This document shows, piece by piece, positions 1-64,000 of a stretch of 64,000 bases of DNA. The position numbers and the translations under genes were made by a program. The stretch spans positions 81,597-145,596 of the forward strand of contig PBHC01000005.1 of assembly GCA_002719295.1 (NCBI GenBank), read 5' to 3'. The number at the start of each line of letters is the position of its first letter. Within the stretch, counting starts at the first letter, position 1. Under the pieces are notes generated by a model. That model saw only the letters and a list, made by a program, of their open reading frames with translations, had not been told where the DNA came from and made no database searches. The stretch is from Chloroflexota bacterium. GTDB lineage: Bacteria; Chloroflexota; Dehalococcoidia; Lucifugimonadales; Lucifugimonadaceae.

Positions 1-2
1 AA

Positions 3-245
3 GAGCCAGGATGTTTAAGATTTGATGTTTACCAAAATCTAAATGATCCTACTGAACTTTATCTATATGAAGTTTATTCTAACGCAGATGCATTTGAATA
101 TCATAGAGGTACTCCACATATTAAAAATTGGCAAGATACTGTAAAAGATATGTATGATGAGTCTAGAAAAGGACAAAACGGTAGAAGAGGAAAAAATATA
201 TGGCCACCTGATAATTGGGAATGGAACTCAGGGCAAAGAAAATAA
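3..245 (+). CDS. Partial (5'-truncated) antibiotic biosynthesis monooxygenase (ABM)/LsrG-like protein
   Basis: Manual translation EPGCLRFDVYQNLNDPTELYLYEVYSNADAFEYHRGTPH...QRK*. The EPGC..F / YE.Y / H..TPH pattern is typical of ABM/LsrG. Not in the ORF track. Confidence 0.8.
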   Translation, partial: EPGCLRFDVYQNLNDPTELYLYEVYSNADAFEYHRGTPHIKNWQDTVKDMYDESRKGQNGRRGKNIWPPDNWEWNSGQRK

Positions 246-257
246 TTTGAGGTAAAA

Positions 258-1439
258 ATGAAAGTAACAGGGGTAAAAACATACGTAATAGAAAATGAGT
301 CTGCACCACGTTCAGGCGGAGGTGAAGAAACTGGTAATTGGTATATAGGAGGGAAGTATTTTCTTATTCTAGAATTATCAACTGATGAAGGAATTATAGG
401 TCTAGGCGAAAAACTTACAGGAAGTTCTTTTACAGGAAATATGACTTGGAAAGATTTTAAGTCCCAAATTCAATTAGTTCATGAAACTGTAGAAGCATTC
501 GTAGTTGGTAAAAATCCCTTTGATATAGAAAAAATTTACTATGATATGTATGCTGGAAGACATGATTATAGACTGCCTAGCTTACATTATGGAATGGTTT
601 TGTCAGGAATCGAAATGGCGCTATGGGATATAGTTGGAAAAGCAACTAATCAACCTATATATAATTTACTCGGCGGGAAATGCTGGGATAAATTGAGAGC
701 TTATGCGTATATGCCACCTATCCCAGAAGGAAAACCTGAAAATGCTGGTTCTGTTGCAGAACAATTGTTAAGAGAAGGAAATACTGCTTGTAAGTTTGAT
801 CCTTTTCACCCTATAACAGGTGTTCCTAGAGATATTAGTTTAAAAGAAATAACTTATACGGAAAACATATTTAAGAACATACGGTCTGCTGTAGGCAATG
901 AATTAGAAGTTGCTTTAGGTACCCATGGTCAATTGACAACTTATAGTGCTATCAGGGTGGCTAAAGCTATAGAGCCTTATCAACCTTTTTGGTTTGAAGA
1001 GCCTGTATCTCCCGAAAATATTGATGAAATGGCAAGAGTAGCTTCACATACTAGCATTCCTATTGCAACAGGAGAAAGACTAGCTACTGTTTTTCAATTC
1101 TCCGAATTATTAAAAAAACAAGCAGCTCAAATAATTCAGATTGATATTGGTCAAGCTGGTGGTATATTGGTGGGTAAAAAAGTAGCGGCAATGGCAGAGG
1201 CAAATTATGCAGTTATAGCTCCACACATGTATTGTGGACCGGTTGCAGCAGCAGCAGCTTTACAGGTAGCTACTTGTGCTCCTAATTTTATGATAGCTGA
1301 AGCTAACCAAGGTCCTCTTCATAAAAAAATATTTAAGGATCCAATTGTATTTGAAAATGGTTTTATAGAAATACCAGAAGGACCAGGTTTAGGAGTTGAA
1401 TTTGATCCTAAAGTACTTGAGAAGCATATAGTTAGCTAA
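258..1439 (+). CDS. Mandelate racemase/muconate lactonizing enzyme family (galactonate dehydratase-like)
   Basis: ALWDIVGK..NQPIYNLLGG, KFDPF, WFEEP, ATGER and APH motifs; GAGG SD upstream. Confidence 0.92.
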   Translation: MKVTGVKTYVIENESAPRSGGGEETGNWYIGGKYFLILELSTDEGIIGLGEKLTGSSFTGNMTWKDFKSQIQLVHETVEAFVVGKNPFDIEKIYYDMYAGRHDYRLPSLHYGMVLSGIEMALWDIVGKATNQPIYNLLGGKCWDKLRAYAYMPPIPEGKPENAGSVAEQLLREGNTACKFDPFHPITGVPRDISLKEITYTENIFKNIRSAVGNELEVALGTHGQLTTYSAIRVAKAIEPYQPFWFEEPVSPENIDEMARVASHTSIPIATGERLATVFQFSELLKKQAAQIIQIDIGQAGGILVGKKVAAMAEANYAVIAPHMYCGPVAAAAALQVATCAPNFMIAEANQGPLHKKIFKDPIVFENGFIEIPEGPGLGVEFDPKVLEKHIVS

Positions 1440-2132
1440 TTATAAATCTATAGTTGCAAAACATGGTTTTCCCATTAGAGTATTACTGTGTAATTTTCCT
1501 CCAAAGTTGGCGTCAGAAATCCACATTTTATTTCCTTTTATAGACATTCCGTGAGGATAAGGGTCATCTTCATCAAATTGAATCGTGTCTAAAATGGAAC
1601 CATTATTAATATCATACTTTATTATTTTTTTAGTTGATGTATGGGCGCACCATATACCATCATCTTGCCTAGCAAGTCCATGTAATCTTTCTTCATCAAC
1701 AACGAATTTTGATACAATTTCATAAGTCTCAGCTTCAATTTTATAAATTGCTTTTGGATTAAATGCTGTTACCCATATAAATCCATCATCCCATTCAATT
1801 CCGTGAATTCCTCCACCATCAGGAGTTGGGATTTTATCTATATAATCTCCTGTTTCTAAATCCAATTTATATATTAATCCTTCGTGAGTATCAGTAGGCT
1901 TAAAACTTCTTGCCTGTGTTTCACCATTGGAAGCTGTCCATATGAATCCTCCTCCTACGGTAATTCCTGAACCATTTTCAGTAATAGTTTCATATTTATG
2001 TTTTATATTCCCTTTTTCATCTAATACGTAAACATCATCTAATTCTTGATCCATTACGTATAATCCTTTTGAAGTCCATTGCAATCCATTAGGATGTTTA
2101 CAGGGGGATTTAAATACTTCAGTAGTAATCAT
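1440..2132 (-). CDS. Beta-propeller protein (Vgb lyase/glutaminyl cyclase-like)
   Basis: Repeated blades PNGLQW, GSGIT, IHGIEW, LHGLA and PHGMS, most followed by a IW/MW strand. Confidence 0.6.
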   Translation of the reverse strand: MITTEVFKSPCKHPNGLQWTSKGLYVMDQELDDVYVLDEKGNIKHKYETITENGSGITVGGGFIWTASNGETQARSFKPTDTHEGLIYKLDLETGDYIDKIPTPDGGGIHGIEWDDGFIWVTAFNPKAIYKIEAETYEIVSKFVVDEERLHGLARQDDGIWCAHTSTKKIIKYDINNGSILDTIQFDEDDPYPHGMSIKGNKMWISDANFGGKLHSNTLMGKPCFATIDL

Positions 2133-2226
2133 TTTAACCTCGTTTATTTTTATAGCTGTGATGAAATTAAAAAAATGTCATCATATACAAATAAAATTTA
2201 TTTATATATTATTACAAATACATATT

Positions 2227-2868
2227 ATGTTTTCCATATTTAATCGAAAAAAGAAAGTAATGATTTTTATAGATGGTTCAAATCTATATCATGTTCTGTT
2301 AAGAAATTGTGGCAGAAGTGATCTAATGTTTTCATCGTTTGGTGAAAAGCTAACAGGCAGAAAACGATCATTAGTTAAGATATTTTATTACAACGTAAGA
2401 CAGGAATTAGAAGGTAAAATTAAGATTCCTGATGAACAAAAGAAATTTTTGGCTAGCTTAAATAAAGTAGAAAAAATAGAAATAAAGTTAGGTATTTGGA
2501 AAGAACAAAATGGCTCTATTGTAGAAAAAGGAGTAGATGTATTATTAGCTACTGACTTAGTTTTAAACGCTGTAAAAAATAATTATGATCATGCAATTAT
2601 TGTTAGTGGAGATGGAGATTTTTTCCCTGCTATTGATGCAGTTAAGAAAGAAGGAAAAAGAGTTGAAGTGGCAGCTTTTGAATCAAATATTTCTAAGGAA
2701 GCTAGTGAGTCAGCAGATAGAGTCTTAAAGTTAAAAAAATCTTTTTTTAATAATTTATGGATGCCAAAAAGAAATTCACGAAAATATTCAGATAAAAATA
2801 GAAATTCTTCTGAAAAGAAAAACTCAAAAACTAGAGGTTCTAATAAAAGAAGAAAATTACTTGTGTAG
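2227..2868 (+). CDS. NYN domain (LabA/DUF88) putative RNase with basic C-terminal tail
   Basis: FIDGSNL, EKGVDV.LA.D and SGDGDF PIN-like acidic motifs; ATG 2227 is a more plausible start than 2158. Confidence 0.88.
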   Translation: MFSIFNRKKKVMIFIDGSNLYHVLLRNCGRSDLMFSSFGEKLTGRKRSLVKIFYYNVRQELEGKIKIPDEQKKFLASLNKVEKIEIKLGIWKEQNGSIVEKGVDVLLATDLVLNAVKNNYDHAIIVSGDGDFFPAIDAVKKEGKRVEVAAFESNISKEASESADRVLKLKKSFFNNLWMPKRNSRKYSDKNRNSSEKKNSKTRGSNKRRKLLV

Positions 2869-2882
2869 TATATTAGAACCAA

Positions 2883-4109
2883 ATGAATCTATTCAAAATA
2901 CCTAGGCAGATAACATATACGATTATCCCGTTGAGTTTGATTATTATGGGAGATAGTATTCTATATGTAATATTACCTACAAACTATGAATTTTTTGAAA
3001 TTAATTCATATTTAAGTTTGCCTTATGAATTTTGGATAGGTTTTATTCTTTCTATTAATAGGTTTATTCGTTTTTTTTCAAATATTTTTTCTGTAAAAAT
3101 ATTTAAGTTTTTTGGATTTAGAAACACTATATATATAGCATGTTTTTTAGGTGCAGGTTCAACATTATTTTATGCATTATTTAAAGGTGTACTTCTATTA
3201 ATACTTGCTAGAATAATTTGGGGATTTTCATATTCTTTGTTTAGGCTTGGCTATCAATTAAAAGTATTTAGTTTTTCTGTAAATAATTATGGAAAATATC
3301 TAGGTTACTGTTTAGGAATACAAAGAACGGGTAGCTTTTTGGTAGTAACTTTGGGTGTATTGATTTCAATAAAATTTGGAATTTATTTAACTTTAATTCT
3401 TTTATCATTATTGATAATTCCTGCATTAATAATTTCTTATTTTATTAAAAATCTAGAAATGTCAAAATATACTCCCGGTAAAATAAATTGGAACTTAATT
3501 TATAATGACCAAAAAAATAATATTAGAAATAAAATAATAACTATTTCTTTTTTTAAATTTACTTCTTCTTTTACATCAAACGGCTTAGCAATAGCTACAA
3601 TCACTCCTTTTTTATTATCAATAAATAAAGATCTATATAATGTTGAAACTATAATAGCAATTGCAGGATTCGTTGTTGGATTTAGATGGATAGCTGATAT
3701 ATTCTTTGGGATTATTTTTGGAACGATTTCAGATAAATTTGGTAGAAAAATAAATATTTTATTTAGCTCGTCGCTCATGATAATTTGCATTTTGTTTTCT
3801 ATAAGTGGAATAAGTTTTTATTTAAGTATAATTTCTTTAGTTCTAATGTTTTTCTTTAGCGTTTCTTTAGAAACTTCATTAGATGCTTTATTGGGAGAAA
3901 TATCACCAGAGAATCAAAAATCTTCCATAATTTCTAGGTACTCTACGTGGCAGGACTTAGGTGCAGCATTGGGGCCTATGATTGGTTTTATTATTGCTAG
4001 TGGTCTTGGGATTTCTTTTGGATACTATTTGTCTATTTTTATGTTCTTTTTATGCATAATCCCTTTTCTAAGGTTATTTACCAATCAAGAAAAACAAAAT
4101 TATCCTTAG
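2883..4109 (+). CDS. MFS transporter
   Basis: About 12 hydrophobic segments; GTISDKFGRK motif A. Confidence 0.88.
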   Translation: MNLFKIPRQITYTIIPLSLIIMGDSILYVILPTNYEFFEINSYLSLPYEFWIGFILSINRFIRFFSNIFSVKIFKFFGFRNTIYIACFLGAGSTLFYALFKGVLLLILARIIWGFSYSLFRLGYQLKVFSFSVNNYGKYLGYCLGIQRTGSFLVVTLGVLISIKFGIYLTLILLSLLIIPALIISYFIKNLEMSKYTPGKINWNLIYNDQKNNIRNKIITISFFKFTSSFTSNGLAIATITPFLLSINKDLYNVETIIAIAGFVVGFRWIADIFFGIIFGTISDKFGRKINILFSSSLMIICILFSISGISFYLSIISLVLMFFFSVSLETSLDALLGEISPENQKSSIISRYSTWQDLGAALGPMIGFIIASGLGISFGYYLSIFMFFLCIIPFLRLFTNQEKQNYP

Positions 4110-5094
4110 AATTTAATATAATCTCTTGAGAAGAACCATTTGGCTTCATCTGATAAATATCAGAATTATTATATGCATTAGAGGTAAATAAAATACTTTT
4201 ATATCTTTCTGACCAAACTATATTGCTTTCGTCTACTTTATTATTAGTGAGTCTTTCTATCTTTTTTGATTTTATATCCATCATGTATATTTCTTTGTCA
4301 TTTGGAAGGTTATTTATATATAAAATCTTATTTCCGCCAAATGCCCATGTGTATTCACTGATATTTACTTTTTGATTTTCATGAATATTCTCGCCAAAAT
4401 AATCGTTTTTATCAATTTCTTTTCCAGTTTTCTTAACAACCTGATCAATGTCTTTATAAATCCAAATTGATTGAAGATCCTTATCGACCCGGCTAAAAAC
4501 TAAGTATTCTCCATTTGGACTCCATTTTGGATTATTTCCTTTAGTAATAAAAATTTCATTAACACCCTTTGGATTTGATAAATAAATTGAATCTTCTGTA
4601 TTGAAAACTATCCATTTACTATCTGGTGACCATGATCCTAATTTTGCTTCTTTATCAGGTCTAGTTATTGGAAGAAAACTTTTTAAACTTAAAGAATATA
4701 AAAATATATTAGCTTCATTATCAATGGGTTTAAATTCAATTGCAATTTCTTTTGAATTTGGCGCCCATTCAAATCTATTAATATCTCTATTTTTATGATT
4801 TGCTATCTCTAGTTCTGTTCCTTGATCATTTGATATCCATAATGTTTTTTGGTTATTTCGTTCTTTTATAAAAGCGAAGTTCTCTTTGTTAGGTGACCAT
4901 TGTGGATTTATAGATTTTGATTCTAAATCAGTTATAAACTTGAATGATGGATTTGAAGTTGTGTTAATAAGTACAATTCTTGAGTAATCTCCAATTTTTT
5001 GTTCTGCCAAAATAGCTTGATTTGAGTTAAAAGAACACCCTGAAAACAGAAAAACTGTAAGGCATAATATTTTTATTATTATTGTTTTATTCAC
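4078..5094 (-). CDS. TolB-like (PD40 repeat) lipoprotein
   Basis: Lipobox-like LFSGC; repeated P.WSP[ND] motifs. Confidence 0.8.
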   Translation of the reverse strand: MNKTIIIKILCLTVFLFSGCSFNSNQAILAEQKIGDYSRIVLINTTSNPSFKFITDLESKSINPQWSPNKENFAFIKERNNQKTLWISNDQGTELEIANHKNRDINRFEWAPNSKEIAIEFKPIDNEANIFLYSLSLKSFLPITRPDKEAKLGSWSPDSKWIVFNTEDSIYLSNPKGVNEIFITKGNNPKWSPNGEYLVFSRVDKDLQSIWIYKDIDQVVKKTGKEIDKNDYFGENIHENQKVNISEYTWAFGGNKILYINNLPNDKEIYMMDIKSKKIERLTNNKVDESNIVWSERYKSILFTSNAYNNSDIYQMKPNGSSQEIILNSKDNFVFLDW

Positions 5095-5200
5095 TATAAA
5101 TTTATTTAGTGGTTTTTTTTTATTAGTTTAATGATTATAATCAAAATCAAATTTCTAGGCATTTATAGAATTTTACAGAAATATATCTTAGGAGGTATTA

Positions 5201-6376
5201 ATGAAGTTTTCTTTTTTTTCAATGCCCTTACATTTGCCTAATGAAAACCCTGCACTAGCTTTTAAAAGAGATTTGGAATTAATAAAAAAAGCTGAAGATC
5301 TTGGATTTGATGGTTTTTTTGTAGGAGAGCATCATACTGCTGCCTGGGAAAATATTCCTTCTCCCGAGTTGTTTTTATCAAAAGCATCTGCTTATACAAA
5401 AAATATTCAGTTAGGTTCTTCTTTAGTCAGCTTGCCCTTTCACCACCCTTTTAATGTGGCAGAAAGATTTGCATTTCTTGATCATTTGACTGAAGGAAGA
5501 GCTGTTTTAGGAGTTGGTCCTTGTAGTTTGCCCCCTGATGTCAAACTATACAATGTCCCTGCTCAAGAATTAAACCCTATGATGAGAGAATCTTTACAAA
5601 TTATTGATTTACTCTTAACTTCAGATGATCCAATTAGTTATTCAGGAAAATACTGGGATATAAAAGATATGTTTATACAATTAAAATCATTTCAACAACC
5701 TAGAATCCCTTACGCAACAGCTTCAGTAGGATCTGAAAGATCATTAGAATTTGCTTCAATGTATAATATGCATCTTTGGTCATTGGCTTTAGAAAATACA
5801 CCTCCTAATGGAATTCATTGGTCTAAACAATGGCAAAAAACAGAAGAAATTTCAAAAAAACTAGGAACGAACCCCTCAAAAGATGATTGGAGAGTCGTGA
5901 CTTATGTACATCTAGCCGAAACAAGTAAGCAAGCTTGGGACGAAGTAGAGAAAGCGATTGAAAGAGATATCCACGAATATTTTTATGTTATTGGTGGCCA
6001 TGAAGGATGGTTATTAGATAAAGAACAAGATCCTTACTCATTAACTGCTAAAGAAATTGTCGAATCAAGAAACTGGATTATAGGTACACCTGATGAGGCT
6101 ATAAAGAAAATTAATCAAATGAATGAGAAAGCAGAAGGATTAGGAGGTTTGATGTTTACTACACATGAATGGACTAATCAAAATTCTATAAATAATTCAT
6201 TAGAACTTTTTGCAAGATACGTTATGCCGGAATTTAAGGGACATACAAAATCTATCAAAAAAGCATGGGATCTGACAAAGGAAGACAGAAAAAATAACAA
6301 GATTCCTTCTTTATCTTCTAAAGATAAACCTCCAGATATAGATGATCATAAATCTAATCTATTTATAAACAGATAA
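5201..6376 (+). CDS. LLM-class (luciferase-like) flavin-dependent monooxygenase
   Basis: AEDLGFD...GEHH, HHPF.VAER.AFLDHL..GR and LELFARYVMP; GGAGG SD. Confidence 0.92.
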   Translation: MKFSFFSMPLHLPNENPALAFKRDLELIKKAEDLGFDGFFVGEHHTAAWENIPSPELFLSKASAYTKNIQLGSSLVSLPFHHPFNVAERFAFLDHLTEGRAVLGVGPCSLPPDVKLYNVPAQELNPMMRESLQIIDLLLTSDDPISYSGKYWDIKDMFIQLKSFQQPRIPYATASVGSERSLEFASMYNMHLWSLALENTPPNGIHWSKQWQKTEEISKKLGTNPSKDDWRVVTYVHLAETSKQAWDEVEKAIERDIHEYFYVIGGHEGWLLDKEQDPYSLTAKEIVESRNWIIGTPDEAIKKINQMNEKAEGLGGLMFTTHEWTNQNSINNSLELFARYVMPEFKGHTKSIKKAWDLTKEDRKNNKIPSLSSKDKPPDIDDHKSNLFINR

Positions 6377-6388
6377 TATAGGAGCCTT

Positions 6389-7759
6389 ATGAAAAATACA
6401 GATTTAATAACACTTATTGATGAAATAGATCAGAATTCTGATGAACTTGTTAATTTACATCAAAGTTTAGTAAAAATTGAGTCAGTAAATACAGGGTATA
6501 TGCCTACTGGAAACGAGACCAAAGTAACTGAATTTTGCGCCAATTGGTTAGGTAAATATGGAATAGAATCTAGCCAACTATCTAGAGTTAAAGAGAGGGG
6601 AAATATTATTGCCAAATATCCATTATCTGGTGATAGGAAAAAACTTTTGTTGATGTCTCATACAGATGTAGTCCCTGTTGAAAATTATGACAAATGGGAA
6701 TTTGAACCTTTTAGTGCTGAATTAAAGAATGGAAAAATTTTAGGAAGAGGATCTTCAGATTGTAAGGGTTTATTAGCTTCTCAAATGATGGCAATGGCTA
6801 TATTGGCTAAAAATGAGATTGAATTTCAAGATAATTTTACATTAATCTCAGGTGCAGATGAGGAACATGGTGGAAGATATGGATTTGGCTGGTTGCTTGA
6901 AAATCACCCTGATGAGTTAAGATTTGAGTATGCAATTAATGAAGGAGGAGGGTCTCCTGTTACTATTGGGAATAATTTATATTATCTTTTAGGAACAGGA
7001 GAAAAAGGTAGGCTTGAAATTAATATAAAAATTAAAGGAGAAAGTGCTCATGCATCAGTTCCATGGTTAGGGGAAAATGCTATGGGATCAACATCAAAAG
7101 CGATAGACAAAATATTAAATTATATTCCAGATTTAGATTGTTCAACTGATATATTTAACTACTTAGGTTTGTTTGGAATAGAAACTAAACCTTCAATAAA
7201 AAATTTGGATTTAATAATTAACGAAGCTTATGAAAAAAACTCTAATCTTGGAACTCTTTTAAAAGCTTTATCTAGAATGACTATTACTCCTACAATTATT
7301 AAAGGCGGTATAAAATCTAATTCGGTTCCAGAATTTATTGAGTTAGTGCTTGATGTAAGAACATTGCCAAATCAAAATGACAAAGAAGTTGAAATTCAAT
7401 TGAATAAAATATTCGAAGGGATTCCAAATCTTACTTATGATATTGATTATATGGCAAAGCCAAATTCCTCACCTTTTAATACAGAGCTGCTCAATGCTAT
7501 AAAAAAATCACAAGCATTGAGTGTAGGTAGAGACGATATTCAATGGATTCCTTCTGTTTCAACTGGTTTTACGGATTCTAGATTTACAAGAGAATTGAAT
7601 GTGATTACCTATGGATTTAGAGGAACTCATCCAGATGATAATCCTGATTCAGAGAATGTTCATGGAACTAATGAGAACTATGGTATTAAATCATTAATTA
7701 GCTCATCAAAAACAATGCTTGGAACTATATGGGAGATGTGTAAGCCTGTTACCCAGTAA
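6389..7759 (+). CDS. M20/M25/M40 family metallohydrolase (ArgE/DapE-like)
   Basis: [29 protein letters not shown] and HGTNE metal-binding motifs. Confidence 0.92.
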
Positions 7760-9446
7760 CTGCTCCTTCTGAGGCAGGTTGAACAAGTTTTATATATTTT
7801 CCTAAAGTCCCTTTCTCATATAGTGGCTTTCTTGGCTTCCAACTTTTTAATCTTTCAGTTATTTTTTCAGAAGGGATCATTAAATTTAGTTCAAATTTAT
7901 CTAAGTTTATTTCTATTGTATCTCCATCTTCTACAGCTGCAATTGGACCTCCTACAGCAGCTTCTGGGCCTAAATGTCCAATTATTGCTCCTGTAGAACC
8001 TCCAGAAAATCTACCGTCAGTAATTAAGTAAACACTTTCACTTAGACCTTGTCCAACTAAAGCTCCAGTTATAGATAACATTTCTCTCATTCCAGGTCCT
8101 CCTTTTGGACCTTCATACCTGATTATTACTACATCTCCTGCTTTAATTTCTCTTTTTCTCAAAGCTTCCATTGCTTGTTCTTCTTGATCAAAAACTTTAG
8201 CAGGACCTGTAAATTTTTTACCAAAATCGTGACCTGCAACTTTTAAAACACAGCCATCAGGTGCTAAGTTTCCAAATAAAGTTACTAATCCACCTGTTTT
8301 AGAAATAGGATTATCAATAAGTCTAACGATTTTATTTTCATTAGGATTTATATCTATATCTTTTAAATTTTCTTCTATTGTTTTACCCGTTACGGTCATT
8401 TGATCTCCATGAAGTAATCCACCTACTAAAAGTCTTTTCATTACAAGTTGAACACCTCCAACTTTATCTAGATCAAACATAACATATTTTCCTCCTGGCT
8501 TCATATCTGCAAGTAGTGGAGTCCTCATCGATATATCATGTATTTCTTTCAATGTAAGTTTTATACCCATTTCATTAGCAATTGCTGGAAGATGCAAAGC
8601 TGTGTTAGTAGATCCTCCCATGGCAACAACAAGAGTGACAGCATTTTCAAAAGCCTTTTTTGTTAATATGTCAGAAGGCCTAATGTTTTCTCTAACAAGA
8701 TTCATTACAGCAGCTCCTGCTACTTTTGAAGAGTCTTTTTTTCTCTGGTCTACGGCAGCTTCTGACGCTGATCCAGGGATACTCAATCCTAGAGCTTCTC
8801 CAATACTAGACATTGTATTTGCTGTGAACATACCACCACAAGATCCTGGCCCAGGACATGCATGAGTTTCAATTGCTTTTAATTGTTCATCATCTATTTC
8901 TCCTGCTTGTCTTTTTCCTACTGCTTCAAAAGCACTTATAATAGTAAGATCTTCACCATTAAGATGCCCTGGCAAAATTGATCCACCATATACAAACACG
9001 CTAGGTATATTTAATCGAGCCATAGCCATCATGGCTCCAGGTAATGATTTGTCACATCCAGCTATTGCTACCAGTCCGTCATATCTTTCTGCAAAACATA
9101 CAGTCTCTATAGAATCAGCAATAATTTCTCTAGATACTAATGATCCCTTCATACCTTCTGTACCCATTGAAATTGCATCTGATACAGTTATAGTCCCAAA
9201 TTCAAATGGTGTTCCTTTTGAAGATCTGATTCCTGCTTTTACTTCATCAGCAAGAGGTTTTATTCCTGAATTACATGGGGTAACTTCATTATGAGTAGAA
9301 GCTACTCCAATAAAAGGAGCATTTATATCGTCATCATTCAACCCCATTGCTCTCATCATTGATCTATGAGGGGCTCTTGCAACTCCTTCTGTAGTTTCCC
9401 AACTTCTCCATTTTCCTTTTTGTCTTTCTTCTTTTTTTCTCTTCAT
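7749..9446 (-). CDS. ilvD: Dihydroxy-acid dehydratase
   Basis: [43 protein letters not shown] and TDGRFSGG. Confidence 0.96.
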
Positions 9447-9552
9447 TTAATCCTCAACAATTTGTACAGATTTAATTAATCTTTTTATAACTATTTAGTA
9501 TATAACGGTATAGTATTTATAAGAGTATACTATTTCAAGAAATTATAAAATT

Positions 9553-12072
9553 ATGAGGTTTTTTATGACAGAAAAATTAGAAAATTTTAGATTACCAAAA
9601 TATGCATCTCCAACAAAATATAATATTGAACTATCACCAGATTTACAAGAAAAGAAATTTTTAGGCAATGTTGATTTGTCTATAAATATTTTGGAAAAAA
9701 CAAATGAAATTTCATTAAATGTTGCTGAGTTGCAAATTAGTTCTATAAATATAAATTCAGATCAAAATAAAAATTTGAAGGTTATAAATTGGGATATAGA
9801 TGACAAATATGAAATCATGAAAATAAATTTTTCAGATATTTTAGACCCAGGAGAAATCAATTTATCTATTTCATACACAGGAATATTAAATGACAAATTA
9901 AGAGGTTTTTATCACTCTACATTTGATGATTCTGATGGAATAACACAATCAATTGCAACTACTCAATTTGAGTCTACGGATGCTCGGAGGGCCTTTCCAT
10001 GTTTTGATGAGCCTGAGTATAAATCTGTTTTTTCAGTTTCATTGATTGTAAATAAAGATCTATTTTGTGTTTCAAATGCATCGATTAAGAATGTTGATGA
10101 AAATTATACAAATGAATTAAAAAAGATTGATTTTGAAAATACTATTCCAATGTCCACTTACTTAGTTGCTTTTATTGTCGGTCCTTTTGAAGCTTCTAAG
10201 GCTATTAATGTTGCAGGAACAGATTTGAGAATTATATATCCAAAAGGAAAAGGTCACCTTTGTGATTTTGCCCTTGAATTGGGAAAATATTCTTTAGATT
10301 ATTTTTCTGATTACTATAAAATTCCATATCCTGGAGATAAGTTAGACATGATAGCTATACCAGATTTTGCTTTTGGAGCAATGGAAAATCTTGGATGTAT
10401 TACTTATAGAGAAGCTTTATTGTTAGTAGATGATAAAGAAGCAACTTCCAACGAATTAATTAGAATTGCTGATGTTATCGCTCATGAAATTGCTCATATG
10501 TGGTTTGGAGATCTTGTTACTATGAAATGGTGGAATGGAATTTGGCTTAATGAGGCATTTGCTACTTTTATGGCAACAAAGGCAGTTGCAGATTATAAAG
10601 AGGAATGGAATAGATGGGCTCAATTTTCTCTAGAAAAATCTATGGCAATGGATATAGATTCTTTGAACACTACAAGGCCTATAGAATACCCGGTTATTTC
10701 TCCTTCTGATGCTGATGGAATGTTTGATTTGATTACCTATGAAAAAGGAGGTTCTATACTTAGAATGCTTGAACAATTTTTAGGTGAAGAAATTTTTAGA
10801 GATGGTGTATCTTTATACCTTAGTAAACATTCGTACGGTAACACAGAAACAGATGATTTATGGGATTCATTAGAAAAAGTGTCTAATCAACCAGTAAAAG
10901 AAGTAATGGACTCTTGGATTTTTCAAGCAGGTCATCCGATGATTACATATTCTTATAAAGATGGAAATCTAGTTGTTTCTCAAAAAACTTTTAGATACTT
11001 GAAAACTTCTGATAAGACCAAATGGGGAGTTCCTTTGTTTATAAAATATTCTTCTGGTAGTCAAAATAAAGAAATGAAATTTCTATTAACTACTCTAGAT
11101 CAAGACATTGATTTAGGAAAAAATGTAGACAATGTTTTTCTTAATTCTAATGCTTTTGGTTTTTACAGAACTGATACTAAAGATTTAGACCTTTTATTTA
11201 ATATTAATGAGTTGTCGTCTGAAGAAAAATATTCAATTTTGGATGATTATTGGGCATTATTATTAAATGGTTCTAAAAAAGTTGATGACTTCTTAGGTTT
11301 TTCAGAACAATTTTCTGATGAATATGACCCTGATATTTTAACATTACTTTACTCATGTTTTAGTAACTTAAACAGAAATTTATCTGATAAAACGTATTTG
11401 CAAACTGTTGTAGAAAAAGTTTTTAGTAAAACATTAAAAATCCTGGATAATAAAGTCCAAAGATCTATTAGAGAAGCTCAAGCGCTTTCTGTCTGTTTTA
11501 GGGCAATGGCTACAATCAGCAATGACTCTGATATTATTAGCAAATCTAAAAATATTCTAAAAGATTACTTAAGTGGTAAATCAGAATATGAACCGGATAT
11601 TATATCCACTGTAATATCTATTAATGCTTATAATGGTGATTCAAGTTTGTTTCAAGATTATGTGAATTACATGAATAATGCAAAAACACCGCAAGATGAA
11701 GTAAGATTCCAAAGATCTTTATCTTTATTTAAGGGAGATAAGGAGATAGAAAAATTATTTAATCTTATTTTAGAAAATAAGATAAGATCACAAGATTCAC
11801 CTTATCTTTTAGCTTCTACTCTAAATAATGAAGCAGTTGGATGGAAAACTTGGAAATTTATAGAAAAAAATTGGGAAGACTTAACAAAGAGATTCCCAGA
11901 AAACTCTATAGTAAGAATGTTGTCAGGAATAAGATCTCTTAATAAAAGGGATTACTTAAACCACCTTAAAGCTTTTTTTGATGAAGGAGATAAAATAAAA
12001 CAAGGTAGACTTCAACTAGATCAACATCTTGAGAAATTGGAGATAAATGTAAACTTTAGAGAAAGTTTATAA
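9553..12072 (+). CDS. pepN: M1 family aminopeptidase with ERAP1-like C-terminal domain (start may be 9565)
   Basis: TQFESTDARRAFPCFDEP, GAMEN, HEIAHMW...LNEAFA and YEKG. Confidence 0.93.
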   Translation: MRFFMTEKLENFRLPKYASPTKYNIELSPDLQEKKFLGNVDLSINILEKTNEISLNVAELQISSININSDQNKNLKVINWDIDDKYEIMKINFSDILDPGEINLSISYTGILNDKLRGFYHSTFDDSDGITQSIATTQFESTDARRAFPCFDEPEYKSVFSVSLIVNKDLFCVSNASIKNVDENYTNELKKIDFENTIPMSTYLVAFIVGPFEASKAINVAGTDLRIIYPKGKGHLCDFALELGKYSLDYFSDYYKIPYPGDKLDMIAIPDFAFGAMENLGCITYREALLLVDDKEATSNELIRIADVIAHEIAHMWFGDLVTMKWWNGIWLNEAFATFMATKAVADYKEEWNRWAQFSLEKSMAMDIDSLNTTRPIEYPVISPSDADGMFDLITYEKGGSILRMLEQFLGEEIFRDGVSLYLSKHSYGNTETDDLWDSLEKVSNQPVKEVMDSWIFQAGHPMITYSYKDGNLVVSQKTFRYLKTSDKTKWGVPLFIKYSSGSQNKEMKFLLTTLDQDIDLGKNVDNVFLNSNAFGFYRTDTKDLDLLFNINELSSEEKYSILDDYWALLLNGSKKVDDFLGFSEQFSDEYDPDILTLLYSCFSNLNRNLSDKTYLQTVVEKVFSKTLKILDNKVQRSIREAQALSVCFRAMATISNDSDIISKSKNILKDYLSGKSEYEPDIISTVISINAYNGDSSLFQDYVNYMNNAKTPQDEVRFQRSLSLFKGDKEIEKLFNLILENKIRSQDSPYLLASTLNNEAVGWKTWKFIEKNWEDLTKRFPENSIVRMLSGIRSLNKRDYLNHLKAFFDEGDKIKQGRLQLDQHLEKLEINVNFRESL

Positions 12073-12079
12073 TATTTAA

Positions 12080-12931
12080 TTAGTTATCCTCTAAGTCTTT
12101 AAGAAAATTTTCAATTTCAGGAGGCAGATCAATTTCTTCTTTTTCAGAAGCTTCTATCTCAAATTGTTTTATCATTTCATTAACTTGATTGTTATTTTGT
12201 AGATTTTTGTGTATTTCAATATATTGATTTTCACCTTTTTTTCTTTCGGGAAAATCTTTTGAGAATTTATATATATGAGATAAGCTTTCTAACAATCTAG
12301 ATGTAGCTAGAAAATCATCTTCTAGTTTTACATAAAGAGGGATATGTACCATTAGGGATAATGTTTCTAAAGAGAGATCATTGTGTAAAATTTGTGATAA
12401 CTGTGAAGTCATACTTGTTGGTCCTGTATAATTTGATTTGTTTTTTAATGTTTCATTTAATGGTTCAGGTGGAATCCATCCTTTATAGCTTCCAGTGACG
12501 GGTAAAGGTTTAGTATGAGGTACAGAATCAAACATTCCTCCTATAGAAATATATCTTTTACCTTGAAGATTTTTAATTAAATCAACAATAGCTAAATTAA
12601 ATTCCTCTGCAAAATTATGAGGTTCCAAAAGATATAGTAAAAAAATATTTTGATCAGATTGATTTTTACTTCCGAAAATAACAGTATTAGGAATTCTGAT
12701 TTTTCTTTCACCATTTTCATTTAATAGTTCAGGTCTATAACGAGTCATATCATAATATTTACTAGGGTTCTTAAGCTTTCCAATTTCTTCAAGATTAAAA
12801 ATTTTTACTAATCTGCTAATTGTATGGTGACCAACATTCCCAACATTTATCCAAGGCCTAAGAATACTTATAAAATGACTATTTTTATAGTTTGATATAG
12901 GTATATTTAGTTCAAATTCTTTAATATTCAA
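12080..12931 (-). CDS. PAC2 family (proteasome assembly chaperone-like) protein
   Basis: W.N.G.VG, YYDMTRYRP, EP..F.EEF, GGMFDSVPHT, Y.GPTS and H.P.Y; ends EIENFL. Confidence 0.8.
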   Translation of the reverse strand: MNIKEFELNIPISNYKNSHFISILRPWINVGNVGHHTISRLVKIFNLEEIGKLKNPSKYYDMTRYRPELLNENGERKIRIPNTVIFGSKNQSDQNIFLLYLLEPHNFAEEFNLAIVDLIKNLQGKRYISIGGMFDSVPHTKPLPVTGSYKGWIPPEPLNETLKNKSNYTGPTSMTSQLSQILHNDLSLETLSLMVHIPLYVKLEDDFLATSRLLESLSHIYKFSKDFPERKKGENQYIEIHKNLQNNNQVNEMIKQFEIEASEKEEIDLPPEIENFLKDLEDN

Positions 12932-13018
12932 TTTATTTTATTTAATTCTTTTTTTAAAAATTTTACATATTTATATAATAAAAATAAATGTATCAAAAAT
13001 AAAAAATAAAAAAAGTTA

Positions 13019-13047
13019 TTGAAATAATTTTTTGATATCACTATTAT
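13019..13047 (+). promoter_or_regulatory. Sigma70-type promoter upstream of the structured intergenic element
   Basis: TTGAAA (13019-13024), 17 nt, TATTAT (13042-13047). Confidence 0.55.
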
Positions 13048-13053
13048 TTAATT

Positions 13054-13231
13054 GTAATGCTTATGCATTATTTAAATTTAAACAAGTATGAAAGGAGGAT
13101 ATTTTAATTGGAAACGAATAATAAGCGAGGTGCTCTTAACTGAAGGCGCCAAGAGGGTTAAGATACCTCCACTAAGAGTGAAATTATCCGGTAAGGTTTC
13201 TCCTTACCCGATAATTTCACTCTTAGTATTT
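13054..13231 (+). ncRNA. Candidate structured RNA or leader with micro-ORF (unassigned family)
   Basis: More GC-rich than its flanks. GGAGGATATTTTAATT and GAGGTGCTCTTAAC can both pair with GGTTAAGATACCTCC; long hairpin at 13171-13227. Confidence 0.55.
13171..13227. repeat. Long inverted repeat: 18 bp + 7 bp stem, C-C mismatch, 5-nt loop
   Basis: ACTAAGAGTGAAATTATC-C-GGTAAGG-TTTCT-CCTTACC-C-GATAATTTCACTCTTAGT. Confidence 0.95.
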
Positions 13232-13248
13232 AAAAAGAGATAAAAAAA

Positions 13249-13731
13249 ATGATTAGACATTTTACTTCTACTGTTTTTGTAGTATTTGAAAATAAAATAG
13301 CTTTGCATTGGCATGAAAAGGTCAACATGTGGTTACCTCCAGGTGGACATGTTGACAATAATGAAGATCCCATTCAAACAGCAATTCGTGAGTGTAAAGA
13401 AGAAATGGGAATTGATATATCTATATTTTCTGATAGCTCTTATAAATTTACTGATGATAATTTGAAAAATATTTATCCACCAGAAACGATACTTATAGAA
13501 AACGTAAATGATAATAAAACAGGACCACATCAGCATATCGATTTTATTTATTTTGGTTATCCTAACTATTCTAAGTTCGATTTAAATTCTGAATGGATTT
13601 GGGTAAATAAAAAAGATTTAATTAATGAAGTTGAATTTAAGAATCCATACTCGAAATATTTTCCACCACCTAATGATGTTAAAATTTTAGGTATTGAGGC
13701 GTTACTTAAATTAAAAAATCTGAACAAATAG
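13249..13731 (+). CDS. NUDIX hydrolase
   Basis: Nudix box GGHVDNNEDPIQTAIRECKEEMG; HFT.T and H.H.D. Confidence 0.92.
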   Translation: MIRHFTSTVFVVFENKIALHWHEKVNMWLPPGGHVDNNEDPIQTAIRECKEEMGIDISIFSDSSYKFTDDNLKNIYPPETILIENVNDNKTGPHQHIDFIYFGYPNYSKFDLNSEWIWVNKKDLINEVEFKNPYSKYFPPPNDVKILGIEALLKLKNLNK

Positions 13732-13764
13732 TTATTACTTGCTCAGATTTTTTAATTTATTGTT

Positions 13765-14673
13765 CTAGTGTTTTTTTATTTCAACATCAGCTAATTCTTC
13801 AACATGTTTTGCTATAGCTGAGTGATCGCTTTTTCCTTCACCTTTTGTTACCAAACTTGTTAGAACTTGTTGTAAGTTTGCAGTAACTTGCAATGGTATA
13901 TTTAAATCTCGTGCAGCTTCCATTGCATTATTAATGTCTTTATAGTGTAATTCAATTCTGAAACCAGGTTCAAAATTCCTGTCTACCATCATAGGAGCTT
14001 TTGCATTTATAACGTTTGATCCTGCTAAGCCTCCCTGAATAGCTTTATAAACTGTTTCAGGGTTAACTCCAGCTTTTGCAGCAAGTGCTAATGCTTCTGC
14101 TAGTGCATGAATATTTGCACCAACGCATATTTGGTTAGCCAATTTTGTTATTTGGCCAGCACCGTGTTCTCCACATAGTATTGCTGATTTTCCTAATATG
14201 TCAAATAATGGTTTAGCCTGCTCAAAATCATCAGCAGCTCCTCCTACCATTATTGCTAAATCACCAGATATCGCAAAAGGTTCTCCCCCAGAAACAGGTG
14301 CATCTAAAAAGTTGATACCTTTTTCTGAACAGCCTTTTCCAATTCTTTGTGAAACACCAGGAGCAATAGAGCTCATATCAACAACTAAATGTCCTTTAGA
14401 TGCTCCATCTGCAACGCCACCCTCTCCTAAAATTGCTGACTCTGCTTGAGGTCCATCTTGAACCATAGTTACTGTTATGTTTGCATTTGAAGATGCTTCA
14501 GCTGCAGACTTACATCCAGTTGCACCTTCTTTCTCTAATTCAGAAACAGGGTCTGGAAATAAGTCGTAAACGTAAAGTTCATATCCTGCTTCCATAAGGT
14601 TTTTTGCCATAGGTTTTCCCATGATTCCTAAACCTACAAATGCTATTTTTTCTGCCATAATTTTTCCCTTCAA
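13765..14673 (-). CDS. garR: 2-hydroxy-3-oxopropionate (tartronate semialdehyde) reductase / beta-hydroxyacid dehydrogenase (likely start 14658)
   Basis: FVGLGIMGKPMA, DAPVSGGE, GQITKLANQ and PGFRIELHYKD. Confidence 0.85.
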   Translation of the reverse strand: MKGKIMAEKIAFVGLGIMGKPMAKNLMEAGYELYVYDLFPDPVSELEKEGATGCKSAAEASSNANITVTMVQDGPQAESAILGEGGVADGASKGHLVVDMSSIAPGVSQRIGKGCSEKGINFLDAPVSGGEPFAISGDLAIMVGGAADDFEQAKPLFDILGKSAILCGEHGAGQITKLANQICVGANIHALAEALALAAKAGVNPETVYKAIQGGLAGSNVINAKAPMMVDRNFEPGFRIELHYKDINNAMEAARDLNIPLQVTANLQQVLTSLVTKGEGKSDHSAIAKHVEELADVEIKKH

Positions 14674-14717
14674 AATTTTTGTAAATATAATTTTCTATAT
14701 TATAAGAATTAACAAAT

Positions 14718-15452
14718 TTAATCTTTCCAAAATCTTTCTTCTAAGAATGTGTACTCTGTATCTTCTAATCTTTCGTTAACATCTTCAATCATTCCTGGAT
14801 GTCCACATGCGTAAACTATAGTATCTTTTGGATTTAATCCCCAAGCCTTTAGTCTATCCTCAAGAATATTGTTAACTCTTCCTTCAAAACCATTCCAGTT
14901 ATTATTTCTATCCTCACCAGGACGGCTAATTGAAGTTTCAAATACCACGTTTTCATTTTTTGCAAACTCGTTTAGCTCTTCATCATATCCGAACTCATCT
15001 AAATAAGAAGCTCCTTCTAAAACAAAGAAGTTACAATTTGAAAATTCTTCTTCAGTTAGGTGTTTTCTAAGCATACTTACATAAGGAGCTATTCCAGTAA
15101 CTGTACCAACCATTACATGATTCTTGAATCCTGGTTTAATTACAAAGATTCCTTTTGCTCTTAGTCTCATGGTTACAGATTCACCTACTTTAAGGTCATT
15201 TAATAGTGGAGTTAGATTACCATCAGGTGGCGGTACTAGTTCAATAAAAAGCTCTATTTGATCTTCATCAGGAGATGATGCTATTGAATATGCTCTTTCT
15301 ATTCCACCTGATCCAATAGTACAATATTGACCAGGTTTGTAATCAAATTTATTCTCTGGTTTGAGCCACATTTTCCATAAATCTTCTGTTAGTTGTTCTT
15401 TTTTCGTTATTTTGGCCCACTGAAATTTACCTTTTACAACATCTAGAGTCAT
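14718..15452 (-). CDS. fpr: Ferredoxin/flavodoxin-NADP+ reductase
   Basis: PGQY, RAYSIAS, G.LTP.L, TGIAPYVSML, CGHPGMI and C-terminal ERFW. Confidence 0.88.
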   Translation of the reverse strand: MTLDVVKGKFQWAKITKKEQLTEDLWKMWLKPENKFDYKPGQYCTIGSGGIERAYSIASSPDEDQIELFIELVPPPDGNLTPLLNDLKVGESVTMRLRAKGIFVIKPGFKNHVMVGTVTGIAPYVSMLRKHLTEEEFSNCNFFVLEGASYLDEFGYDEELNEFAKNENVVFETSISRPGEDRNNNWNGFEGRVNNILEDRLKAWGLNPKDTIVYACGHPGMIEDVNERLEDTEYTFLEERFWKD

Positions 15453-15648
15453 TTAATTGACCTCCCAATTTTTATTTTTTAAACGTTAGTATTATAGACT
15501 TTTAATTTCAGAATCAATAGGATTAAAGCACTTAAAATTTATCATCATAAAAGTAATTACTAAATTGTATTTTTTTACAAATTCAAAGAGATAATATAAA
15601 TCACTATTGAATAATAAATTATTATTGCTATCATTTATTTGATCTAAA

Positions 15649-15680
15649 TTCTTTAAGAAGGTTCAGAGAGGCCTCAAGGA
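15649..15680 (+). promoter_or_regulatory. PyrR-binding RNA loop overlapping the pyrR ribosome-binding site
   Basis: TTCTTTAAG...GGTTCAGAGAGGCC...AAGGA matches the UCUUUAA / AGUCCAGAGAGGCU PyrR consensus. Confidence 0.8.
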
Positions 15681-15687
15681 TAAATAA

Positions 15688-16239
15688 TTGAAATCATTTG
15701 AAAATTATAAAACGCTCTTAGATGAAGATGATATCAGACGAGCAGTAGCACGTTTGTCACACGAAATTATAGAGTCAAATCAGGGCACGAATAACCTAAT
15801 TTTAATTGGTATAGAAACAAGAGGGCATCATATAGCATCAAGAATTGTTAATATGATTAATACTTTTGAAAATGCTACCCTTAATTGTTACTCAATTAAT
15901 CCTCAGTTTTTTAGAGATGATATCAAAAACAAAAATCAGAAACCTAAAATAGATTTAAGAGTTGATGTTCATGAGAAAAATCTAATATTGATTGATGATG
16001 TTTTATATACTGGCAGAACTATAAGAGCAACATTAGAAGCAATTTTTAAGCTTGGAAGACCTAATAGTATAAAACTTGCAGCCCTTGTAGACAGAGGTCA
16101 TAGAGAAATTCCTATAAGACCAGATTTTATTGGTAAAAGTATTCCAACTGCAAATTCTGAACACGTAAAAGTTTTTATGAAAGAAGAAGATGGTATAGAT
16201 AAAGTAGGTTTATCAAAGGAGCAAATCGCCAATATATGA
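15688..16239 (+). CDS. pyrR: Pyrimidine operon regulator / uracil phosphoribosyltransferase
   Basis: RLSHEIIE, LIDDVLYTGRTIRA and DRGHREIPIRPDFIGK; TTG start. Confidence 0.96.
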   Translation: MKSFENYKTLLDEDDIRRAVARLSHEIIESNQGTNNLILIGIETRGHHIASRIVNMINTFENATLNCYSINPQFFRDDIKNKNQKPKIDLRVDVHEKNLILIDDVLYTGRTIRATLEAIFKLGRPNSIKLAALVDRGHREIPIRPDFIGKSIPTANSEHVKVFMKEEDGIDKVGLSKEQIANI

Positions 16240-17171
16240 ACTACCTAGCAAAACATTTATTAGACATAGATCATCTTTCAAAAGATTATATCTATGATTT
16301 ACTTATAGGTGCAAAGAATATCAAAAATAACAAAAACAATTCTGACTTTAACTTTAAAGGTAAAGATGTCTGTGCACTATTTTATGAGGATTCTACAAGA
16401 ACAAAACTAAGTTTTCAAAAAGCAGCTAGTAATCTTAATCTAAATTTTCATAATCTTGATGTTCAAAAGTCCAGTTTAAATAAAGGAGAGTCTTTTTATA
16501 ACACAATAAAAACAATTAATAGTATTGGTATGGATTTAATTATCATTAGGCATTTTTCATCTGGAGCTGCTTACTTTTTAGCAAAAAATACAAATTCGTC
16601 AGTTATAAATGCTGGAGATGGCTCACATGCCCATCCTACTCAAGCACTTTCTGATTTATTAACTATTTATGAATTAGAGAACAACTTTGAAGATTTAGAA
16701 ATTTCAATTATTGGAGATGTTTTATACAGTCGTGTTGCTAGGTCAAATGTTTTAGGTTTGCTTAAAATGGGGGCAAAAATAAATATTCTTGGACCAAAAG
16801 AATTAACTCCTAAGGTCATTATAGAAATATATGAATCGATTGATAAATCCTACAATAATAAAATTAAATTTTATGAAGATTTTGAAAAACCAATATTAAA
16901 TTCAAATTTTATTATGGCTTTACGTATTCAAAAAGAAAGATTTGATTCTGAAAATTTTATGAATTTTCATGCATATAAATGGAAAATTGATACTGAAAAA
17001 TTAGAATCTTTTAAAAATAATGTTTTTGTAATGCACCCAGGGCCAGTAAATGAAGAAATTGAATTGTCACACGAAATTGTACACTCTGAACGTTCTCTAA
17101 TATCTAAACAAGTAGAAAATGGAGTCCACATAAGACAAAAAGTTATAGAGGAGTTGTTAGAAAATGAATAA
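16236..17171 (+). CDS. pyrB: Aspartate carbamoyltransferase catalytic subunit
   Basis: FYEDSTRT.LSF, NAGDG.HAHPTQAL.D, SRVARSN and MHPGP. Confidence 0.96.
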   Translation: MNYLAKHLLDIDHLSKDYIYDLLIGAKNIKNNKNNSDFNFKGKDVCALFYEDSTRTKLSFQKAASNLNLNFHNLDVQKSSLNKGESFYNTIKTINSIGMDLIIIRHFSSGAAYFLAKNTNSSVINAGDGSHAHPTQALSDLLTIYELENNFEDLEISIIGDVLYSRVARSNVLGLLKMGAKINILGPKELTPKVIIEIYESIDKSYNNKIKFYEDFEKPILNSNFIMALRIQKERFDSENFMNFHAYKWKIDTEKLESFKNNVFVMHPGPVNEEIELSHEIVHSERSLISKQVENGVHIRQKVIEELLENE

Positions 17172-18495
17172 ACTTTTATTAAAAAATTTTACTATCATTG
17201 ATCCTTCTGAAAATTTTAAAAATGTAAAAGATTTATTAATTGTTGAAGGGAAAATTAAAGAGATCTCTGAATCAATTGATTTATCTGATATCAAAATTAT
17301 TGAAGGAAATAACAATTATCTCATCCCTGGTCTTATAGATTTACATGTGCATTATAGAGATCCAGGGGAGACTTATAAGGAAGATATAAAAACAGGTTCA
17401 TATGCATCTGCCAAAGGTGGATTTACTACTGTAGTTATGATGTCAAACACAAACCCAACAATTGACAATTTAAATTCTTTGATAGAACAAAAAAAACTAA
17501 TTGATCAATATTCTAAAATAAGAGTTCTTCAAACATCCTCGGTAACAGTTGGTAGAAAAGGAAAAGAGATAGTTGATATGGATCTTCTTTCTCAAAACGG
17601 TGTTGTTTCCTTTAGTGACGACGGAGATGTTATATCAGACCCAAATATTCTAAATCAAGCTTTGAAGCTTGCTAATAAAAATAATAGAACCATTTTTGAA
17701 CATTGCGAAGACCATGAACTAATCAATGATGGGATTATAAACGATGGAAGTGTTTCAGTTAGATTAGGAATTAAGCCTAGGTCAAAAGAAGCTGAAATAA
17801 GTAGTGTTAAAAGAGATATTGAAATTGCTAAAGAAAATGATTTATGGATTTATTTACAGCATATTTCATGTAAAGAGAGTATTGAACTAATTAGAATAGC
17901 TAAAAATGAAGGAGTAAAAGTCACAGCAGAAGTAACACCACATCATCTGTTTATGAATGAATTTTGGACTTATGGAAAAAAAGGAGACGTGCCTTCTTGG
18001 ATTGACTTAAAATCCTATGACACAAATACAAGAGTCAATCCTCCACTTAGATCTGAACTAGATAGAAAAAGTTTACTTGATGCCATTATGGATGAAACCA
18101 TCGATATCATTGCAACAGACCATGCACCTCATAGTAAGGGGGATAAGTTAGATACTTTTGATAATGCCCCAGCAGGAATAAATGGCGCCGAAACAGCTCT
18201 AATTACTTTAATGGAATTAGTTGATAGAAAAGAAATAAGTTTTGAAAAGATAGTACAAACTATGTGTAATAAACCTGGAGAAATACTAGATAATATTTTG
18301 AACTTAAAAATAGGAAAAATAAAGAAAAATTACTTAGCAGATCTAGTAATTATAGATAATAATTCCATTACAAAAATTGATGAAGACTTTTTTGTTTCTA
18401 AAAGTAAAAATTCTCCTTTATTAGGATCTGAAATGAAAGGAAAAATAAGAATGACTATTTTTGATGGAAATGTGATATATGAGGACCAGAAATGA
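17164..18495 (+). CDS. pyrC: Dihydroorotase
   Basis: DLHVHYRDPG, EVTPHHL, VNPPLR and ATDHAPH. Confidence 0.95.
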   Translation: MNKLLLKNFTIIDPSENFKNVKDLLIVEGKIKEISESIDLSDIKIIEGNNNYLIPGLIDLHVHYRDPGETYKEDIKTGSYASAKGGFTTVVMMSNTNPTIDNLNSLIEQKKLIDQYSKIRVLQTSSVTVGRKGKEIVDMDLLSQNGVVSFSDDGDVISDPNILNQALKLANKNNRTIFEHCEDHELINDGIINDGSVSVRLGIKPRSKEAEISSVKRDIEIAKENDLWIYLQHISCKESIELIRIAKNEGVKVTAEVTPHHLFMNEFWTYGKKGDVPSWIDLKSYDTNTRVNPPLRSELDRKSLLDAIMDETIDIIATDHAPHSKGDKLDTFDNAPAGINGAETALITLMELVDRKEISFEKIVQTMCNKPGEILDNILNLKIGKIKKNYLADLVIIDNNSITKIDEDFFVSKSKNSPLLGSEMKGKIRMTIFDGNVIYEDQK

Positions 18496-19583
18496 AAAAA
18501 ATAAATTTAGTTTTACAAGATGGAAGTTTGTATGAAGGTTTTTCTTTTGGTCATCACGGTGATGTCACTGGAGAAGTAGTCTTCAATACATCTATGACAG
18601 GTTATCAGGAAATGTTAACAGATCCCTCATACAGAGGGCAAATTTTAATTCCTACATATCCTATGATTGGAAATTATGGAGTAAGTTATTCTGATGTTGA
18701 ATCTAATGAAATACAAGTTTCAGGATTTGCAGTTAGGCAATTTTGCGAAACTCCATCACATAATAATTCAATAATGAATATAGATGAATATTTGAAAAAA
18801 AATAAAATTCCAGGGATTTATGGATTAGATACAAGATCAATAGTAAAAAAAATCCGAAATTATGGAGTGATGATGGGTTCAATTACTTTAGATGAAAATG
18901 TAGATTTAGTATTAAAAAAACTAAATTCTATTGGATCATATGATGAATATAATTTTGTTTCAGAAGTTTCCAGTATTAAAAAAACTATTAGAAAGTCAGA
19001 TGATAAAAAATTTAATATCGCTGTTTTAGATTTAGGTGTCAAAAATAATATTATAAGATTGTTGGAATCTAGATCTTGCAAAGTTACCGTATATCCATTT
19101 AATACTGAACCAACCGAAATTATTAGTTCAAAACCTGACGGAATAGTTTTGTCTCCTGGTCCCGGAGATCCAAATAATTTAGTTGATATTTTAGAAAATG
19201 TTAAAAATTTAATTTCCTCTAAAATCCCTATTTTAGGAATTTGCTTGGGGCATCAATTAATAGCAAAGTCTTTAGGAGCCTCAACATATAAACTACCTTA
19301 TGGACATAGAGGGGGAAACCAACCTGTAAAGGATCTCAAATCTAATAAAGTATATGTTACTGCTCAAAATCATGGTTATGCAGTTTCAAATGAAAATATG
19401 CCATCTGAACTTGAGGTTACTCACCTAAATTTGAATGATAATACTATTTCTGGTTTATGTCATAAAAATTTACCAGTTTTTTCTATTCAATATCATTCTG
19501 AAGCTTCCCCTGGTCCTAAAGATTCAGAATATATTTTTGATGAATTTATCCAAAAAATTATTTCAATGAAAGAGAGTCTATGA
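18492..19583 (+). CDS. carA: Carbamoyl-phosphate synthase small subunit
   Basis: GEVVFNTSMTGYQE, SPGPGDP, GICLGHQ and QYHSEASPGP. Confidence 0.97.
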   Translation: MKKINLVLQDGSLYEGFSFGHHGDVTGEVVFNTSMTGYQEMLTDPSYRGQILIPTYPMIGNYGVSYSDVESNEIQVSGFAVRQFCETPSHNNSIMNIDEYLKKNKIPGIYGLDTRSIVKKIRNYGVMMGSITLDENVDLVLKKLNSIGSYDEYNFVSEVSSIKKTIRKSDDKKFNIAVLDLGVKNNIIRLLESRSCKVTVYPFNTEPTEIISSKPDGIVLSPGPGDPNNLVDILENVKNLISSKIPILGICLGHQLIAKSLGASTYKLPYGHRGGNQPVKDLKSNKVYVTAQNHGYAVSNENMPSELEVTHLNLNDNTISGLCHKNLPVFSIQYHSEASPGPKDSEYIFDEFIQKIISMKESL

Positions 19584-22500
19584 AAAATAAAACAGTATTA
19601 GTTGTAGGTTCAGGTCCAATAATAATTGGCCAAGCAGCAGAGTTTGATTATGCTGGGGCACAAGCATGTAAATCTTTGAGGGAGGATGGATATAGAGTCG
19701 TTTTAATAAACTCTAACCCTGCTACAATAATGACGGATAAAGAGATGGCTGACAGGGTATATATTGAGCCCATAACAACAGAAATTGTTGAACAAATTAT
19801 TTTAAAAGAGAAACCTTTTGGAATTTTAGGAACTTTAGGCGGGCAAACTGGTCTGAATCTTACTTCTGAACTCCATAAAGAAGGCATACTTGAAAAATAT
19901 GATGTTGAAATTTTAGGAACCAGTATTGACTCTATTGAAACTGCAGAGGATAGAGATAAATTTAGAGAATTTTTGATGAAAATAGATCAACCTACTCCTC
20001 CTTCAATTGCAGTTAACGACGTTCAAAATGCTAAAAATGCGGCAAAAAAAATTGGATATCCTGTAGTTATCAGACCTGCATATACACTTGGAGGTACAGG
20101 TGGCGGAATTGCAAAAAATGAAAATGAACTAGAGGAAATTTCTAGCCAAGGAATAAGTCTTTCTAGAGTTGGACAAGTATTAATAGAAAAATCACTTGTT
20201 GGATGGAAAGAAGTTGAGTATGAGGTGATGCGAGATAATATTGGAAACGTTATTACTATTTGTAATATGGAAAATATTGATCCAATGGGAGTACATACAG
20301 GAGATTCTATTGTAGTAGCTCCATCTCAAACCTTAAACGACAAAGAATATCAAATGCTCAGAACAGCTAGCCTAGATATAATATCAAATTTAGATATTAG
20401 AGGTGGATGTAATGTTCAACTAGCTTTGAAGCCTTCAAAAATTGTTAAAGATACTATAGGAAATGATTTTGAAACAGACCCAGATTACTATGTAATTGAA
20501 GTAAACCCTAGAGTATCTAGGTCGTCTGCTTTAGCTTCAAAAGCAACAGGATATCCAATAGCAAGAATTGCATCAAAAATAGCTCTTGGGAAAAATCTTG
20601 ATGAAATCACAAACCCTGTTACAGGTAAAACATTTTCAGTATTTGAACCTGCTCTTGATTATTGTGTCGTAAAAATTCCTAGGTGGCCATTTGATAAATT
20701 TCCAGATGCAGACAGAAGCCTAGGTACGCAAATGAAAGCAACTGGTGAAGTAATGGGCATAGAAAGGACATTTGAAGCCGCTTTATTGAAATCTATAAGA
20801 TCTTTGGAAAACAATAAGCCAGATTTATTAGTTGATCCGGATAACATCAATTCAGATAAACCTATGGATGATAGGCTTTGGGATATTGCTAAAAGAATAA
20901 GAAATGGTTCAAATGCTCTAAATGAGACTAAGAGAACATATATTGACTTTTGGTTCACGAATGCTATCGAAAGAATTATAAATATTGAGAAAAAAATAAT
21001 AGACAGTGAACTTTCTAAAGATTTATTTTCACTGGCAAAAGATTTTGGATTTTCAGATAAATATATTGGAAAATTGAAAAATATTGAAGAGACTAAGATT
21101 AGAGAATTAAGAAAAAGTTTTGGTGTCATTCCCACTTATAAAATGGTAGATACTTGTGCTGCTGAATTTGAAGCATTGACGACATATTTTTATAGTACAT
21201 ATGAAAATGAGAATGAAGCTATACCTTTGGAAGGAAAAAAAGCAATAGTCTTAGGATCTGGGCCTATTCGTATTGGTCAAGGAATTGAATTTGATTATTG
21301 TTCGGTTCATGCATCGATAAGTTTACAGCAAAATGGAATTAAATCGATCCTTATAAACTCTAATCCAGAAACAGTTTCTACAGATTTTGACACATCTTCT
21401 AGGCTTTATTTTGAACCATTAGACTCTGAGAGCGTTATGGATATTATAGAAAATGAATCTATTGCTGGGGAATTGGTAGATTCGTTAGTTCAATTTGGAG
21501 GGCAAACTGCGATAAATATGTCTCAGGACCTTGGCAAATATAAATTTCCAATTAGAGGATCTTCAGCTGATGTAATAAATCTTGCTTCTGAAAGAGGAAG
21601 CTTTGAATCAATATGTAAAAAGTCAGGAGTTTTACAACCAGAAGGTGCAGCAACTATAGACTTAGATAAGGCTATAAGTATAGCTAATAAAGTAGGTTAT
21701 CCCGTAATGGTTAGACCTTCTTATGTACTTGGTGGAAGAGCAATGGAAATAGTCTATAAAGAAAAAGACCTAATAAGATATTTTAAGAGAGCTCAGAATT
21801 TTGTGCCAGGTCAAACTATATTAGTAGATCATTATATAGATGGAATAGAAATAGAAGTTGATGCAATTTGTGATGAAGAAAATATATTGATTCCTGGAAT
21901 TATGCAACATGTTGAAAGGGCAGGGATTCACTCTGGTGATAGCACTGCTGTATATCCTGCATATGATCTTTCAGAAACAGAGAAAAAAAATCTTGTAGAA
22001 GCTACAAGGAAATTGGGTAAATCATTAGGAATTAAGGGTTTAATGAATATACAGTTTATAGTAAAAAGATCCAAGAAATCTTTTTTTGATTCATCAAATA
22101 AAATTTCTCCTGAAGAATCAACATTGTATGTGATTGAGGTGAATCCTAGGTCTAGTAGAACAATTCCGTTTATTTCTAAAGTTACAGGCGTCCCAATGAT
22201 AGACCTAGCAATTAAAGTAATATACGGAGAAAAATTAGATAAATTAGGATTTTCTGAAGGATTAGTGAAGGAAAAAAATCTTTTTGCAGTAAAATCCCCT
22301 GTTTTTTCTATGTCTAAATTATCAGGAGTTGATACTTATTTAGGTCCAGAAATGAAATCTACTGGAGAAGTTATGGGAATTGATAATAATCTCCCAAACG
22401 CAATGAAAAAAGCTATGATTGCATCAGGTCTAGAAGTTGATTCTAAAACAAGCTTTTTATTGTCTATAGCGGATAGGGATAAGAAAGATTCTGTAAATTT

Positions 22501-22834
22501 TATTAAAAAATTAAATAAAAACGGAAATAAGATTTATGCAACAGAAGGAACTTACAATTTCATAAAATCTATGGGATTTGATGTAGAAAAAGTAAATAAA
22601 ATATTGAGCCAATCACCTACAGTAATAGATTTGATTTCCAACGGAAAAGTTGGAGCTGTTCTAAACACTGTAACTGGAGATAGATCTGCAATGCAAGACG
22701 GATATCATATTAGAAGAAAAGCAACTGAGCTTTCTATTCCTTGTTACACATCAATAGACACAGCATATGCCACAGTTATGGAAACACACAATAAAACTAT
22801 GAATGTAAGCACTGTAGATGATTATACTGATTAG
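19580..22834 (+). CDS. carB: Carbamoyl-phosphate synthase large subunit
   Basis: GSGPIIIGQAAEFDY, two ATP-grasp halves (EVNPRVSRSS / EVNPRSSRT) and an MGS domain. Confidence 0.98.
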   Translation: MKNKTVLVVGSGPIIIGQAAEFDYAGAQACKSLREDGYRVVLINSNPATIMTDKEMADRVYIEPITTEIVEQIILKEKPFGILGTLGGQTGLNLTSELHKEGILEKYDVEILGTSIDSIETAEDRDKFREFLMKIDQPTPPSIAVNDVQNAKNAAKKIGYPVVIRPAYTLGGTGGGIAKNENELEEISSQGISLSRVGQVLIEKSLVGWKEVEYEVMRDNIGNVITICNMENIDPMGVHTGDSIVVAPSQTLNDKEYQMLRTASLDIISNLDIRGGCNVQLALKPSKIVKDTIGNDFETDPDYYVIEVNPRVSRSSALASKATGYPIARIASKIALGKNLDEITNPVTGKTFSVFEPALDYCVVKIPRWPFDKFPDADRSLGTQMKATGEVMGIERTFEAALLKSIRSLENNKPDLLVDPDNINSDKPMDDRLWDIAKRIRNGSNALNETKRTYIDFWFTNAIERIINIEKKIIDSELSKDLFSLAKDFGFSDKYIGKLKNIEETKIRELRKSFGVIPTYKMVDTCAAEFEALTTYFYSTYENENEAIPLEGKKAIVLGSGPIRIGQGIEFDYCSVHASISLQQNGIKSILINSNPETVSTDFDTSSRLYFEPLDSESVMDIIENESIAGELVDSLVQFGGQTAINMSQDLGKYKFPIRGSSADVINLASERGSFESICKKSGVLQPEGAATIDLDKAISIANKVGYPVMVRPSYVLGGRAMEIVYKEKDLIRYFKRAQNFVPGQTILVDHYIDGIEIEVDAICDEENILIPGIMQHVERAGIHSGDSTAVYPAYDLSETEKKNLVEATRKLGKSLGIKGLMNIQFIVKRSKKSFFDSSNKISPEESTLYVIEVNPRSSRTIPFISKVTGVPMIDLAIKVIYGEKLDKLGFSEGLVKEKNLFAVKSPVFSMSKLSGVDTYLGPEMKSTGEVMGIDNNLPNAMKKAMIASGLEVDSKTSFLLSIADRDKKDSVNFIKKLNKNGNKIYATEGTYNFIKSMGFDVEKVNKILSQSPTVIDLISNGKVGAVLNTVTGDRSAMQDGYHIRRKATELSIPCYTSIDTAYATVMETHNKTMNVSTVDDYTD

Positions 22835-22838
22835 AAAG

Positions 22839-23663
22839 TTATGCTTTTACTGCTCTAACTGAAAGCCAATTTCTTGGGACAGTAACCAAACTCATTTCAT
22901 CAAATACTTCTCTTAGAGCTTTTTGAAGAGTAGACTTTCCTATTTCTAATGGAACTCCAGGAAGAACACCTTCAATCCAATCCTTGAATTCACTTATATA
23001 GTGAAATCCATCTATTGGGACCTGATATGACTTTGCTTTAATATGCTCAACTTTATAACCAGTATTTTCTAGCAAATCTTGGTAATCTTCAGGAGTTAGC
23101 TGCTCTCTTGAAGAAACCTTGGCTGATTTATCTGGCTTTAAGTCATGATCTTTTTTTAATAATCTGAATGATCTAAACATCCATTTTTTATAAAAATCTA
23201 AAGATTCTTCAGGATGAGAACCGTCATAAAAAGAAGAATTAAACGCTAAAACTCCATTTTGGTTAAGTTTATTCCTTATTTCTGTCAAAAGTTTTTGTTT
23301 GTCAGGAACATAATGAATCGAATTACAATATATCATTGCATCTGCTTTTTCCTTAACTGCTTCTGTAAGGTTTTGAACTTCTGAGTGAATAAACTTTACA
23401 ATAGAATTATTTTCTACTTCTTGAGCTGCTGTAACTAAAGCACTTTTTGAACTGTCTACAGCATAGATTACGGAATCTTTAGCTAATTGTAATTTTTTTA
23501 ATATAAGCTTTGTAATATTTCCTGTGCCACATCCAAGATCTACTATTGATTTTTTGTCATAAACATTTGCTAACTCTATAAATTCAGAGTTTATTGAACC
23601 GTAAAAAGGTAAATTTGCAAATGCATTGAATGCATATTGTTCACTTTCAGATTGATTAGCCAT
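22839..23663 (-). CDS. Class I SAM-dependent methyltransferase
   Basis: VDLGCGTG motif I, YAVDSS, N.IHY and L..NG.L. Confidence 0.88.
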   Translation of the reverse strand: MANQSESEQYAFNAFANLPFYGSINSEFIELANVYDKKSIVDLGCGTGNITKLILKKLQLAKDSVIYAVDSSKSALVTAAQEVENNSIVKFIHSEVQNLTEAVKEKADAMIYCNSIHYVPDKQKLLTEIRNKLNQNGVLAFNSSFYDGSHPEESLDFYKKWMFRSFRLLKKDHDLKPDKSAKVSSREQLTPEDYQDLLENTGYKVEHIKAKSYQVPIDGFHYISEFKDWIEGVLPGVPLEIGKSTLQKALREVFDEMSLVTVPRNWLSVRAVKA

Positions 23664-23758
23664 AATTCAAAATTTCTTTAAACTTGTTAGTATTTTGATA
23701 TTTAATAAATATTTTAACTTAGAATAACAGTATATCGAATAGATTTATATATATAAAA

Positions 23759-24523
23759 ATGCTTAATATTTTTTTTACTAAATTACTTATTATTTCTATG
23801 TTTTTATTAGTTCTATTGATTTTTGCAGGATGCGACGATGATAGAACAAAAATTATTATGGTAGCTGCTTCATTAGAAGAAATAGTAAATAGTGAATACG
23901 TAGATACTGTAGATAAAGATAAATTTTTTATAAATTATGGAGGCTCACTAAGCCTTGCAAGAAGAGTAGAGCAGAACCAAAAAAAAATTGGTGCTGTAAT
24001 ATTTGCATCTGATTATTCTATAGACCTGCTTGTCAAAAAAGGAATTATTGACAAAAAAAATATAAAAACTTTAGTTAATAACTCTTTGGTTTTAGCAACT
24101 AAAAACAAAAATCAATCATATGAAGATTTTATGGATAAAATCAATAAAGGTTATCCTTATAAAATAGTCATTGCTGATGATAAATTAGCACCTGCAGGAA
24201 AATACTCTATACAGATAGTAGATAAACTTTTTTCAGAGGATATAAAGAATAAAAATTTTATTTCTTCAGGAGATGTTTCTTATGTTTCTAATTTATTAAT
24301 GTATAAAGATGATTATTATGGGATTATTTATAAAACAGAAGCTATTAAGAATGATTTGGATATAATCTATGAATTTCCTAATCATCTACATGATGAAATT
24401 GTTTATAAAATAGGGATTTTGAATCATAACAACAATCTATCAATTAATAATTTTATTGATAGACTTACTTCAAAGAATGCATTAATAAAATTGATTGATT
24501 TAGGATTTAAGGTCGAAAAATGA
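23759..24523 (+). CDS. modA: Molybdate ABC transporter substrate-binding lipoprotein (divergent)
   Basis: Lipobox FAGC; AASL, NSLVL, APAGKY, GIIY.T and H..I.Y; heads modBC. Confidence 0.82.
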   Translation: MLNIFFTKLLIISMFLLVLLIFAGCDDDRTKIIMVAASLEEIVNSEYVDTVDKDKFFINYGGSLSLARRVEQNQKKIGAVIFASDYSIDLLVKKGIIDKKNIKTLVNNSLVLATKNKNQSYEDFMDKINKGYPYKIVIADDKLAPAGKYSIQIVDKLFSEDIKNKNFISSGDVSYVSNLLMYKDDYYGIIYKTEAIKNDLDIIYEFPNHLHDEIVYKIGILNHNNNLSINNFIDRLTSKNALIKLIDLGFKVEK

Positions 24524-25143
24524 ATTATTTTGAAATCTTGATTACTACTTTGAAAATTGCTGTTACAGGTACTGCTATTTGCTTCTTTACTTCAATTTTA
24601 ATGATTCTTTTTGTAAAAAAATATGAAAAATTAAAAGGTTTTTTTGATTTTATTACAGCTCTACCTCTTGCTCTTCCTCCTGTTATTTCAGGATATTTTA
24701 TTTTAATTGTTTCAGATGGAAACTTATCATTTGAATGGATAGGAGGTAGCCTCGCATGTGCTGTTATTTCTTTGCCATTAGTATACAGAATGATTTCAGT
24801 GACAATATTAAGTATTGATCAAAAAATTATTAATACAGCAAAAATTCTTGGTTCTGATAACAAAAACACTTTTGCTTTCATTATTTTTCCTATGGTAAAA
24901 ACGGGAATAATATCCGCTATATTTTTAGGGTTTATTAGATCAATAAGTGAATTTGGAGCAACTATGATTATTGCAGGGAATATTTCTGGTAAAACTCAAA
25001 CTTTATCAACTGCAATTTATACTTCAATTCAAAGTGGTGATAAGGAGTCTATATATATTTTGTCTTCACTATCAATATTAATTGCTATAATAACTATTTT
25101 TATTTTCAATTTTATAAATAAAAAAGATGGTGTTGGTCTATGA
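24520..25143 (+). CDS. modB: Molybdate ABC transporter permease
   Basis: LPLALPPV, R...EFGAT..IAGNI.GKTQT. Confidence 0.92.
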   Translation: MNYFEILITTLKIAVTGTAICFFTSILMILFVKKYEKLKGFFDFITALPLALPPVISGYFILIVSDGNLSFEWIGGSLACAVISLPLVYRMISVTILSIDQKIINTAKILGSDNKNTFAFIIFPMVKTGIISAIFLGFIRSISEFGATMIIAGNISGKTQTLSTAIYTSIQSGDKESIYILSSLSILIAIITIFIFNFINKKDGVGL

Positions 25144-26099
25144 ACAATATTGATTTTAATATTATTTCAAATCTGGGTGATTTTAGATTGGAAGCCAAAT
25201 CTGAATTTTCTCAAGGTGTAAATTTTATTTGGGGTAGATCAGGTAATGGAAAATCGACATTATTAAATAATCTTGCAGGTTTTATAACTCCTGATGAAGG
25301 ACAAATAATAATTAATGAAAAAATATATTTTTCTTCAAATGAAAATATTAACGTACCTCCAAATAAAAGGCATATTTCATATGTTCAGCAGGAAGAAAAA
25401 CTCTTCCCAAACTTTAATGTTTTAAAGAATATTGAATTTGGATTCAAATTTTTGAATAACATTCAAAAGAAAATAACACCATCCGAGATCATAGATCTTT
25501 TTGAAATTAGGCACCTTTTAGATTTTTATCCAACACAACTTTCTGGAGGCCAAAAACAAAAAGTAGCTTTGGCTAGAGCTCTAGCAAGAAATGGAAATGT
25601 CTTGATGTTAGATGAACCATTAAATTCAATTGATTTTATTTCAAGTAAAAAAATTTTTGAAATAATTGAAAATCTTTCTAATGAGTTTAAATTGTGTGTA
25701 CTTTATATTACTCATTCTATTGATGAAATCTCTAGAACTAATAAAAATATTCTTTATGTAAATAATGGATATGCTAATGAAAAAAAGACAAAAAGTAGTA
25801 TTTTAGAATTTTGGGAAGATGAAAATTTGTTGAATGACATTGATAATGGAAAATATTTTGAAAATTATTTTTCATCTAAAAGTGTGATGGTTTCAAAAAA
25901 TAAATTTTCGCACAATGATTTGGGATTTTATTTTTCTGGAGAAATAAAAGGAATAATTAAGAATGATAAATCTACTTTGATTAAAATAAAATCAGATAAA
26001 GATTACTTTGTTTCACTAGATAATGAGATTTTTAGTAAACTAGAATTGAATAGAGAGGATAAAGTTTTTTGTTTTGTTTATAAAAACTTAGTTTTATGA
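25140..26099 (+). CDS. modC: Molybdate ABC transporter ATP-binding protein
   Basis: GRSGNGKST Walker A, LSGGQKQ signature, MLDEP and a TOBE-like C-terminus. Confidence 0.9.
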   Translation: MNNIDFNIISNLGDFRLEAKSEFSQGVNFIWGRSGNGKSTLLNNLAGFITPDEGQIIINEKIYFSSNENINVPPNKRHISYVQQEEKLFPNFNVLKNIEFGFKFLNNIQKKITPSEIIDLFEIRHLLDFYPTQLSGGQKQKVALARALARNGNVLMLDEPLNSIDFISSKKIFEIIENLSNEFKLCVLYITHSIDEISRTNKNILYVNNGYANEKKTKSSILEFWEDENLLNDIDNGKYFENYFSSKSVMVSKNKFSHNDLGFYFSGEIKGIIKNDKSTLIKIKSDKDYFVSLDNEIFSKLELNREDKVFCFVYKNLVL

Positions 26100-26911
26100 G
26101 TTCATTTAATAATAATCTAATTGAATCAGTAATTAATAAAAAATCTTTTTTAATTGTTGGTTTGGATCCTAGCCCAGAAAAAATGCCTATCAAAGATGTT
26201 TTTGAATTTAACAAAGAGATTATTGATAGTACTTATGATCTTGTTGTAGGTTATAAACCTCAATTAGCATATTATGAATCAACTGGTTTTGAAGGTCTAG
26301 AAGCTTTATATAAAACGGTAGATTACATTAAGAATTTACCTGAAAAAAAAATTCTAATTGGAGATTGTAAAAGATCTGATATTGATTCTACAAGTGAAGC
26401 TTACGCAAGAGCTATGTTTGGGTTTTGGGATTTTGATGCTGTGACTATTGTACCTTTTTTTGGTTCAGATGGAATCAAGCCTTTTGTAGATTTCAAAGAT
26501 AAGGGAATTTTTATTGTTTGTAAATCAAGTAATAAATCTGGAGGAGAGATTCAAGATTTTTATTCTGAAAAAAACAATATGACTCTTTTTGAAAATATTG
26601 CAAATTTGTCAGATAAGTTAAATGTTAACAATAATGTTTGCTTGGTAATGGGAGCTACTTATCCAAGCGAATTAAAAATAGTGAGAAAAAAACATCCGCA
26701 ATTGCCTTTTTTGATTCCAGGTTTAGGACATCAAAAAGGTGATTTGTCTGAAGTTATTGATAATGCAATAATTAATAATATTCCAAATATTTTAATCAAC
26801 TCTTCTAGAGGAATAATTTATGCATCTGATGATCCAAATAAATTTGCAGAAATGGCAAGAGAAAAGGTTCAACAAATAAATACTCAGATAAATGACCTAT
26901 ATTCATTTTAA
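26096..26911 (+). CDS. pyrF: Orotidine-5'-phosphate decarboxylase (subfamily 2)
   Basis: VGLDP, KPQ.AYYE, DCKRSDI, GATYP, LIPG.G.Q.G and NSSRGI. Confidence 0.94.
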   Translation: MSSFNNNLIESVINKKSFLIVGLDPSPEKMPIKDVFEFNKEIIDSTYDLVVGYKPQLAYYESTGFEGLEALYKTVDYIKNLPEKKILIGDCKRSDIDSTSEAYARAMFGFWDFDAVTIVPFFGSDGIKPFVDFKDKGIFIVCKSSNKSGGEIQDFYSEKNNMTLFENIANLSDKLNVNNNVCLVMGATYPSELKIVRKKHPQLPFLIPGLGHQKGDLSEVIDNAIINNIPNILINSSRGIIYASDDPNKFAEMAREKVQQINTQINDLYSF

Positions 26912-26961
26912 AAAATGCTGAATTTTATTGACCAATATCCAAAAATAATTATTCTATAAAT

Positions 26962-27498
26962 ATGTACGAAATGATAGTAGACAGTCTAAAAATTAACGCA
27001 ATGGGGCAAAGAGTAATGATCCTAAAGCAAAAATCAGGATCTTTGTATCTAGCAATATGGATTGCTGCAGCAGAAGCAGATGCAATTGCAATTAGGATGC
27101 AAAAAGTTGATGTCCCTAGGCCACTTACTCATGATCTTTTTTGCAATGCTATAGAAAAACTTGGAGGACAAATTAACAAAATTATAATTGATAATTTAGA
27201 TTCAGGAACTTTTTTTGCAAAAATTTCTATGTCTATAAATGGTAAAGAAGTAGAATTAGATTCTCGTCCATCTGATGCAATGGTTATTGCACTTAAGCTA
27301 AATATTCCTATTATGTGTGTAGCTAAAGTTATTGAAAAGGCTGGATTTCAAAAGTCCAACATGGATATAGACAAATCACATGATGAAAATGAAACTTCGG
27401 GTGATGATGAAGATTCTTATTCTCCTATGGGAGAAAAAGAAAGAGAGAGATTATCTGTCTTTGAGTCATTTATTGATAGCTTGGATATAGATGAGTAA
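26962..27498 (+). CDS. Bifunctional nuclease family protein (DUF151)
   Basis: IWI...EA.AIA, PRPLTHDL and DSRPSDA. Confidence 0.92.
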   Translation: MYEMIVDSLKINAMGQRVMILKQKSGSLYLAIWIAAAEADAIAIRMQKVDVPRPLTHDLFCNAIEKLGGQINKIIIDNLDSGTFFAKISMSINGKEVELDSRPSDAMVIALKLNIPIMCVAKVIEKAGFQKSNMDIDKSHDENETSGDDEDSYSPMGEKERERLSVFESFIDSLDIDE

Positions 27499-27727
27499 AA
27501 ATAATAATAATGATGAAAATTCTAAGAGTACTATAATTTCTTCATTTTATTTGGCTGGCAAATATTTAGGTATGGGATGGATTATGATAACACCTATAGT
27601 AATTTTTACTTTTGGTGGCAATTTTTTAGATAATCGATTAAATCTTGGCTATTTTATGACCTTAATGGGTTTGATGATTGGACTTTTTGTAGGTATTATT
27701 TGTACGGTTAGAATTTTAAAAAGCTAA
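27491..27727 (+). CDS. AtpZ/AtpI family small membrane protein
   Basis: Two TM segments with GG.FLD motif, directly upstream of atpB. Confidence 0.8.
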   Translation: MSKNNNNDENSKSTIISSFYLAGKYLGMGWIMITPIVIFTFGGNFLDNRLNLGYFMTLMGLMIGLFVGIICTVRILKS

Positions 27728-27749
27728 AAATAAGGAAAATTTAATTTAG

Positions 27750-28994
27750 ATGTTTCTTAAACCAAAAATAATTTTAATTCTTTCAGCTCTTTTATCTGTT
27801 TTTGTAATATCAACATTAGGTGGAGCTCTTGGTGATAGTTTTGGGTTTGGTTTTCTTGGTGGACCGATGCCATTTATTTCTATTGCAGCTGAAACAGTCT
27901 TGCATATTTCAACACCCTTTTCTTATGATTTGAAAAACTCTACCATAATGCTTTGGATTGCAATGATAGTTATTATAACTTTGTCTTGGTTAGCAACAAG
28001 AAATATGAAAGAAATTCCTTCTGGTCTGCAAAATGTATTTGAACTTATTTTTCAATTTTGGATTGACACTGCGGATGAAGCGGGAGGGAAATCATCAAGA
28101 AGATTCCTGCCTGTAGTTATAACTATTTTCTTAGGTGTTCTTATATTTAACTGGCTTGGAATACTTCCTGGAGTAGGATCAATTGGAAAAGTAGAAACAG
28201 TTGAAGAATGGGTACACCATCATTCACATTCAGGTCACTGTGGCGATGATTACAAGTCAGATCAAACTCTTGCTGAGTTATGTGTTCTAGAAGAAGATTA
28301 TAATCATGGATTCGTTGTTTTTGACACTAACGGTTCAATCAATATAATGCCACTTGGTAGAGGAGAGACAAGTAGAGCTCCTTTAAGTGCAATTGGAGGA
28401 TATGTTCCTGACGATATAGTAAAAATCAAGAAAAAAATTAAAAGCGGAACTTCTCCTTCTGATATACCAGAGTTTGTACAGATACAAAAAAATATACATG
28501 ACGGTAAAGTTGTAAATTTATATACTAAAGAATCTGATGGATCAATTAGCCCTAAATCATATTTAGGTAAAAACACAGGAGAGCTAATTCCATACTTCAG
28601 AGGTGCATCAACTGATGTAAATACTACCCTAGCGATAGCAATTTTTTCAATGATGGCTATCCAATTTTGGGGTTTTTCATCCCTTGGATTTAAAGGTTAT
28701 GGTGGAAAATTTATTAATTTTTCACACGGTCCTATAAATGCATTTGTAGGGATACTTGAATTATTTGGTGAATTTGCTAAAACTATTAGTTTTACATTTA
28801 GGCTTTTTGGAAACATGTTTGCTGGTGAAATTGTGTTGATATCTATGGGATTTTTATTACCATTAATAGGTATGATGCCTTTTATGGGGCTTGAAATTTT
28901 TGTGGGTATGATTCAAGCCTTAATATTTTCAATGTTAACTTTAGTTTTTGGTGTAATGGCAGTAACATCTCACTCAGAGCATGATGACCATTAG
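27750..28994 (+). CDS. atpB: ATP synthase F0 subunit a with a large loop insertion
   Basis: P.GLQN..E, NWLG.LPG, SFTFRLFGNMFAGE (essential Arg) and IQALIF..LT. Confidence 0.95.
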   Translation: MFLKPKIILILSALLSVFVISTLGGALGDSFGFGFLGGPMPFISIAAETVLHISTPFSYDLKNSTIMLWIAMIVIITLSWLATRNMKEIPSGLQNVFELIFQFWIDTADEAGGKSSRRFLPVVITIFLGVLIFNWLGILPGVGSIGKVETVEEWVHHHSHSGHCGDDYKSDQTLAELCVLEEDYNHGFVVFDTNGSINIMPLGRGETSRAPLSAIGGYVPDDIVKIKKKIKSGTSPSDIPEFVQIQKNIHDGKVVNLYTKESDGSISPKSYLGKNTGELIPYFRGASTDVNTTLAIAIFSMMAIQFWGFSSLGFKGYGGKFINFSHGPINAFVGILELFGEFAKTISFTFRLFGNMFAGEIVLISMGFLLPLIGMMPFMGLEIFVGMIQALIFSMLTLVFGVMAVTSHSEHDDH

Positions 28995-29036
28995 GGGCAA
29001 ATTGGGAAAAAAATAAATAAGTGAAGGGAGAAACAA

Positions 29037-29264
29037 ATGGCAAGTGAATGGCAACCAATAGGAGCTGCGTTATCAATGGGGTTAGGAGCAATTGGATCAG
29101 CTTTAGGGATTGGAATGTTAGCTAATGGAGCTTTACAATCTTTAGGAAGAAATCCTGAAGCTAGAGGGCCTATTCAGCAAAGTATGATTTTAGCTATTGC
29201 ATTTACAGAAGCGATTGCTATTTATGCTTTAGTTGTAGCCATATTAATACTGTTCGTTTTATAA
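29037..29264 (+). CDS. atpE: ATP synthase F0 subunit c (probably H+-type)
   Basis: GRNPEA loop. AFTEAIAIY has the carboxylate but lacks the ES/ET + Q Na+ signature. Confidence 0.97.
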   Translation: MASEWQPIGAALSMGLGAIGSALGIGMLANGALQSLGRNPEARGPIQQSMILAIAFTEAIAIYALVVAILILFVL

Positions 29265-29266
29265 GA

Positions 29267-29294
29267 TTTTCAGCTGAGATTTCTCAGCTGAAAA
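29267..29294 (+). other. Intra-operon hairpin after atpE (mRNA stabiliser or partial terminator)
   Basis: TTTTCAGCTGAG-ATTT-CTCAGCTGAAAA, perfect 12-bp stem. Confidence 0.8.
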
Positions 29295-29309
29295 AATAGG
29301 AGATTAAAT

Positions 29310-29801
29310 ATGGAAGCATTAGGTATAAATTTATCAGTACTTATTACTCAGTTAGTAAGTTTTATAGTTTTGTTTTTAATACTTAGAAAACTTTTGTTTG
29401 GACCAATAAGCTCTATGCTTCAAAGTAGATCTGAAAAAATAAAAGAAAGCTTAGAAGCTGCTGAAAAAGTAAAAAATGAAGCTGATGAATCTGCTGAAAA
29501 ATTAGAAAAAGAAATAAACATTGCAAGACAAGAAGGTCAGAAGCTTATTCAAGTTGCAAGAGATGCCGCGGAGAATTTTAGGCAGCAAGAGATAGAAAAA
29601 GCTGAACAAGAATCTCAAGAGATTATTTCAAAGGCAAATAAAGCAATTGAGAAAGAAAGAGATCTTGCAATACAAAGTGTTAGAAAAGAATTTTCTTCAT
29701 TGGTAATTTCAGCTGCAACTAAAGTTGTTGATAAATCTATTGATGAAAAGGATCATAAAGATCTTATAGATAAAACACTAAAAGAAGAAATCAATAAGTA
29801 G
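29310..29801 (+). CDS. atpF: ATP synthase F0 subunit b
   Basis: MEALGIN...Q..SF N-terminal TM plus charged coiled coil; operon position. Confidence 0.95.
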   Translation: MEALGINLSVLITQLVSFIVLFLILRKLLFGPISSMLQSRSEKIKESLEAAEKVKNEADESAEKLEKEINIARQEGQKLIQVARDAAENFRQQEIEKAEQESQEIISKANKAIEKERDLAIQSVRKEFSSLVISAATKVVDKSIDEKDHKDLIDKTLKEEINK

Positions 29802-29807
29802 TAAGTT

Positions 29808-30350
29808 ATGGCAAGTTCAGTTATTAAAAGATTTGGAAAAGCGATACTAGATATTGCAAAAGAGAAAAAAAACACAGATGTTTGGATTGAAAATTTTACT
29901 AGTTCAAAAGACATTATGTCTGATGATGATTTGAAGTCCTTTCTGATTTCTCCTGAAGTTCCTAATTCTGAAAAATATAAATCTATTGACACATTATTTA
30001 AGGATTATGATGAACTTTTTATAAATTTCTTAAAAGTTCTTATAACTAAAAGTCAAGTCAATTTTTATGAAGGAATTATGACTGAGTTTTTCAATCAAAA
30101 TCAAATCTCAGAGGGGAAAGTCTCAGCCACGATTACTTCATTTGTAGATTTGACAAAACAACAGGAAGAGCAAATTACAAAAAAAATATGTGATGTTTTC
30201 CAGGTAGAGGATGTTGATATAACTAAAAAAATAGATCAATCTATTCTGGGAGGATACATTATAAATGTGGGGGATACTATTATTGATTGCTCCACAAAAA
30301 ACAAACTAAATGATCTACAAGATCATTTATTAAGATCAACTGCATTATAA
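29808..30350 (+). CDS. atpH: ATP synthase F1 subunit delta
   Basis: D.SILGG.II.VGD.IID.S; operon position. Confidence 0.93.
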   Translation: MASSVIKRFGKAILDIAKEKKNTDVWIENFTSSKDIMSDDDLKSFLISPEVPNSEKYKSIDTLFKDYDELFINFLKVLITKSQVNFYEGIMTEFFNQNQISEGKVSATITSFVDLTKQQEEQITKKICDVFQVEDVDITKKIDQSILGGYIINVGDTIIDCSTKNKLNDLQDHLLRSTAL

Positions 30351-30365
30351 GTATGGAGAAAAATT

Positions 30366-31877
30366 ATGTCACCAAATAGCCAAGATATAGCATCAATAAT
30401 AAAGAGTCAAATTGAAGAATTTGGCGGAGATTTCAGCATGGTTGATATAGGAACTGTTGTTGAAGCTGGAGACGGTGTTGTTACGATACACGGTTTATCA
30501 AGTGTCAAAGTAAACGAGTTATTGCAATTTCCAAATGATATTATTGGACTTGCATTGAACCTCGAAGAAGATACTGTGGGAGCTGTGGTTTTAGGAGATT
30601 TCCTCTCAATTAAAGAGGGAGATGAAGTTAGATCTACAGGTAGAATAGTAGAGGTCCCTGTTGGAGATAATATGCTTGGAAGAGTTATTGATCCTTTAGG
30701 CAGACCATTAGATGGTAAAGGAGATGTTTCTTCATCTGAATCTTTGCCAGTGGAAAAAATTGCCGCAGGTGTTGTTGAAAGAAAATCAGTAGATCAACCT
30801 GTTCAATTTGGACTAAAAATAGTTGATGCAATGGTACCTGTTGGAAGAGGGCAAAGAGAACTTGTAATTGGAGATAGAACAACTGGAAAAACATCTCTTT
30901 GTGTAGACGCACTAATAAACCAGAAAGATTCAGATATCATTGGAGTTTATGTAGCTATAGGTCAAAAAGCATCCAAAGTAGCATCTGTTGTAACTAGACT
31001 TGAAGAACAAGGTGCTTTGGAAAATACAATCGTAGTTACTGCTAACGCATCAGATTCAGCTGCACTTCAATATTTAGCTCCATATGCAGGAGTTACAATG
31101 GCTGAGTATTTTATGTCTCAAGGTAAAGATGTATTAATTGTTTATGATGACCTTAGTAAGCATGCTTGGGCTTATAGGCAAATGTCTCTGTTATTAAGAA
31201 GGCCTCCTGGAAGAGAGGCTTATCCTGGAGATGTTTTTTATCTTCATTCAAGGCTGCTTGAGAGAGCTGCAAAACTTGATGATGCTTATGGTGGAGGATC
31301 AATAACAGCTCTTCCTATTATTGAAACTCAAGCTGGTGATGTTTCAGGATATATCCCAACAAATGTTATTTCAATTACAGACGGTCAATTATATCTAGAA
31401 CCTGATTTATTTAACTCTGGAATTAGACCTGCAGTAAACGCTGGTTTGTCAGTTACAAGAGTTGGTTCATCAGCTCAAAGAAAAGCAATGAAAGAAGTTT
31501 CAGGTTCTCTTAAAGGTGAAATGGCTCAATATGATTCATTGAAAACTTTTGCTCAATTTGGAACTGATGATTTAGATGCAATAACAAAACAACAATTAGC
31601 AAGAGGAGAGAGACTAACTGAGCTATTGAAACAAAATGAAAATGAACCTCTTCCTTTTGAAAATCAAGTTTCTATTTTTTACGCTGCAAATCAAGGGGCT
31701 TTAGATGATGTTGAAATAGAAAAAATTTCAGAATTTGAAAGAGGATGGTATGATTTTATATCTGCAAATATCCCAGATGTAATGAAAGCAATTTCTGATG
31801 AAGGTGAATTGTCAGATGAGACAAAAAAAGGATTAGATGGTGCAATTAAAACATATAAAGGAACCTTTGGGAATTAA
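30366..31877 (+). CDS. atpA: ATP synthase F1 subunit alpha
   Basis: GDRTTGKT and [24 protein letters not shown]. Confidence 0.98.
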
Positions 31878-31882
31878 AAAAA

Positions 31883-32743
31883 ATGCCTAGTACTAAAGAA
31901 TTAAGAGCAAGAATTAAATCTGTTTCAAATACAGCCAAGGTTACTGGTGCAATGCAACTTATTGCAGCTTCAAAGATGAGGAGAGCCCAGCAAAATGTTT
32001 TGATGGGTAAAAAGTATGCAGAAACTATTCAAAGTTTACTCTCAAATTTATCTTCATCTGTTGATTTAGAAAAAGTAAATATCCCTTTATTAGAAAATAG
32101 AGAAGTAAATAATAAGCTTATGATTTTAATTACACCTGACAGAGGTTTGGCAGGAGCTTTAGTGGGAAATATAAATAGGAAAGCAATAGAAGTTATTCAA
32201 TATTCTGAAGAAAAATACAGTATCCTTTCTGTAGGTAGAAAAGGATATAGATTCTTAAATTCAAGAGATCAAGAAATAGTTGATCAACTTGAAATACCAG
32301 ATAAACCTGAAATGTCAGATACTTTAAAAGTTTCAGATTTTGCAATTGAAGGATTTTTAGAAGGTAAGTGGGATCAAGTTGATTTAGTTTATAGTGAATT
32401 TATAAATACAACTTCTCAGATTCCAAAAGTTCAAACTGTTTTACCTATTTCAAATAATGAAGAAACAGAAGAAGGTATAAGCGACTATATTTATGAACCT
32501 TCTGATTATGAAGTTCTTATTGAACTTACTCCAAAATATGTAAGATCTCAAATATTTCAATCGATTCTTGAGTCATTTGCGAGTGAGCACTCCGCAAGGA
32601 TGGTAGCTATGCAAAATGCTACAGATAATGCTAATGAATTAATTGGTGAATTGACTTTAGATCTCAATAAAGCAAGGCAAGAAACAATAACTGCAGAATT
32701 ACTTGATTTAATAGGTGGAATTTCTGCACTAGAAGGAAAATAA
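31883..32743 (+). CDS. atpG: ATP synthase F1 subunit gamma
   Basis: RIKSV..T.K.T.AM..IAASKM, DRGLAG and SEHSARMVAMQNATDNA...NKARQ..IT.E. Confidence 0.97.
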   Translation: MPSTKELRARIKSVSNTAKVTGAMQLIAASKMRRAQQNVLMGKKYAETIQSLLSNLSSSVDLEKVNIPLLENREVNNKLMILITPDRGLAGALVGNINRKAIEVIQYSEEKYSILSVGRKGYRFLNSRDQEIVDQLEIPDKPEMSDTLKVSDFAIEGFLEGKWDQVDLVYSEFINTTSQIPKVQTVLPISNNEETEEGISDYIYEPSDYEVLIELTPKYVRSQIFQSILESFASEHSARMVAMQNATDNANELIGELTLDLNKARQETITAELLDLIGGISALEGK

Positions 32744-34174
<1,431 letters not shown>

Positions 34175-34176
34175 AC

Positions 34177-34440
34177 ATGGCAGACAATATTAAGGTTAAT
34201 ATAGTATCGCCTAGTGGTGAAGTTTTTTCAGGAGAAGCTGTTAGCGTTCAAGTTCCTGGTTCTTTAGGTCAAATGACAATATTGCCAAAACATGCTGCAA
34301 TTTTGTCTTCATTATCTAAAGGGACAATAACTGTAAATACAACCCAAGGAAAAAATACGGATTTCGTAATTGAATCAGGGTTTATAGAAAATATTAATGA
34401 TTCTTTAACGATAATTATAGAAAATATTATAGAAAATTAG
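34177..34440 (+). CDS. atpC: ATP synthase F1 subunit epsilon (N-terminal beta-sandwich only)
   Basis: IVSP, PG..G...ILP.HA and SGF; 87 aa. Confidence 0.92.
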   Translation: MADNIKVNIVSPSGEVFSGEAVSVQVPGSLGQMTILPKHAAILSSLSKGTITVNTTQGKNTDFVIESGFIENINDSLTIIIENIIEN

Positions 34441-34452
34441 TTTTTTTTGTAC

Positions 34453-34608
34453 TTAAGCTACTTTAGGTTGAGTTTTCCTAAGTAATTCTAAAGCTTCTGA
34501 TTTAGAAATTTCTTTACTGCACTGAATGCATGATAAATGAAATTTTCCATCGTAATCAGTATTTATTTCAATATCTCCGCCACATGGGCAACATTTAGAA
34601 TAAATCAC
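34453..34608 (-). CDS. 51-aa Cys4 zinc-ribbon microprotein
   Basis: GTG start after AGGA; MIYSKCCPCGGDIEINTDYDGKFHLSCIQCSKEISKSEALELLRKTQPKVA*. Not in the ORF track. Confidence 0.75.
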   Translation of the reverse strand: MIYSKCCPCGGDIEINTDYDGKFHLSCIQCSKEISKSEALELLRKTQPKVA

Positions 34609-34757
34609 TATTGTTTTCCTTCTTAATATTTATATTTTCCAAGAAATTATAATATACGTGCTTTTAAAAATAATCAAGCAAATAAAAATATAATTCGTTA
34701 ACAAAATGTAAACTTTTTTTTTAACAGAAATATTTGATCGATTTCGTAAATATAGAA

Positions 34758-34787
34758 ATTGACACATGTCGTGTTAAGTATTATTAT
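34758..34787 (+). promoter_or_regulatory. Sigma70 promoter of hspR-grpE-dnaK with an overlapping HAIR-like inverted repeat
   Basis: TTGACA (34759-64), 17 nt, TATTAT (34782-87). ATTGACA-N7-TGTTAAG has the 7-7-7 geometry of HAIR (CTTGAGT-N7-ACTCAAG). Confidence 0.7.
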
Positions 34788-34807
34788 ATGTCTTAAGGGA
34801 GTTTTAT

Positions 34808-35248
34808 ATGGTTAATAGAGGTTGGATAGTTTCAAAATCTCTTACTGTGTCTAACATAAGATCAGAGAATGATTCGACTCTTGAAGTTAATTCAGATCCT
34901 GTTGTTGGTGTTTACACTATAAGTGTTGCTTCTCATCTTATTTCTATGCATCCAAATACTCTAAGAAAATATGATAGAAATGGTTTAGTAAAACCTTCTA
35001 GAACTGACGGTAGAAGAAGATTGTATTCAGAAAATGATCTTCTTAGACTCAGAATTGTAAAATTATTAACTGAAAGATATGGATTAAACCTTGAAGGAGC
35101 AAAGTTAGTGTTAGCGCTGTCTATTAGAATTAAAGAAGTGGTTGATCTATTGGAACAAGGTGTTAATAATCAGGTTTATAAAAATTCTGCTAAAGTTGCT
35201 TCTAAAGAATTGCGCCAACTTTTTCTAGATTTAGGGATTAAAATTTAA
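34808..35248 (+). CDS. hspR: MerR-family heat-shock repressor
   Basis: VYTISVA..L..MHP.TLR.YDR.GLV.PSRT.G.RRLYS..D...GLNLEG; heads grpE-dnaK. Confidence 0.85.
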   Translation: MVNRGWIVSKSLTVSNIRSENDSTLEVNSDPVVGVYTISVASHLISMHPNTLRKYDRNGLVKPSRTDGRRRLYSENDLLRLRIVKLLTERYGLNLEGAKLVLALSIRIKEVVDLLEQGVNNQVYKNSAKVASKELRQLFLDLGIKI

Positions 35249-35250
35249 TT

Positions 35251-35757
35251 ATGGCAAAAGAATCAAAAAAAGATAAGGAAATAAAAAATCTTGAAGAGAA
35301 ATTGAGTGAATTATATTCAGAAAAAGAAAAATATCTGGATATTGCTCAAAGAGCACAAGCTGATTTAGTTAATTATAGAAAAAAAGTTACACTGGATATT
35401 AAAGAATCTGATGACAGAGCGCAAAGAAAAATCTTTATGCAAATAATTAATGTTCTTGATCAGTTTAGTATGGCACTCTCTTCAAAAGTAGACACTAAAA
35501 CTTATAAATCATGGATACAGGGAATAGAATCTGTTAATAGTAATTTCAAAACACTTTTATCTTCTTTTGATTTTGTTGAAATAAACTTAAGTAAAGGCGA
35601 TAAATTTGACCCAAATAATCACGAGGCAATTTCTAGAATTGAAACAGATGAATTTGAGGAAGGAGAAATTGTTCGACAACTATCTCCAGGTTATAAACAT
35701 AAAGAATATCTACTAAGACCAATCTTAGTAGAAATAGCATTTAAGAAGAAAGATTAA
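35251..35757 (+). CDS. grpE: Nucleotide exchange factor GrpE
   Basis: RAQAD..NYRK, G.KFDPN.HEA and GY.....LLRP..V. Confidence 0.94.
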
Positions 35758-35770
35758 GAAAGGAAATAAA

Positions 35771-37663
35771 ATGGCAAAAGTAATAGGAATAGATCTAGGA
35801 ACCACTAATTCTGCAATGGCAGTTATGGAATCTGGAGAACCAATAGTGATTGAAAATAATGAAGGAAAAAGAACTACTCCTTCTGTTGTAGCATTGAATA
35901 CAAAATCTGATGAAAGATTTGTTGGAGAAACTGCAAAAAGACAGTCAATCACTAATCCTGAAAATACTGTATATTCTGCAAAAAGATTTATCGGAAGAAG
36001 ATTTAATCAAACAGAAATGAAAAATGAAAACAGCAGAGTCTCTTATAAATTAGATAAAAGAGCTAATGGTGATGTTGGAATAAAGCTAGGAGAAAAAGAC
36101 CATGCTCCAGCTGAAATTTCTGCAATGGTGCTTAGAAAATTAAAAGAGGATGCAGAGAGTAAACTTGGAGATAAAGTAGACCAAGCTGTAATTACTGTTC
36201 CAGCATATTTTAATGATTCTCAAAGAGAAGCTACAAAAGTTGCGGGACAAATAGCAGGATTAGAAGTTCTAAGAATAATAAATGAGCCTACAGCTGCTTC
36301 ACTAGCATATGGTCTTGATAAAGAAGGGGACAGGACTATTGCAGTTTATGACTTAGGAGGCGGAACCTTTGATATAACAATACTTCAGCTAGGAGATGGT
36401 GTGTTTGAAGTAAAGTCGACCAATGGAGATACTCAACTTGGAGGAGATGATTTTGATAACGTGATTGTTGATTTCATTTGTGAAGATTTTAAAAATGAAA
36501 ACTCTATAGATTTGAAATCAGACCCTGCAGCCTTACAAAGAATCAGAGTTGAAGCAGAAAGAGCTAAAATTGAATTATCTTCTGTAAATCAAACAGAAAT
36601 TAATTTACCTTTTATTACAGCAGATTCTAATGGCCCAAAACATCTTCAGCTAAATCTCAATAGATCAAAGTTAGAAGAACTAACTTCACTACTAGTAGAA
36701 AAAACAGTAAAACCAACTTTATCTGCCCTAAAGGATGCTGAAGCAAAGCCTGCAGACATAGATGAGGTTGTTTTAGTTGGAGGAATGACAAGAATGCCAC
36801 TTGTTTCAGAAAAGGTAAAAGAGTTATTTAAGAAAGAGCCAAACAAAACAATTAATCCAGATGAAGTGGTTGCACTAGGTGCAGCAATTCAAGCAGGAGT
36901 TCTTCAAGGAGATGTAAAGGATGTTTTATTACTTGATGTAACTCCATTGACTCTTGGTATAGAAACTTTAGGAGGAGTAAAGACTCCTTTAATAGAGAGA
37001 AATACAACAATCCCTACATCAAAGACAGAAACCTTTACTACTGCTGCTGATAATCAGCCTTCTGTAGAAATACATGTTGTACAAGGTGAAAGAGAAATGG
37101 CTAATGATAATGTTTCTATAGGTAGATTTTCTTTAGATGGTATACAGCCAGCACCTAGAGGTGTACCTCAGATAGATGTTACTTTTGATATTGATGCTGA
37201 TGGAATAGTTACTGTAATGGCTAAAGATAGAGCAACAAATAAAGAGCAGAAAATTACTATAACAGGGCGTTCAGGAATGTCAGATGATGAAATAGATAAA
37301 ATTGTTAAAGATGCTGAAAAATTTGCTGAAGAAGATCAGAAAAAGAAGGCTAATATTGAGTCAAAAAATTCTGCTGAAGCTGTGATATATCAATCTGAAA
37401 AACTAATAAAAGAAAATTCAGACAAAGTACCAGAAGAAATCACAAAAGAATTGCAAGATGAAGTAGATATACTCAAAGCTGCAATTGCTAAAGAAGATTC
37501 AGAATCTGAAGAGATAAACGAAAGTATAGAAAAAGTAAACTTGGCTTTACAAAAATTCGGCCAAAATTTACCTCAGCAAGAAAATGATCCTTCAGACCCT
37601 TCAAAAACTGATGACAAATCTGATGAAGATGATACTGTTGATGGTGAATATAAAGAAGTCTAG
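35771..37663 (+). CDS. dnaK: Chaperone DnaK
   Basis: [26 protein letters not shown] and NPDEVVA.GAA. Confidence 0.99.
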
Positions 37664-37671
37664 GGGCACAT

Positions 37672-38526
37672 ATGAAAATTTATCAAATTGGCAAAAAAGT
37701 TTTTGTAGAAGATGGTAAAAATCTAAAAGATATTACTAAATTAAGACCATCCATAAAATCATCAATAGATTTAATTAAGGTTGCATTAGGTAATGACCTT
37801 TCTGTTTCTGAGTATCTCAAAAAAACAATGGGTACAAAAGAAGATGGAACACCTGTTTCTGTCCTTTCGAGTGCAAGAATTCCAATAGATTCTCCTGAAA
37901 CATGGGCATTCGGTGTTACATATGAAGATTCTATGAAGGAAAGGCAAGCTGAATCTGATACTCCAGATGTTTATGGCAAGGTTTATACAGCAGATAGACC
38001 AGAAGCATTTTTTAAGAGTACTTTATCTAGACTTAAGGGTCCAAATGACCAAGTAGGTATTAGAAAAGATTCTACCTGGGATGTTCCAGAACCCGAACTT
38101 ACGTTTATTGTTTTTCATGGAAAAATAGTAGGATTTACAGTTGGAAATGATATGTCTAGTAGATCAATAGAAGGAGAGAATCCTTTATATATACCTCAAG
38201 CTAAGATTTATAACAATTCAGCATCAATTGGTCCTTGCTGGGTTCCAATAGAATTATTAGATTACAATAATTTGAATGTTGAAATGGTAATAAAGAGAAA
38301 TTCTAAAGAAGTATTTTCAGGATCTGGAGATACTAACCTTATGAAAAGAAAGTGTGATGAATTAAATGAGTGGCTTCATACAAGTAATGATATACCTGAT
38401 GGAACTACTGTAATGACAGGAACTGGAACTATTCCTCCTGAGGAATTTACATTAAAAGCTGGAGATGAAATCTCTATTACAATAGAAAATATAGGAACTT
38501 TGGTAAATACAGTAATTGAAGTTTAA
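37672..38526 (+). CDS. Fumarylacetoacetate hydrolase family protein (2-keto-3-deoxy-pentonate dehydratase-like)
   Basis: E.WA.GVTY, RPE.FFK, VPEPEL, GNDMSSRSIEGENPLY.PQAK.Y and MTGTG. Confidence 0.88.
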   Translation: MKIYQIGKKVFVEDGKNLKDITKLRPSIKSSIDLIKVALGNDLSVSEYLKKTMGTKEDGTPVSVLSSARIPIDSPETWAFGVTYEDSMKERQAESDTPDVYGKVYTADRPEAFFKSTLSRLKGPNDQVGIRKDSTWDVPEPELTFIVFHGKIVGFTVGNDMSSRSIEGENPLYIPQAKIYNNSASIGPCWVPIELLDYNNLNVEMVIKRNSKEVFSGSGDTNLMKRKCDELNEWLHTSNDIPDGTTVMTGTGTIPPEEFTLKAGDEISITIENIGTLVNTVIEV

Positions 38527-39959
38527 GAAATATTTATAACTCTAATTAAGTTTGTATTTCCTTTTACTCCAATAGGAAGACCCGCAACTACTACTATAGT
38601 GTCTCCTATAGAAGCTAAATTTAGTTCTTTGACTATATCATTTGCGTATTCAAACATTTCTTCAATTTGTTCGAAATTAGAAACATTTATAGTGTTAACT
38701 CCCCATCTTAATCCTAGGTTTATTTCTGCACTCAAATCAGGAGAAAGTGCAATTACAGATTGAGAAGGCCTATAAGAAGCAACTCTTGCAGCTGTTGAGC
38801 CAGATTCTGTAAATGCAACAATTAATTTTGATTCTAATTGTTCTGCTATACTTGCGGCACCATGTGCTATAAGTTCATCAACATGATTTGAATCTGAAGA
38901 ATTTATATTTTCTAATTTGAGATTTCTGATGTAGTTGTTGTTTATATTTTTTTCAGCAATATCAGAAATTTCTCTCATGAATTCTACAGCTCTTATAGGA
39001 TAGTTTCCAACTGATGTTTCTCCAGATAACATAATTGCATCTGTACCATCTAAAACAGCGTTATGCACGTCTGTAGATTCTGCTCTAGTTGGTTGGGGGT
39101 TTTCCGTCATTGACTCCAACATTTGAGTTGCGGTAATAACCTCTTTTCCTTTTTTATTTGAAAGGTTAATAATATATTTTTGTGCAGATGGGACTTCAGA
39201 AATTGGGAGATGAACACCTAAATCTCCTCTAGCAACCATAACTACATCTGAATTATCAATTATTTCTTCCAAATTATCTAATGCTTTTTGCAATTCTATT
39301 TTAGATATAATTCTTAGTTTTTTATCACCTAATTTTTCTTTAACTCTTTTTATATCTTCTGCATTTCTTACATAAGAGAGTCCAATGTAGTCTATATCAT
39401 TTGTAATGACAAAATTTAATGCACTTTCTGTTTCTTCTGTGAAATAATCTAGCATTGATGGATAACCTCTTGCTACTACGGCTTTATTACTACTTATTTT
39501 TCCTGACAATTTTACTTTGGTTTCTAATTGAGTTTGATTTTTCCCTGTAACTTCCAGCTCAACAGCACCATCGTCAATCATTAATATTGCACCTTTTTCT
39601 ACATCATCATTTAATCCAGATGGCCAAATATTTAACAATTTTGATTCAAGTTTTTCATTATCACATTCGAATATAATTTTTTGATTTTCTGTGACTTCCA
39701 TAATTCCATTTTCAATTTCACCTACTCTATATTTTGGTCCAGGAAGATCAGCCAAAATTGGAAGATATATTTTACGATTTTTTGCAGCTTCTCTTAAGTT
39801 AGAAATTATTTTTTTATGATCACTTTGGTTTCCGTGTGAAAGATTCATTCTGGCAACATTCATGCCAGCGTCAATTAATCCTTCAATAATTTCAACGGAT
39901 TCTGAGGAAGGGCCTATAGTACATACTATTTTGGTTTTTTTTAATATACTTTTTTGCAT
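38523..39959 (-). CDS. pyk: Pyruvate kinase
   Basis: KTKIVCTIGP, ARMNLSHG, MVARGDLG, ATQMLESM, PTRAE and MLSGETS.G.YP. Confidence 0.97.
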   Translation of the reverse strand: MQKSILKKTKIVCTIGPSSESVEIIEGLIDAGMNVARMNLSHGNQSDHKKIISNLREAAKNRKIYLPILADLPGPKYRVGEIENGIMEVTENQKIIFECDNEKLESKLLNIWPSGLNDDVEKGAILMIDDGAVELEVTGKNQTQLETKVKLSGKISSNKAVVARGYPSMLDYFTEETESALNFVITNDIDYIGLSYVRNAEDIKRVKEKLGDKKLRIISKIELQKALDNLEEIIDNSDVVMVARGDLGVHLPISEVPSAQKYIINLSNKKGKEVITATQMLESMTENPQPTRAESTDVHNAVLDGTDAIMLSGETSVGNYPIRAVEFMREISDIAEKNINNNYIRNLKLENINSSDSNHVDELIAHGAASIAEQLESKLIVAFTESGSTAARVASYRPSQSVIALSPDLSAEINLGLRWGVNTINVSNFEQIEEMFEYANDIVKELNLASIGDTIVVVAGLPIGVKGNTNLIRVINIS

Positions 39960-40055
39960 AATTTATAAAATATTTTTATAGAAATAGAATTCAATTAAGA
40001 TTTATATATCGTATTATATATTATAGTTATAGAAGAGAATCTAATAGAGGGTGTT

Positions 40056-40757
40056 ATGGCTGAAGAAAATCATAATTTGTTCCAATTGCAAGAATATGAT
40101 TTAGGTATTTTTAACAATGAAGATAAAGTGAATCAGATTCTAAAAAAAATAGATGAAAAACTAGGAATTGATGATCTTAAATCAAAATTAGAATTAATAG
40201 AAAAAAAATTTGAAGATCTTACTAAACTTCAATTAAGAGTGAATCAAATAATAGATCAAACTAGTAATGAAATCAACGAATTAAATACAACTCTATACTC
40301 AGGAAAAATTAGAAATACTAAAGAGGTAGAGGCAATAGAAATTGAAATCAAAAATAAGAATGAACATTTGACATCATATGAATCTAAGATAAGTAAGGTT
40401 AATGAAAATATTACAAAATTAAGTGAAATTAAAGAAAACTATGAGTTGAAAATTTTTTCACTTGAAGAGAAATGGATTGATTTGGAAAAAAAATTTAATT
40501 ATGAAATTGAAACCTTAAATAATGATAGGTTGAATCTTGAAGAAAAAAGAGAAGGATTATCAAGAAAATTAGATAAAAACACACTTAACTTATATGATTC
40601 TTTTATGAAAAAGAGCAGGAATGTTGGAATTTCTAAATTAGACAATAAAATAAGTACTTGTTGTAAAATTGAGCTTCCTAATGCATTTGTAGAGAAAATA
40701 AAAAATAGCGAATTACCTATAGTATGTAATTGTGGTAAATCTTTAATTTCGGAGTGA
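40056..40757 (+). CDS. Coiled-coil protein with C-terminal C4-type zinc ribbon (DUF164/CT398-like)
   Basis: L.QLQ..D start, LYSG...N.KE, long coiled coil and a TCC...CNCG end. Confidence 0.8.
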   Translation: MAEENHNLFQLQEYDLGIFNNEDKVNQILKKIDEKLGIDDLKSKLELIEKKFEDLTKLQLRVNQIIDQTSNEINELNTTLYSGKIRNTKEVEAIEIEIKNKNEHLTSYESKISKVNENITKLSEIKENYELKIFSLEEKWIDLEKKFNYEIETLNNDRLNLEEKREGLSRKLDKNTLNLYDSFMKKSRNVGISKLDNKISTCCKIELPNAFVEKIKNSELPIVCNCGKSLISE

Positions 40758-40761
40758 TTTT

Positions 40762-41883
40762 TTGAATTGTTTAGCGGTTGTTCATGACGAAAGAAATAGT
40801 GAAGAAATAAATAAAATAAATGAATTTTCTCGTTATGAAAATGTTTCTATAGATTATTATCTTGGTAGACTTGATTTCAAAAAAACCTTTGACTTTATAG
40901 TAAAGAACAATATATCAAAAGTATTTTTATCGGATGCAAATGTTTTAGATAATGATCTAAGCTCTTTTACTGAAAAAATCATAGCATTACATAAAAATAA
41001 CATTTCTGTATTGTGTGCTTCTTATGATTTTCCTGACCCATTTCAGCTAGCTATAAGAACATTAAGTTTAAATGGGAAAGATCCTGGCAGAATAAACAAA
41101 ATAAAAGATTCAATAAATAAGAAAGCTTCAAGAGGTCAGGTTTTAGGAAAAATTCCCTATGGATATAAAAAAAATCTCACAGGGTTCTTTGAAGAAGATT
41201 CATCTCAGTCAAAAAATGTAAAAAAGATTTTTTCTCTGTATAATCAAAATTTTTCTATTTCGGATATAACTAAGGAATTACAAAATACTTTGTTAACTGA
41301 GAAATGGTCTAATCAAAAAGTAAAACATATTTTAGAAAATGATTTTTATATTGGAATTTATAGAAGATATAATGTTGTAATCCCTAATTCACACATATCA
41401 ATAATCGATAAAAAAGATTTTGATAATGCAAATAAGAAATTAGATATTGATGATAAAAGATCTTATATAAAGAATTATTGGACGAGATTTCTTTTTTGTG
41501 GATTTTGTTTTAATAAATTATCAATATCTAATCATAAAAATTCATGGATAAGTAAAGGTGAAAGAAAAAGTAAAAATTATAAATATTATATTTGTGATCA
41601 TAAAAACTCTGAAATTGGATTTTCAAAAACTCTGAAAATTAAGTATGAAAAATTGAATGATTTATTAGAAATAAATATTAATAAAGAATTGATTTTAGAA
41701 AAAAAATTTGAAGATTCATACGTATATAAATTAATCTCAAAGCTATCTAATTCAAAAATTGTTTTTGATGATTTTATAGAAAAATTTGAAAATTATAAAA
41801 AATCTTCTTTGCAAAATAAAAATATGATTGAAAAGATTTTTATAAAGCAAATGAATAATGAAATATTTATATCCTCTACATAA
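40762..41883 (+). CDS. Degenerate large serine recombinase-family protein (recombinase + zinc-ribbon domains)
   Basis: RI..IK......A.RG..LG..PYGY, V..IF.LY, W....V..IL.N..Y.G, H..II....F and CGFC...YY.C; no YxRxS catalytic motif. Confidence 0.8.
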   Translation: MNCLAVVHDERNSEEINKINEFSRYENVSIDYYLGRLDFKKTFDFIVKNNISKVFLSDANVLDNDLSSFTEKIIALHKNNISVLCASYDFPDPFQLAIRTLSLNGKDPGRINKIKDSINKKASRGQVLGKIPYGYKKNLTGFFEEDSSQSKNVKKIFSLYNQNFSISDITKELQNTLLTEKWSNQKVKHILENDFYIGIYRRYNVVIPNSHISIIDKKDFDNANKKLDIDDKRSYIKNYWTRFLFCGFCFNKLSISNHKNSWISKGERKSKNYKYYICDHKNSEIGFSKTLKIKYEKLNDLLEININKELILEKKFEDSYVYKLISKLSNSKIVFDDFIEKFENYKKSSLQNKNMIEKIFIKQMNNEIFISST

Positions 41884-41934
41884 ATTAGTTATAATGTAAA
41901 AGTTAGACTATAAATTTAGTTTTTAACAATGAGG

Positions 41935-42274
41935 TAAAAGAAAGACGAGTGATCGCTGGCTTTGCCAGAGGAAAGTCCGAGCACCACTAGGATAAAGTGC
42001 CTGTTAACGGCAGGGCAGGGCAACCTGACGGATAGTGCAACAGAAAATATACCGCCATTATGGTAAGGGTGAAAAGGTAAGGTAAGAGCTTACCACAAAT
42101 TTGGTAACAAGTTTGGTATTGTAAACCCCACTTGGTGCAAGGCTAAATAGAGGAACGATAAGTTATCCTAGACAGTTCCCGGGTAAGCTGCTCGAGCTAG
42201 TTGGTGACAGCTAGCCTAGATGGATGATCACATCTACATATAGAAACAGAACTCGGCTTATAGTCTTTCTTTTA
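41935..42274 (+). ncRNA. rnpB: RNase P RNA (type A)
   Basis: GAGGAAAGTCC (CR-I), AGTGCAACAGAAA and ACAGAACTCGGCTTA (CR-V); terminal P1 helix TAAAAGAAAGAC/GTCTTTCTTTTA. Confidence 0.97.
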
Positions 42275-42284
42275 TCTTTATTTA

Positions 42285-43868
42285 CTAAGGTACTGCATGA
42301 CCCGCAAATATCCCTGTGCATTTTTCATTTTTTACCGCAATATTTCCATTTACAATTACGTAAGGAATTCCTACAGGAAATTGCTTTGCATCATCATAAG
42401 TAGCTGTATCAATTATTTTTTCTTCATCAAAAATTACTATGTCTGCGAAATATCCTTCTTTTAAAGAACCTCTTCCAGTTAATTTAAAAGTTTTGGCAGG
42501 ATTGTTGCAGATTCTTTGAATCATTTGTTCAAGTGATATTATGTTATTAAATTGTCTTCTAAGCCTTCCAATAAACCTTGGAAATGTACCGTAAGCTCTA
42601 GGATGAGGCACGTTTCCCAATCTAATTGAATCGCTTCCTATCATATAATCAGGTCTTGATAAAAATTCCACAGCATCTTTGCTGATTTGTCTCCAAGTAG
42701 AAATACTTTCAGGAGGAATTTGCCAAAAACCTACCTGTAAATCTTGTTCTATTAATATATTACAGATCAAATCTCCCATAGATAATCCTCTGATTTCTGC
42801 AAGTTGAGAAACTGTCATACCTTCTAATTCAGGATTATTTGGCAAATAAGAAAGTAATATGTGATCCATTCTTCTTTTTTTATTTAATCCAAAGCTTTCT
42901 ATAATTTTTGAACGTGCATTGTTATCATTTAATCTTTCTAAAATTTCCTTTGGTCCTCCCTCATGAGCCCAGCTTGGTAAATTGCTAAGTAAGAAAGAAC
43001 TCCCAGTAGGATAAGGATATAATTCTAAAGTACAATCTACTCCCTCATCTTTAGCTTTATCAATTAATTCTAGTACTTCGGAAACTTGTCCAGCATTCTC
43101 AGCACTTGTTCTTGTGTGAGAAAAATGAACTCTGACCCCCGATATTCTACCTATTTCAAGAGCTTCGGGAATACCTCCTCCGCCAAAACCTCTTTCTTTA
43201 TTTACATCTCTCAAATGAGTAATATAGACACCGTCTTTTTCTTTTACAACTTTGCATAACTGTATCAATTCTTCTGTGTTACTCCACGCATTAGGATGGT
43301 ATGACATTCCAGTAGCTAATCCTACAGAACCTTGTTCTAAACCTTCTCTAAGTAGACTTTTTGCATTCTCTAGTTCTTTTCCTTCTAAAGGTTTATCATA
43401 AAACCCTACTGATTCCATTCTTAGAGCACCATGTGAAACTGGGTATGCAGTATTGATAGAAACTTTTTTATGATAATTAGATCTAAAAGCACTTATACTG
43501 CTCATGTCCAGATTTTCTGGAGGCATGCCTAATATTCCGCCTAAATATTTTCTTTGAATTTTATAATTTTCTGATGAAAGAGGTGCATAAGAAAGTCCAT
43601 CTTGTCCTAAAATTTCTGTGGTTACTCCTTGCCTTAAGCTACTAGCATGCTGAGGATCGTTAAGTAAAACCCCGTCATGGTGAGTATGAGTATCTATAAA
43701 GCCAGGCGAAACAATTAGTCCATTTGCATCAATAGTTTCTTTTGACTCTTTTCCGGTTGAATCTCCAATAAAGCTTATTTTTTCTCCTGAAATACCTATA
43801 TCTGCTATAAATCTCTTTTTCCCAGAACCATTTATAACATTTCCATTTTTTATAAGTAAATCGAACAT
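42285..43868 (-). CDS. N-acyl-D-amino-acid deacylase (D-aminoacylase) family amidohydrolase
   Basis: PGFIDTHTH.D, QGVTTE..G.DG.S, HLRD, GSD and HPRAYGTFPR. Confidence 0.92.
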   Translation of the reverse strand: MFDLLIKNGNVINGSGKKRFIADIGISGEKISFIGDSTGKESKETIDANGLIVSPGFIDTHTHHDGVLLNDPQHASSLRQGVTTEILGQDGLSYAPLSSENYKIQRKYLGGILGMPPENLDMSSISAFRSNYHKKVSINTAYPVSHGALRMESVGFYDKPLEGKELENAKSLLREGLEQGSVGLATGMSYHPNAWSNTEELIQLCKVVKEKDGVYITHLRDVNKERGFGGGGIPEALEIGRISGVRVHFSHTRTSAENAGQVSEVLELIDKAKDEGVDCTLELYPYPTGSSFLLSNLPSWAHEGGPKEILERLNDNNARSKIIESFGLNKKRRMDHILLSYLPNNPELEGMTVSQLAEIRGLSMGDLICNILIEQDLQVGFWQIPPESISTWRQISKDAVEFLSRPDYMIGSDSIRLGNVPHPRAYGTFPRFIGRLRRQFNNIISLEQMIQRICNNPAKTFKLTGRGSLKEGYFADIVIFDEEKIIDTATYDDAKQFPVGIPYVIVNGNIAVKNEKCTGIFAGHAVP

Positions 43869-43893
43869 GTTTAACTGAAATCCATAACTATAT

Positions 43894-45069
43894 TTATTCT
43901 GATTGTCCTCGTTTAGCCCAATCCATTTTTTCGAACATATTTAGACCAGGATCTAAATTGATTCCTTCTTTATTTTTTTCTGGAGGATGAGAAAGTATAA
44001 ATTCTTCATTCAATTCAATACCCCATCCAGGTTTATCAGGCACGCTAAAAAACCCATCGACAACTTCTGGATAGAAGTTGGCAGCTTCTTTTACAAATGG
44101 ATCAGCAAAATCATTAAAGTGTTCTAATATTTTAACATTTCGTAATGTTACACATAGATGAATTGCTGCTAATGTAGAAACAACACCACCCACATTATGA
44201 GGAGCTACCATTATAGAGTAAATTTCAGCAGTTGATGCAATTTTTTTTGTCTCAAATATACCTCCTGTTTGGGTGATATCAGGTTGTATTATGTCTACAG
44301 ATTTACTGTTCCATATCTCTCTAAATTCTGAAGCTCCATATAATCTTTCACCTGTTGCAATAGGAAGAGAGGTTTGAATTCTAACTTTCTCTAAACTAGG
44401 GTTGTCGCTTGGCCTTACGGGTTCTTCAATCCAGCCTATATTAAGATGATTTATTTTATTTGCTATTTCAGTTGCTTGATGAGCTGCAAATCTTCCGTGC
44501 ATTTCAATCATCATTTGCATATCATCAGTTATTGTGTCTGATACAGCTTCTATTATTTCAAGAGATTTAAATAGTTCATCTCTTGATAATTCTAAGTCAC
44601 CATTTCCAAATGGATCAAATTTTAAAGCTTTATATCCTTTAGATACAACTTTTGAAGCAGCTAAGGAAAAGCTATCAGGAGTCCTTTCAACTGTATACCA
44701 ACCATTGGCATATGCTTGAATCTTATCCTGAACTTTACCACCAATTAGTTTATATACAGGTTGATTTGTAGCTTTACCCATAATATCCCAAAATGCCATT
44801 TCAACCATTGCTAAACCTGTATGAACTACTTCACCTGCTTTACCAAAATCAAGTAATGTAAATCTTCGATACAAGGCTTCTATATCAAAAGGATCATGCC
44901 CAATAAAATGTCTTTCAACATCTTTTAGATACTCAGCCACTGTATGAGTTTTTCCTACAACTCTTGCCTCTCCAACTCCAGTAATTCCTTCATCAGTTTC
45001 AACAACTATATATGATAAATTCCTCCAAGGAGTACCTAACTGTAATAATCTAAATCCAGTAGTTTTCAT
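43894..45069 (-). CDS. Mandelate racemase/muconate lactonizing family (acid-sugar dehydratase-like)
   Basis: MAFWDIMGK, YANGWY, KFDPFG, EMHGRF, WIEEP, ATGER, QPD and APHN. Confidence 0.92.
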   Translation of the reverse strand: MKTTGFRLLQLGTPWRNLSYIVVETDEGITGVGEARVVGKTHTVAEYLKDVERHFIGHDPFDIEALYRRFTLLDFGKAGEVVHTGLAMVEMAFWDIMGKATNQPVYKLIGGKVQDKIQAYANGWYTVERTPDSFSLAASKVVSKGYKALKFDPFGNGDLELSRDELFKSLEIIEAVSDTITDDMQMMIEMHGRFAAHQATEIANKINHLNIGWIEEPVRPSDNPSLEKVRIQTSLPIATGERLYGASEFREIWNSKSVDIIQPDITQTGGIFETKKIASTAEIYSIMVAPHNVGGVVSTLAAIHLCVTLRNVKILEHFNDFADPFVKEAANFYPEVVDGFFSVPDKPGWGIELNEEFILSHPPEKNKEGINLDPGLNMFEKMDWAKRGQSE

Positions 45070-45070
45070 A

Positions 45071-46756
45071 TTAGCTTACGATTTTTCCTCCAGTTACACT
45101 ATCGTCATTGTAGTATCTACTAAATCGTCCTTCTTGCTGAGTAATAACTTCAATAAGTGCACTTTGGCCATCTTTATTTGTTTTTTGAGCATCTTTTATA
45201 GCTGGAACTATTTCTTCTGGTTTTTCAACATAAATTCCTTTGGCTCCTAGCCCTTCAGCAATTGTAGTGTAGGAACCTGTATTGTTTCCAGCTCCATATC
45301 TCTCCATAGCTGTAGGCATATGATGATCATAACCACCCATTGTACTATTATTTAATAAAATAGTTGTAATAGGGTTTTCAGATCTAACTGAAGTTTCTAA
45401 ATCTAAACCAGAAAGACCAAAAGCTGTATCTCCCATAAAGTTAACACAAAACTTATCAGGGTGAGCTATTTTAGCTCCAATTACTAATGGTAATCCATAT
45501 CCTAAATGAGTAGATTTACCCCATCCAATATAACTGTTTGGGACTGTTGCCGGATAGAAAGGCATAATTTGATCTCTAGGATGACCTGCGTCATGAGTCA
45601 TTATTGTATTTTCATGATCAACTGCGTTATTAATTTCAGTAATCAATCTGTATGGATTTATAGGAACATCGTTAGAATTTAATAGCGGTGCCCAATCTGC
45701 TTCCCATTCTTTTTTTACTTGAGCAATTGATTCTACTATTTTTGTATCTTTAGTTCTTGAATCTCCATAAGTTCCTTTTGCTTCATCAATAAGCATTTTT
45801 AGAGTAGATTTCACATCTCCTAATAGTCCAATTTCGGTTGGATATTCTTTATCAATATCTTCAATATTATTTGTATTGTGAATTATAGATTTACCTTCTG
45901 GTATGTCTATTCCAAAAGTGGTTCTTGAAAAGCTAGCCCCTAAACCAATAAGTACATCGGAGTCCTTCAGCCAAGACCAAACAGCTTTAGGAGCAGTTCT
46001 ATTTGCAGCTCCTAATGATAGAGGATGACGTTCATCAAAAGCAGATTTTCCTGGCATCGTTGTAATAACTGGAATTTGCATTATTTCTGCAAATTCTTTT
46101 AGTTCTTCAGTTGCTGCACCATATAGGATTCCTTGACCTGCCCAAATTACGGGGTTTTTAGCAGTTCCAAGAGCTTTTATAGCATCCTTAACATTTGAAA
46201 GACTTGGAGCAGTCAAATTACTATTAGGACTTGAATAATCATCAGTGTTATCTACTTCTCCTGCCATAGCATCGCTTCTCATTTCAAGAAGCACAGGTCC
46301 TGGCCTGCCATTTTTTAATGCCGACATGGCTCTTCTCATTTGAGTAGAAATTTCGGAACTCTTTGTTATTGAAGAACACCATTTAGTTATGTTTGCAAAG
46401 TTAGTTTGAGGATCAAAATTTGGTTTTACTTCCGCAACATTTGCAGGAGATCCAGCTGGAAGATATAAAACAGGAACCGCTTCGGCCCATGCTTGAGCAA
46501 ATCCACCGAAAGAATTTTCTATTCCAGGTCCTCCTTGAGAACAAAAAACACCCATTTTACCTTCTTTAGCTAACATTCTTGCATATCCATCTGCAGCCAT
46601 TATTCCACCACGTTCTTGCCTGAACACGATAGGTTTCAATCCGCCTTTACCAGCAGCTTCAATTAGTGGGTTAGCAGGAAAACAAGCTATCCATTCAAAT
46701 CCTTCTTTTTTCAATATATCTACAACAGCATCATAACCATTCATAATATTCTCCAA
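45071..46756 (-). CDS. Thiamine pyrophosphate-requiring enzyme (acetolactate synthase/decarboxylase superfamily)
   Basis: RQER....ADGYAR, GPG..N, GRPGPV and GDTAFG...NN TPP-binding motif. Confidence 0.9.
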   Translation of the reverse strand: MENIMNGYDAVVDILKKEGFEWIACFPANPLIEAAGKGGLKPIVFRQERGGIMAADGYARMLAKEGKMGVFCSQGGPGIENSFGGFAQAWAEAVPVLYLPAGSPANVAEVKPNFDPQTNFANITKWCSSITKSSEISTQMRRAMSALKNGRPGPVLLEMRSDAMAGEVDNTDDYSSPNSNLTAPSLSNVKDAIKALGTAKNPVIWAGQGILYGAATEELKEFAEIMQIPVITTMPGKSAFDERHPLSLGAANRTAPKAVWSWLKDSDVLIGLGASFSRTTFGIDIPEGKSIIHNTNNIEDIDKEYPTEIGLLGDVKSTLKMLIDEAKGTYGDSRTKDTKIVESIAQVKKEWEADWAPLLNSNDVPINPYRLITEINNAVDHENTIMTHDAGHPRDQIMPFYPATVPNSYIGWGKSTHLGYGLPLVIGAKIAHPDKFCVNFMGDTAFGLSGLDLETSVRSENPITTILLNNSTMGGYDHHMPTAMERYGAGNNTGSYTTIAEGLGAKGIYVEKPEEIVPAIKDAQKTNKDGQSALIEVITQQEGRFSRYYNDDSVTGGKIVS

Positions 46757-46924
46757 AAATTAAATTTTATTTTCCTTATAAAATAACTCTTATTTATTAA
46801 TTAATACAGTACAAAATTGATCAAATTCGTTTTTAAATTACTCATCCTTAAATTTGAAATTTATTTTAAATTTAAGTATTGAAATTTTTTTTTTGTATTT
46901 AAAATAAAGACTTTGAGGTAAAAA

Positions 46925-48001
46925 ATGGTTCAAGAAAGACTAATAGGATTTGGAACTGCGAACATAAAAGTATTTGGTGTTGGTGGTGGTGGCGGAAATG
47001 CAATTAATAGGATGTATAAAGACACAATCCCGGGGATACAATTTGTTGCTGTTAATACAGATAATCAGGCCTTAGAAAACTCTATCATTCCTGAAAAAAT
47101 TAGGATAGGGGATAGAATTGCTAGAGGAATGGGAGTTGGTGGTGATCCATCAAGAGGGAAACAATCGGCTGAAGAAAGCCGAGGTGAAATTAAGGAATTG
47201 TTGAATAATGCTGATATGGCATTTGTAGCTGCTGGTATGGGTGGAGGTTCTGGTACAGGTGCTGCACCTGTAATAGCTGAAATTGCTAAATCATCAGGAG
47301 CCTTAACAATTGGAGTTGTGACCAAACCTTTTGGTTTTGAAGGTACTCAGAGGTTGGATGCTGCTCTTGAGGGAATTGAAAATCTAAAGAAATATGTAGA
47401 CACTCTTATCGTTGTCCCAAATGATAGATTGCTCCAAACAGAGGAAAATCTTTCAATGTCTGATGCTTTTGCTCTTGCAGATGATGTGTTAAAAGTGGGC
47501 ATACAATCTATAGCTGAGCTTATATTAGTACCAGGAGAAATAAACTTGGACTTTGCTGATGTGAAAACAGTAATGGAAAATGCTGGTCCTGCTTGGATGG
47601 GTATAGGAGAATCTTCGGAGGAAAATAGAGCCGTGGATGCAGCAGAAAAGGCAGTTTCATCTCCACTATTAGAATTACCTATTGACGGAGCTAAGGGAGT
47701 TATATTTAATGTTTCTGGAGGACAAGACACCACTTTGGATGAAGTAACGGCTGCTTCTGAAGTGATAAAATCAAAGGTTCATCCTGATGCAAACATTATT
47801 TTTGGAAGTGTAAGTAATCCGAAGCTTAATGGAAAAATTAAAATTACTGTTATTGCTACAGGCTTTCCAGTTATTGTTGATGATGATTTCGCAGAAAGAA
47901 ACATCAAGCAAGAAGGTGTAAGTATAGATGATCTTGAAGTTCCTCCATTCTTGAGGAAACATCCTGGTGCATTGAGAAGATTAAGGTCTGGAACTTTATA
48001 A
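46925..48001 (+). CDS. ftsZ: Cell division protein FtsZ (stand-alone paralogue)
   Basis: [33 protein letters not shown] and a C-terminal LEVPPFLR. Confidence 0.96.
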   Translation: MVQERLIGFGTANIKVFGVGGGGGNAINRMYKDTIPGIQFVAVNTDNQALENSIIPEKIRIGDRIARGMGVGGDPSRGKQSAEESRGEIKELLNNADMAFVAAGMGGGSGTGAAPVIAEIAKSSGALTIGVVTKPFGFEGTQRLDAALEGIENLKKYVDTLIVVPNDRLLQTEENLSMSDAFALADDVLKVGIQSIAELILVPGEINLDFADVKTVMENAGPAWMGIGESSEENRAVDAAEKAVSSPLLELPIDGAKGVIFNVSGGQDTTLDEVTAASEVIKSKVHPDANIIFGSVSNPKLNGKIKITVIATGFPVIVDDDFAERNIKQEGVSIDDLEVPPFLRKHPGALRRLRSGTL

Positions 48002-48004
48002 TAC

Positions 48005-48472
48005 TTATTTTTCAGGTAAGTTATCAATAATTTTATTTAATTTTGAAGTATATCCATTATATGTTGGGTCTGAAACGACTACGAATGCGTCTGTTATTTT
48101 CTCAGCATGATTTGATTTTATCTTGATTAAAGAAAATTCAAAATTATTGATAATTTTTTTTATTTTATTAATTATTGATAAAGATAATTTTTTTTGATTT
48201 ATTTTGTTTTCAGAAATACCTAAGTCGTGAACCATAATTAATTTTATCAACTCATTATTTTTTTTTATATTTAGTATATCTTTGAGTGTTTGATAGATAG
48301 ATTTTGAATAGCAAATATAAGAGATTTCTTCATCTAGAAAAAAACATATTACTCCATCAGTTTTACCCAACATCCATACACTTTTGTCACTTAAAGTAAA
48401 TCTTTCATTTCCTAGTAGATCTAAGTAATCTTTTTTCCATTCTCTTAAGTGTGCTTCAGTAAATTGTTTCAT
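48005..48472 (-). CDS. Hypothetical protein, possibly degenerate GIY-YIG-like fold
   Basis: GVICF....ISYICYS..I..TL and a C-terminal P.YN resemble GIY-YIG spacing; ATGA overlap with pgsA. Confidence 0.45.
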   Translation of the reverse strand: MKQFTEAHLREWKKDYLDLLGNERFTLSDKSVWMLGKTDGVICFFLDEEISYICYSKSIYQTLKDILNIKKNNELIKLIMVHDLGISENKINQKKLSLSIINKIKKIINNFEFSLIKIKSNHAEKITDAFVVVSDPTYNGYTSKLNKIIDNLPEK

Positions 48473-49017
48473 TTTATATATATTAATGATTGCTTTATAT
48501 ATTTGAAAGCAGAGTAGAAACCTATGATTGTACCTATTGCCAGAATTGTCATTGTTAATTCATGAAAATATGTTATTTCAATTATTGGTGAAGTTATAAC
48601 TAAGCTAATTCCTGCCATTTGAATTATTGTTTTTAGTTTTCCAAGTGATGAGACTTCTAATATTTTATCTCTTCCAATCGTGGCCATCCATTCTCTGAGA
48701 GACATTACTATTATTTCTCTCGAAATAATAGAAACAGTTATGATAAAAAGAAGTATAGAATCCCTGTTATAAACTAAAGATATTAAAACTAGAAATACAA
48801 ATATTTTGTCTGCAATAGGATCTAGAAATGCTCCAAATGTGGACTCCTTTGATTGTTTTCTTGCGAATGCTCCATCCAACGCATCACTTAAGGATCCTAG
48901 TATAAAAAGGATGGTACATATAATTACCATTATGCTAGATGTAAAAAAAACTAAAAATGACACGCCTACGGCAAAGAAAAGTCTTGATACTGTTATAAAA
49001 GTAGGTAAATTTTTCAT
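48469..49017 (-). CDS. pgsA: CDP-diacylglycerol--glycerol-3-phosphate 3-phosphatidyltransferase
   Basis: SDALDGAFAR.....STFGAFLDPIADK, RE.....LREWMA and GKLKT..QM. Confidence 0.94.
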   Translation of the reverse strand: MKNLPTFITVSRLFFAVGVSFLVFFTSSIMVIICTILFILGSLSDALDGAFARKQSKESTFGAFLDPIADKIFVFLVLISLVYNRDSILLFIITVSIISREIIVMSLREWMATIGRDKILEVSSLGKLKTIIQMAGISLVITSPIIEITYFHELTMTILAIGTIIGFYSAFKYIKQSLIYIK

Positions 49018-49183
49018 TTCTTTTTAAGCTTATTTCTTATTATTAAAATTTAGATTTAGATAAGTAAGTATATATTAACTTATTATTAAGAATAAATTTT
49101 AAATAATTGCATTAAAAATCAGGTTTTGTAGTAACAAATGAAATATTATTATTTTCAAAGATAAATTTTCTTTTTTAAGTAAT

Positions 49184-49732
49184 ATGAATGCTGATATTGA
49201 AAAACTGATAAAAAATATTCACTCAACCATAGGAGTTAAAGGATCTGTAGTTATAACAGGATGCGGAATAAACTCCTTGGCTTGGCTCTTTAGTGTATCT
49301 GGTACCTCAAATACAATTCTAACCTCCTATGTGCCTTATTCTAAGAATTCTTTGCAAGAGTTTTTGGAAAAAAAATTAACTCATCATGTTAGTGAAGAAG
49401 AGGCTATTAATATGGCTGAGAAAGCTTATGAAAAAAGTGAAAGTTTTTTAGATCAATCAGAAAATGATACTAAATTATTCGGATTAGGTTGTACTGGTGC
49501 TATAAGTACTAATAGAGATCGCAAAGGTGAAGATAGGGCTCATATTGCTATAAAGACATCAACTTCATTAGATAGTTTCTCTTTATATTTTGATAAAAAT
49601 AATCGTGATCGAATATCTGAAGATATAATTATAAGTAAACAAATAATTAATTGCATAGCAAATGTACATGGAATAAATAATAATATTCCTTTGAATTTAT
49701 TAGAAAATGAAAAGCTTCAAAGATCACATTAA
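49184..49732 (+). CDS. CinA C-terminal/PncC-like protein (atypical)
   Basis: TG.G....WL..V.G.S..I....VPY, VS.E.A..MA and G.GCTG....R...G..R.H. Confidence 0.65.
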   Translation: MNADIEKLIKNIHSTIGVKGSVVITGCGINSLAWLFSVSGTSNTILTSYVPYSKNSLQEFLEKKLTHHVSEEEAINMAEKAYEKSESFLDQSENDTKLFGLGCTGAISTNRDRKGEDRAHIAIKTSTSLDSFSLYFDKNNRDRISEDIIISKQIINCIANVHGINNNIPLNLLENEKLQRSH

Positions 49733-50318
49733 ATCATTAAGTCACGACAAAATAGATTATTTTATAACTAACTCAGAACTTAATATTTTTCATGAAAAAA
49801 TTGATAATTCAGTAATACTATCCGGTTCATTTAATCCTCTACACTATGGTCATACTAAGTTATTAGATTATTCTTCTAATAAATTTGATAGAAACAAATT
49901 TTATGAAATATCAATTTCTAATGTTGATAAACCAGATATTAATATTGAGGATCTAATAAGTAGATTAGAAAATTTTCAAAATGATGAAAAAATCATAATA
50001 ACAAGAAGTAGTAGATTTTTTGAAAAAGCAAATTTATTTCCAAATTCTTATTTTGTAATTGGTTATGACACAGCGATTAGAGTATTGGATGAATCTTATC
50101 TTGCCTCAGATGAATCTTTAGACGATTTATTTTATGTCATAAAAAATAAATCGTGTAAATTTATAGTTGCAGGTAGAGCTAATACAACTATTCCAAAGTT
50201 TAATAACTTAAATCTTAATGATGTGATTCAGAAATATAGAACTTTCTTTTATATTATTGAGGAAAAAGAATTTAGAGAAGATATATCCTCTACTGAGAAG
50301 AGACGACAAGATAATTGA
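49707..50318 (+). CDS. HIGH-superfamily nucleotidyltransferase (NMNAT/NadD-like)
   Basis: SGSFNPLHYGH, N.DKP, F.EKA..FP, G.DT..R and DISST..R. Confidence 0.8.
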   Translation: MKSFKDHIKSLSHDKIDYFITNSELNIFHEKIDNSVILSGSFNPLHYGHTKLLDYSSNKFDRNKFYEISISNVDKPDINIEDLISRLENFQNDEKIIITRSSRFFEKANLFPNSYFVIGYDTAIRVLDESYLASDESLDDLFYVIKNKSCKFIVAGRANTTIPKFNNLNLNDVIQKYRTFFYIIEEKEFREDISSTEKRRQDN

Positions 50319-50349
50319 CATTAAATGATGGTATCACTAAGATATCATT
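50315..50349 (+). promoter_or_regulatory. Promoter of umuDC
   Basis: TTGACA (50315-20), 17 nt, TAAGAT (50338-43); only 9 nt to the ATG. Confidence 0.65.
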
Positions 50350-50352
50350 CCT

Positions 50353-50751
50353 ATGAGTTTTATAGAGTCTATTTATTTTTTTAATACGGTTGTTTATGCG
50401 GGCTTTCCTTCGCCTGCTGGAGATATATTTGCGTCAAAATTAAATCTTCAAGATTATCTTATAAAAAATCCTAATACTACTATTTGTATACGGGTTTCTG
50501 GTGACTCAATGAAAAATATAGGTATTTTTTCTGAGGATATACTTATTGTTGACAAGTCTGTAGCTCCAAGAAATAATCATATTGTTTTATGCATATTAGA
50601 TGGACAATTTTTAGTTAAAAAATTATCTATAAAAAACAACTCAATAAAATTAATATCAGAAAATAAAGATTACCCCATAATCATTATCAATGAGTATGAC
50701 GACTTTAATATTTTTGGAGTAGTAACTGCATCAATCAAAAATTTCTTATGA
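50353..50751 (+). CDS. umuD: DNA polymerase V accessory subunit UmuD (S24 peptidase)
   Basis: AGFPSPA cleavage site, GDSM catalytic Ser and F.VK Lys. Confidence 0.93.
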   Translation: MSFIESIYFFNTVVYAGFPSPAGDIFASKLNLQDYLIKNPNTTICIRVSGDSMKNIGIFSEDILIVDKSVAPRNNHIVLCILDGQFLVKKLSIKNNSIKLISENKDYPIIIINEYDDFNIFGVVTASIKNFL

Positions 50752-51992
50752 TCTTCTTAGTCGATTGTAATAATTTTTATGTTTCATGCGAGAGATTATT
50801 TAGACCAGATTTAAGTAATGTCCCTGTAGTTGTTCTTTCAAATAATGATGGTTGTATTATTTCTAGGAGTAATGAGGCAAAAAAATTAGGAATAAAGATG
50901 GGAGAGCCTTTTTTTAAGGCTAGAAAAACAATTGAAGAAAATAAAATTAGTGTTTTTTCTTCAAATTTTGAATTATATGGAGAAATTTCTAATCGAATAA
51001 TGAAAGAATTGAAATATTTTTCTAATTTCATAGAAATTTATTCTATTGATGAAGCTTTTTTAGATATTAATTTTGATGACTACAATTTAATTTGTGAAGA
51101 TATTGTAAAAAGAGTAAAAGATACAGTCGGAATTCCTGTATCTATTGGAGTAGGTCTTACTAAAACTTTATCTAAGATCGCAGGTTCTATAGCAAAAAAA
51201 TTACAGAGAGGTTATTTTGTGCTTGATAATGATTTGATAACTCAAAATATTTTATCTGATATGCCTGTCGAAAATATTTGGGGATTAGGTCGTAGATATT
51301 CTAACTTTATGATTAATAATGGTATAAAAACTGCCGATAATTTAATAAAAACAAATAAAAATTGGATATTGAGTAAACTCAATGTTAATGTTTTACGTAC
51401 AAGAGAAGAGTTGAGAGGAATATCTTGCTATCCTGTTTCTACTGTATCACCTTCTAAAAAAAGTATAAGAGTCTCTCGTTCTTTTAAGAAAGATATAGAA
51501 AAGTATGAAAATCTCGAAAAACATGTGAGTGATTTTGCTTTTTTGGCATCTAAAAAATTAAGAAATGAAAATAAGAGAGCAAAAGAATTGGGAGTTTTTA
51601 TAACAACAAATAGATTTAATAATCAAAAGGGTTCATATTATATGGGTTTTAAGAAGTATTATTTTATTGTTCCTACTAATAGTTATATTGAGTTAGTTAG
51701 ATACTCTATTTTGATGCTAAATAAAATATTTAAGAAAGGATTAAATTATAAAAAAGCGGGTGTTATCCTAGGTGGATTATGCTTAGAAAATGAGTACCAA
51801 GCTTCTTATCTAAACCAAAGCCATAATACAAATAATTTGATGCTTAAAATTGATTATCTAAATGATCGATTTGGAACAAATAAAGTGCTTCTGTCTTCAC
51901 AAAATTTAAATAATAGATTACGAAAGGGTAAAAAAAAACTGTCTCCAAGTTATATGAATTCTTGGAATAATATACCTAATATAAAAATTTAG
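50748..51992 (+). CDS. umuC: Y-family DNA polymerase V subunit UmuC
   Basis: DCNNFYVSCER, VVVLSNNDGC, YSIDEAF, YKKAGV and LSP.Y...W. Confidence 0.94.
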   Translation: MIFLVDCNNFYVSCERLFRPDLSNVPVVVLSNNDGCIISRSNEAKKLGIKMGEPFFKARKTIEENKISVFSSNFELYGEISNRIMKELKYFSNFIEIYSIDEAFLDINFDDYNLICEDIVKRVKDTVGIPVSIGVGLTKTLSKIAGSIAKKLQRGYFVLDNDLITQNILSDMPVENIWGLGRRYSNFMINNGIKTADNLIKTNKNWILSKLNVNVLRTREELRGISCYPVSTVSPSKKSIRVSRSFKKDIEKYENLEKHVSDFAFLASKKLRNENKRAKELGVFITTNRFNNQKGSYYMGFKKYYFIVPTNSYIELVRYSILMLNKIFKKGLNYKKAGVILGGLCLENEYQASYLNQSHNTNNLMLKIDYLNDRFGTNKVLLSSQNLNNRLRKGKKKLSPSYMNSWNNIPNIKI

Positions 51993-53188
51993 TTACTTTC
52001 TTTGAATATAGCAAAAGAAGATGTGTAGCCATGTAAATAAGTTCTGTCACCAATGGGGCTTATTTCTCCATTAGAAAAGAATCCTGTTATTGGAGATTTA
52101 TCATCAATAAGATTTTTGTAGAGATTTATATCATGATGTGATTCACCTAATAAGTACTTTCCTCTTCCAACACTTGAAAACATAAGTGTAGATTTGATGA
52201 TCTCACCATTTTTATTTTCATATTCTGACAACATTTTTTTCAATTCTTCTTGAGCTGCTCCAGAATCCCTTAGATGAAATTGAACTATTTGTCCTTCAGT
52301 AATAGATTCTCCAATCGTTATAGATCCTGTTTCCTTATCTATAGAAGAAATATTTCTAATCATGTATGTTATTTCTTCTTCAATATCTCCCAATCTGTCC
52401 ATCAATATACCTATTTGAAGAGCATTATTCATAACATATTTTTCATCTTCTGGTAATTCGTCGTACAATTTTTTGATTGCAACAATTGGAAGATCATTAT
52501 CTAATTCATTTATAACATTATTGTTTGCTCTAGTAACAATCATAGGTTCACCAATTGGTCTACAACTTTGTGCAACCAATATATCAAGTTCAAAATTTCC
52601 AGATATGATTAATCCAGCACATCCTTTAAAATATGTCTCATTATCTAAAAAGAGACCATTCTGACCAGGTTTACTTCCTCCTGAAGCTAAAGCTCCTATT
52701 ATCTTAGTATTTGGGTATGCAAAATCTAAACCATCTAAAATATACTCTGTTCGTACAGAAAATGGATCTGGGAATAATACTATTGCTTTCGGATTTTCAG
52801 TATCTGAATCTATAATTTCATGCCACGCTTCTGGAGATTGATCTGGGTTAGGAAGTTCGTTTTGAGTGAAATGAAAAGGAGTAAATTTTACATCAGGTAA
52901 AATTCCAGCTGTTAATGATATTCCAGGTAAATATTCAAATTCTTTACCTTCACCTATTACACCAGATGCTGAGCAACCCAAAATAGTTTTAAATGGTATT
53001 TTTGATTTAATCTTTTCAGTAATTTGTTCGTACTCTGAAGAATGATGAGATGATATAAATACAAATCCTAAATCAGGATTTTTCCCATCAAGTTTTTTCA
53101 AAATTTCCTTTGTAACATCCTCTAATGCAAGCTCTAACGAAGGAGAGTTGGAAACAGCGGAACACCAATGCATAAAATTACCTTTCAT
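51989..53188 (-). CDS. FIST N- and C-domain signal transduction protein
   Basis: GCS..GVIG, DPF, G.LASG, Q.CRPIG, QFHLRD and GFF.NGEI.P...LHGYT. Confidence 0.9.
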   Translation of the reverse strand: MKGNFMHWCSAVSNSPSLELALEDVTKEILKKLDGKNPDLGFVFISSHHSSEYEQITEKIKSKIPFKTILGCSASGVIGEGKEFEYLPGISLTAGILPDVKFTPFHFTQNELPNPDQSPEAWHEIIDSDTENPKAIVLFPDPFSVRTEYILDGLDFAYPNTKIIGALASGGSKPGQNGLFLDNETYFKGCAGLIISGNFELDILVAQSCRPIGEPMIVTRANNNVINELDNDLPIVAIKKLYDELPEDEKYVMNNALQIGILMDRLGDIEEEITYMIRNISSIDKETGSITIGESITEGQIVQFHLRDSGAAQEELKKMLSEYENKNGEIIKSTLMFSSVGRGKYLLGESHHDINLYKNLIDDKSPITGFFSNGEISPIGDRTYLHGYTSSFAIFKESN

Positions 53189-53321
53189 AATGTGATTAGA
53201 ATGTATTTTTAGTAATAAAATACTTATAGACCAAACATATATAAATATTACATGATTGATAAATTCAAAGCTTTTGTAATTTAATACGAAGTTTAGGGAG
53301 TAAATCTATTACTATTGTTTA

Positions 53322-54071
53322 ATGATCAAAAAAAATATTGGTGAAAAAATTTATATTTTTGAAGAACTTACTTCTACCATGGATAAATCTAAAGAAATGA
53401 TTGAAAGAGGTGTAGAAATAGGCACTATAATCATGGCAAAAAAACAAACAAATGGAAGGGGAAGTAATAACAGAGAATGGATCTCAGACGGTAATGATGC
53501 TTTATTCTCAATTATTCTAGATACACCTATATCAAAAGTAAATCTTATCCCAATAATTACAGCTTATTCTATTTTGTTGACTATTGAATCTTATACACGT
53601 AGAAAAATAAATATAAAATGGCCAAATGATGTGTTGATAGATGGCAAGAAAGTTTCTGGAGTATTAATTGAAAATTTTATTAATGAAGATTCAAATAAAA
53701 CTATTATAGGTGTAGGCATAAATATAAATTCACATCATAAAGAATCAAAAAATTTCATATATCCCAGTATAAGTCTAAAAGAAATACTAAAAAGAAATAT
53801 TGATGTTTTAGATGTCCTAAATGAGTTCTTAAATAACTTTAACCTTATATACAAGAAATTGATTTTAGATCAAATAAATTTAGGAAAAATTTCAGAAAGG
53901 CTTTTTGGTATAGAAGAAGAAATTATTTTTAGAACAAATTATTCAATTGATGATAAAAAGTCTGAAAATAATAAATATAAGATCTTAAATCTTAATAATG
54001 ATGGAACATTAAGGGTTTCCAACTCAAAAGGGGAAGTATTAAATTTAAGTTATTCAGAAATAACCAATTAA
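53322..54071 (+). CDS. birA: Biotin--[acetyl-CoA-carboxylase] ligase (no HTH domain)
   Basis: STMD, QTNGRG...W.S, KWPND and KKVSGVL.E. Confidence 0.92.
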   Translation: MIKKNIGEKIYIFEELTSTMDKSKEMIERGVEIGTIIMAKKQTNGRGSNNREWISDGNDALFSIILDTPISKVNLIPIITAYSILLTIESYTRRKINIKWPNDVLIDGKKVSGVLIENFINEDSNKTIIGVGININSHHKESKNFIYPSISLKEILKRNIDVLDVLNEFLNNFNLIYKKLILDQINLGKISERLFGIEEEIIFRTNYSIDDKKSENNKYKILNLNNDGTLRVSNSKGEVLNLSYSEITN

Positions 54072-54307
54072 ACAGACTTTATAACCGATCCTATAGCCTC
54101 AAGCAAAAAGATTGCTGCTATAGGTGATAAATCAAATCCACCTGCTTGGGGTAAAACCTTTCTTAGCCTTCCTAGTAAAGGCTCAGTAATAATTATTAAA
54201 AATTGCACAATTTGATATTCTCTTGAATTTGGAATCCAACTTGAAAGAACTCTAAAAACAATAATTATTGTATAAAGGTTTATTATATTAGATATTAAAT
54301 TAGTCAA
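54068..54307 (-). CDS. yggT: YggT family membrane protein
   Basis: R...SW.P, TEP.L..LR..LP and GFDLSP. Confidence 0.92.
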   Translation of the reverse strand: MTNLISNIINLYTIIIVFRVLSSWIPNSREYQIVQFLIIITEPLLGRLRKVLPQAGGFDLSPIAAIFLLEAIGSVIKSV

Positions 54308-55123
54308 TTAATTATTACTTTCTTCTGATAATTCATTTCCTCTATTTACAGCTTCGGCTATAGTTTGACTAATTATATCGTTGATATTTATTTTTTCTAA
54401 ATAATTTAAACCAGCTTCGGTTGTGCCCCCGGGAGATGTAACTGCAATTCTTAATTCTTCTGGAGTTGAACTGCTAGAATTTAGCAATTCAGCACTTCCA
54501 ATAAATGTTTCTATAGCTAATTTTTTGCTTATATTTCTATCAAGGCCTGATTTTTCCCCGGCTATAATAAATGATTCTAAAATTCTATAAAAAAAACCTG
54601 GACCACTACCCGATAATGCTGTAGATAGGTTTATTATTTCTTCTTTATCAACAAGAATTGATTTTCCAAAAGAATTAAGAGCCTTTTCAATAATTATTCT
54701 TTCATCAGAATTAACGTTATTTGTAGTATTCCATACACTTATCCCTTTAGATATTTGAGCTGGAGTATTGGGCATTATTCTAACTACTTTTAAATGATTA
54801 GTTTGCTGAACAATCTGATTTTTTGTGATCCCTGCCATAATTGAAATAAGAATTTGATCTTTCCCTAAAAATGATTTTAAATCTAATGAAACTTTTTTAA
54901 ATAATTGAGGTTTAACGCATATCCAAACATATTTGGATTTATTAATCTCTTCAGAAATTTTTATGTCAGTTAGGATTGATAAACTTTTTAAATTACTTGT
55001 TTTGCTACTATCTGGTTCTATTACTGTAATTTTATTAAAGCATTTTTTCTTATATACAGCATCAACTATAGCTGATCCCATGTTCCCAAAACCTATAAAA
55101 GTTGCGTTCTCTTTTTGGTTCAT
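54308..55123 (-). CDS. proC: Pyrroline-5-carboxylate reductase
   Basis: FIG.GNMG, VKPQ, SIMAG, RIMPNTP, SGSGP and VTSPGGTT. Confidence 0.96.
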   Translation of the reverse strand: MNQKENATFIGFGNMGSAIVDAVYKKKCFNKITVIEPDSSKTSNLKSLSILTDIKISEEINKSKYVWICVKPQLFKKVSLDLKSFLGKDQILISIMAGITKNQIVQQTNHLKVVRIMPNTPAQISKGISVWNTTNNVNSDERIIIEKALNSFGKSILVDKEEIINLSTALSGSGPGFFYRILESFIIAGEKSGLDRNISKKLAIETFIGSAELLNSSSSTPEELRIAVTSPGGTTEAGLNYLEKININDIISQTIAEAVNRGNELSEESNN

Positions 55124-56118
55124 AATTTGGAATTTTTGGATAGATTTTGGGCTAGCTTTATTGCCTCAATCATACTTGTTGGATCCGCAATATTCTTGCC
55201 TGCAATGTCAAATGCTGTACCATGATCAACTGATGTTCTAATAAAAGGAACCCCTAAGTTTACAGAAATTGACTCTTCAAATCCATAAACTTTTATAGGA
55301 ATATGACCTTGGTCGTGATACATAACTACAACTACATCATGCCTGTCATTAATTGCATCGTAAAATATTGAATCTGCTGGATGAGGTCCAGAAACTTTTA
55401 TACCTTCCTGTTTACAAGCCTTTACTGCAGGAAGAATTTCTTCTTCTTCAGTATTTCCGATTAATCCTCCATCCGATGCATGTGGATTTAAAGCTGCAAC
55501 ACCTATTTTGGGGCTATCAAATCCCCACCTTGTAAAATGATCATGCGTTAATTTTATTGCTCTCTCAACATTTTCTTTTGTTACGTATTTGCAAGCTTCT
55601 GATAAAGATAAATGTGTTGATAAATGCATACATCTCAATTTTCCAGATACTAACATTGTTGCTACGTAACTGGCTTTGGATTTTCTTTTGAAAATTTCCT
55701 GATGTCCTATATCCTTGAATCCAGACATTTGCCAACTTTCTTTATTTATTGGGGCAGTGCAAATTGCATCTACATCTTTGGATATTGCTAAATCTGTTGC
55801 TAATTCTACCCATTCATGAGAAGCCTTTCCAGAATCTAGAGAATTTTCACCTAATGGGAAATCTATATTTGAATATTTTTGATTGTCTAAAACTTTAATC
55901 TTTCCATTGTCATCATATGTGCTTAAGTTTTCAATTATCTCAAATTTAAAATCTAAACTTAATTTTTGAGAAGTTTTTTCTAAGGTTTTAGTATCTCCAA
56001 TAATTATAGGTAAATTATTTTTATTCGAAAATAATTTATCAATAGCCTTAATTATTACCTCCGGCCCTATACCTGATGGATCACCTAATGTTATTGCAAT
56101 TCTATTTTTATTAGTCAT
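55120..56118 (-). CDS. pdxA: 4-hydroxythreonine-4-phosphate dehydrogenase family (PdxA/PdxA2)
   Basis: GDPSGIGPE, TAPINKE, GHQE, LNPHA, YHDQGHIP.K and RTSVDHGTAFDIAG. Confidence 0.93.
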   Translation of the reverse strand: MTNKNRIAITLGDPSGIGPEVIIKAIDKLFSNKNNLPIIIGDTKTLEKTSQKLSLDFKFEIIENLSTYDDNGKIKVLDNQKYSNIDFPLGENSLDSGKASHEWVELATDLAISKDVDAICTAPINKESWQMSGFKDIGHQEIFKRKSKASYVATMLVSGKLRCMHLSTHLSLSEACKYVTKENVERAIKLTHDHFTRWGFDSPKIGVAALNPHASDGGLIGNTEEEEILPAVKACKQEGIKVSGPHPADSIFYDAINDRHDVVVVMYHDQGHIPIKVYGFEESISVNLGVPFIRTSVDHGTAFDIAGKNIADPTSMIEAIKLAQNLSKNSKL

Positions 56119-56121
56119 AAA

Positions 56122-58596
56122 TTAACACTTAGAATATCCACAGCTATAGCACTTCTGACAACCTTCTTCAAATGCGAGACTTCCCACTTCACAGTCTGGA
56201 CAACTTGGAAGAGCAGAATTATTGGCAGAGACATTTACTGTAACTTTTTCTGTTTCTTCAACATTTAGAATTGAAGACTGAATGTTATCTGAGTTATCAG
56301 TACTTTTTCCTTCAACGCTAAAAATTGATTTTTGAGTACCTTCACTGAATAATGTTTTTGTTTCGTCTGAAATAACTTTATCTAAAACAGTAGCAAGTGC
56401 ATCAGGTACTGATCTTACGAGTGTTCCTTCATCCCATGCAGGGAGATCGGTTATGCCTCGTAATTGACTTATAACTTCTTTAGGATCTAATCCTGATCTA
56501 AGGCATAAAGATGCAACTCTAGAAACAGCTTCAGCCATAGCTGCATCATTTCCTCCAGCTTTTCCATGAGTTGTAAATATTTCAAAAGGTTTATTTCCAG
56601 CCATATTTACTGTTACGTAAAGATTTCCTCTTCCAGTTCTGACTCTAGAAGTAATGCCTAGAAGTTCTTGGGGTCTATCCATTGGTGTTATATAGCCATT
56701 GACAGAACTTTGAGGTAGAAAATCTTCTACTCCTTCAATCGTATTATCTGTATTATTCAAATCTTCTCTAGTTTTATCATTTGAAGAGTCATGACCTGTG
56801 GTTAATACTTCAACTTCTCTTGATCCAGATCTGTATACTGTAATACCCTTACATTTCGTTTCCCAAGCAAGCATATATGCATTTTCTACATCTTCTAAAG
56901 TAGCTTCATTGGGAAAATTGATGGTTTTAGAAATTCCAGCGTCAGTACTTTCTTGAAAGGCACTTTGCATTAAGACATGGTATGTCGGAGATATGTCTGC
57001 AGCAGTATGAAATAAATCTTTAATAGAATTAGGGACATCATCTCTATCTAATAGGGAGCCTCCATCAGACAAGTATTCCATAAGTTGTTCAGAGTAAATA
57101 TTTTTCAATCTGCACATATTTTCAAAATTTTTGTCTACATAAAATAGAGTTTCTCCTTCTAAGATATTATGCTTTCTGTAAGCTAATGAAAAGATTGGCT
57201 CTATTCCTGAAGAAGCACCTGCTATCATTGATATTGTTCCTGTTGGAGCAACTGTTAACCTACAAGCATTTCTATAAGGATCTTCACCGTCTTTTTCCAT
57301 CTTAGATCCTTTCCATTTTGGGAACGGACCTCTTTCTATAGCAAGATCTCTAGATTCGTTATCAGATTCTTTTTTGAAAAATGCCATTAATTCTTTTGCA
57401 ATTTTTACTCCTTGTTCTGAATCATAAGGAATGCCAAGTTTAACTAATAGATCAGCAAATCCCATAATGCCTAAACCTAGTTTTCTTGTTCCTAGATTCA
57501 TTTCTTCTATCTCAGGGATTGCATATTTATTAGCATCAATAACGTTGTCTAAAAACCTTGTAGTTAATCTGATGATTTTTCCAAGTCTTTCCCAATCAAT
57601 TTTTTCATTTTCATCAGAATCTATAACAAATTTTCCAACATCAATAGACCCTAAATTACATGATTCGTTAGGTAAAAGAGGTTGTTCTCCACATGGATTT
57701 GTTGCTGTTATTCTTCCTACATGTTTTACAGGACTGTTTCTATTTACTTCATCAAGAAATACCATTCCAGGTTCTCCATTTGACCACGCCCCATGAACTA
57801 TTTTGTCGAAAACTTCTCTTGCATCTAGTCTGCCTGCTTCAACTAGATCACTATCTTTATCAGCGGGGTTGGATTTTATGAATAAAGGATAATCGGTTCC
57901 GTCTTTTACAGCTTGCATAAATTGATCAGAAGCACCTACTGAAATATTGAAATTATGGATTTGTCCTTCAACTTTTTTACATTCTATAAAATCTAAAATA
58001 TTTGGATGGTGAACATCCATTACTGCCATGTTTGCACCATCTCTTTTACCGCCTTGAGTCACTAGAGTAGAAACAGAAGATAAATGTTTTAATACTGCTA
58101 TTGGTCCACATGCTTTTCCATGAGTTGTAGCTATAGGGGTTCCTGTTGGCCTTATGTCAGATAGCGAAAAACCAGTCCCTCCACCAAATTTTTGTACCAT
58201 GGCTGCATCGTGTGCTGCTTTCATTATTCCTTCCATAGAATCTGTCAAAGGTAATACAAAACAAGCAGATAATGTACCAGCGCCAGTACCAGCATTCATC
58301 AATGTTGGTGAGTTTGGAAGAAATTCTAAGCTAGCCATAGATTGATAAAATAAATTTTCTATTTTTTTCACTTGGCTGTCATTTAAGCCATAGTCTTTTT
58401 CAGGTTTAGATAAAGCTTTTGCAACTCTAATAAACATTTGATTTGGAGTTTCTACTATTTCTTCATTTTGATCTTTAAGTAAATATCTTTTTTCAAGCAC
58501 TACATTCGCATTGTCACTAATTGGAGCTGGTTCAAATTGTTCATTGATTTCACCATATCTATTAACTTCAAGGTTTGATTTATTTGTTTGTACCAT
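56122..58596 (-). CDS. nrdJ: Class II adenosylcobalamin-dependent ribonucleotide reductase with TSCPD domain and C-terminal zinc ribbon
   Basis: PNSPTLMNAG, LSACFV, TNPCGEQ, SCNLGS, APTGTIS, ISKTIN and CPDC...CYSCGYSKC. Confidence 0.96.
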   Translation of the reverse strand: MVQTNKSNLEVNRYGEINEQFEPAPISDNANVVLEKRYLLKDQNEEIVETPNQMFIRVAKALSKPEKDYGLNDSQVKKIENLFYQSMASLEFLPNSPTLMNAGTGAGTLSACFVLPLTDSMEGIMKAAHDAAMVQKFGGGTGFSLSDIRPTGTPIATTHGKACGPIAVLKHLSSVSTLVTQGGKRDGANMAVMDVHHPNILDFIECKKVEGQIHNFNISVGASDQFMQAVKDGTDYPLFIKSNPADKDSDLVEAGRLDAREVFDKIVHGAWSNGEPGMVFLDEVNRNSPVKHVGRITATNPCGEQPLLPNESCNLGSIDVGKFVIDSDENEKIDWERLGKIIRLTTRFLDNVIDANKYAIPEIEEMNLGTRKLGLGIMGFADLLVKLGIPYDSEQGVKIAKELMAFFKKESDNESRDLAIERGPFPKWKGSKMEKDGEDPYRNACRLTVAPTGTISMIAGASSGIEPIFSLAYRKHNILEGETLFYVDKNFENMCRLKNIYSEQLMEYLSDGGSLLDRDDVPNSIKDLFHTAADISPTYHVLMQSAFQESTDAGISKTINFPNEATLEDVENAYMLAWETKCKGITVYRSGSREVEVLTTGHDSSNDKTREDLNNTDNTIEGVEDFLPQSSVNGYITPMDRPQELLGITSRVRTGRGNLYVTVNMAGNKPFEIFTTHGKAGGNDAAMAEAVSRVASLCLRSGLDPKEVISQLRGITDLPAWDEGTLVRSVPDALATVLDKVISDETKTLFSEGTQKSIFSVEGKSTDNSDNIQSSILNVEETEKVTVNVSANNSALPSCPDCEVGSLAFEEGCQKCYSCGYSKC

Positions 58597-58602
58597 CGAG
58601 AT

Positions 58603-59118
58603 TTACTCCTTTTCCTTTTTTATTATTTTTTTTTGAGGGAACATTTCCAACTGATCTTTTGCATTGATAATATTTTCAGTTTTCAATTTATCAATTTCAT
58701 CAACAAAGCTATCTTCATTTTGAAAGTCTCTATAGACGCTAGAAAATCTTATGTAGCTTACTTTGTCTATTTTGATCAATTCATTCAAAACCATTTGTCC
58801 GATTAAATTTGAGCTAATTTCGGATCCATGGTTTTGCAAAAGTGCAGTTTCAATATCTATAGCTATCTTTTCAATTTTTTCTATTGATATAGGTCTTTTT
58901 TTACAAGCAGTAGTTATACTTTTAGTTAGTTTTTCTACAGAAAAAGTCTCTTTTGTGTTACTTCTTTTTGTTACATTGAGAAGTTGAGTATGAACCTTTT
59001 CATATGTCGTGAATCTTAATGAACACATTAAACATTCACGTCTTCTTCTTATGCCGTCCTGAATATATCTGGAGTCAACAACTTTAGATTCTTGGTTATC
59101 ACAATAAGGACAATTCAT
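58603..59118 (-). CDS. nrdR: Transcriptional repressor NrdR
   Basis: CPYC...SKVVDSR....IRRRREC..C..RFTTYE zinc ribbon plus ATP cone (YIRF.SVYR.F). Confidence 0.97.
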   Translation of the reverse strand: MNCPYCDNQESKVVDSRYIQDGIRRRRECLMCSLRFTTYEKVHTQLLNVTKRSNTKETFSVEKLTKSITTACKKRPISIEKIEKIAIDIETALLQNHGSEISSNLIGQMVLNELIKIDKVSYIRFSSVYRDFQNEDSFVDEIDKLKTENIINAKDQLEMFPQKKIIKKEKE

Positions 59119-59172
59119 AGTTTGAAATTCAAATCAAAAAATTAGCTTTATAAAATAGATTAATTAAACTAT

Positions 59173-59220
59173 CTACTATTTGTAGTGCCTTTGTCAAGCT
59201 TAATGTACTACATATTGTGC
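59173..59220 (-). promoter_or_regulatory. Tandem NrdR boxes flanking a TTGACA -35 element
   Basis: Minus strand GCACAATATGTAGTAC (59220-59205) and GCACTACAAATAGTAG (59188-59173), 32 bp apart; TTGACA at 59197-59192. Confidence 0.85.
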
Positions 59221-59288
59221 CATGGAAAAAAAAAAGCAAAATTTGAACTGAAAAAAGATAATATAGAAAGGTTTTGTTTATAGTTTTC

Positions 59289-60371
59289 TTATTTTCTTAA
59301 AAATGGAGGAATGTCTAAATCATTTGAGTTATTAGACTGATTTGGTTTAGGCCTTTGTTGATTTGATTCTTGAGTGTTTGGTGATCTTTGCGGCCTTGAT
59401 TGTTGTGAAGGTTGATTTAATGAAGGAAAGCCTGTTCCTATTAATGTTATTCTCATCTCATTGTTAAGTCTTTCATCCGTCACAGTTCCAAAGATTATAT
59501 TTGCGTCAGGATCTACAACCGAAGAAATTGTTTGGGATGCTTGTTCTATTTCATTTATAGATAAGTCTGATCCTCCAGTAATGTTGAATAACACTCCCTT
59601 AGCGCCGTCAATAGTTTGCTCAAGTAGTGGTGATGAAAGGGCCATTTCCGCAGCTTCAATAGCTTTGTCTTCTCCTTTACCAGTACCAATAGCCATCCAT
59701 GCAGGACCTGCATTTTTCATGATTGTTGTAACATCTGCAAAGTCTAGATTTATTTCTCCAGGTGTAAGAATAAGTTCAGCAATTGATTGTACCCCTTGTC
59801 TTAAGACATCATCAGCTCTTCTAAAAGCCATATCCATAGATATGTTCGTATCAGAAGCTAAAAGAAGTCTATCGTTAGGAACAACAATTAGTGTGTCACA
59901 TTGTTCTTCTAAACGTGAAACACCTTCTTCTGCTTGCTTGGTTCTTTGAGATCCTTCAAAAGCGAAAGGTTTTGTAACAACACCCACAGTAAGGGCTCCA
60001 GCATCTTTAGCAACACTTGCAACTACAGGCGCTCCTCCTGTTCCAGTTCCACCACCCATTCCTGCAGCGATAAAAACCATATCTTGATTTTGAACTATCT
60101 CTAAAATATGATCTCGATCTTCTTCGTGACAAAGCCGTCCTTTTTCAGGATTTCCCCCGACGCCCATTCCTCTAGCCAATCTGTCGCCCACTCTTAGTTT
60201 GTTAGGGACATCAGAATTTGATAAAGCTTGTGCATCAGTATTTATAGTTGCGTACTCTATGTGAGAAATTTTATTTTTATACATTCTATTAACTGCATTG
60301 GATCCACCTCCGCCAACACCAATTACAGCTACTTTAGCTTGTCCTATATTTTGATCGCTCTCTTGTACCAA
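59289..60371 (-). CDS. ftsZ: Cell division protein FtsZ (ftsA-linked)
   Basis: [30 protein letters not shown]-rich linker and [13 protein letters not shown] start. Confidence 0.97.
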
Positions 60372-60373
60372 AA

Positions 60374-61681
60374 CTATTTTCCTTTGAATATTGTTTTTAT
60401 TTTTTCTATTATCATTTTAACACTATTTTGGATATATGAACTAATTTTCATTATTTTCTGAGAATCAATAGTACTTATATTGCTAGAATTTTTTGCACTT
60501 TCGTATCTGTTAGAAAGAGAGTATTCTGTTTCATCGTCAATCTTGTGAGCGTAATTTCCCATCGCAAGTGCATTCATAGCTTCAATAGGGAGATTTTCGC
60601 CTAGGAATTTAATGCCTTTTGTATCTACTATTCTTGCTTTAGACTGAAAAATATATCTCGCTAGAGGAACCATTCCTTCAAGTTTGCTTCCTCCTCCAGA
60701 TAGTATAATTCTTTCTGGAAGATTTTCTTGACCTACTGTGTCAATTAATTCTTGCCTTATTAGGTTAAAAACTTCAATTGCTCTTTCTTTTAGGACCTGT
60801 GAAATCTGACGTTTTGTTATCTCAAATGTTTTTGTAGAGTCTTCCTGTTTTATGATTACTTTTTCAGCGATTCTTTCATTTTCTGGAGTACAACTAGTTT
60901 CAAATTTTAGCTGATTTGCAAAATCTTTATTTGTAGAAAACGCGATTGATAAATCTGATGTAAATTGATTACCTCCAACTGGCAATGAACCGGTCAAAAC
61001 AGGTTTTCCTTTTTTTGAGTAGCAATAATCTGTGCTTGCTGCACCTATATCTATAATAAGTGATCCTATTTCTTTTTCGTCAGAATTTAATAAGTATTGA
61101 GATGAAGCTATTGCCTCAGAAATCACAAGGTTAGTTGATAATCCACAATTAGAAATAATATTTTTGACTAATTCGATATCTTCTTTTTCTATATTCACGT
61201 ATAAATTGCTAACTGAAAGTTTTTTTGTATGCATACCTAATGGATGTCGAATCCCCACCATCCCATCTAAGCTATATTCTAATGGAATAATGTGAGCAGT
61301 GTTTTTGGTAATAAATGAATTTATTTTAGGATTATTTTTAGATAATAAATTTAGTTGATCTTGAGTAATTATTTGGCTTGAGTCTAGATTATCTATTGAG
61401 GATTCAATTATTGTTGAACTTACAGATGTTCCTCCAAAGGCTACATTACATTGAGAAATTTCATTGTCAACATTTCTAAAATCTCTTATCAAATTTTTGA
61501 TCTGATTTTCTACCATATCTGATGTTTCGGGTGTTATTTTTTCTCTGATAGGTTCAGCATAATTTTTTTCTGCATAAAAGAGTATATCGATGGAGTTATA
61601 TACTTTTTCAGTTAGTATTAATTTACAGGAATTTGAACCTATATCTAAAGATAAAATTTTACTCATATTAAATTCTTTCAA
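60374..61681 (-). CDS. ftsA: Cell division protein FtsA (divergent; start may be 61666)
   Basis: LDIGS, Y.LDG..GI..P.GM, L..DEKE.G..IIDIGA..T, PVGG...T.D and LSGGGSKL.G. Confidence 0.9.
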   Translation of the reverse strand: MKEFNMSKILSLDIGSNSCKLILTEKVYNSIDILFYAEKNYAEPIREKITPETSDMVENQIKNLIRDFRNVDNEISQCNVAFGGTSVSSTIIESSIDNLDSSQIITQDQLNLLSKNNPKINSFITKNTAHIIPLEYSLDGMVGIRHPLGMHTKKLSVSNLYVNIEKEDIELVKNIISNCGLSTNLVISEAIASSQYLLNSDEKEIGSLIIDIGAASTDYCYSKKGKPVLTGSLPVGGNQFTSDLSIAFSTNKDFANQLKFETSCTPENERIAEKVIIKQEDSTKTFEITKRQISQVLKERAIEVFNLIRQELIDTVGQENLPERIILSGGGSKLEGMVPLARYIFQSKARIVDTKGIKFLGENLPIEAMNALAMGNYAHKIDDETEYSLSNRYESAKNSSNISTIDSQKIMKISSYIQNSVKMIIEKIKTIFKGK

Positions 61682-62603
61682 CTACTCTTAATTTAGCGCT
61701 CCTGCTTCTCCTGTTAGAGTTTATTTCATTAGGAGAAGGGACTATTGGTTTCTTAGTTATAATTTTTATTTTTGGCGTATGCCCACAATCACATTCTGAT
61801 ACATTTGGAGTGCAAATACAATGTTTTGATTCTTTTCGGAAGAAATTTTTAACTATTCTGTCTTCAAGGGAATGGTAGGATATTACTGCAATTCTTCCAC
61901 CTATTCCAACAATTTCCAATGCTTGCTCTAGTGCATTTGACAAAGAGTTGAGTTCTTCATTTACGTATATCCTAAGAGCTTGAAAAGTTTTAGTAGAAGG
62001 ATTTATTTTATAATTTGTTTGCCGCAGATTGTTTTTTATTAAGTCAGATAATTGATCAGCGTCTTTTATTGGTCTGTTTTTAACTATAATTTTGGCGATT
62101 TTTCTAGATCTTCTTTCTTCTCCATAATTATATAAAATATCTGCAATTTCAGTCTCTGAAAAAGTGTTTAATACGTTTTCTGCAGTCAAGGTTTGATTGA
62201 GGGAAAACCTCATGTCTAAAGGAGCTTTTCTTCTAAATGAAAATCCTCTTGATTCTTTATCAAGTTGTAGTGAAGACACTCCTAAGTCAAAGAGTATTCC
62301 GTGGCAGGGTATAAATTGTGATTTCATTGAAACTTTTCGTAATTCTCTAAAATTATTATTTGAAAATAAAAATCTATCACCATATTTTTCTAGTCTATTT
62401 TTAGAAACCTCAATTGCCTCATGATCTGCATCTATTCCTAAAACTTCTCCTCCAGGGCTACTTGCCTCCAATATACTTTTTGTATGGCCTCCTTCACCTA
62501 ATGTACAATCAATATATCTTCCTCCAGATGTAACGTTTAAAAACTTTAATATTTCTGGAACCAGTACAGGCGTATGTTGTATTTCTAAATCACTCAAAAT
62601 CAA
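61668..62603 (-). CDS. rsmH: 16S rRNA m4C1402 methyltransferase (MraW)
   Basis: H.PVL, D.TLG.GGH, DLGVSS.QLD...RGFSF, PLDMR, FQALRI.VN.EL, SYHSLEDR and RSRSAKLR. Confidence 0.97.
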   Translation of the reverse strand: MILSDLEIQHTPVLVPEILKFLNVTSGGRYIDCTLGEGGHTKSILEASSPGGEVLGIDADHEAIEVSKNRLEKYGDRFLFSNNNFRELRKVSMKSQFIPCHGILFDLGVSSLQLDKESRGFSFRRKAPLDMRFSLNQTLTAENVLNTFSETEIADILYNYGEERRSRKIAKIIVKNRPIKDADQLSDLIKNNLRQTNYKINPSTKTFQALRIYVNEELNSLSNALEQALEIVGIGGRIAVISYHSLEDRIVKNFFRKESKHCICTPNVSECDCGHTPKIKIITKKPIVPSPNEINSNRRSRSAKLRVVERI

Positions 62604-62726
62604 ATTTTTGCCTTTATAATTTTTTTCTAAAGTTTTTATAAATGGATATCTATTTATATTTTCGCTTTTTGAAAAAAAAAATTCAATTGAGAGTAAATAC
62701 GGATTTAATTCATTTATAATTAAAAT

Positions 62727-63209
62727 ATGAAAAAATTTGTATCTATAACAGTTTCAGACACAAGATTTAATAATAAGAATATCTCTGATTTGAGTGGAGA
62801 TACGTTGACTGATATTCTTTGCCAATTAAATTTGGAATTATTTGAAAAAATAATAGTTCCTGACGAAGAAAATCACATTTCTGATGCTTTAAAAAGATTT
62901 ATATCTATGAAAGAAGTAGATCTAATCATAACTACAGGGGGGACTGGAATTTCTGAAAGAGATATTACTCCTGAAGTAACAAAGAAATTTATTGAAAAAA
63001 ACATCCCAGGAATTCCTGAGTTGATAAGAGCTTCAAGTTTTGAGAAAATAAATAGCTCAGCCTTATATAGAGGATATTGTGGAATAGTAAAAAACAAAAT
63101 CATTTTAAACTTGCCAGGAAGTCCTGGAGGTGTGAGAGATGGTTTGGATTTATTTAATAAAATTTTACCTCATATGTTTGAAATTTTAGATGGAAAACAG
63201 GGCCATTGA
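62727..63209 (+). CDS. MogA/MoaB molybdopterin adenylyltransferase family
   Basis: TVSD, D.SG, VPDE, TTGGTG..ERD.TPE and NLPGSP.G. Confidence 0.92.
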   Translation: MKKFVSITVSDTRFNNKNISDLSGDTLTDILCQLNLELFEKIIVPDEENHISDALKRFISMKEVDLIITTGGTGISERDITPEVTKKFIEKNIPGIPELIRASSFEKINSSALYRGYCGIVKNKIILNLPGSPGGVRDGLDLFNKILPHMFEILDGKQGH

Positions 63210-63210
63210 A

Positions 63211-63897
63211 ATGCACAGTATAGATATAGTAAGTCTTTTTCCAGAAATAATAACAAATTATATTGATTCGTCACCATTTAATAAGAATTTGCCTCCTGAT
63301 ATTGAAATAAAAACTCATCAACTTAGAGATTTTTCTAAAAATAAACATCAAAGAGTTGATGACACTCAATATGGTATTGAACCAGGAATGGTTCTAATGC
63401 CTGAGCCCTTAACAAATGCAGTAGATTTTATCCATAACTCAAGAAAGAAAAAGCCATACACTGTTTTACTATCTCCACAAGGAGAATTGATAAATCACTC
63501 AACCTTAGAAAACCTTTTTCAAAAAGAAAATTTACTTTTTATATGCGGTAGATATGAAGGTGTAGATGAAAGGTTTATTGAAGAAAACGTTGATTTAGAG
63601 ATTTCAGTTGGAGACTTTGTTCTTTCTGGAGGCGAACTTCCTTCTTTATTAATTGTTGAAGCTTTATCAAGATTTTCCCCCGGTTTTATGGGAAATAAAG
63701 ATTCTTTTGAAAATGATTCTTTTGGAAAAAATTTTCAATTAACACTTAAGGGACCTGTTTATACTAAACCACGTGAATTTAAAGGGAAAAAGGTTCCAGA
63801 AGTTCTTCTTTCCGGAGATCATAAAAAAATTTTAGAATGGCGAAAAAACATTTCTTTAGAAAGAACTCAAAAAAGAAGAAATGATTTAATAAACTGA
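63211..63897 (+). CDS. trmD: tRNA (guanine37-N1)-methyltransferase
   Basis: SLFPE, LSPQG, CGRYEGVDER, SVGDFVLSGGE, P.YT.P and VPEVLLSG.H; ATG 63211 preferred over 63190. Confidence 0.96.
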   Translation: MHSIDIVSLFPEIITNYIDSSPFNKNLPPDIEIKTHQLRDFSKNKHQRVDDTQYGIEPGMVLMPEPLTNAVDFIHNSRKKKPYTVLLSPQGELINHSTLENLFQKENLLFICGRYEGVDERFIEENVDLEISVGDFVLSGGELPSLLIVEALSRFSPGFMGNKDSFENDSFGKNFQLTLKGPVYTKPREFKGKKVPEVLLSGDHKKILEWRKNISLERTQKRRNDLIN

Positions 63898-64000
63898 ACT
63901 TAATTACTATATCTTTATAACACTTAAATGATATTATTAATTACTTCGTATTGTAAAAAAAGAAAACGTATTAAAAATGAACGAAGAAGATAAAAAATCC

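Follow-up and report, generated by a model that had tools for sequence, protein, structure and literature searches.

A conserved structured RNA with a micro-ORF and mutually exclusive anti-Shine-Dalgarno helices in SAR202-type Chloroflexota, likely related to Ms_IGR-5

Leader-peptide attenuators of the trp/his type have a short ORF, a helix between the ORF and a downstream segment, and a terminal hairpin, and in type I toxin mRNAs a strong Shine-Dalgarno (SD) sequence is masked by an anti-SD within the molecule itself. The rreB RNA of Bradyrhizobium is 165 nt long, has 14 codons, binds 30S subunits and is weakly translated; its decay is start-codon-dependent, with the half-life rising from 10 to 37 min once the start is removed (PMC5711450, as far as its available text goes). 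Ms_IGR-5 (RF02471) goes by the name of 'Actinobacteria sRNA', and IGR-5 is ncMSMEG15794c of M. smegmatis (available text of PMC10454040), a validated, NAD-capped, uncharacterised sRNA (available text of bioRxiv 10.1101/2021.12.14.472595). The portions of these two sources that are available describe IGR-5 as functionally uncharacterised and mention no ORF, which the original IGR-5 paper or its supplements may nevertheless annotate. In the literature searched there was no account, in Chloroflexota, of the RNA described below.

The locus lies in a 317-nt gap between PAC2-family and NUDIX genes, within a window of 64,000 nucleotides (the whole stretch of DNA analysed). A sequence-only reading had placed there a promoter, two direct repeats able to pair alternatively with one downstream segment, and a 25-bp hairpin. 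Its coordinates for promoter, repeats and shared segment, and its gap length, all agree with direct reading of the sequence, and the tract is GC-enriched as claimed (GC 0.31–0.39 vs 0.08–0.17 just upstream). Constrained folding reproduced both the two mutually exclusive pairings and, after the anti-SD strand, the hairpin with its C.C mismatch (Table 1). The closed 11-codon ORF, the 5′ hairpin and the GGCGCC palindrome go beyond that reading, in which only the TTG had been named. The fold of 13054–13235 has an energy of −66.5 kcal/mol (z = −9.1), equalled by 0 of 200 shuffles. No second copy was found in the genome of the window (G000), so the tract is not a repeat. Judged from its sequence and that of its relatives, the unit is a real conserved structured RNA.

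Table 1. Positions, in the window, of the elements of the RNA and of the flanking genes.
Feature	Position	Strand	Remarks
PAC2-family gene	12080..12931	-	PF09754; divergent, directly adjacent in the window's genus
Putative sigma70-type promoter, TTGAAA-17-TATTAT	13019..13047	+	TTGAAA 13019-13024, 17-nt spacer, TATTAT 13042-13047
Conserved unit	13054-13232	+	Promoter upstream; 5′ hairpin, SD, TTG ORF, internal SD, anti-SD strand, 25-bp hairpin
5′ hairpin	13054..13071	+	Predicted by folding, at the putative transcript start
First SD, GAAAGGAGG	13090..13098	+	9 bp to 16S tail
Direct repeat 1, GGAGGATATTTTAATT	13094-13109	+	
Helix A, 5′ strand (SD, spacer, start)	13094..13109	+	15 bp with 13156-13170
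Micro-ORF, TTG..TGA	13108..13143	+	11 codons, METNNKRGALN
Internal SD-like GAGGTG	13127-13132	+	14 nt before stop
Direct repeat 2, GAGGTGCTCTTAAC	13127-13140	+	
Helix B, 5′ strand	13127..13141	+	14 bp with 13156-13169
GGCGCC palindrome	13145..13150	+	Post-stop loop; family-specific
Shared downstream segment (anti-SD strand), GGTTAAGATACCTCC	13156-13170	+	Common to helices A and B
3′ hairpin	13171..13227	+	25 bp, one C.C mismatch (13189/13209); terminator position
NUDIX hydrolase gene	13249..13731	+	PF00293; downstream in most genera of the window's family

All 12 other genomes of the window's genus carried the RNA, with 83–97% identity (the NUDIX protein being 51–78% identical). Model R1 found it in 113 of 151 genomes and 13 of 19 genera of the family, with no match in the 24 genomes of genera g5, g6 and g11, and model R2 in 72 of 151 genomes of the order (SAR202-type Dehalococcoidia), in one copy each and largely all-or-none by family. 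A pattern made for the other families gave 114 matches among species genomes; among the 80 listed, 78 had titles naming Dehalococcoidia, SAR202 cluster or Chloroflexota, and the other 2 had no score with R2, from which the order is taken to be SAR202. A separate, loose pattern search also matched controls in GC-rich genomes; being noisy, it was used for picking seeds only. Model R3 gave weak matches, at E ≤ 0.01, in 23 of 151 class and 48 of 151 phylum genomes (the latter including the unpublished G476), and its scores outside the window's family were 23–46 bits. Of 37 loci examined at class and phylum level, 36 showed, by eye, promoter-like upstream DNA, an SD, a short ORF and a terminal hairpin. 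Relaxed searches detected further divergent copies (L529, L531) in genomes first scored negative, so that the absences cannot be taken as shown. Roughly one in two of the SAR202-type genomes searched has retained a single copy; such retention implies selection, and it extends to the 1.3-Mb streamlined genus of the window.

Concerning the ends of the transcript, the promoter motif of the window is not by itself above chance (2 sites found vs 7.5 expected), but it recurs among relatives: it is kept in the homologues of the genus, and an exact TATAAT lies upstream of 63/65 other-family homologues (1/130 control windows) and of 16/26 homologues of the window's family (0/51 control windows). Folding predicts a 5′ hairpin for each of the 18 distinct genus leaders examined, although they differ in sequence. 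A U-tailed terminator follows 52/65 of the other-family homologues; in the window's family the U tail is weak (at least 5 T in 6 of 25 sequences), and no terminator was called at the 3′ hairpin of the window. The homologues probably constitute a stand-alone gene with its own promoter, yielding a putative RNA of about 175 nt. Word shares of 0.05–0.15 of 12700–13750 were obtained in 16 runs (13 of RNA, 10 studies); these are unaligned and no evidence of transcription.

Homologues were compared in alignment A4, the 97 rows of which were reduced to 92 distinct sequences (26 from the window's family and 66 from other families) by removing the doubtful L171, L226 and L227 and two duplicates; L170 was left out of the 65-row pair counts and L371 out of the class loci. 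Every one of the 92 has an SD followed by an ORF of 9–12 codons. The start codon is TTG in 72, ATG in 17 and GTG in 3, and the stop codon is TAG in 80, TAA in 9 and TGA in 3. The start lies 11–17 nt after GGAG, with seven different SD-start spacings; ORF lengths differ by whole codons only, and of 98 NTG triplets close to the SD, 96 share the frame of the stop. Pairing with the 16S tail, taken from the genome's own sequence, amounts to 9 bp in the window and to 8–13 Watson-Crick bp across the 92 homologues (up to 15 with wobble). The SD of the window ranks 6th of 2290 candidates with GGAG and a start in G000.

The two pairings put forward by the sequence-only reading fared differently when covariation was considered: helix B covaries throughout, and the 3′ hairpin covaries too, but helix A, where it extends beyond the SD core, does so only in the window's family. 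For helix B, 91% of cells are paired and 8/13 pairs show double changes. In a set of 24 sequences, the whole structure pairs 88% of cells vs 74% after shuffling and 46–51% after sliding, and helix B and the 3′ hairpin together show double changes in 21/26 pairs. For the extension of helix A in the window's family, own partners gave −14.2 vs −12.8 kcal/mol for swapped ones, 2/5000 permutations were as low and 7/26 sequences beat spacer shuffles, values which kinship among the sequences inflates, just as it makes the shuffle values in general too favourable. Outside the family it is unsupported (swap test 0.69; 2/66 sequences). Hence the SD-hiding helix stands, through coevolution, in the window's family, but not as a general feature. 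Within the genus (11 variants, 32 loci) one class has a matched one-base loss on both strands of helix A, which counts as a single event; the population values obtained for the two helices were specific to neither and were set aside. As a duplex, helix A is nearly as strong as helix B in the genus, and folding of the whole RNA predicts it as the resting state there, by about 5 kcal/mol. In folds with ribosome-footprint constraints, holding the SD region open gave helix B, and covering the stop region brought helix A back.

In the other families a near-invariant TAGGTGTTC at the stop (63/66 sequences) constitutes a third, post-stop repeat. Its pairing with the anti-SD strand, helix D, involves seven positions that are paired in 64–65 of 65 sequences, whereas at two of them helix B is paired in only 50/65 and 42/65. 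Because the 5′ strand of helix D is invariant, double changes are almost absent from it. Helix D is weak in the window's family (9/26 at p ≤ 0.05; 0 of 5 genus sequences). It seems reasonable to interpret that mutual exclusion is a family trait and that the alternative partner differs by lineage.

The internal SD is tied to the stop codon. GAGGTG occurs in 73/92 homologues and close variants in the remainder. In the other families (frame 2) the hexamer begins 13 nt before the stop in 66/66 sequences; in the window's family (frame 1) the distance is 14 nt for 22/26 and 17 nt for 4/26. At the wider class and phylum loci the distance is 12–15 nt in 30/37, mostly in frame 0; the other 7 lack the hexamer, 5 of them being of a type with the anti-SD inside the ORF. 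As background, 8/1136 long ORFs of G000, an AT-rich genome of 30% GC, have such a hexamer 12–17 nt before the stop. GAGGTG is part of the design of the covariance models, so that retrieval is biased toward the motif, and the fixed distance could follow from helix geometry, with the stop at the loop. On the other side of the helix, the anti-SD partner varies by wobble (13 variants) while the internal SD strand is nearly fixed, apparently more than pairing alone would require. A near-constant distance to the stop in differing reading frames indicates a constraint on the RNA and not on the peptide. In the GGAG register the internal SD is 11–12 nt from the last sense codon; the GGAG-to-start spacing in G000 is 9–12 nt in 171/238 cases. 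In vitro, an SD 9–14 nt before a stop slows mRNA release 50-fold, according to the available text of PMC5737721.

The suggestion that the RNA matches nothing known is not supported once its wider relatives are considered. Scanned against Rfam, the RNA of the window gave no gathering-level match and nothing plausible at E ≤ 10, only sub-threshold hairpin matches, and ten other-family loci gave only weak matches (e.g., BjrC68, 22–25 bits vs 39). RF02471 in particular had no match at E ≤ 10 among the window and nine family-level loci, so the RNA of the window is not filed as an Ms_IGR-5 member. A class-level homologue, L369, however, scored 66.6 bits on RF02471, above its cut-off of 45 bits, and L398 scored 27.2 bits; with R3 these loci score only 26.5 and 29.8 bits, respectively, and those scores rest largely on the SD and the terminator. 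None of 151 phylum genomes exceeded the 45-bit cut-off. The order of parts is the same, running from a strong SD and an NUG start through a micro-ORF with GAGGUG shortly before its stop to a partner strand and then a 3′ hairpin; as interpreted here, the Ms_IGR-5 consensus has a UUG start and GAGGUG 15 nt before UAG. The ORF and helix B are shorter here. The extended helix A, the GGCGCC palindrome and the C.C hairpin are specific to the window's family, and helix D to other SAR202 families. Altogether, the comparison makes homology of the SAR202 RNA to Ms_IGR-5 likely.

Among RNAs that have been studied, rreB appears to be the closest analogue, by description. The rreB/rreR RNAs of alphaproteobacteria are also about 165 nt long, with their own promoter and terminator, a weak start, variable gene context, a strong SD that the folded RNA partly hides and ORFs of 14–18 codons (available text of PMC5711450). 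A published analogue thus exists, and a stand-alone unit with a weak start and a micro-ORF is common to both. The 16S complementarity of at least 16 nt that characterises rre RNAs is not reached here (9 bp in the window, at most 13 Watson-Crick bp in homologues). In rreB it is 17 nt and the peptide is conserved, unlike the peptide here, and a second SD before the stop does not figure in the available description (PMC5711450).

We lean, on the strength of these sequence comparisons, towards reading the RNA as a mini-mRNA that is about 175 nt long, is of one kind with Ms_IGR-5 and rreB and would work through ribosome engagement and not through its peptide. A 30S subunit would dock on the first SD, in the window's genus displacing helix A first so that helix B can form, and the elongating ribosome would then melt helix B. 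Once the stop codon has entered the A site, the P-site codon would be 11–12 nt downstream of the internal SD, which is the normal SD spacing of this genome, and the internal SD could pair with 16S rRNA, making mRNA release slower. Meanwhile the freed anti-SD strand would take the first SD behind the ribosome (helix A) in the window's genus, blocking reloading, or the post-stop repeat (helix D) in other SAR202 families. The RNA would thus be a toggle operated by translation. From the switch first proposed this retains SD-like repeats that compete for one anti-SD strand and are linked to the micro-ORF, and drops the control of NUDIX or PAC2. As with rreB, the likeliest output would be the lifetime of the RNA itself or its hold on a ribosome; overexpression of rreB has no growth effect (available text of PMC5711450), an argument against bulk ribosome sequestration. 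A broader claim can be made only tentatively and may well fail: that there is a widespread class of RNAs holding one ribosome at the stop through a second SD at initiation spacing, while the anti-SD strand, once released, closes behind or ahead of the ribosome. If true, such a latch, operated by the ribosome, would sense termination or recycling capacity or else, in slow-growing bacteria, would park ribosomes, and the mechanism would be shared by Ms_IGR-5 and rreB-like RNAs. What is added here to a known, functionally unexplained RNA family are its SAR202 variants, the stop-anchored SD and evidence for strand exchange, with two testable predictions, namely an internal SD tied to the stop whatever the frame, and one anti-SD strand with up to three repeats.

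A trans-acting small RNA, in which translation would free the anti-SD strand, of CACCUCC type, or else the loop after the stop, to act on the SDs of other mRNAs or on a protein, is an unlikely alternative to ribosome engagement. The unit is stand-alone, its conserved anti-SD strand is normally hidden, and each lineage has an invariant loop (TAGGTGTTC in the other families, the palindrome in the window's). However, an anti-SD that tolerates wobble opposite a near-fixed partner is the reverse of what pairing with targets would lead one to expect, and the freed strand would be recaptured in cis.

The presence of the ORF in 92/92 homologues is also what would be expected if the peptide of 10–11 residues were the product and the folds merely kept its synthesis low. 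We consider this quite improbable, since the 92 sequences encode 78 different peptides, polar and unconserved, of 9–12 residues, and the conserved hexamer is read in three frames. Some regularity exists, as a Ser-rich start (D-S-S) recurs across the phylum and Arg-Gly or Gly-Gly occurs in the window's family, but the conserved serines are mostly encoded by AGT/AGC, which points to a nucleotide motif.

Equally improbable is a leader-peptide attenuator or 5′ leader controlling NUDIX. The NUDIX gene is downstream in 30/41 loci of the family examined, at 8–1235 nt. The 21 nt between 3′ hairpin and NUDIX start in the window, together with the weak U tail, favour read-through into NUDIX, which is plausible in the window's genus. 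SD-like motifs near stops have been reported for attenuator leaders (available text of PMC5737721), and the short ORF, its helix with a downstream segment and the terminal hairpin add to the likeness. Against this, NUDIX is absent downstream in genus g13, where a 113-aa ORF without Pfam match replaces it, and in the other families at the loci examined; in genus g17 a convergent DUF2267 ORF intervenes; and downstream of at least 36/66 other-family loci lies a convergent gene, either CinA-like or for a phosphotriesterase. Since downstream genes elsewhere are often convergent, the RNA is not a NUDIX leader. There is neither a consistent downstream gene, let alone a fixed co-oriented operon, nor a set of conserved control codons, the alternative helices are A and D instead of an antiterminator, and the NUDIX start region stays outside helices A and B and the 3′ hairpin in constrained folds. 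The attenuator or switch for NUDIX or PAC2 that had been suggested is thus given up, in view of the RNA's own promoter, its usual U-tailed terminator and its changing neighbours.

An untranslated structural RNA, such as a stand-in for 6S or SRP RNA with an incidental SD and ORF, would account for a 6S-like length and for the fact that 6S RNA was not found in G000 or 5 relatives, nor SRP RNA in 13 genomes of the genus. It is very improbable, as start, frame and stop are conserved. There is no match to RF00013, and the consensus fold has no 6S-like closed rod with a central bubble; RF00169 and RF01854 likewise gave no match. Ffh and FtsY were not found above cut-off in G000 either, this genome being 81% complete. 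The RNA has no tRNA-like ends or RF00023 match, and the tmRNA is located elsewhere (G000:C16:2322-2678), none being present in the window. Finally, a type I toxin mRNA, as the sequence-only reading had also suggested, or a metabolite riboswitch is hardly credible despite the strong SD with its same-RNA anti-SD and, in other families, the conserved 5′ domain with its GNNGAHAG loop motif, because the peptide is too short, polar and variable to be a hydrophobic toxin, the copy is single and chromosomal with no antitoxin seen, no Rfam riboswitch matched, and the 5′ domain is a plain hairpin in the window's genus.

Some further observations concern variation of the RNA. The 5′ domain of the other SAR202 families (L118-L125, L174-L235) is a stretch of 45–55 nt upstream of the SD, with a covarying closing stem and the loop motif invariant in 39 sequences; it has no counterpart in the window's genus. 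In a phylum variant (L375, L376, L385, L390, L392) the SD is doubled, the anti-SD is inside the ORF and there is no internal SD. The weak matches L226 and L227, of one family, have a 17-codon ORF with its stop 3′ of the anti-SD-like strand. The +2 frame contains a stop codon in all 92 ORFs and the +1 frame in 27, which may reflect the run of AGT/AAT triplets. Arg-Gly was considered as a stalling motif and rejected, the same bases being read as Arg-Arg-Cys or Glu-Val elsewhere.

Among 56 sequences of the window's family, the palindrome after the stop reads GGCGCC in 35 cases and GGTACC in 8 (carriers being genus g14 and part of g4), and the 13 sequences with none are all from genus g13 (L117, L143-L159), where a structured insertion of about 70 nt takes the place of the post-stop loop. 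The change between GGCGCC and GGTACC is a double one that keeps self-complementarity, and one genus variant has GGTGCC (loci of this variation: L133-L136, L142, L163-L165, L518); this suggests RNA dimerisation or a dyad-binding protein. The C.C mismatch of the 3′ hairpin is retained in 55/56 of these sequences while flanking pairs vary, and is a possible nuclease or protein site.

In a viral collection the SAR202 pattern had 0 matches, and a looser pattern had 105, with 39 of the 80 listed being one 66-nt match. These viral matches were rejected, as the match was inside an open frame, presumably terminase-like, in 9/10 examples, and 14 such loci had no R3 match. As regards gene context, the element L357 lies between Mur ligase and biotin ligase genes, and at many class loci the flanking ORFs are alike in size and strand. 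In two phylum genomes (L389:2176-2533 and L398:2303-2678) the homologue is 550–670 nt upstream of the tmRNA, on the same strand. The window also contains an RNase P class A RNA at 41937-42276 on the + strand, with a score of 305.6 bits.
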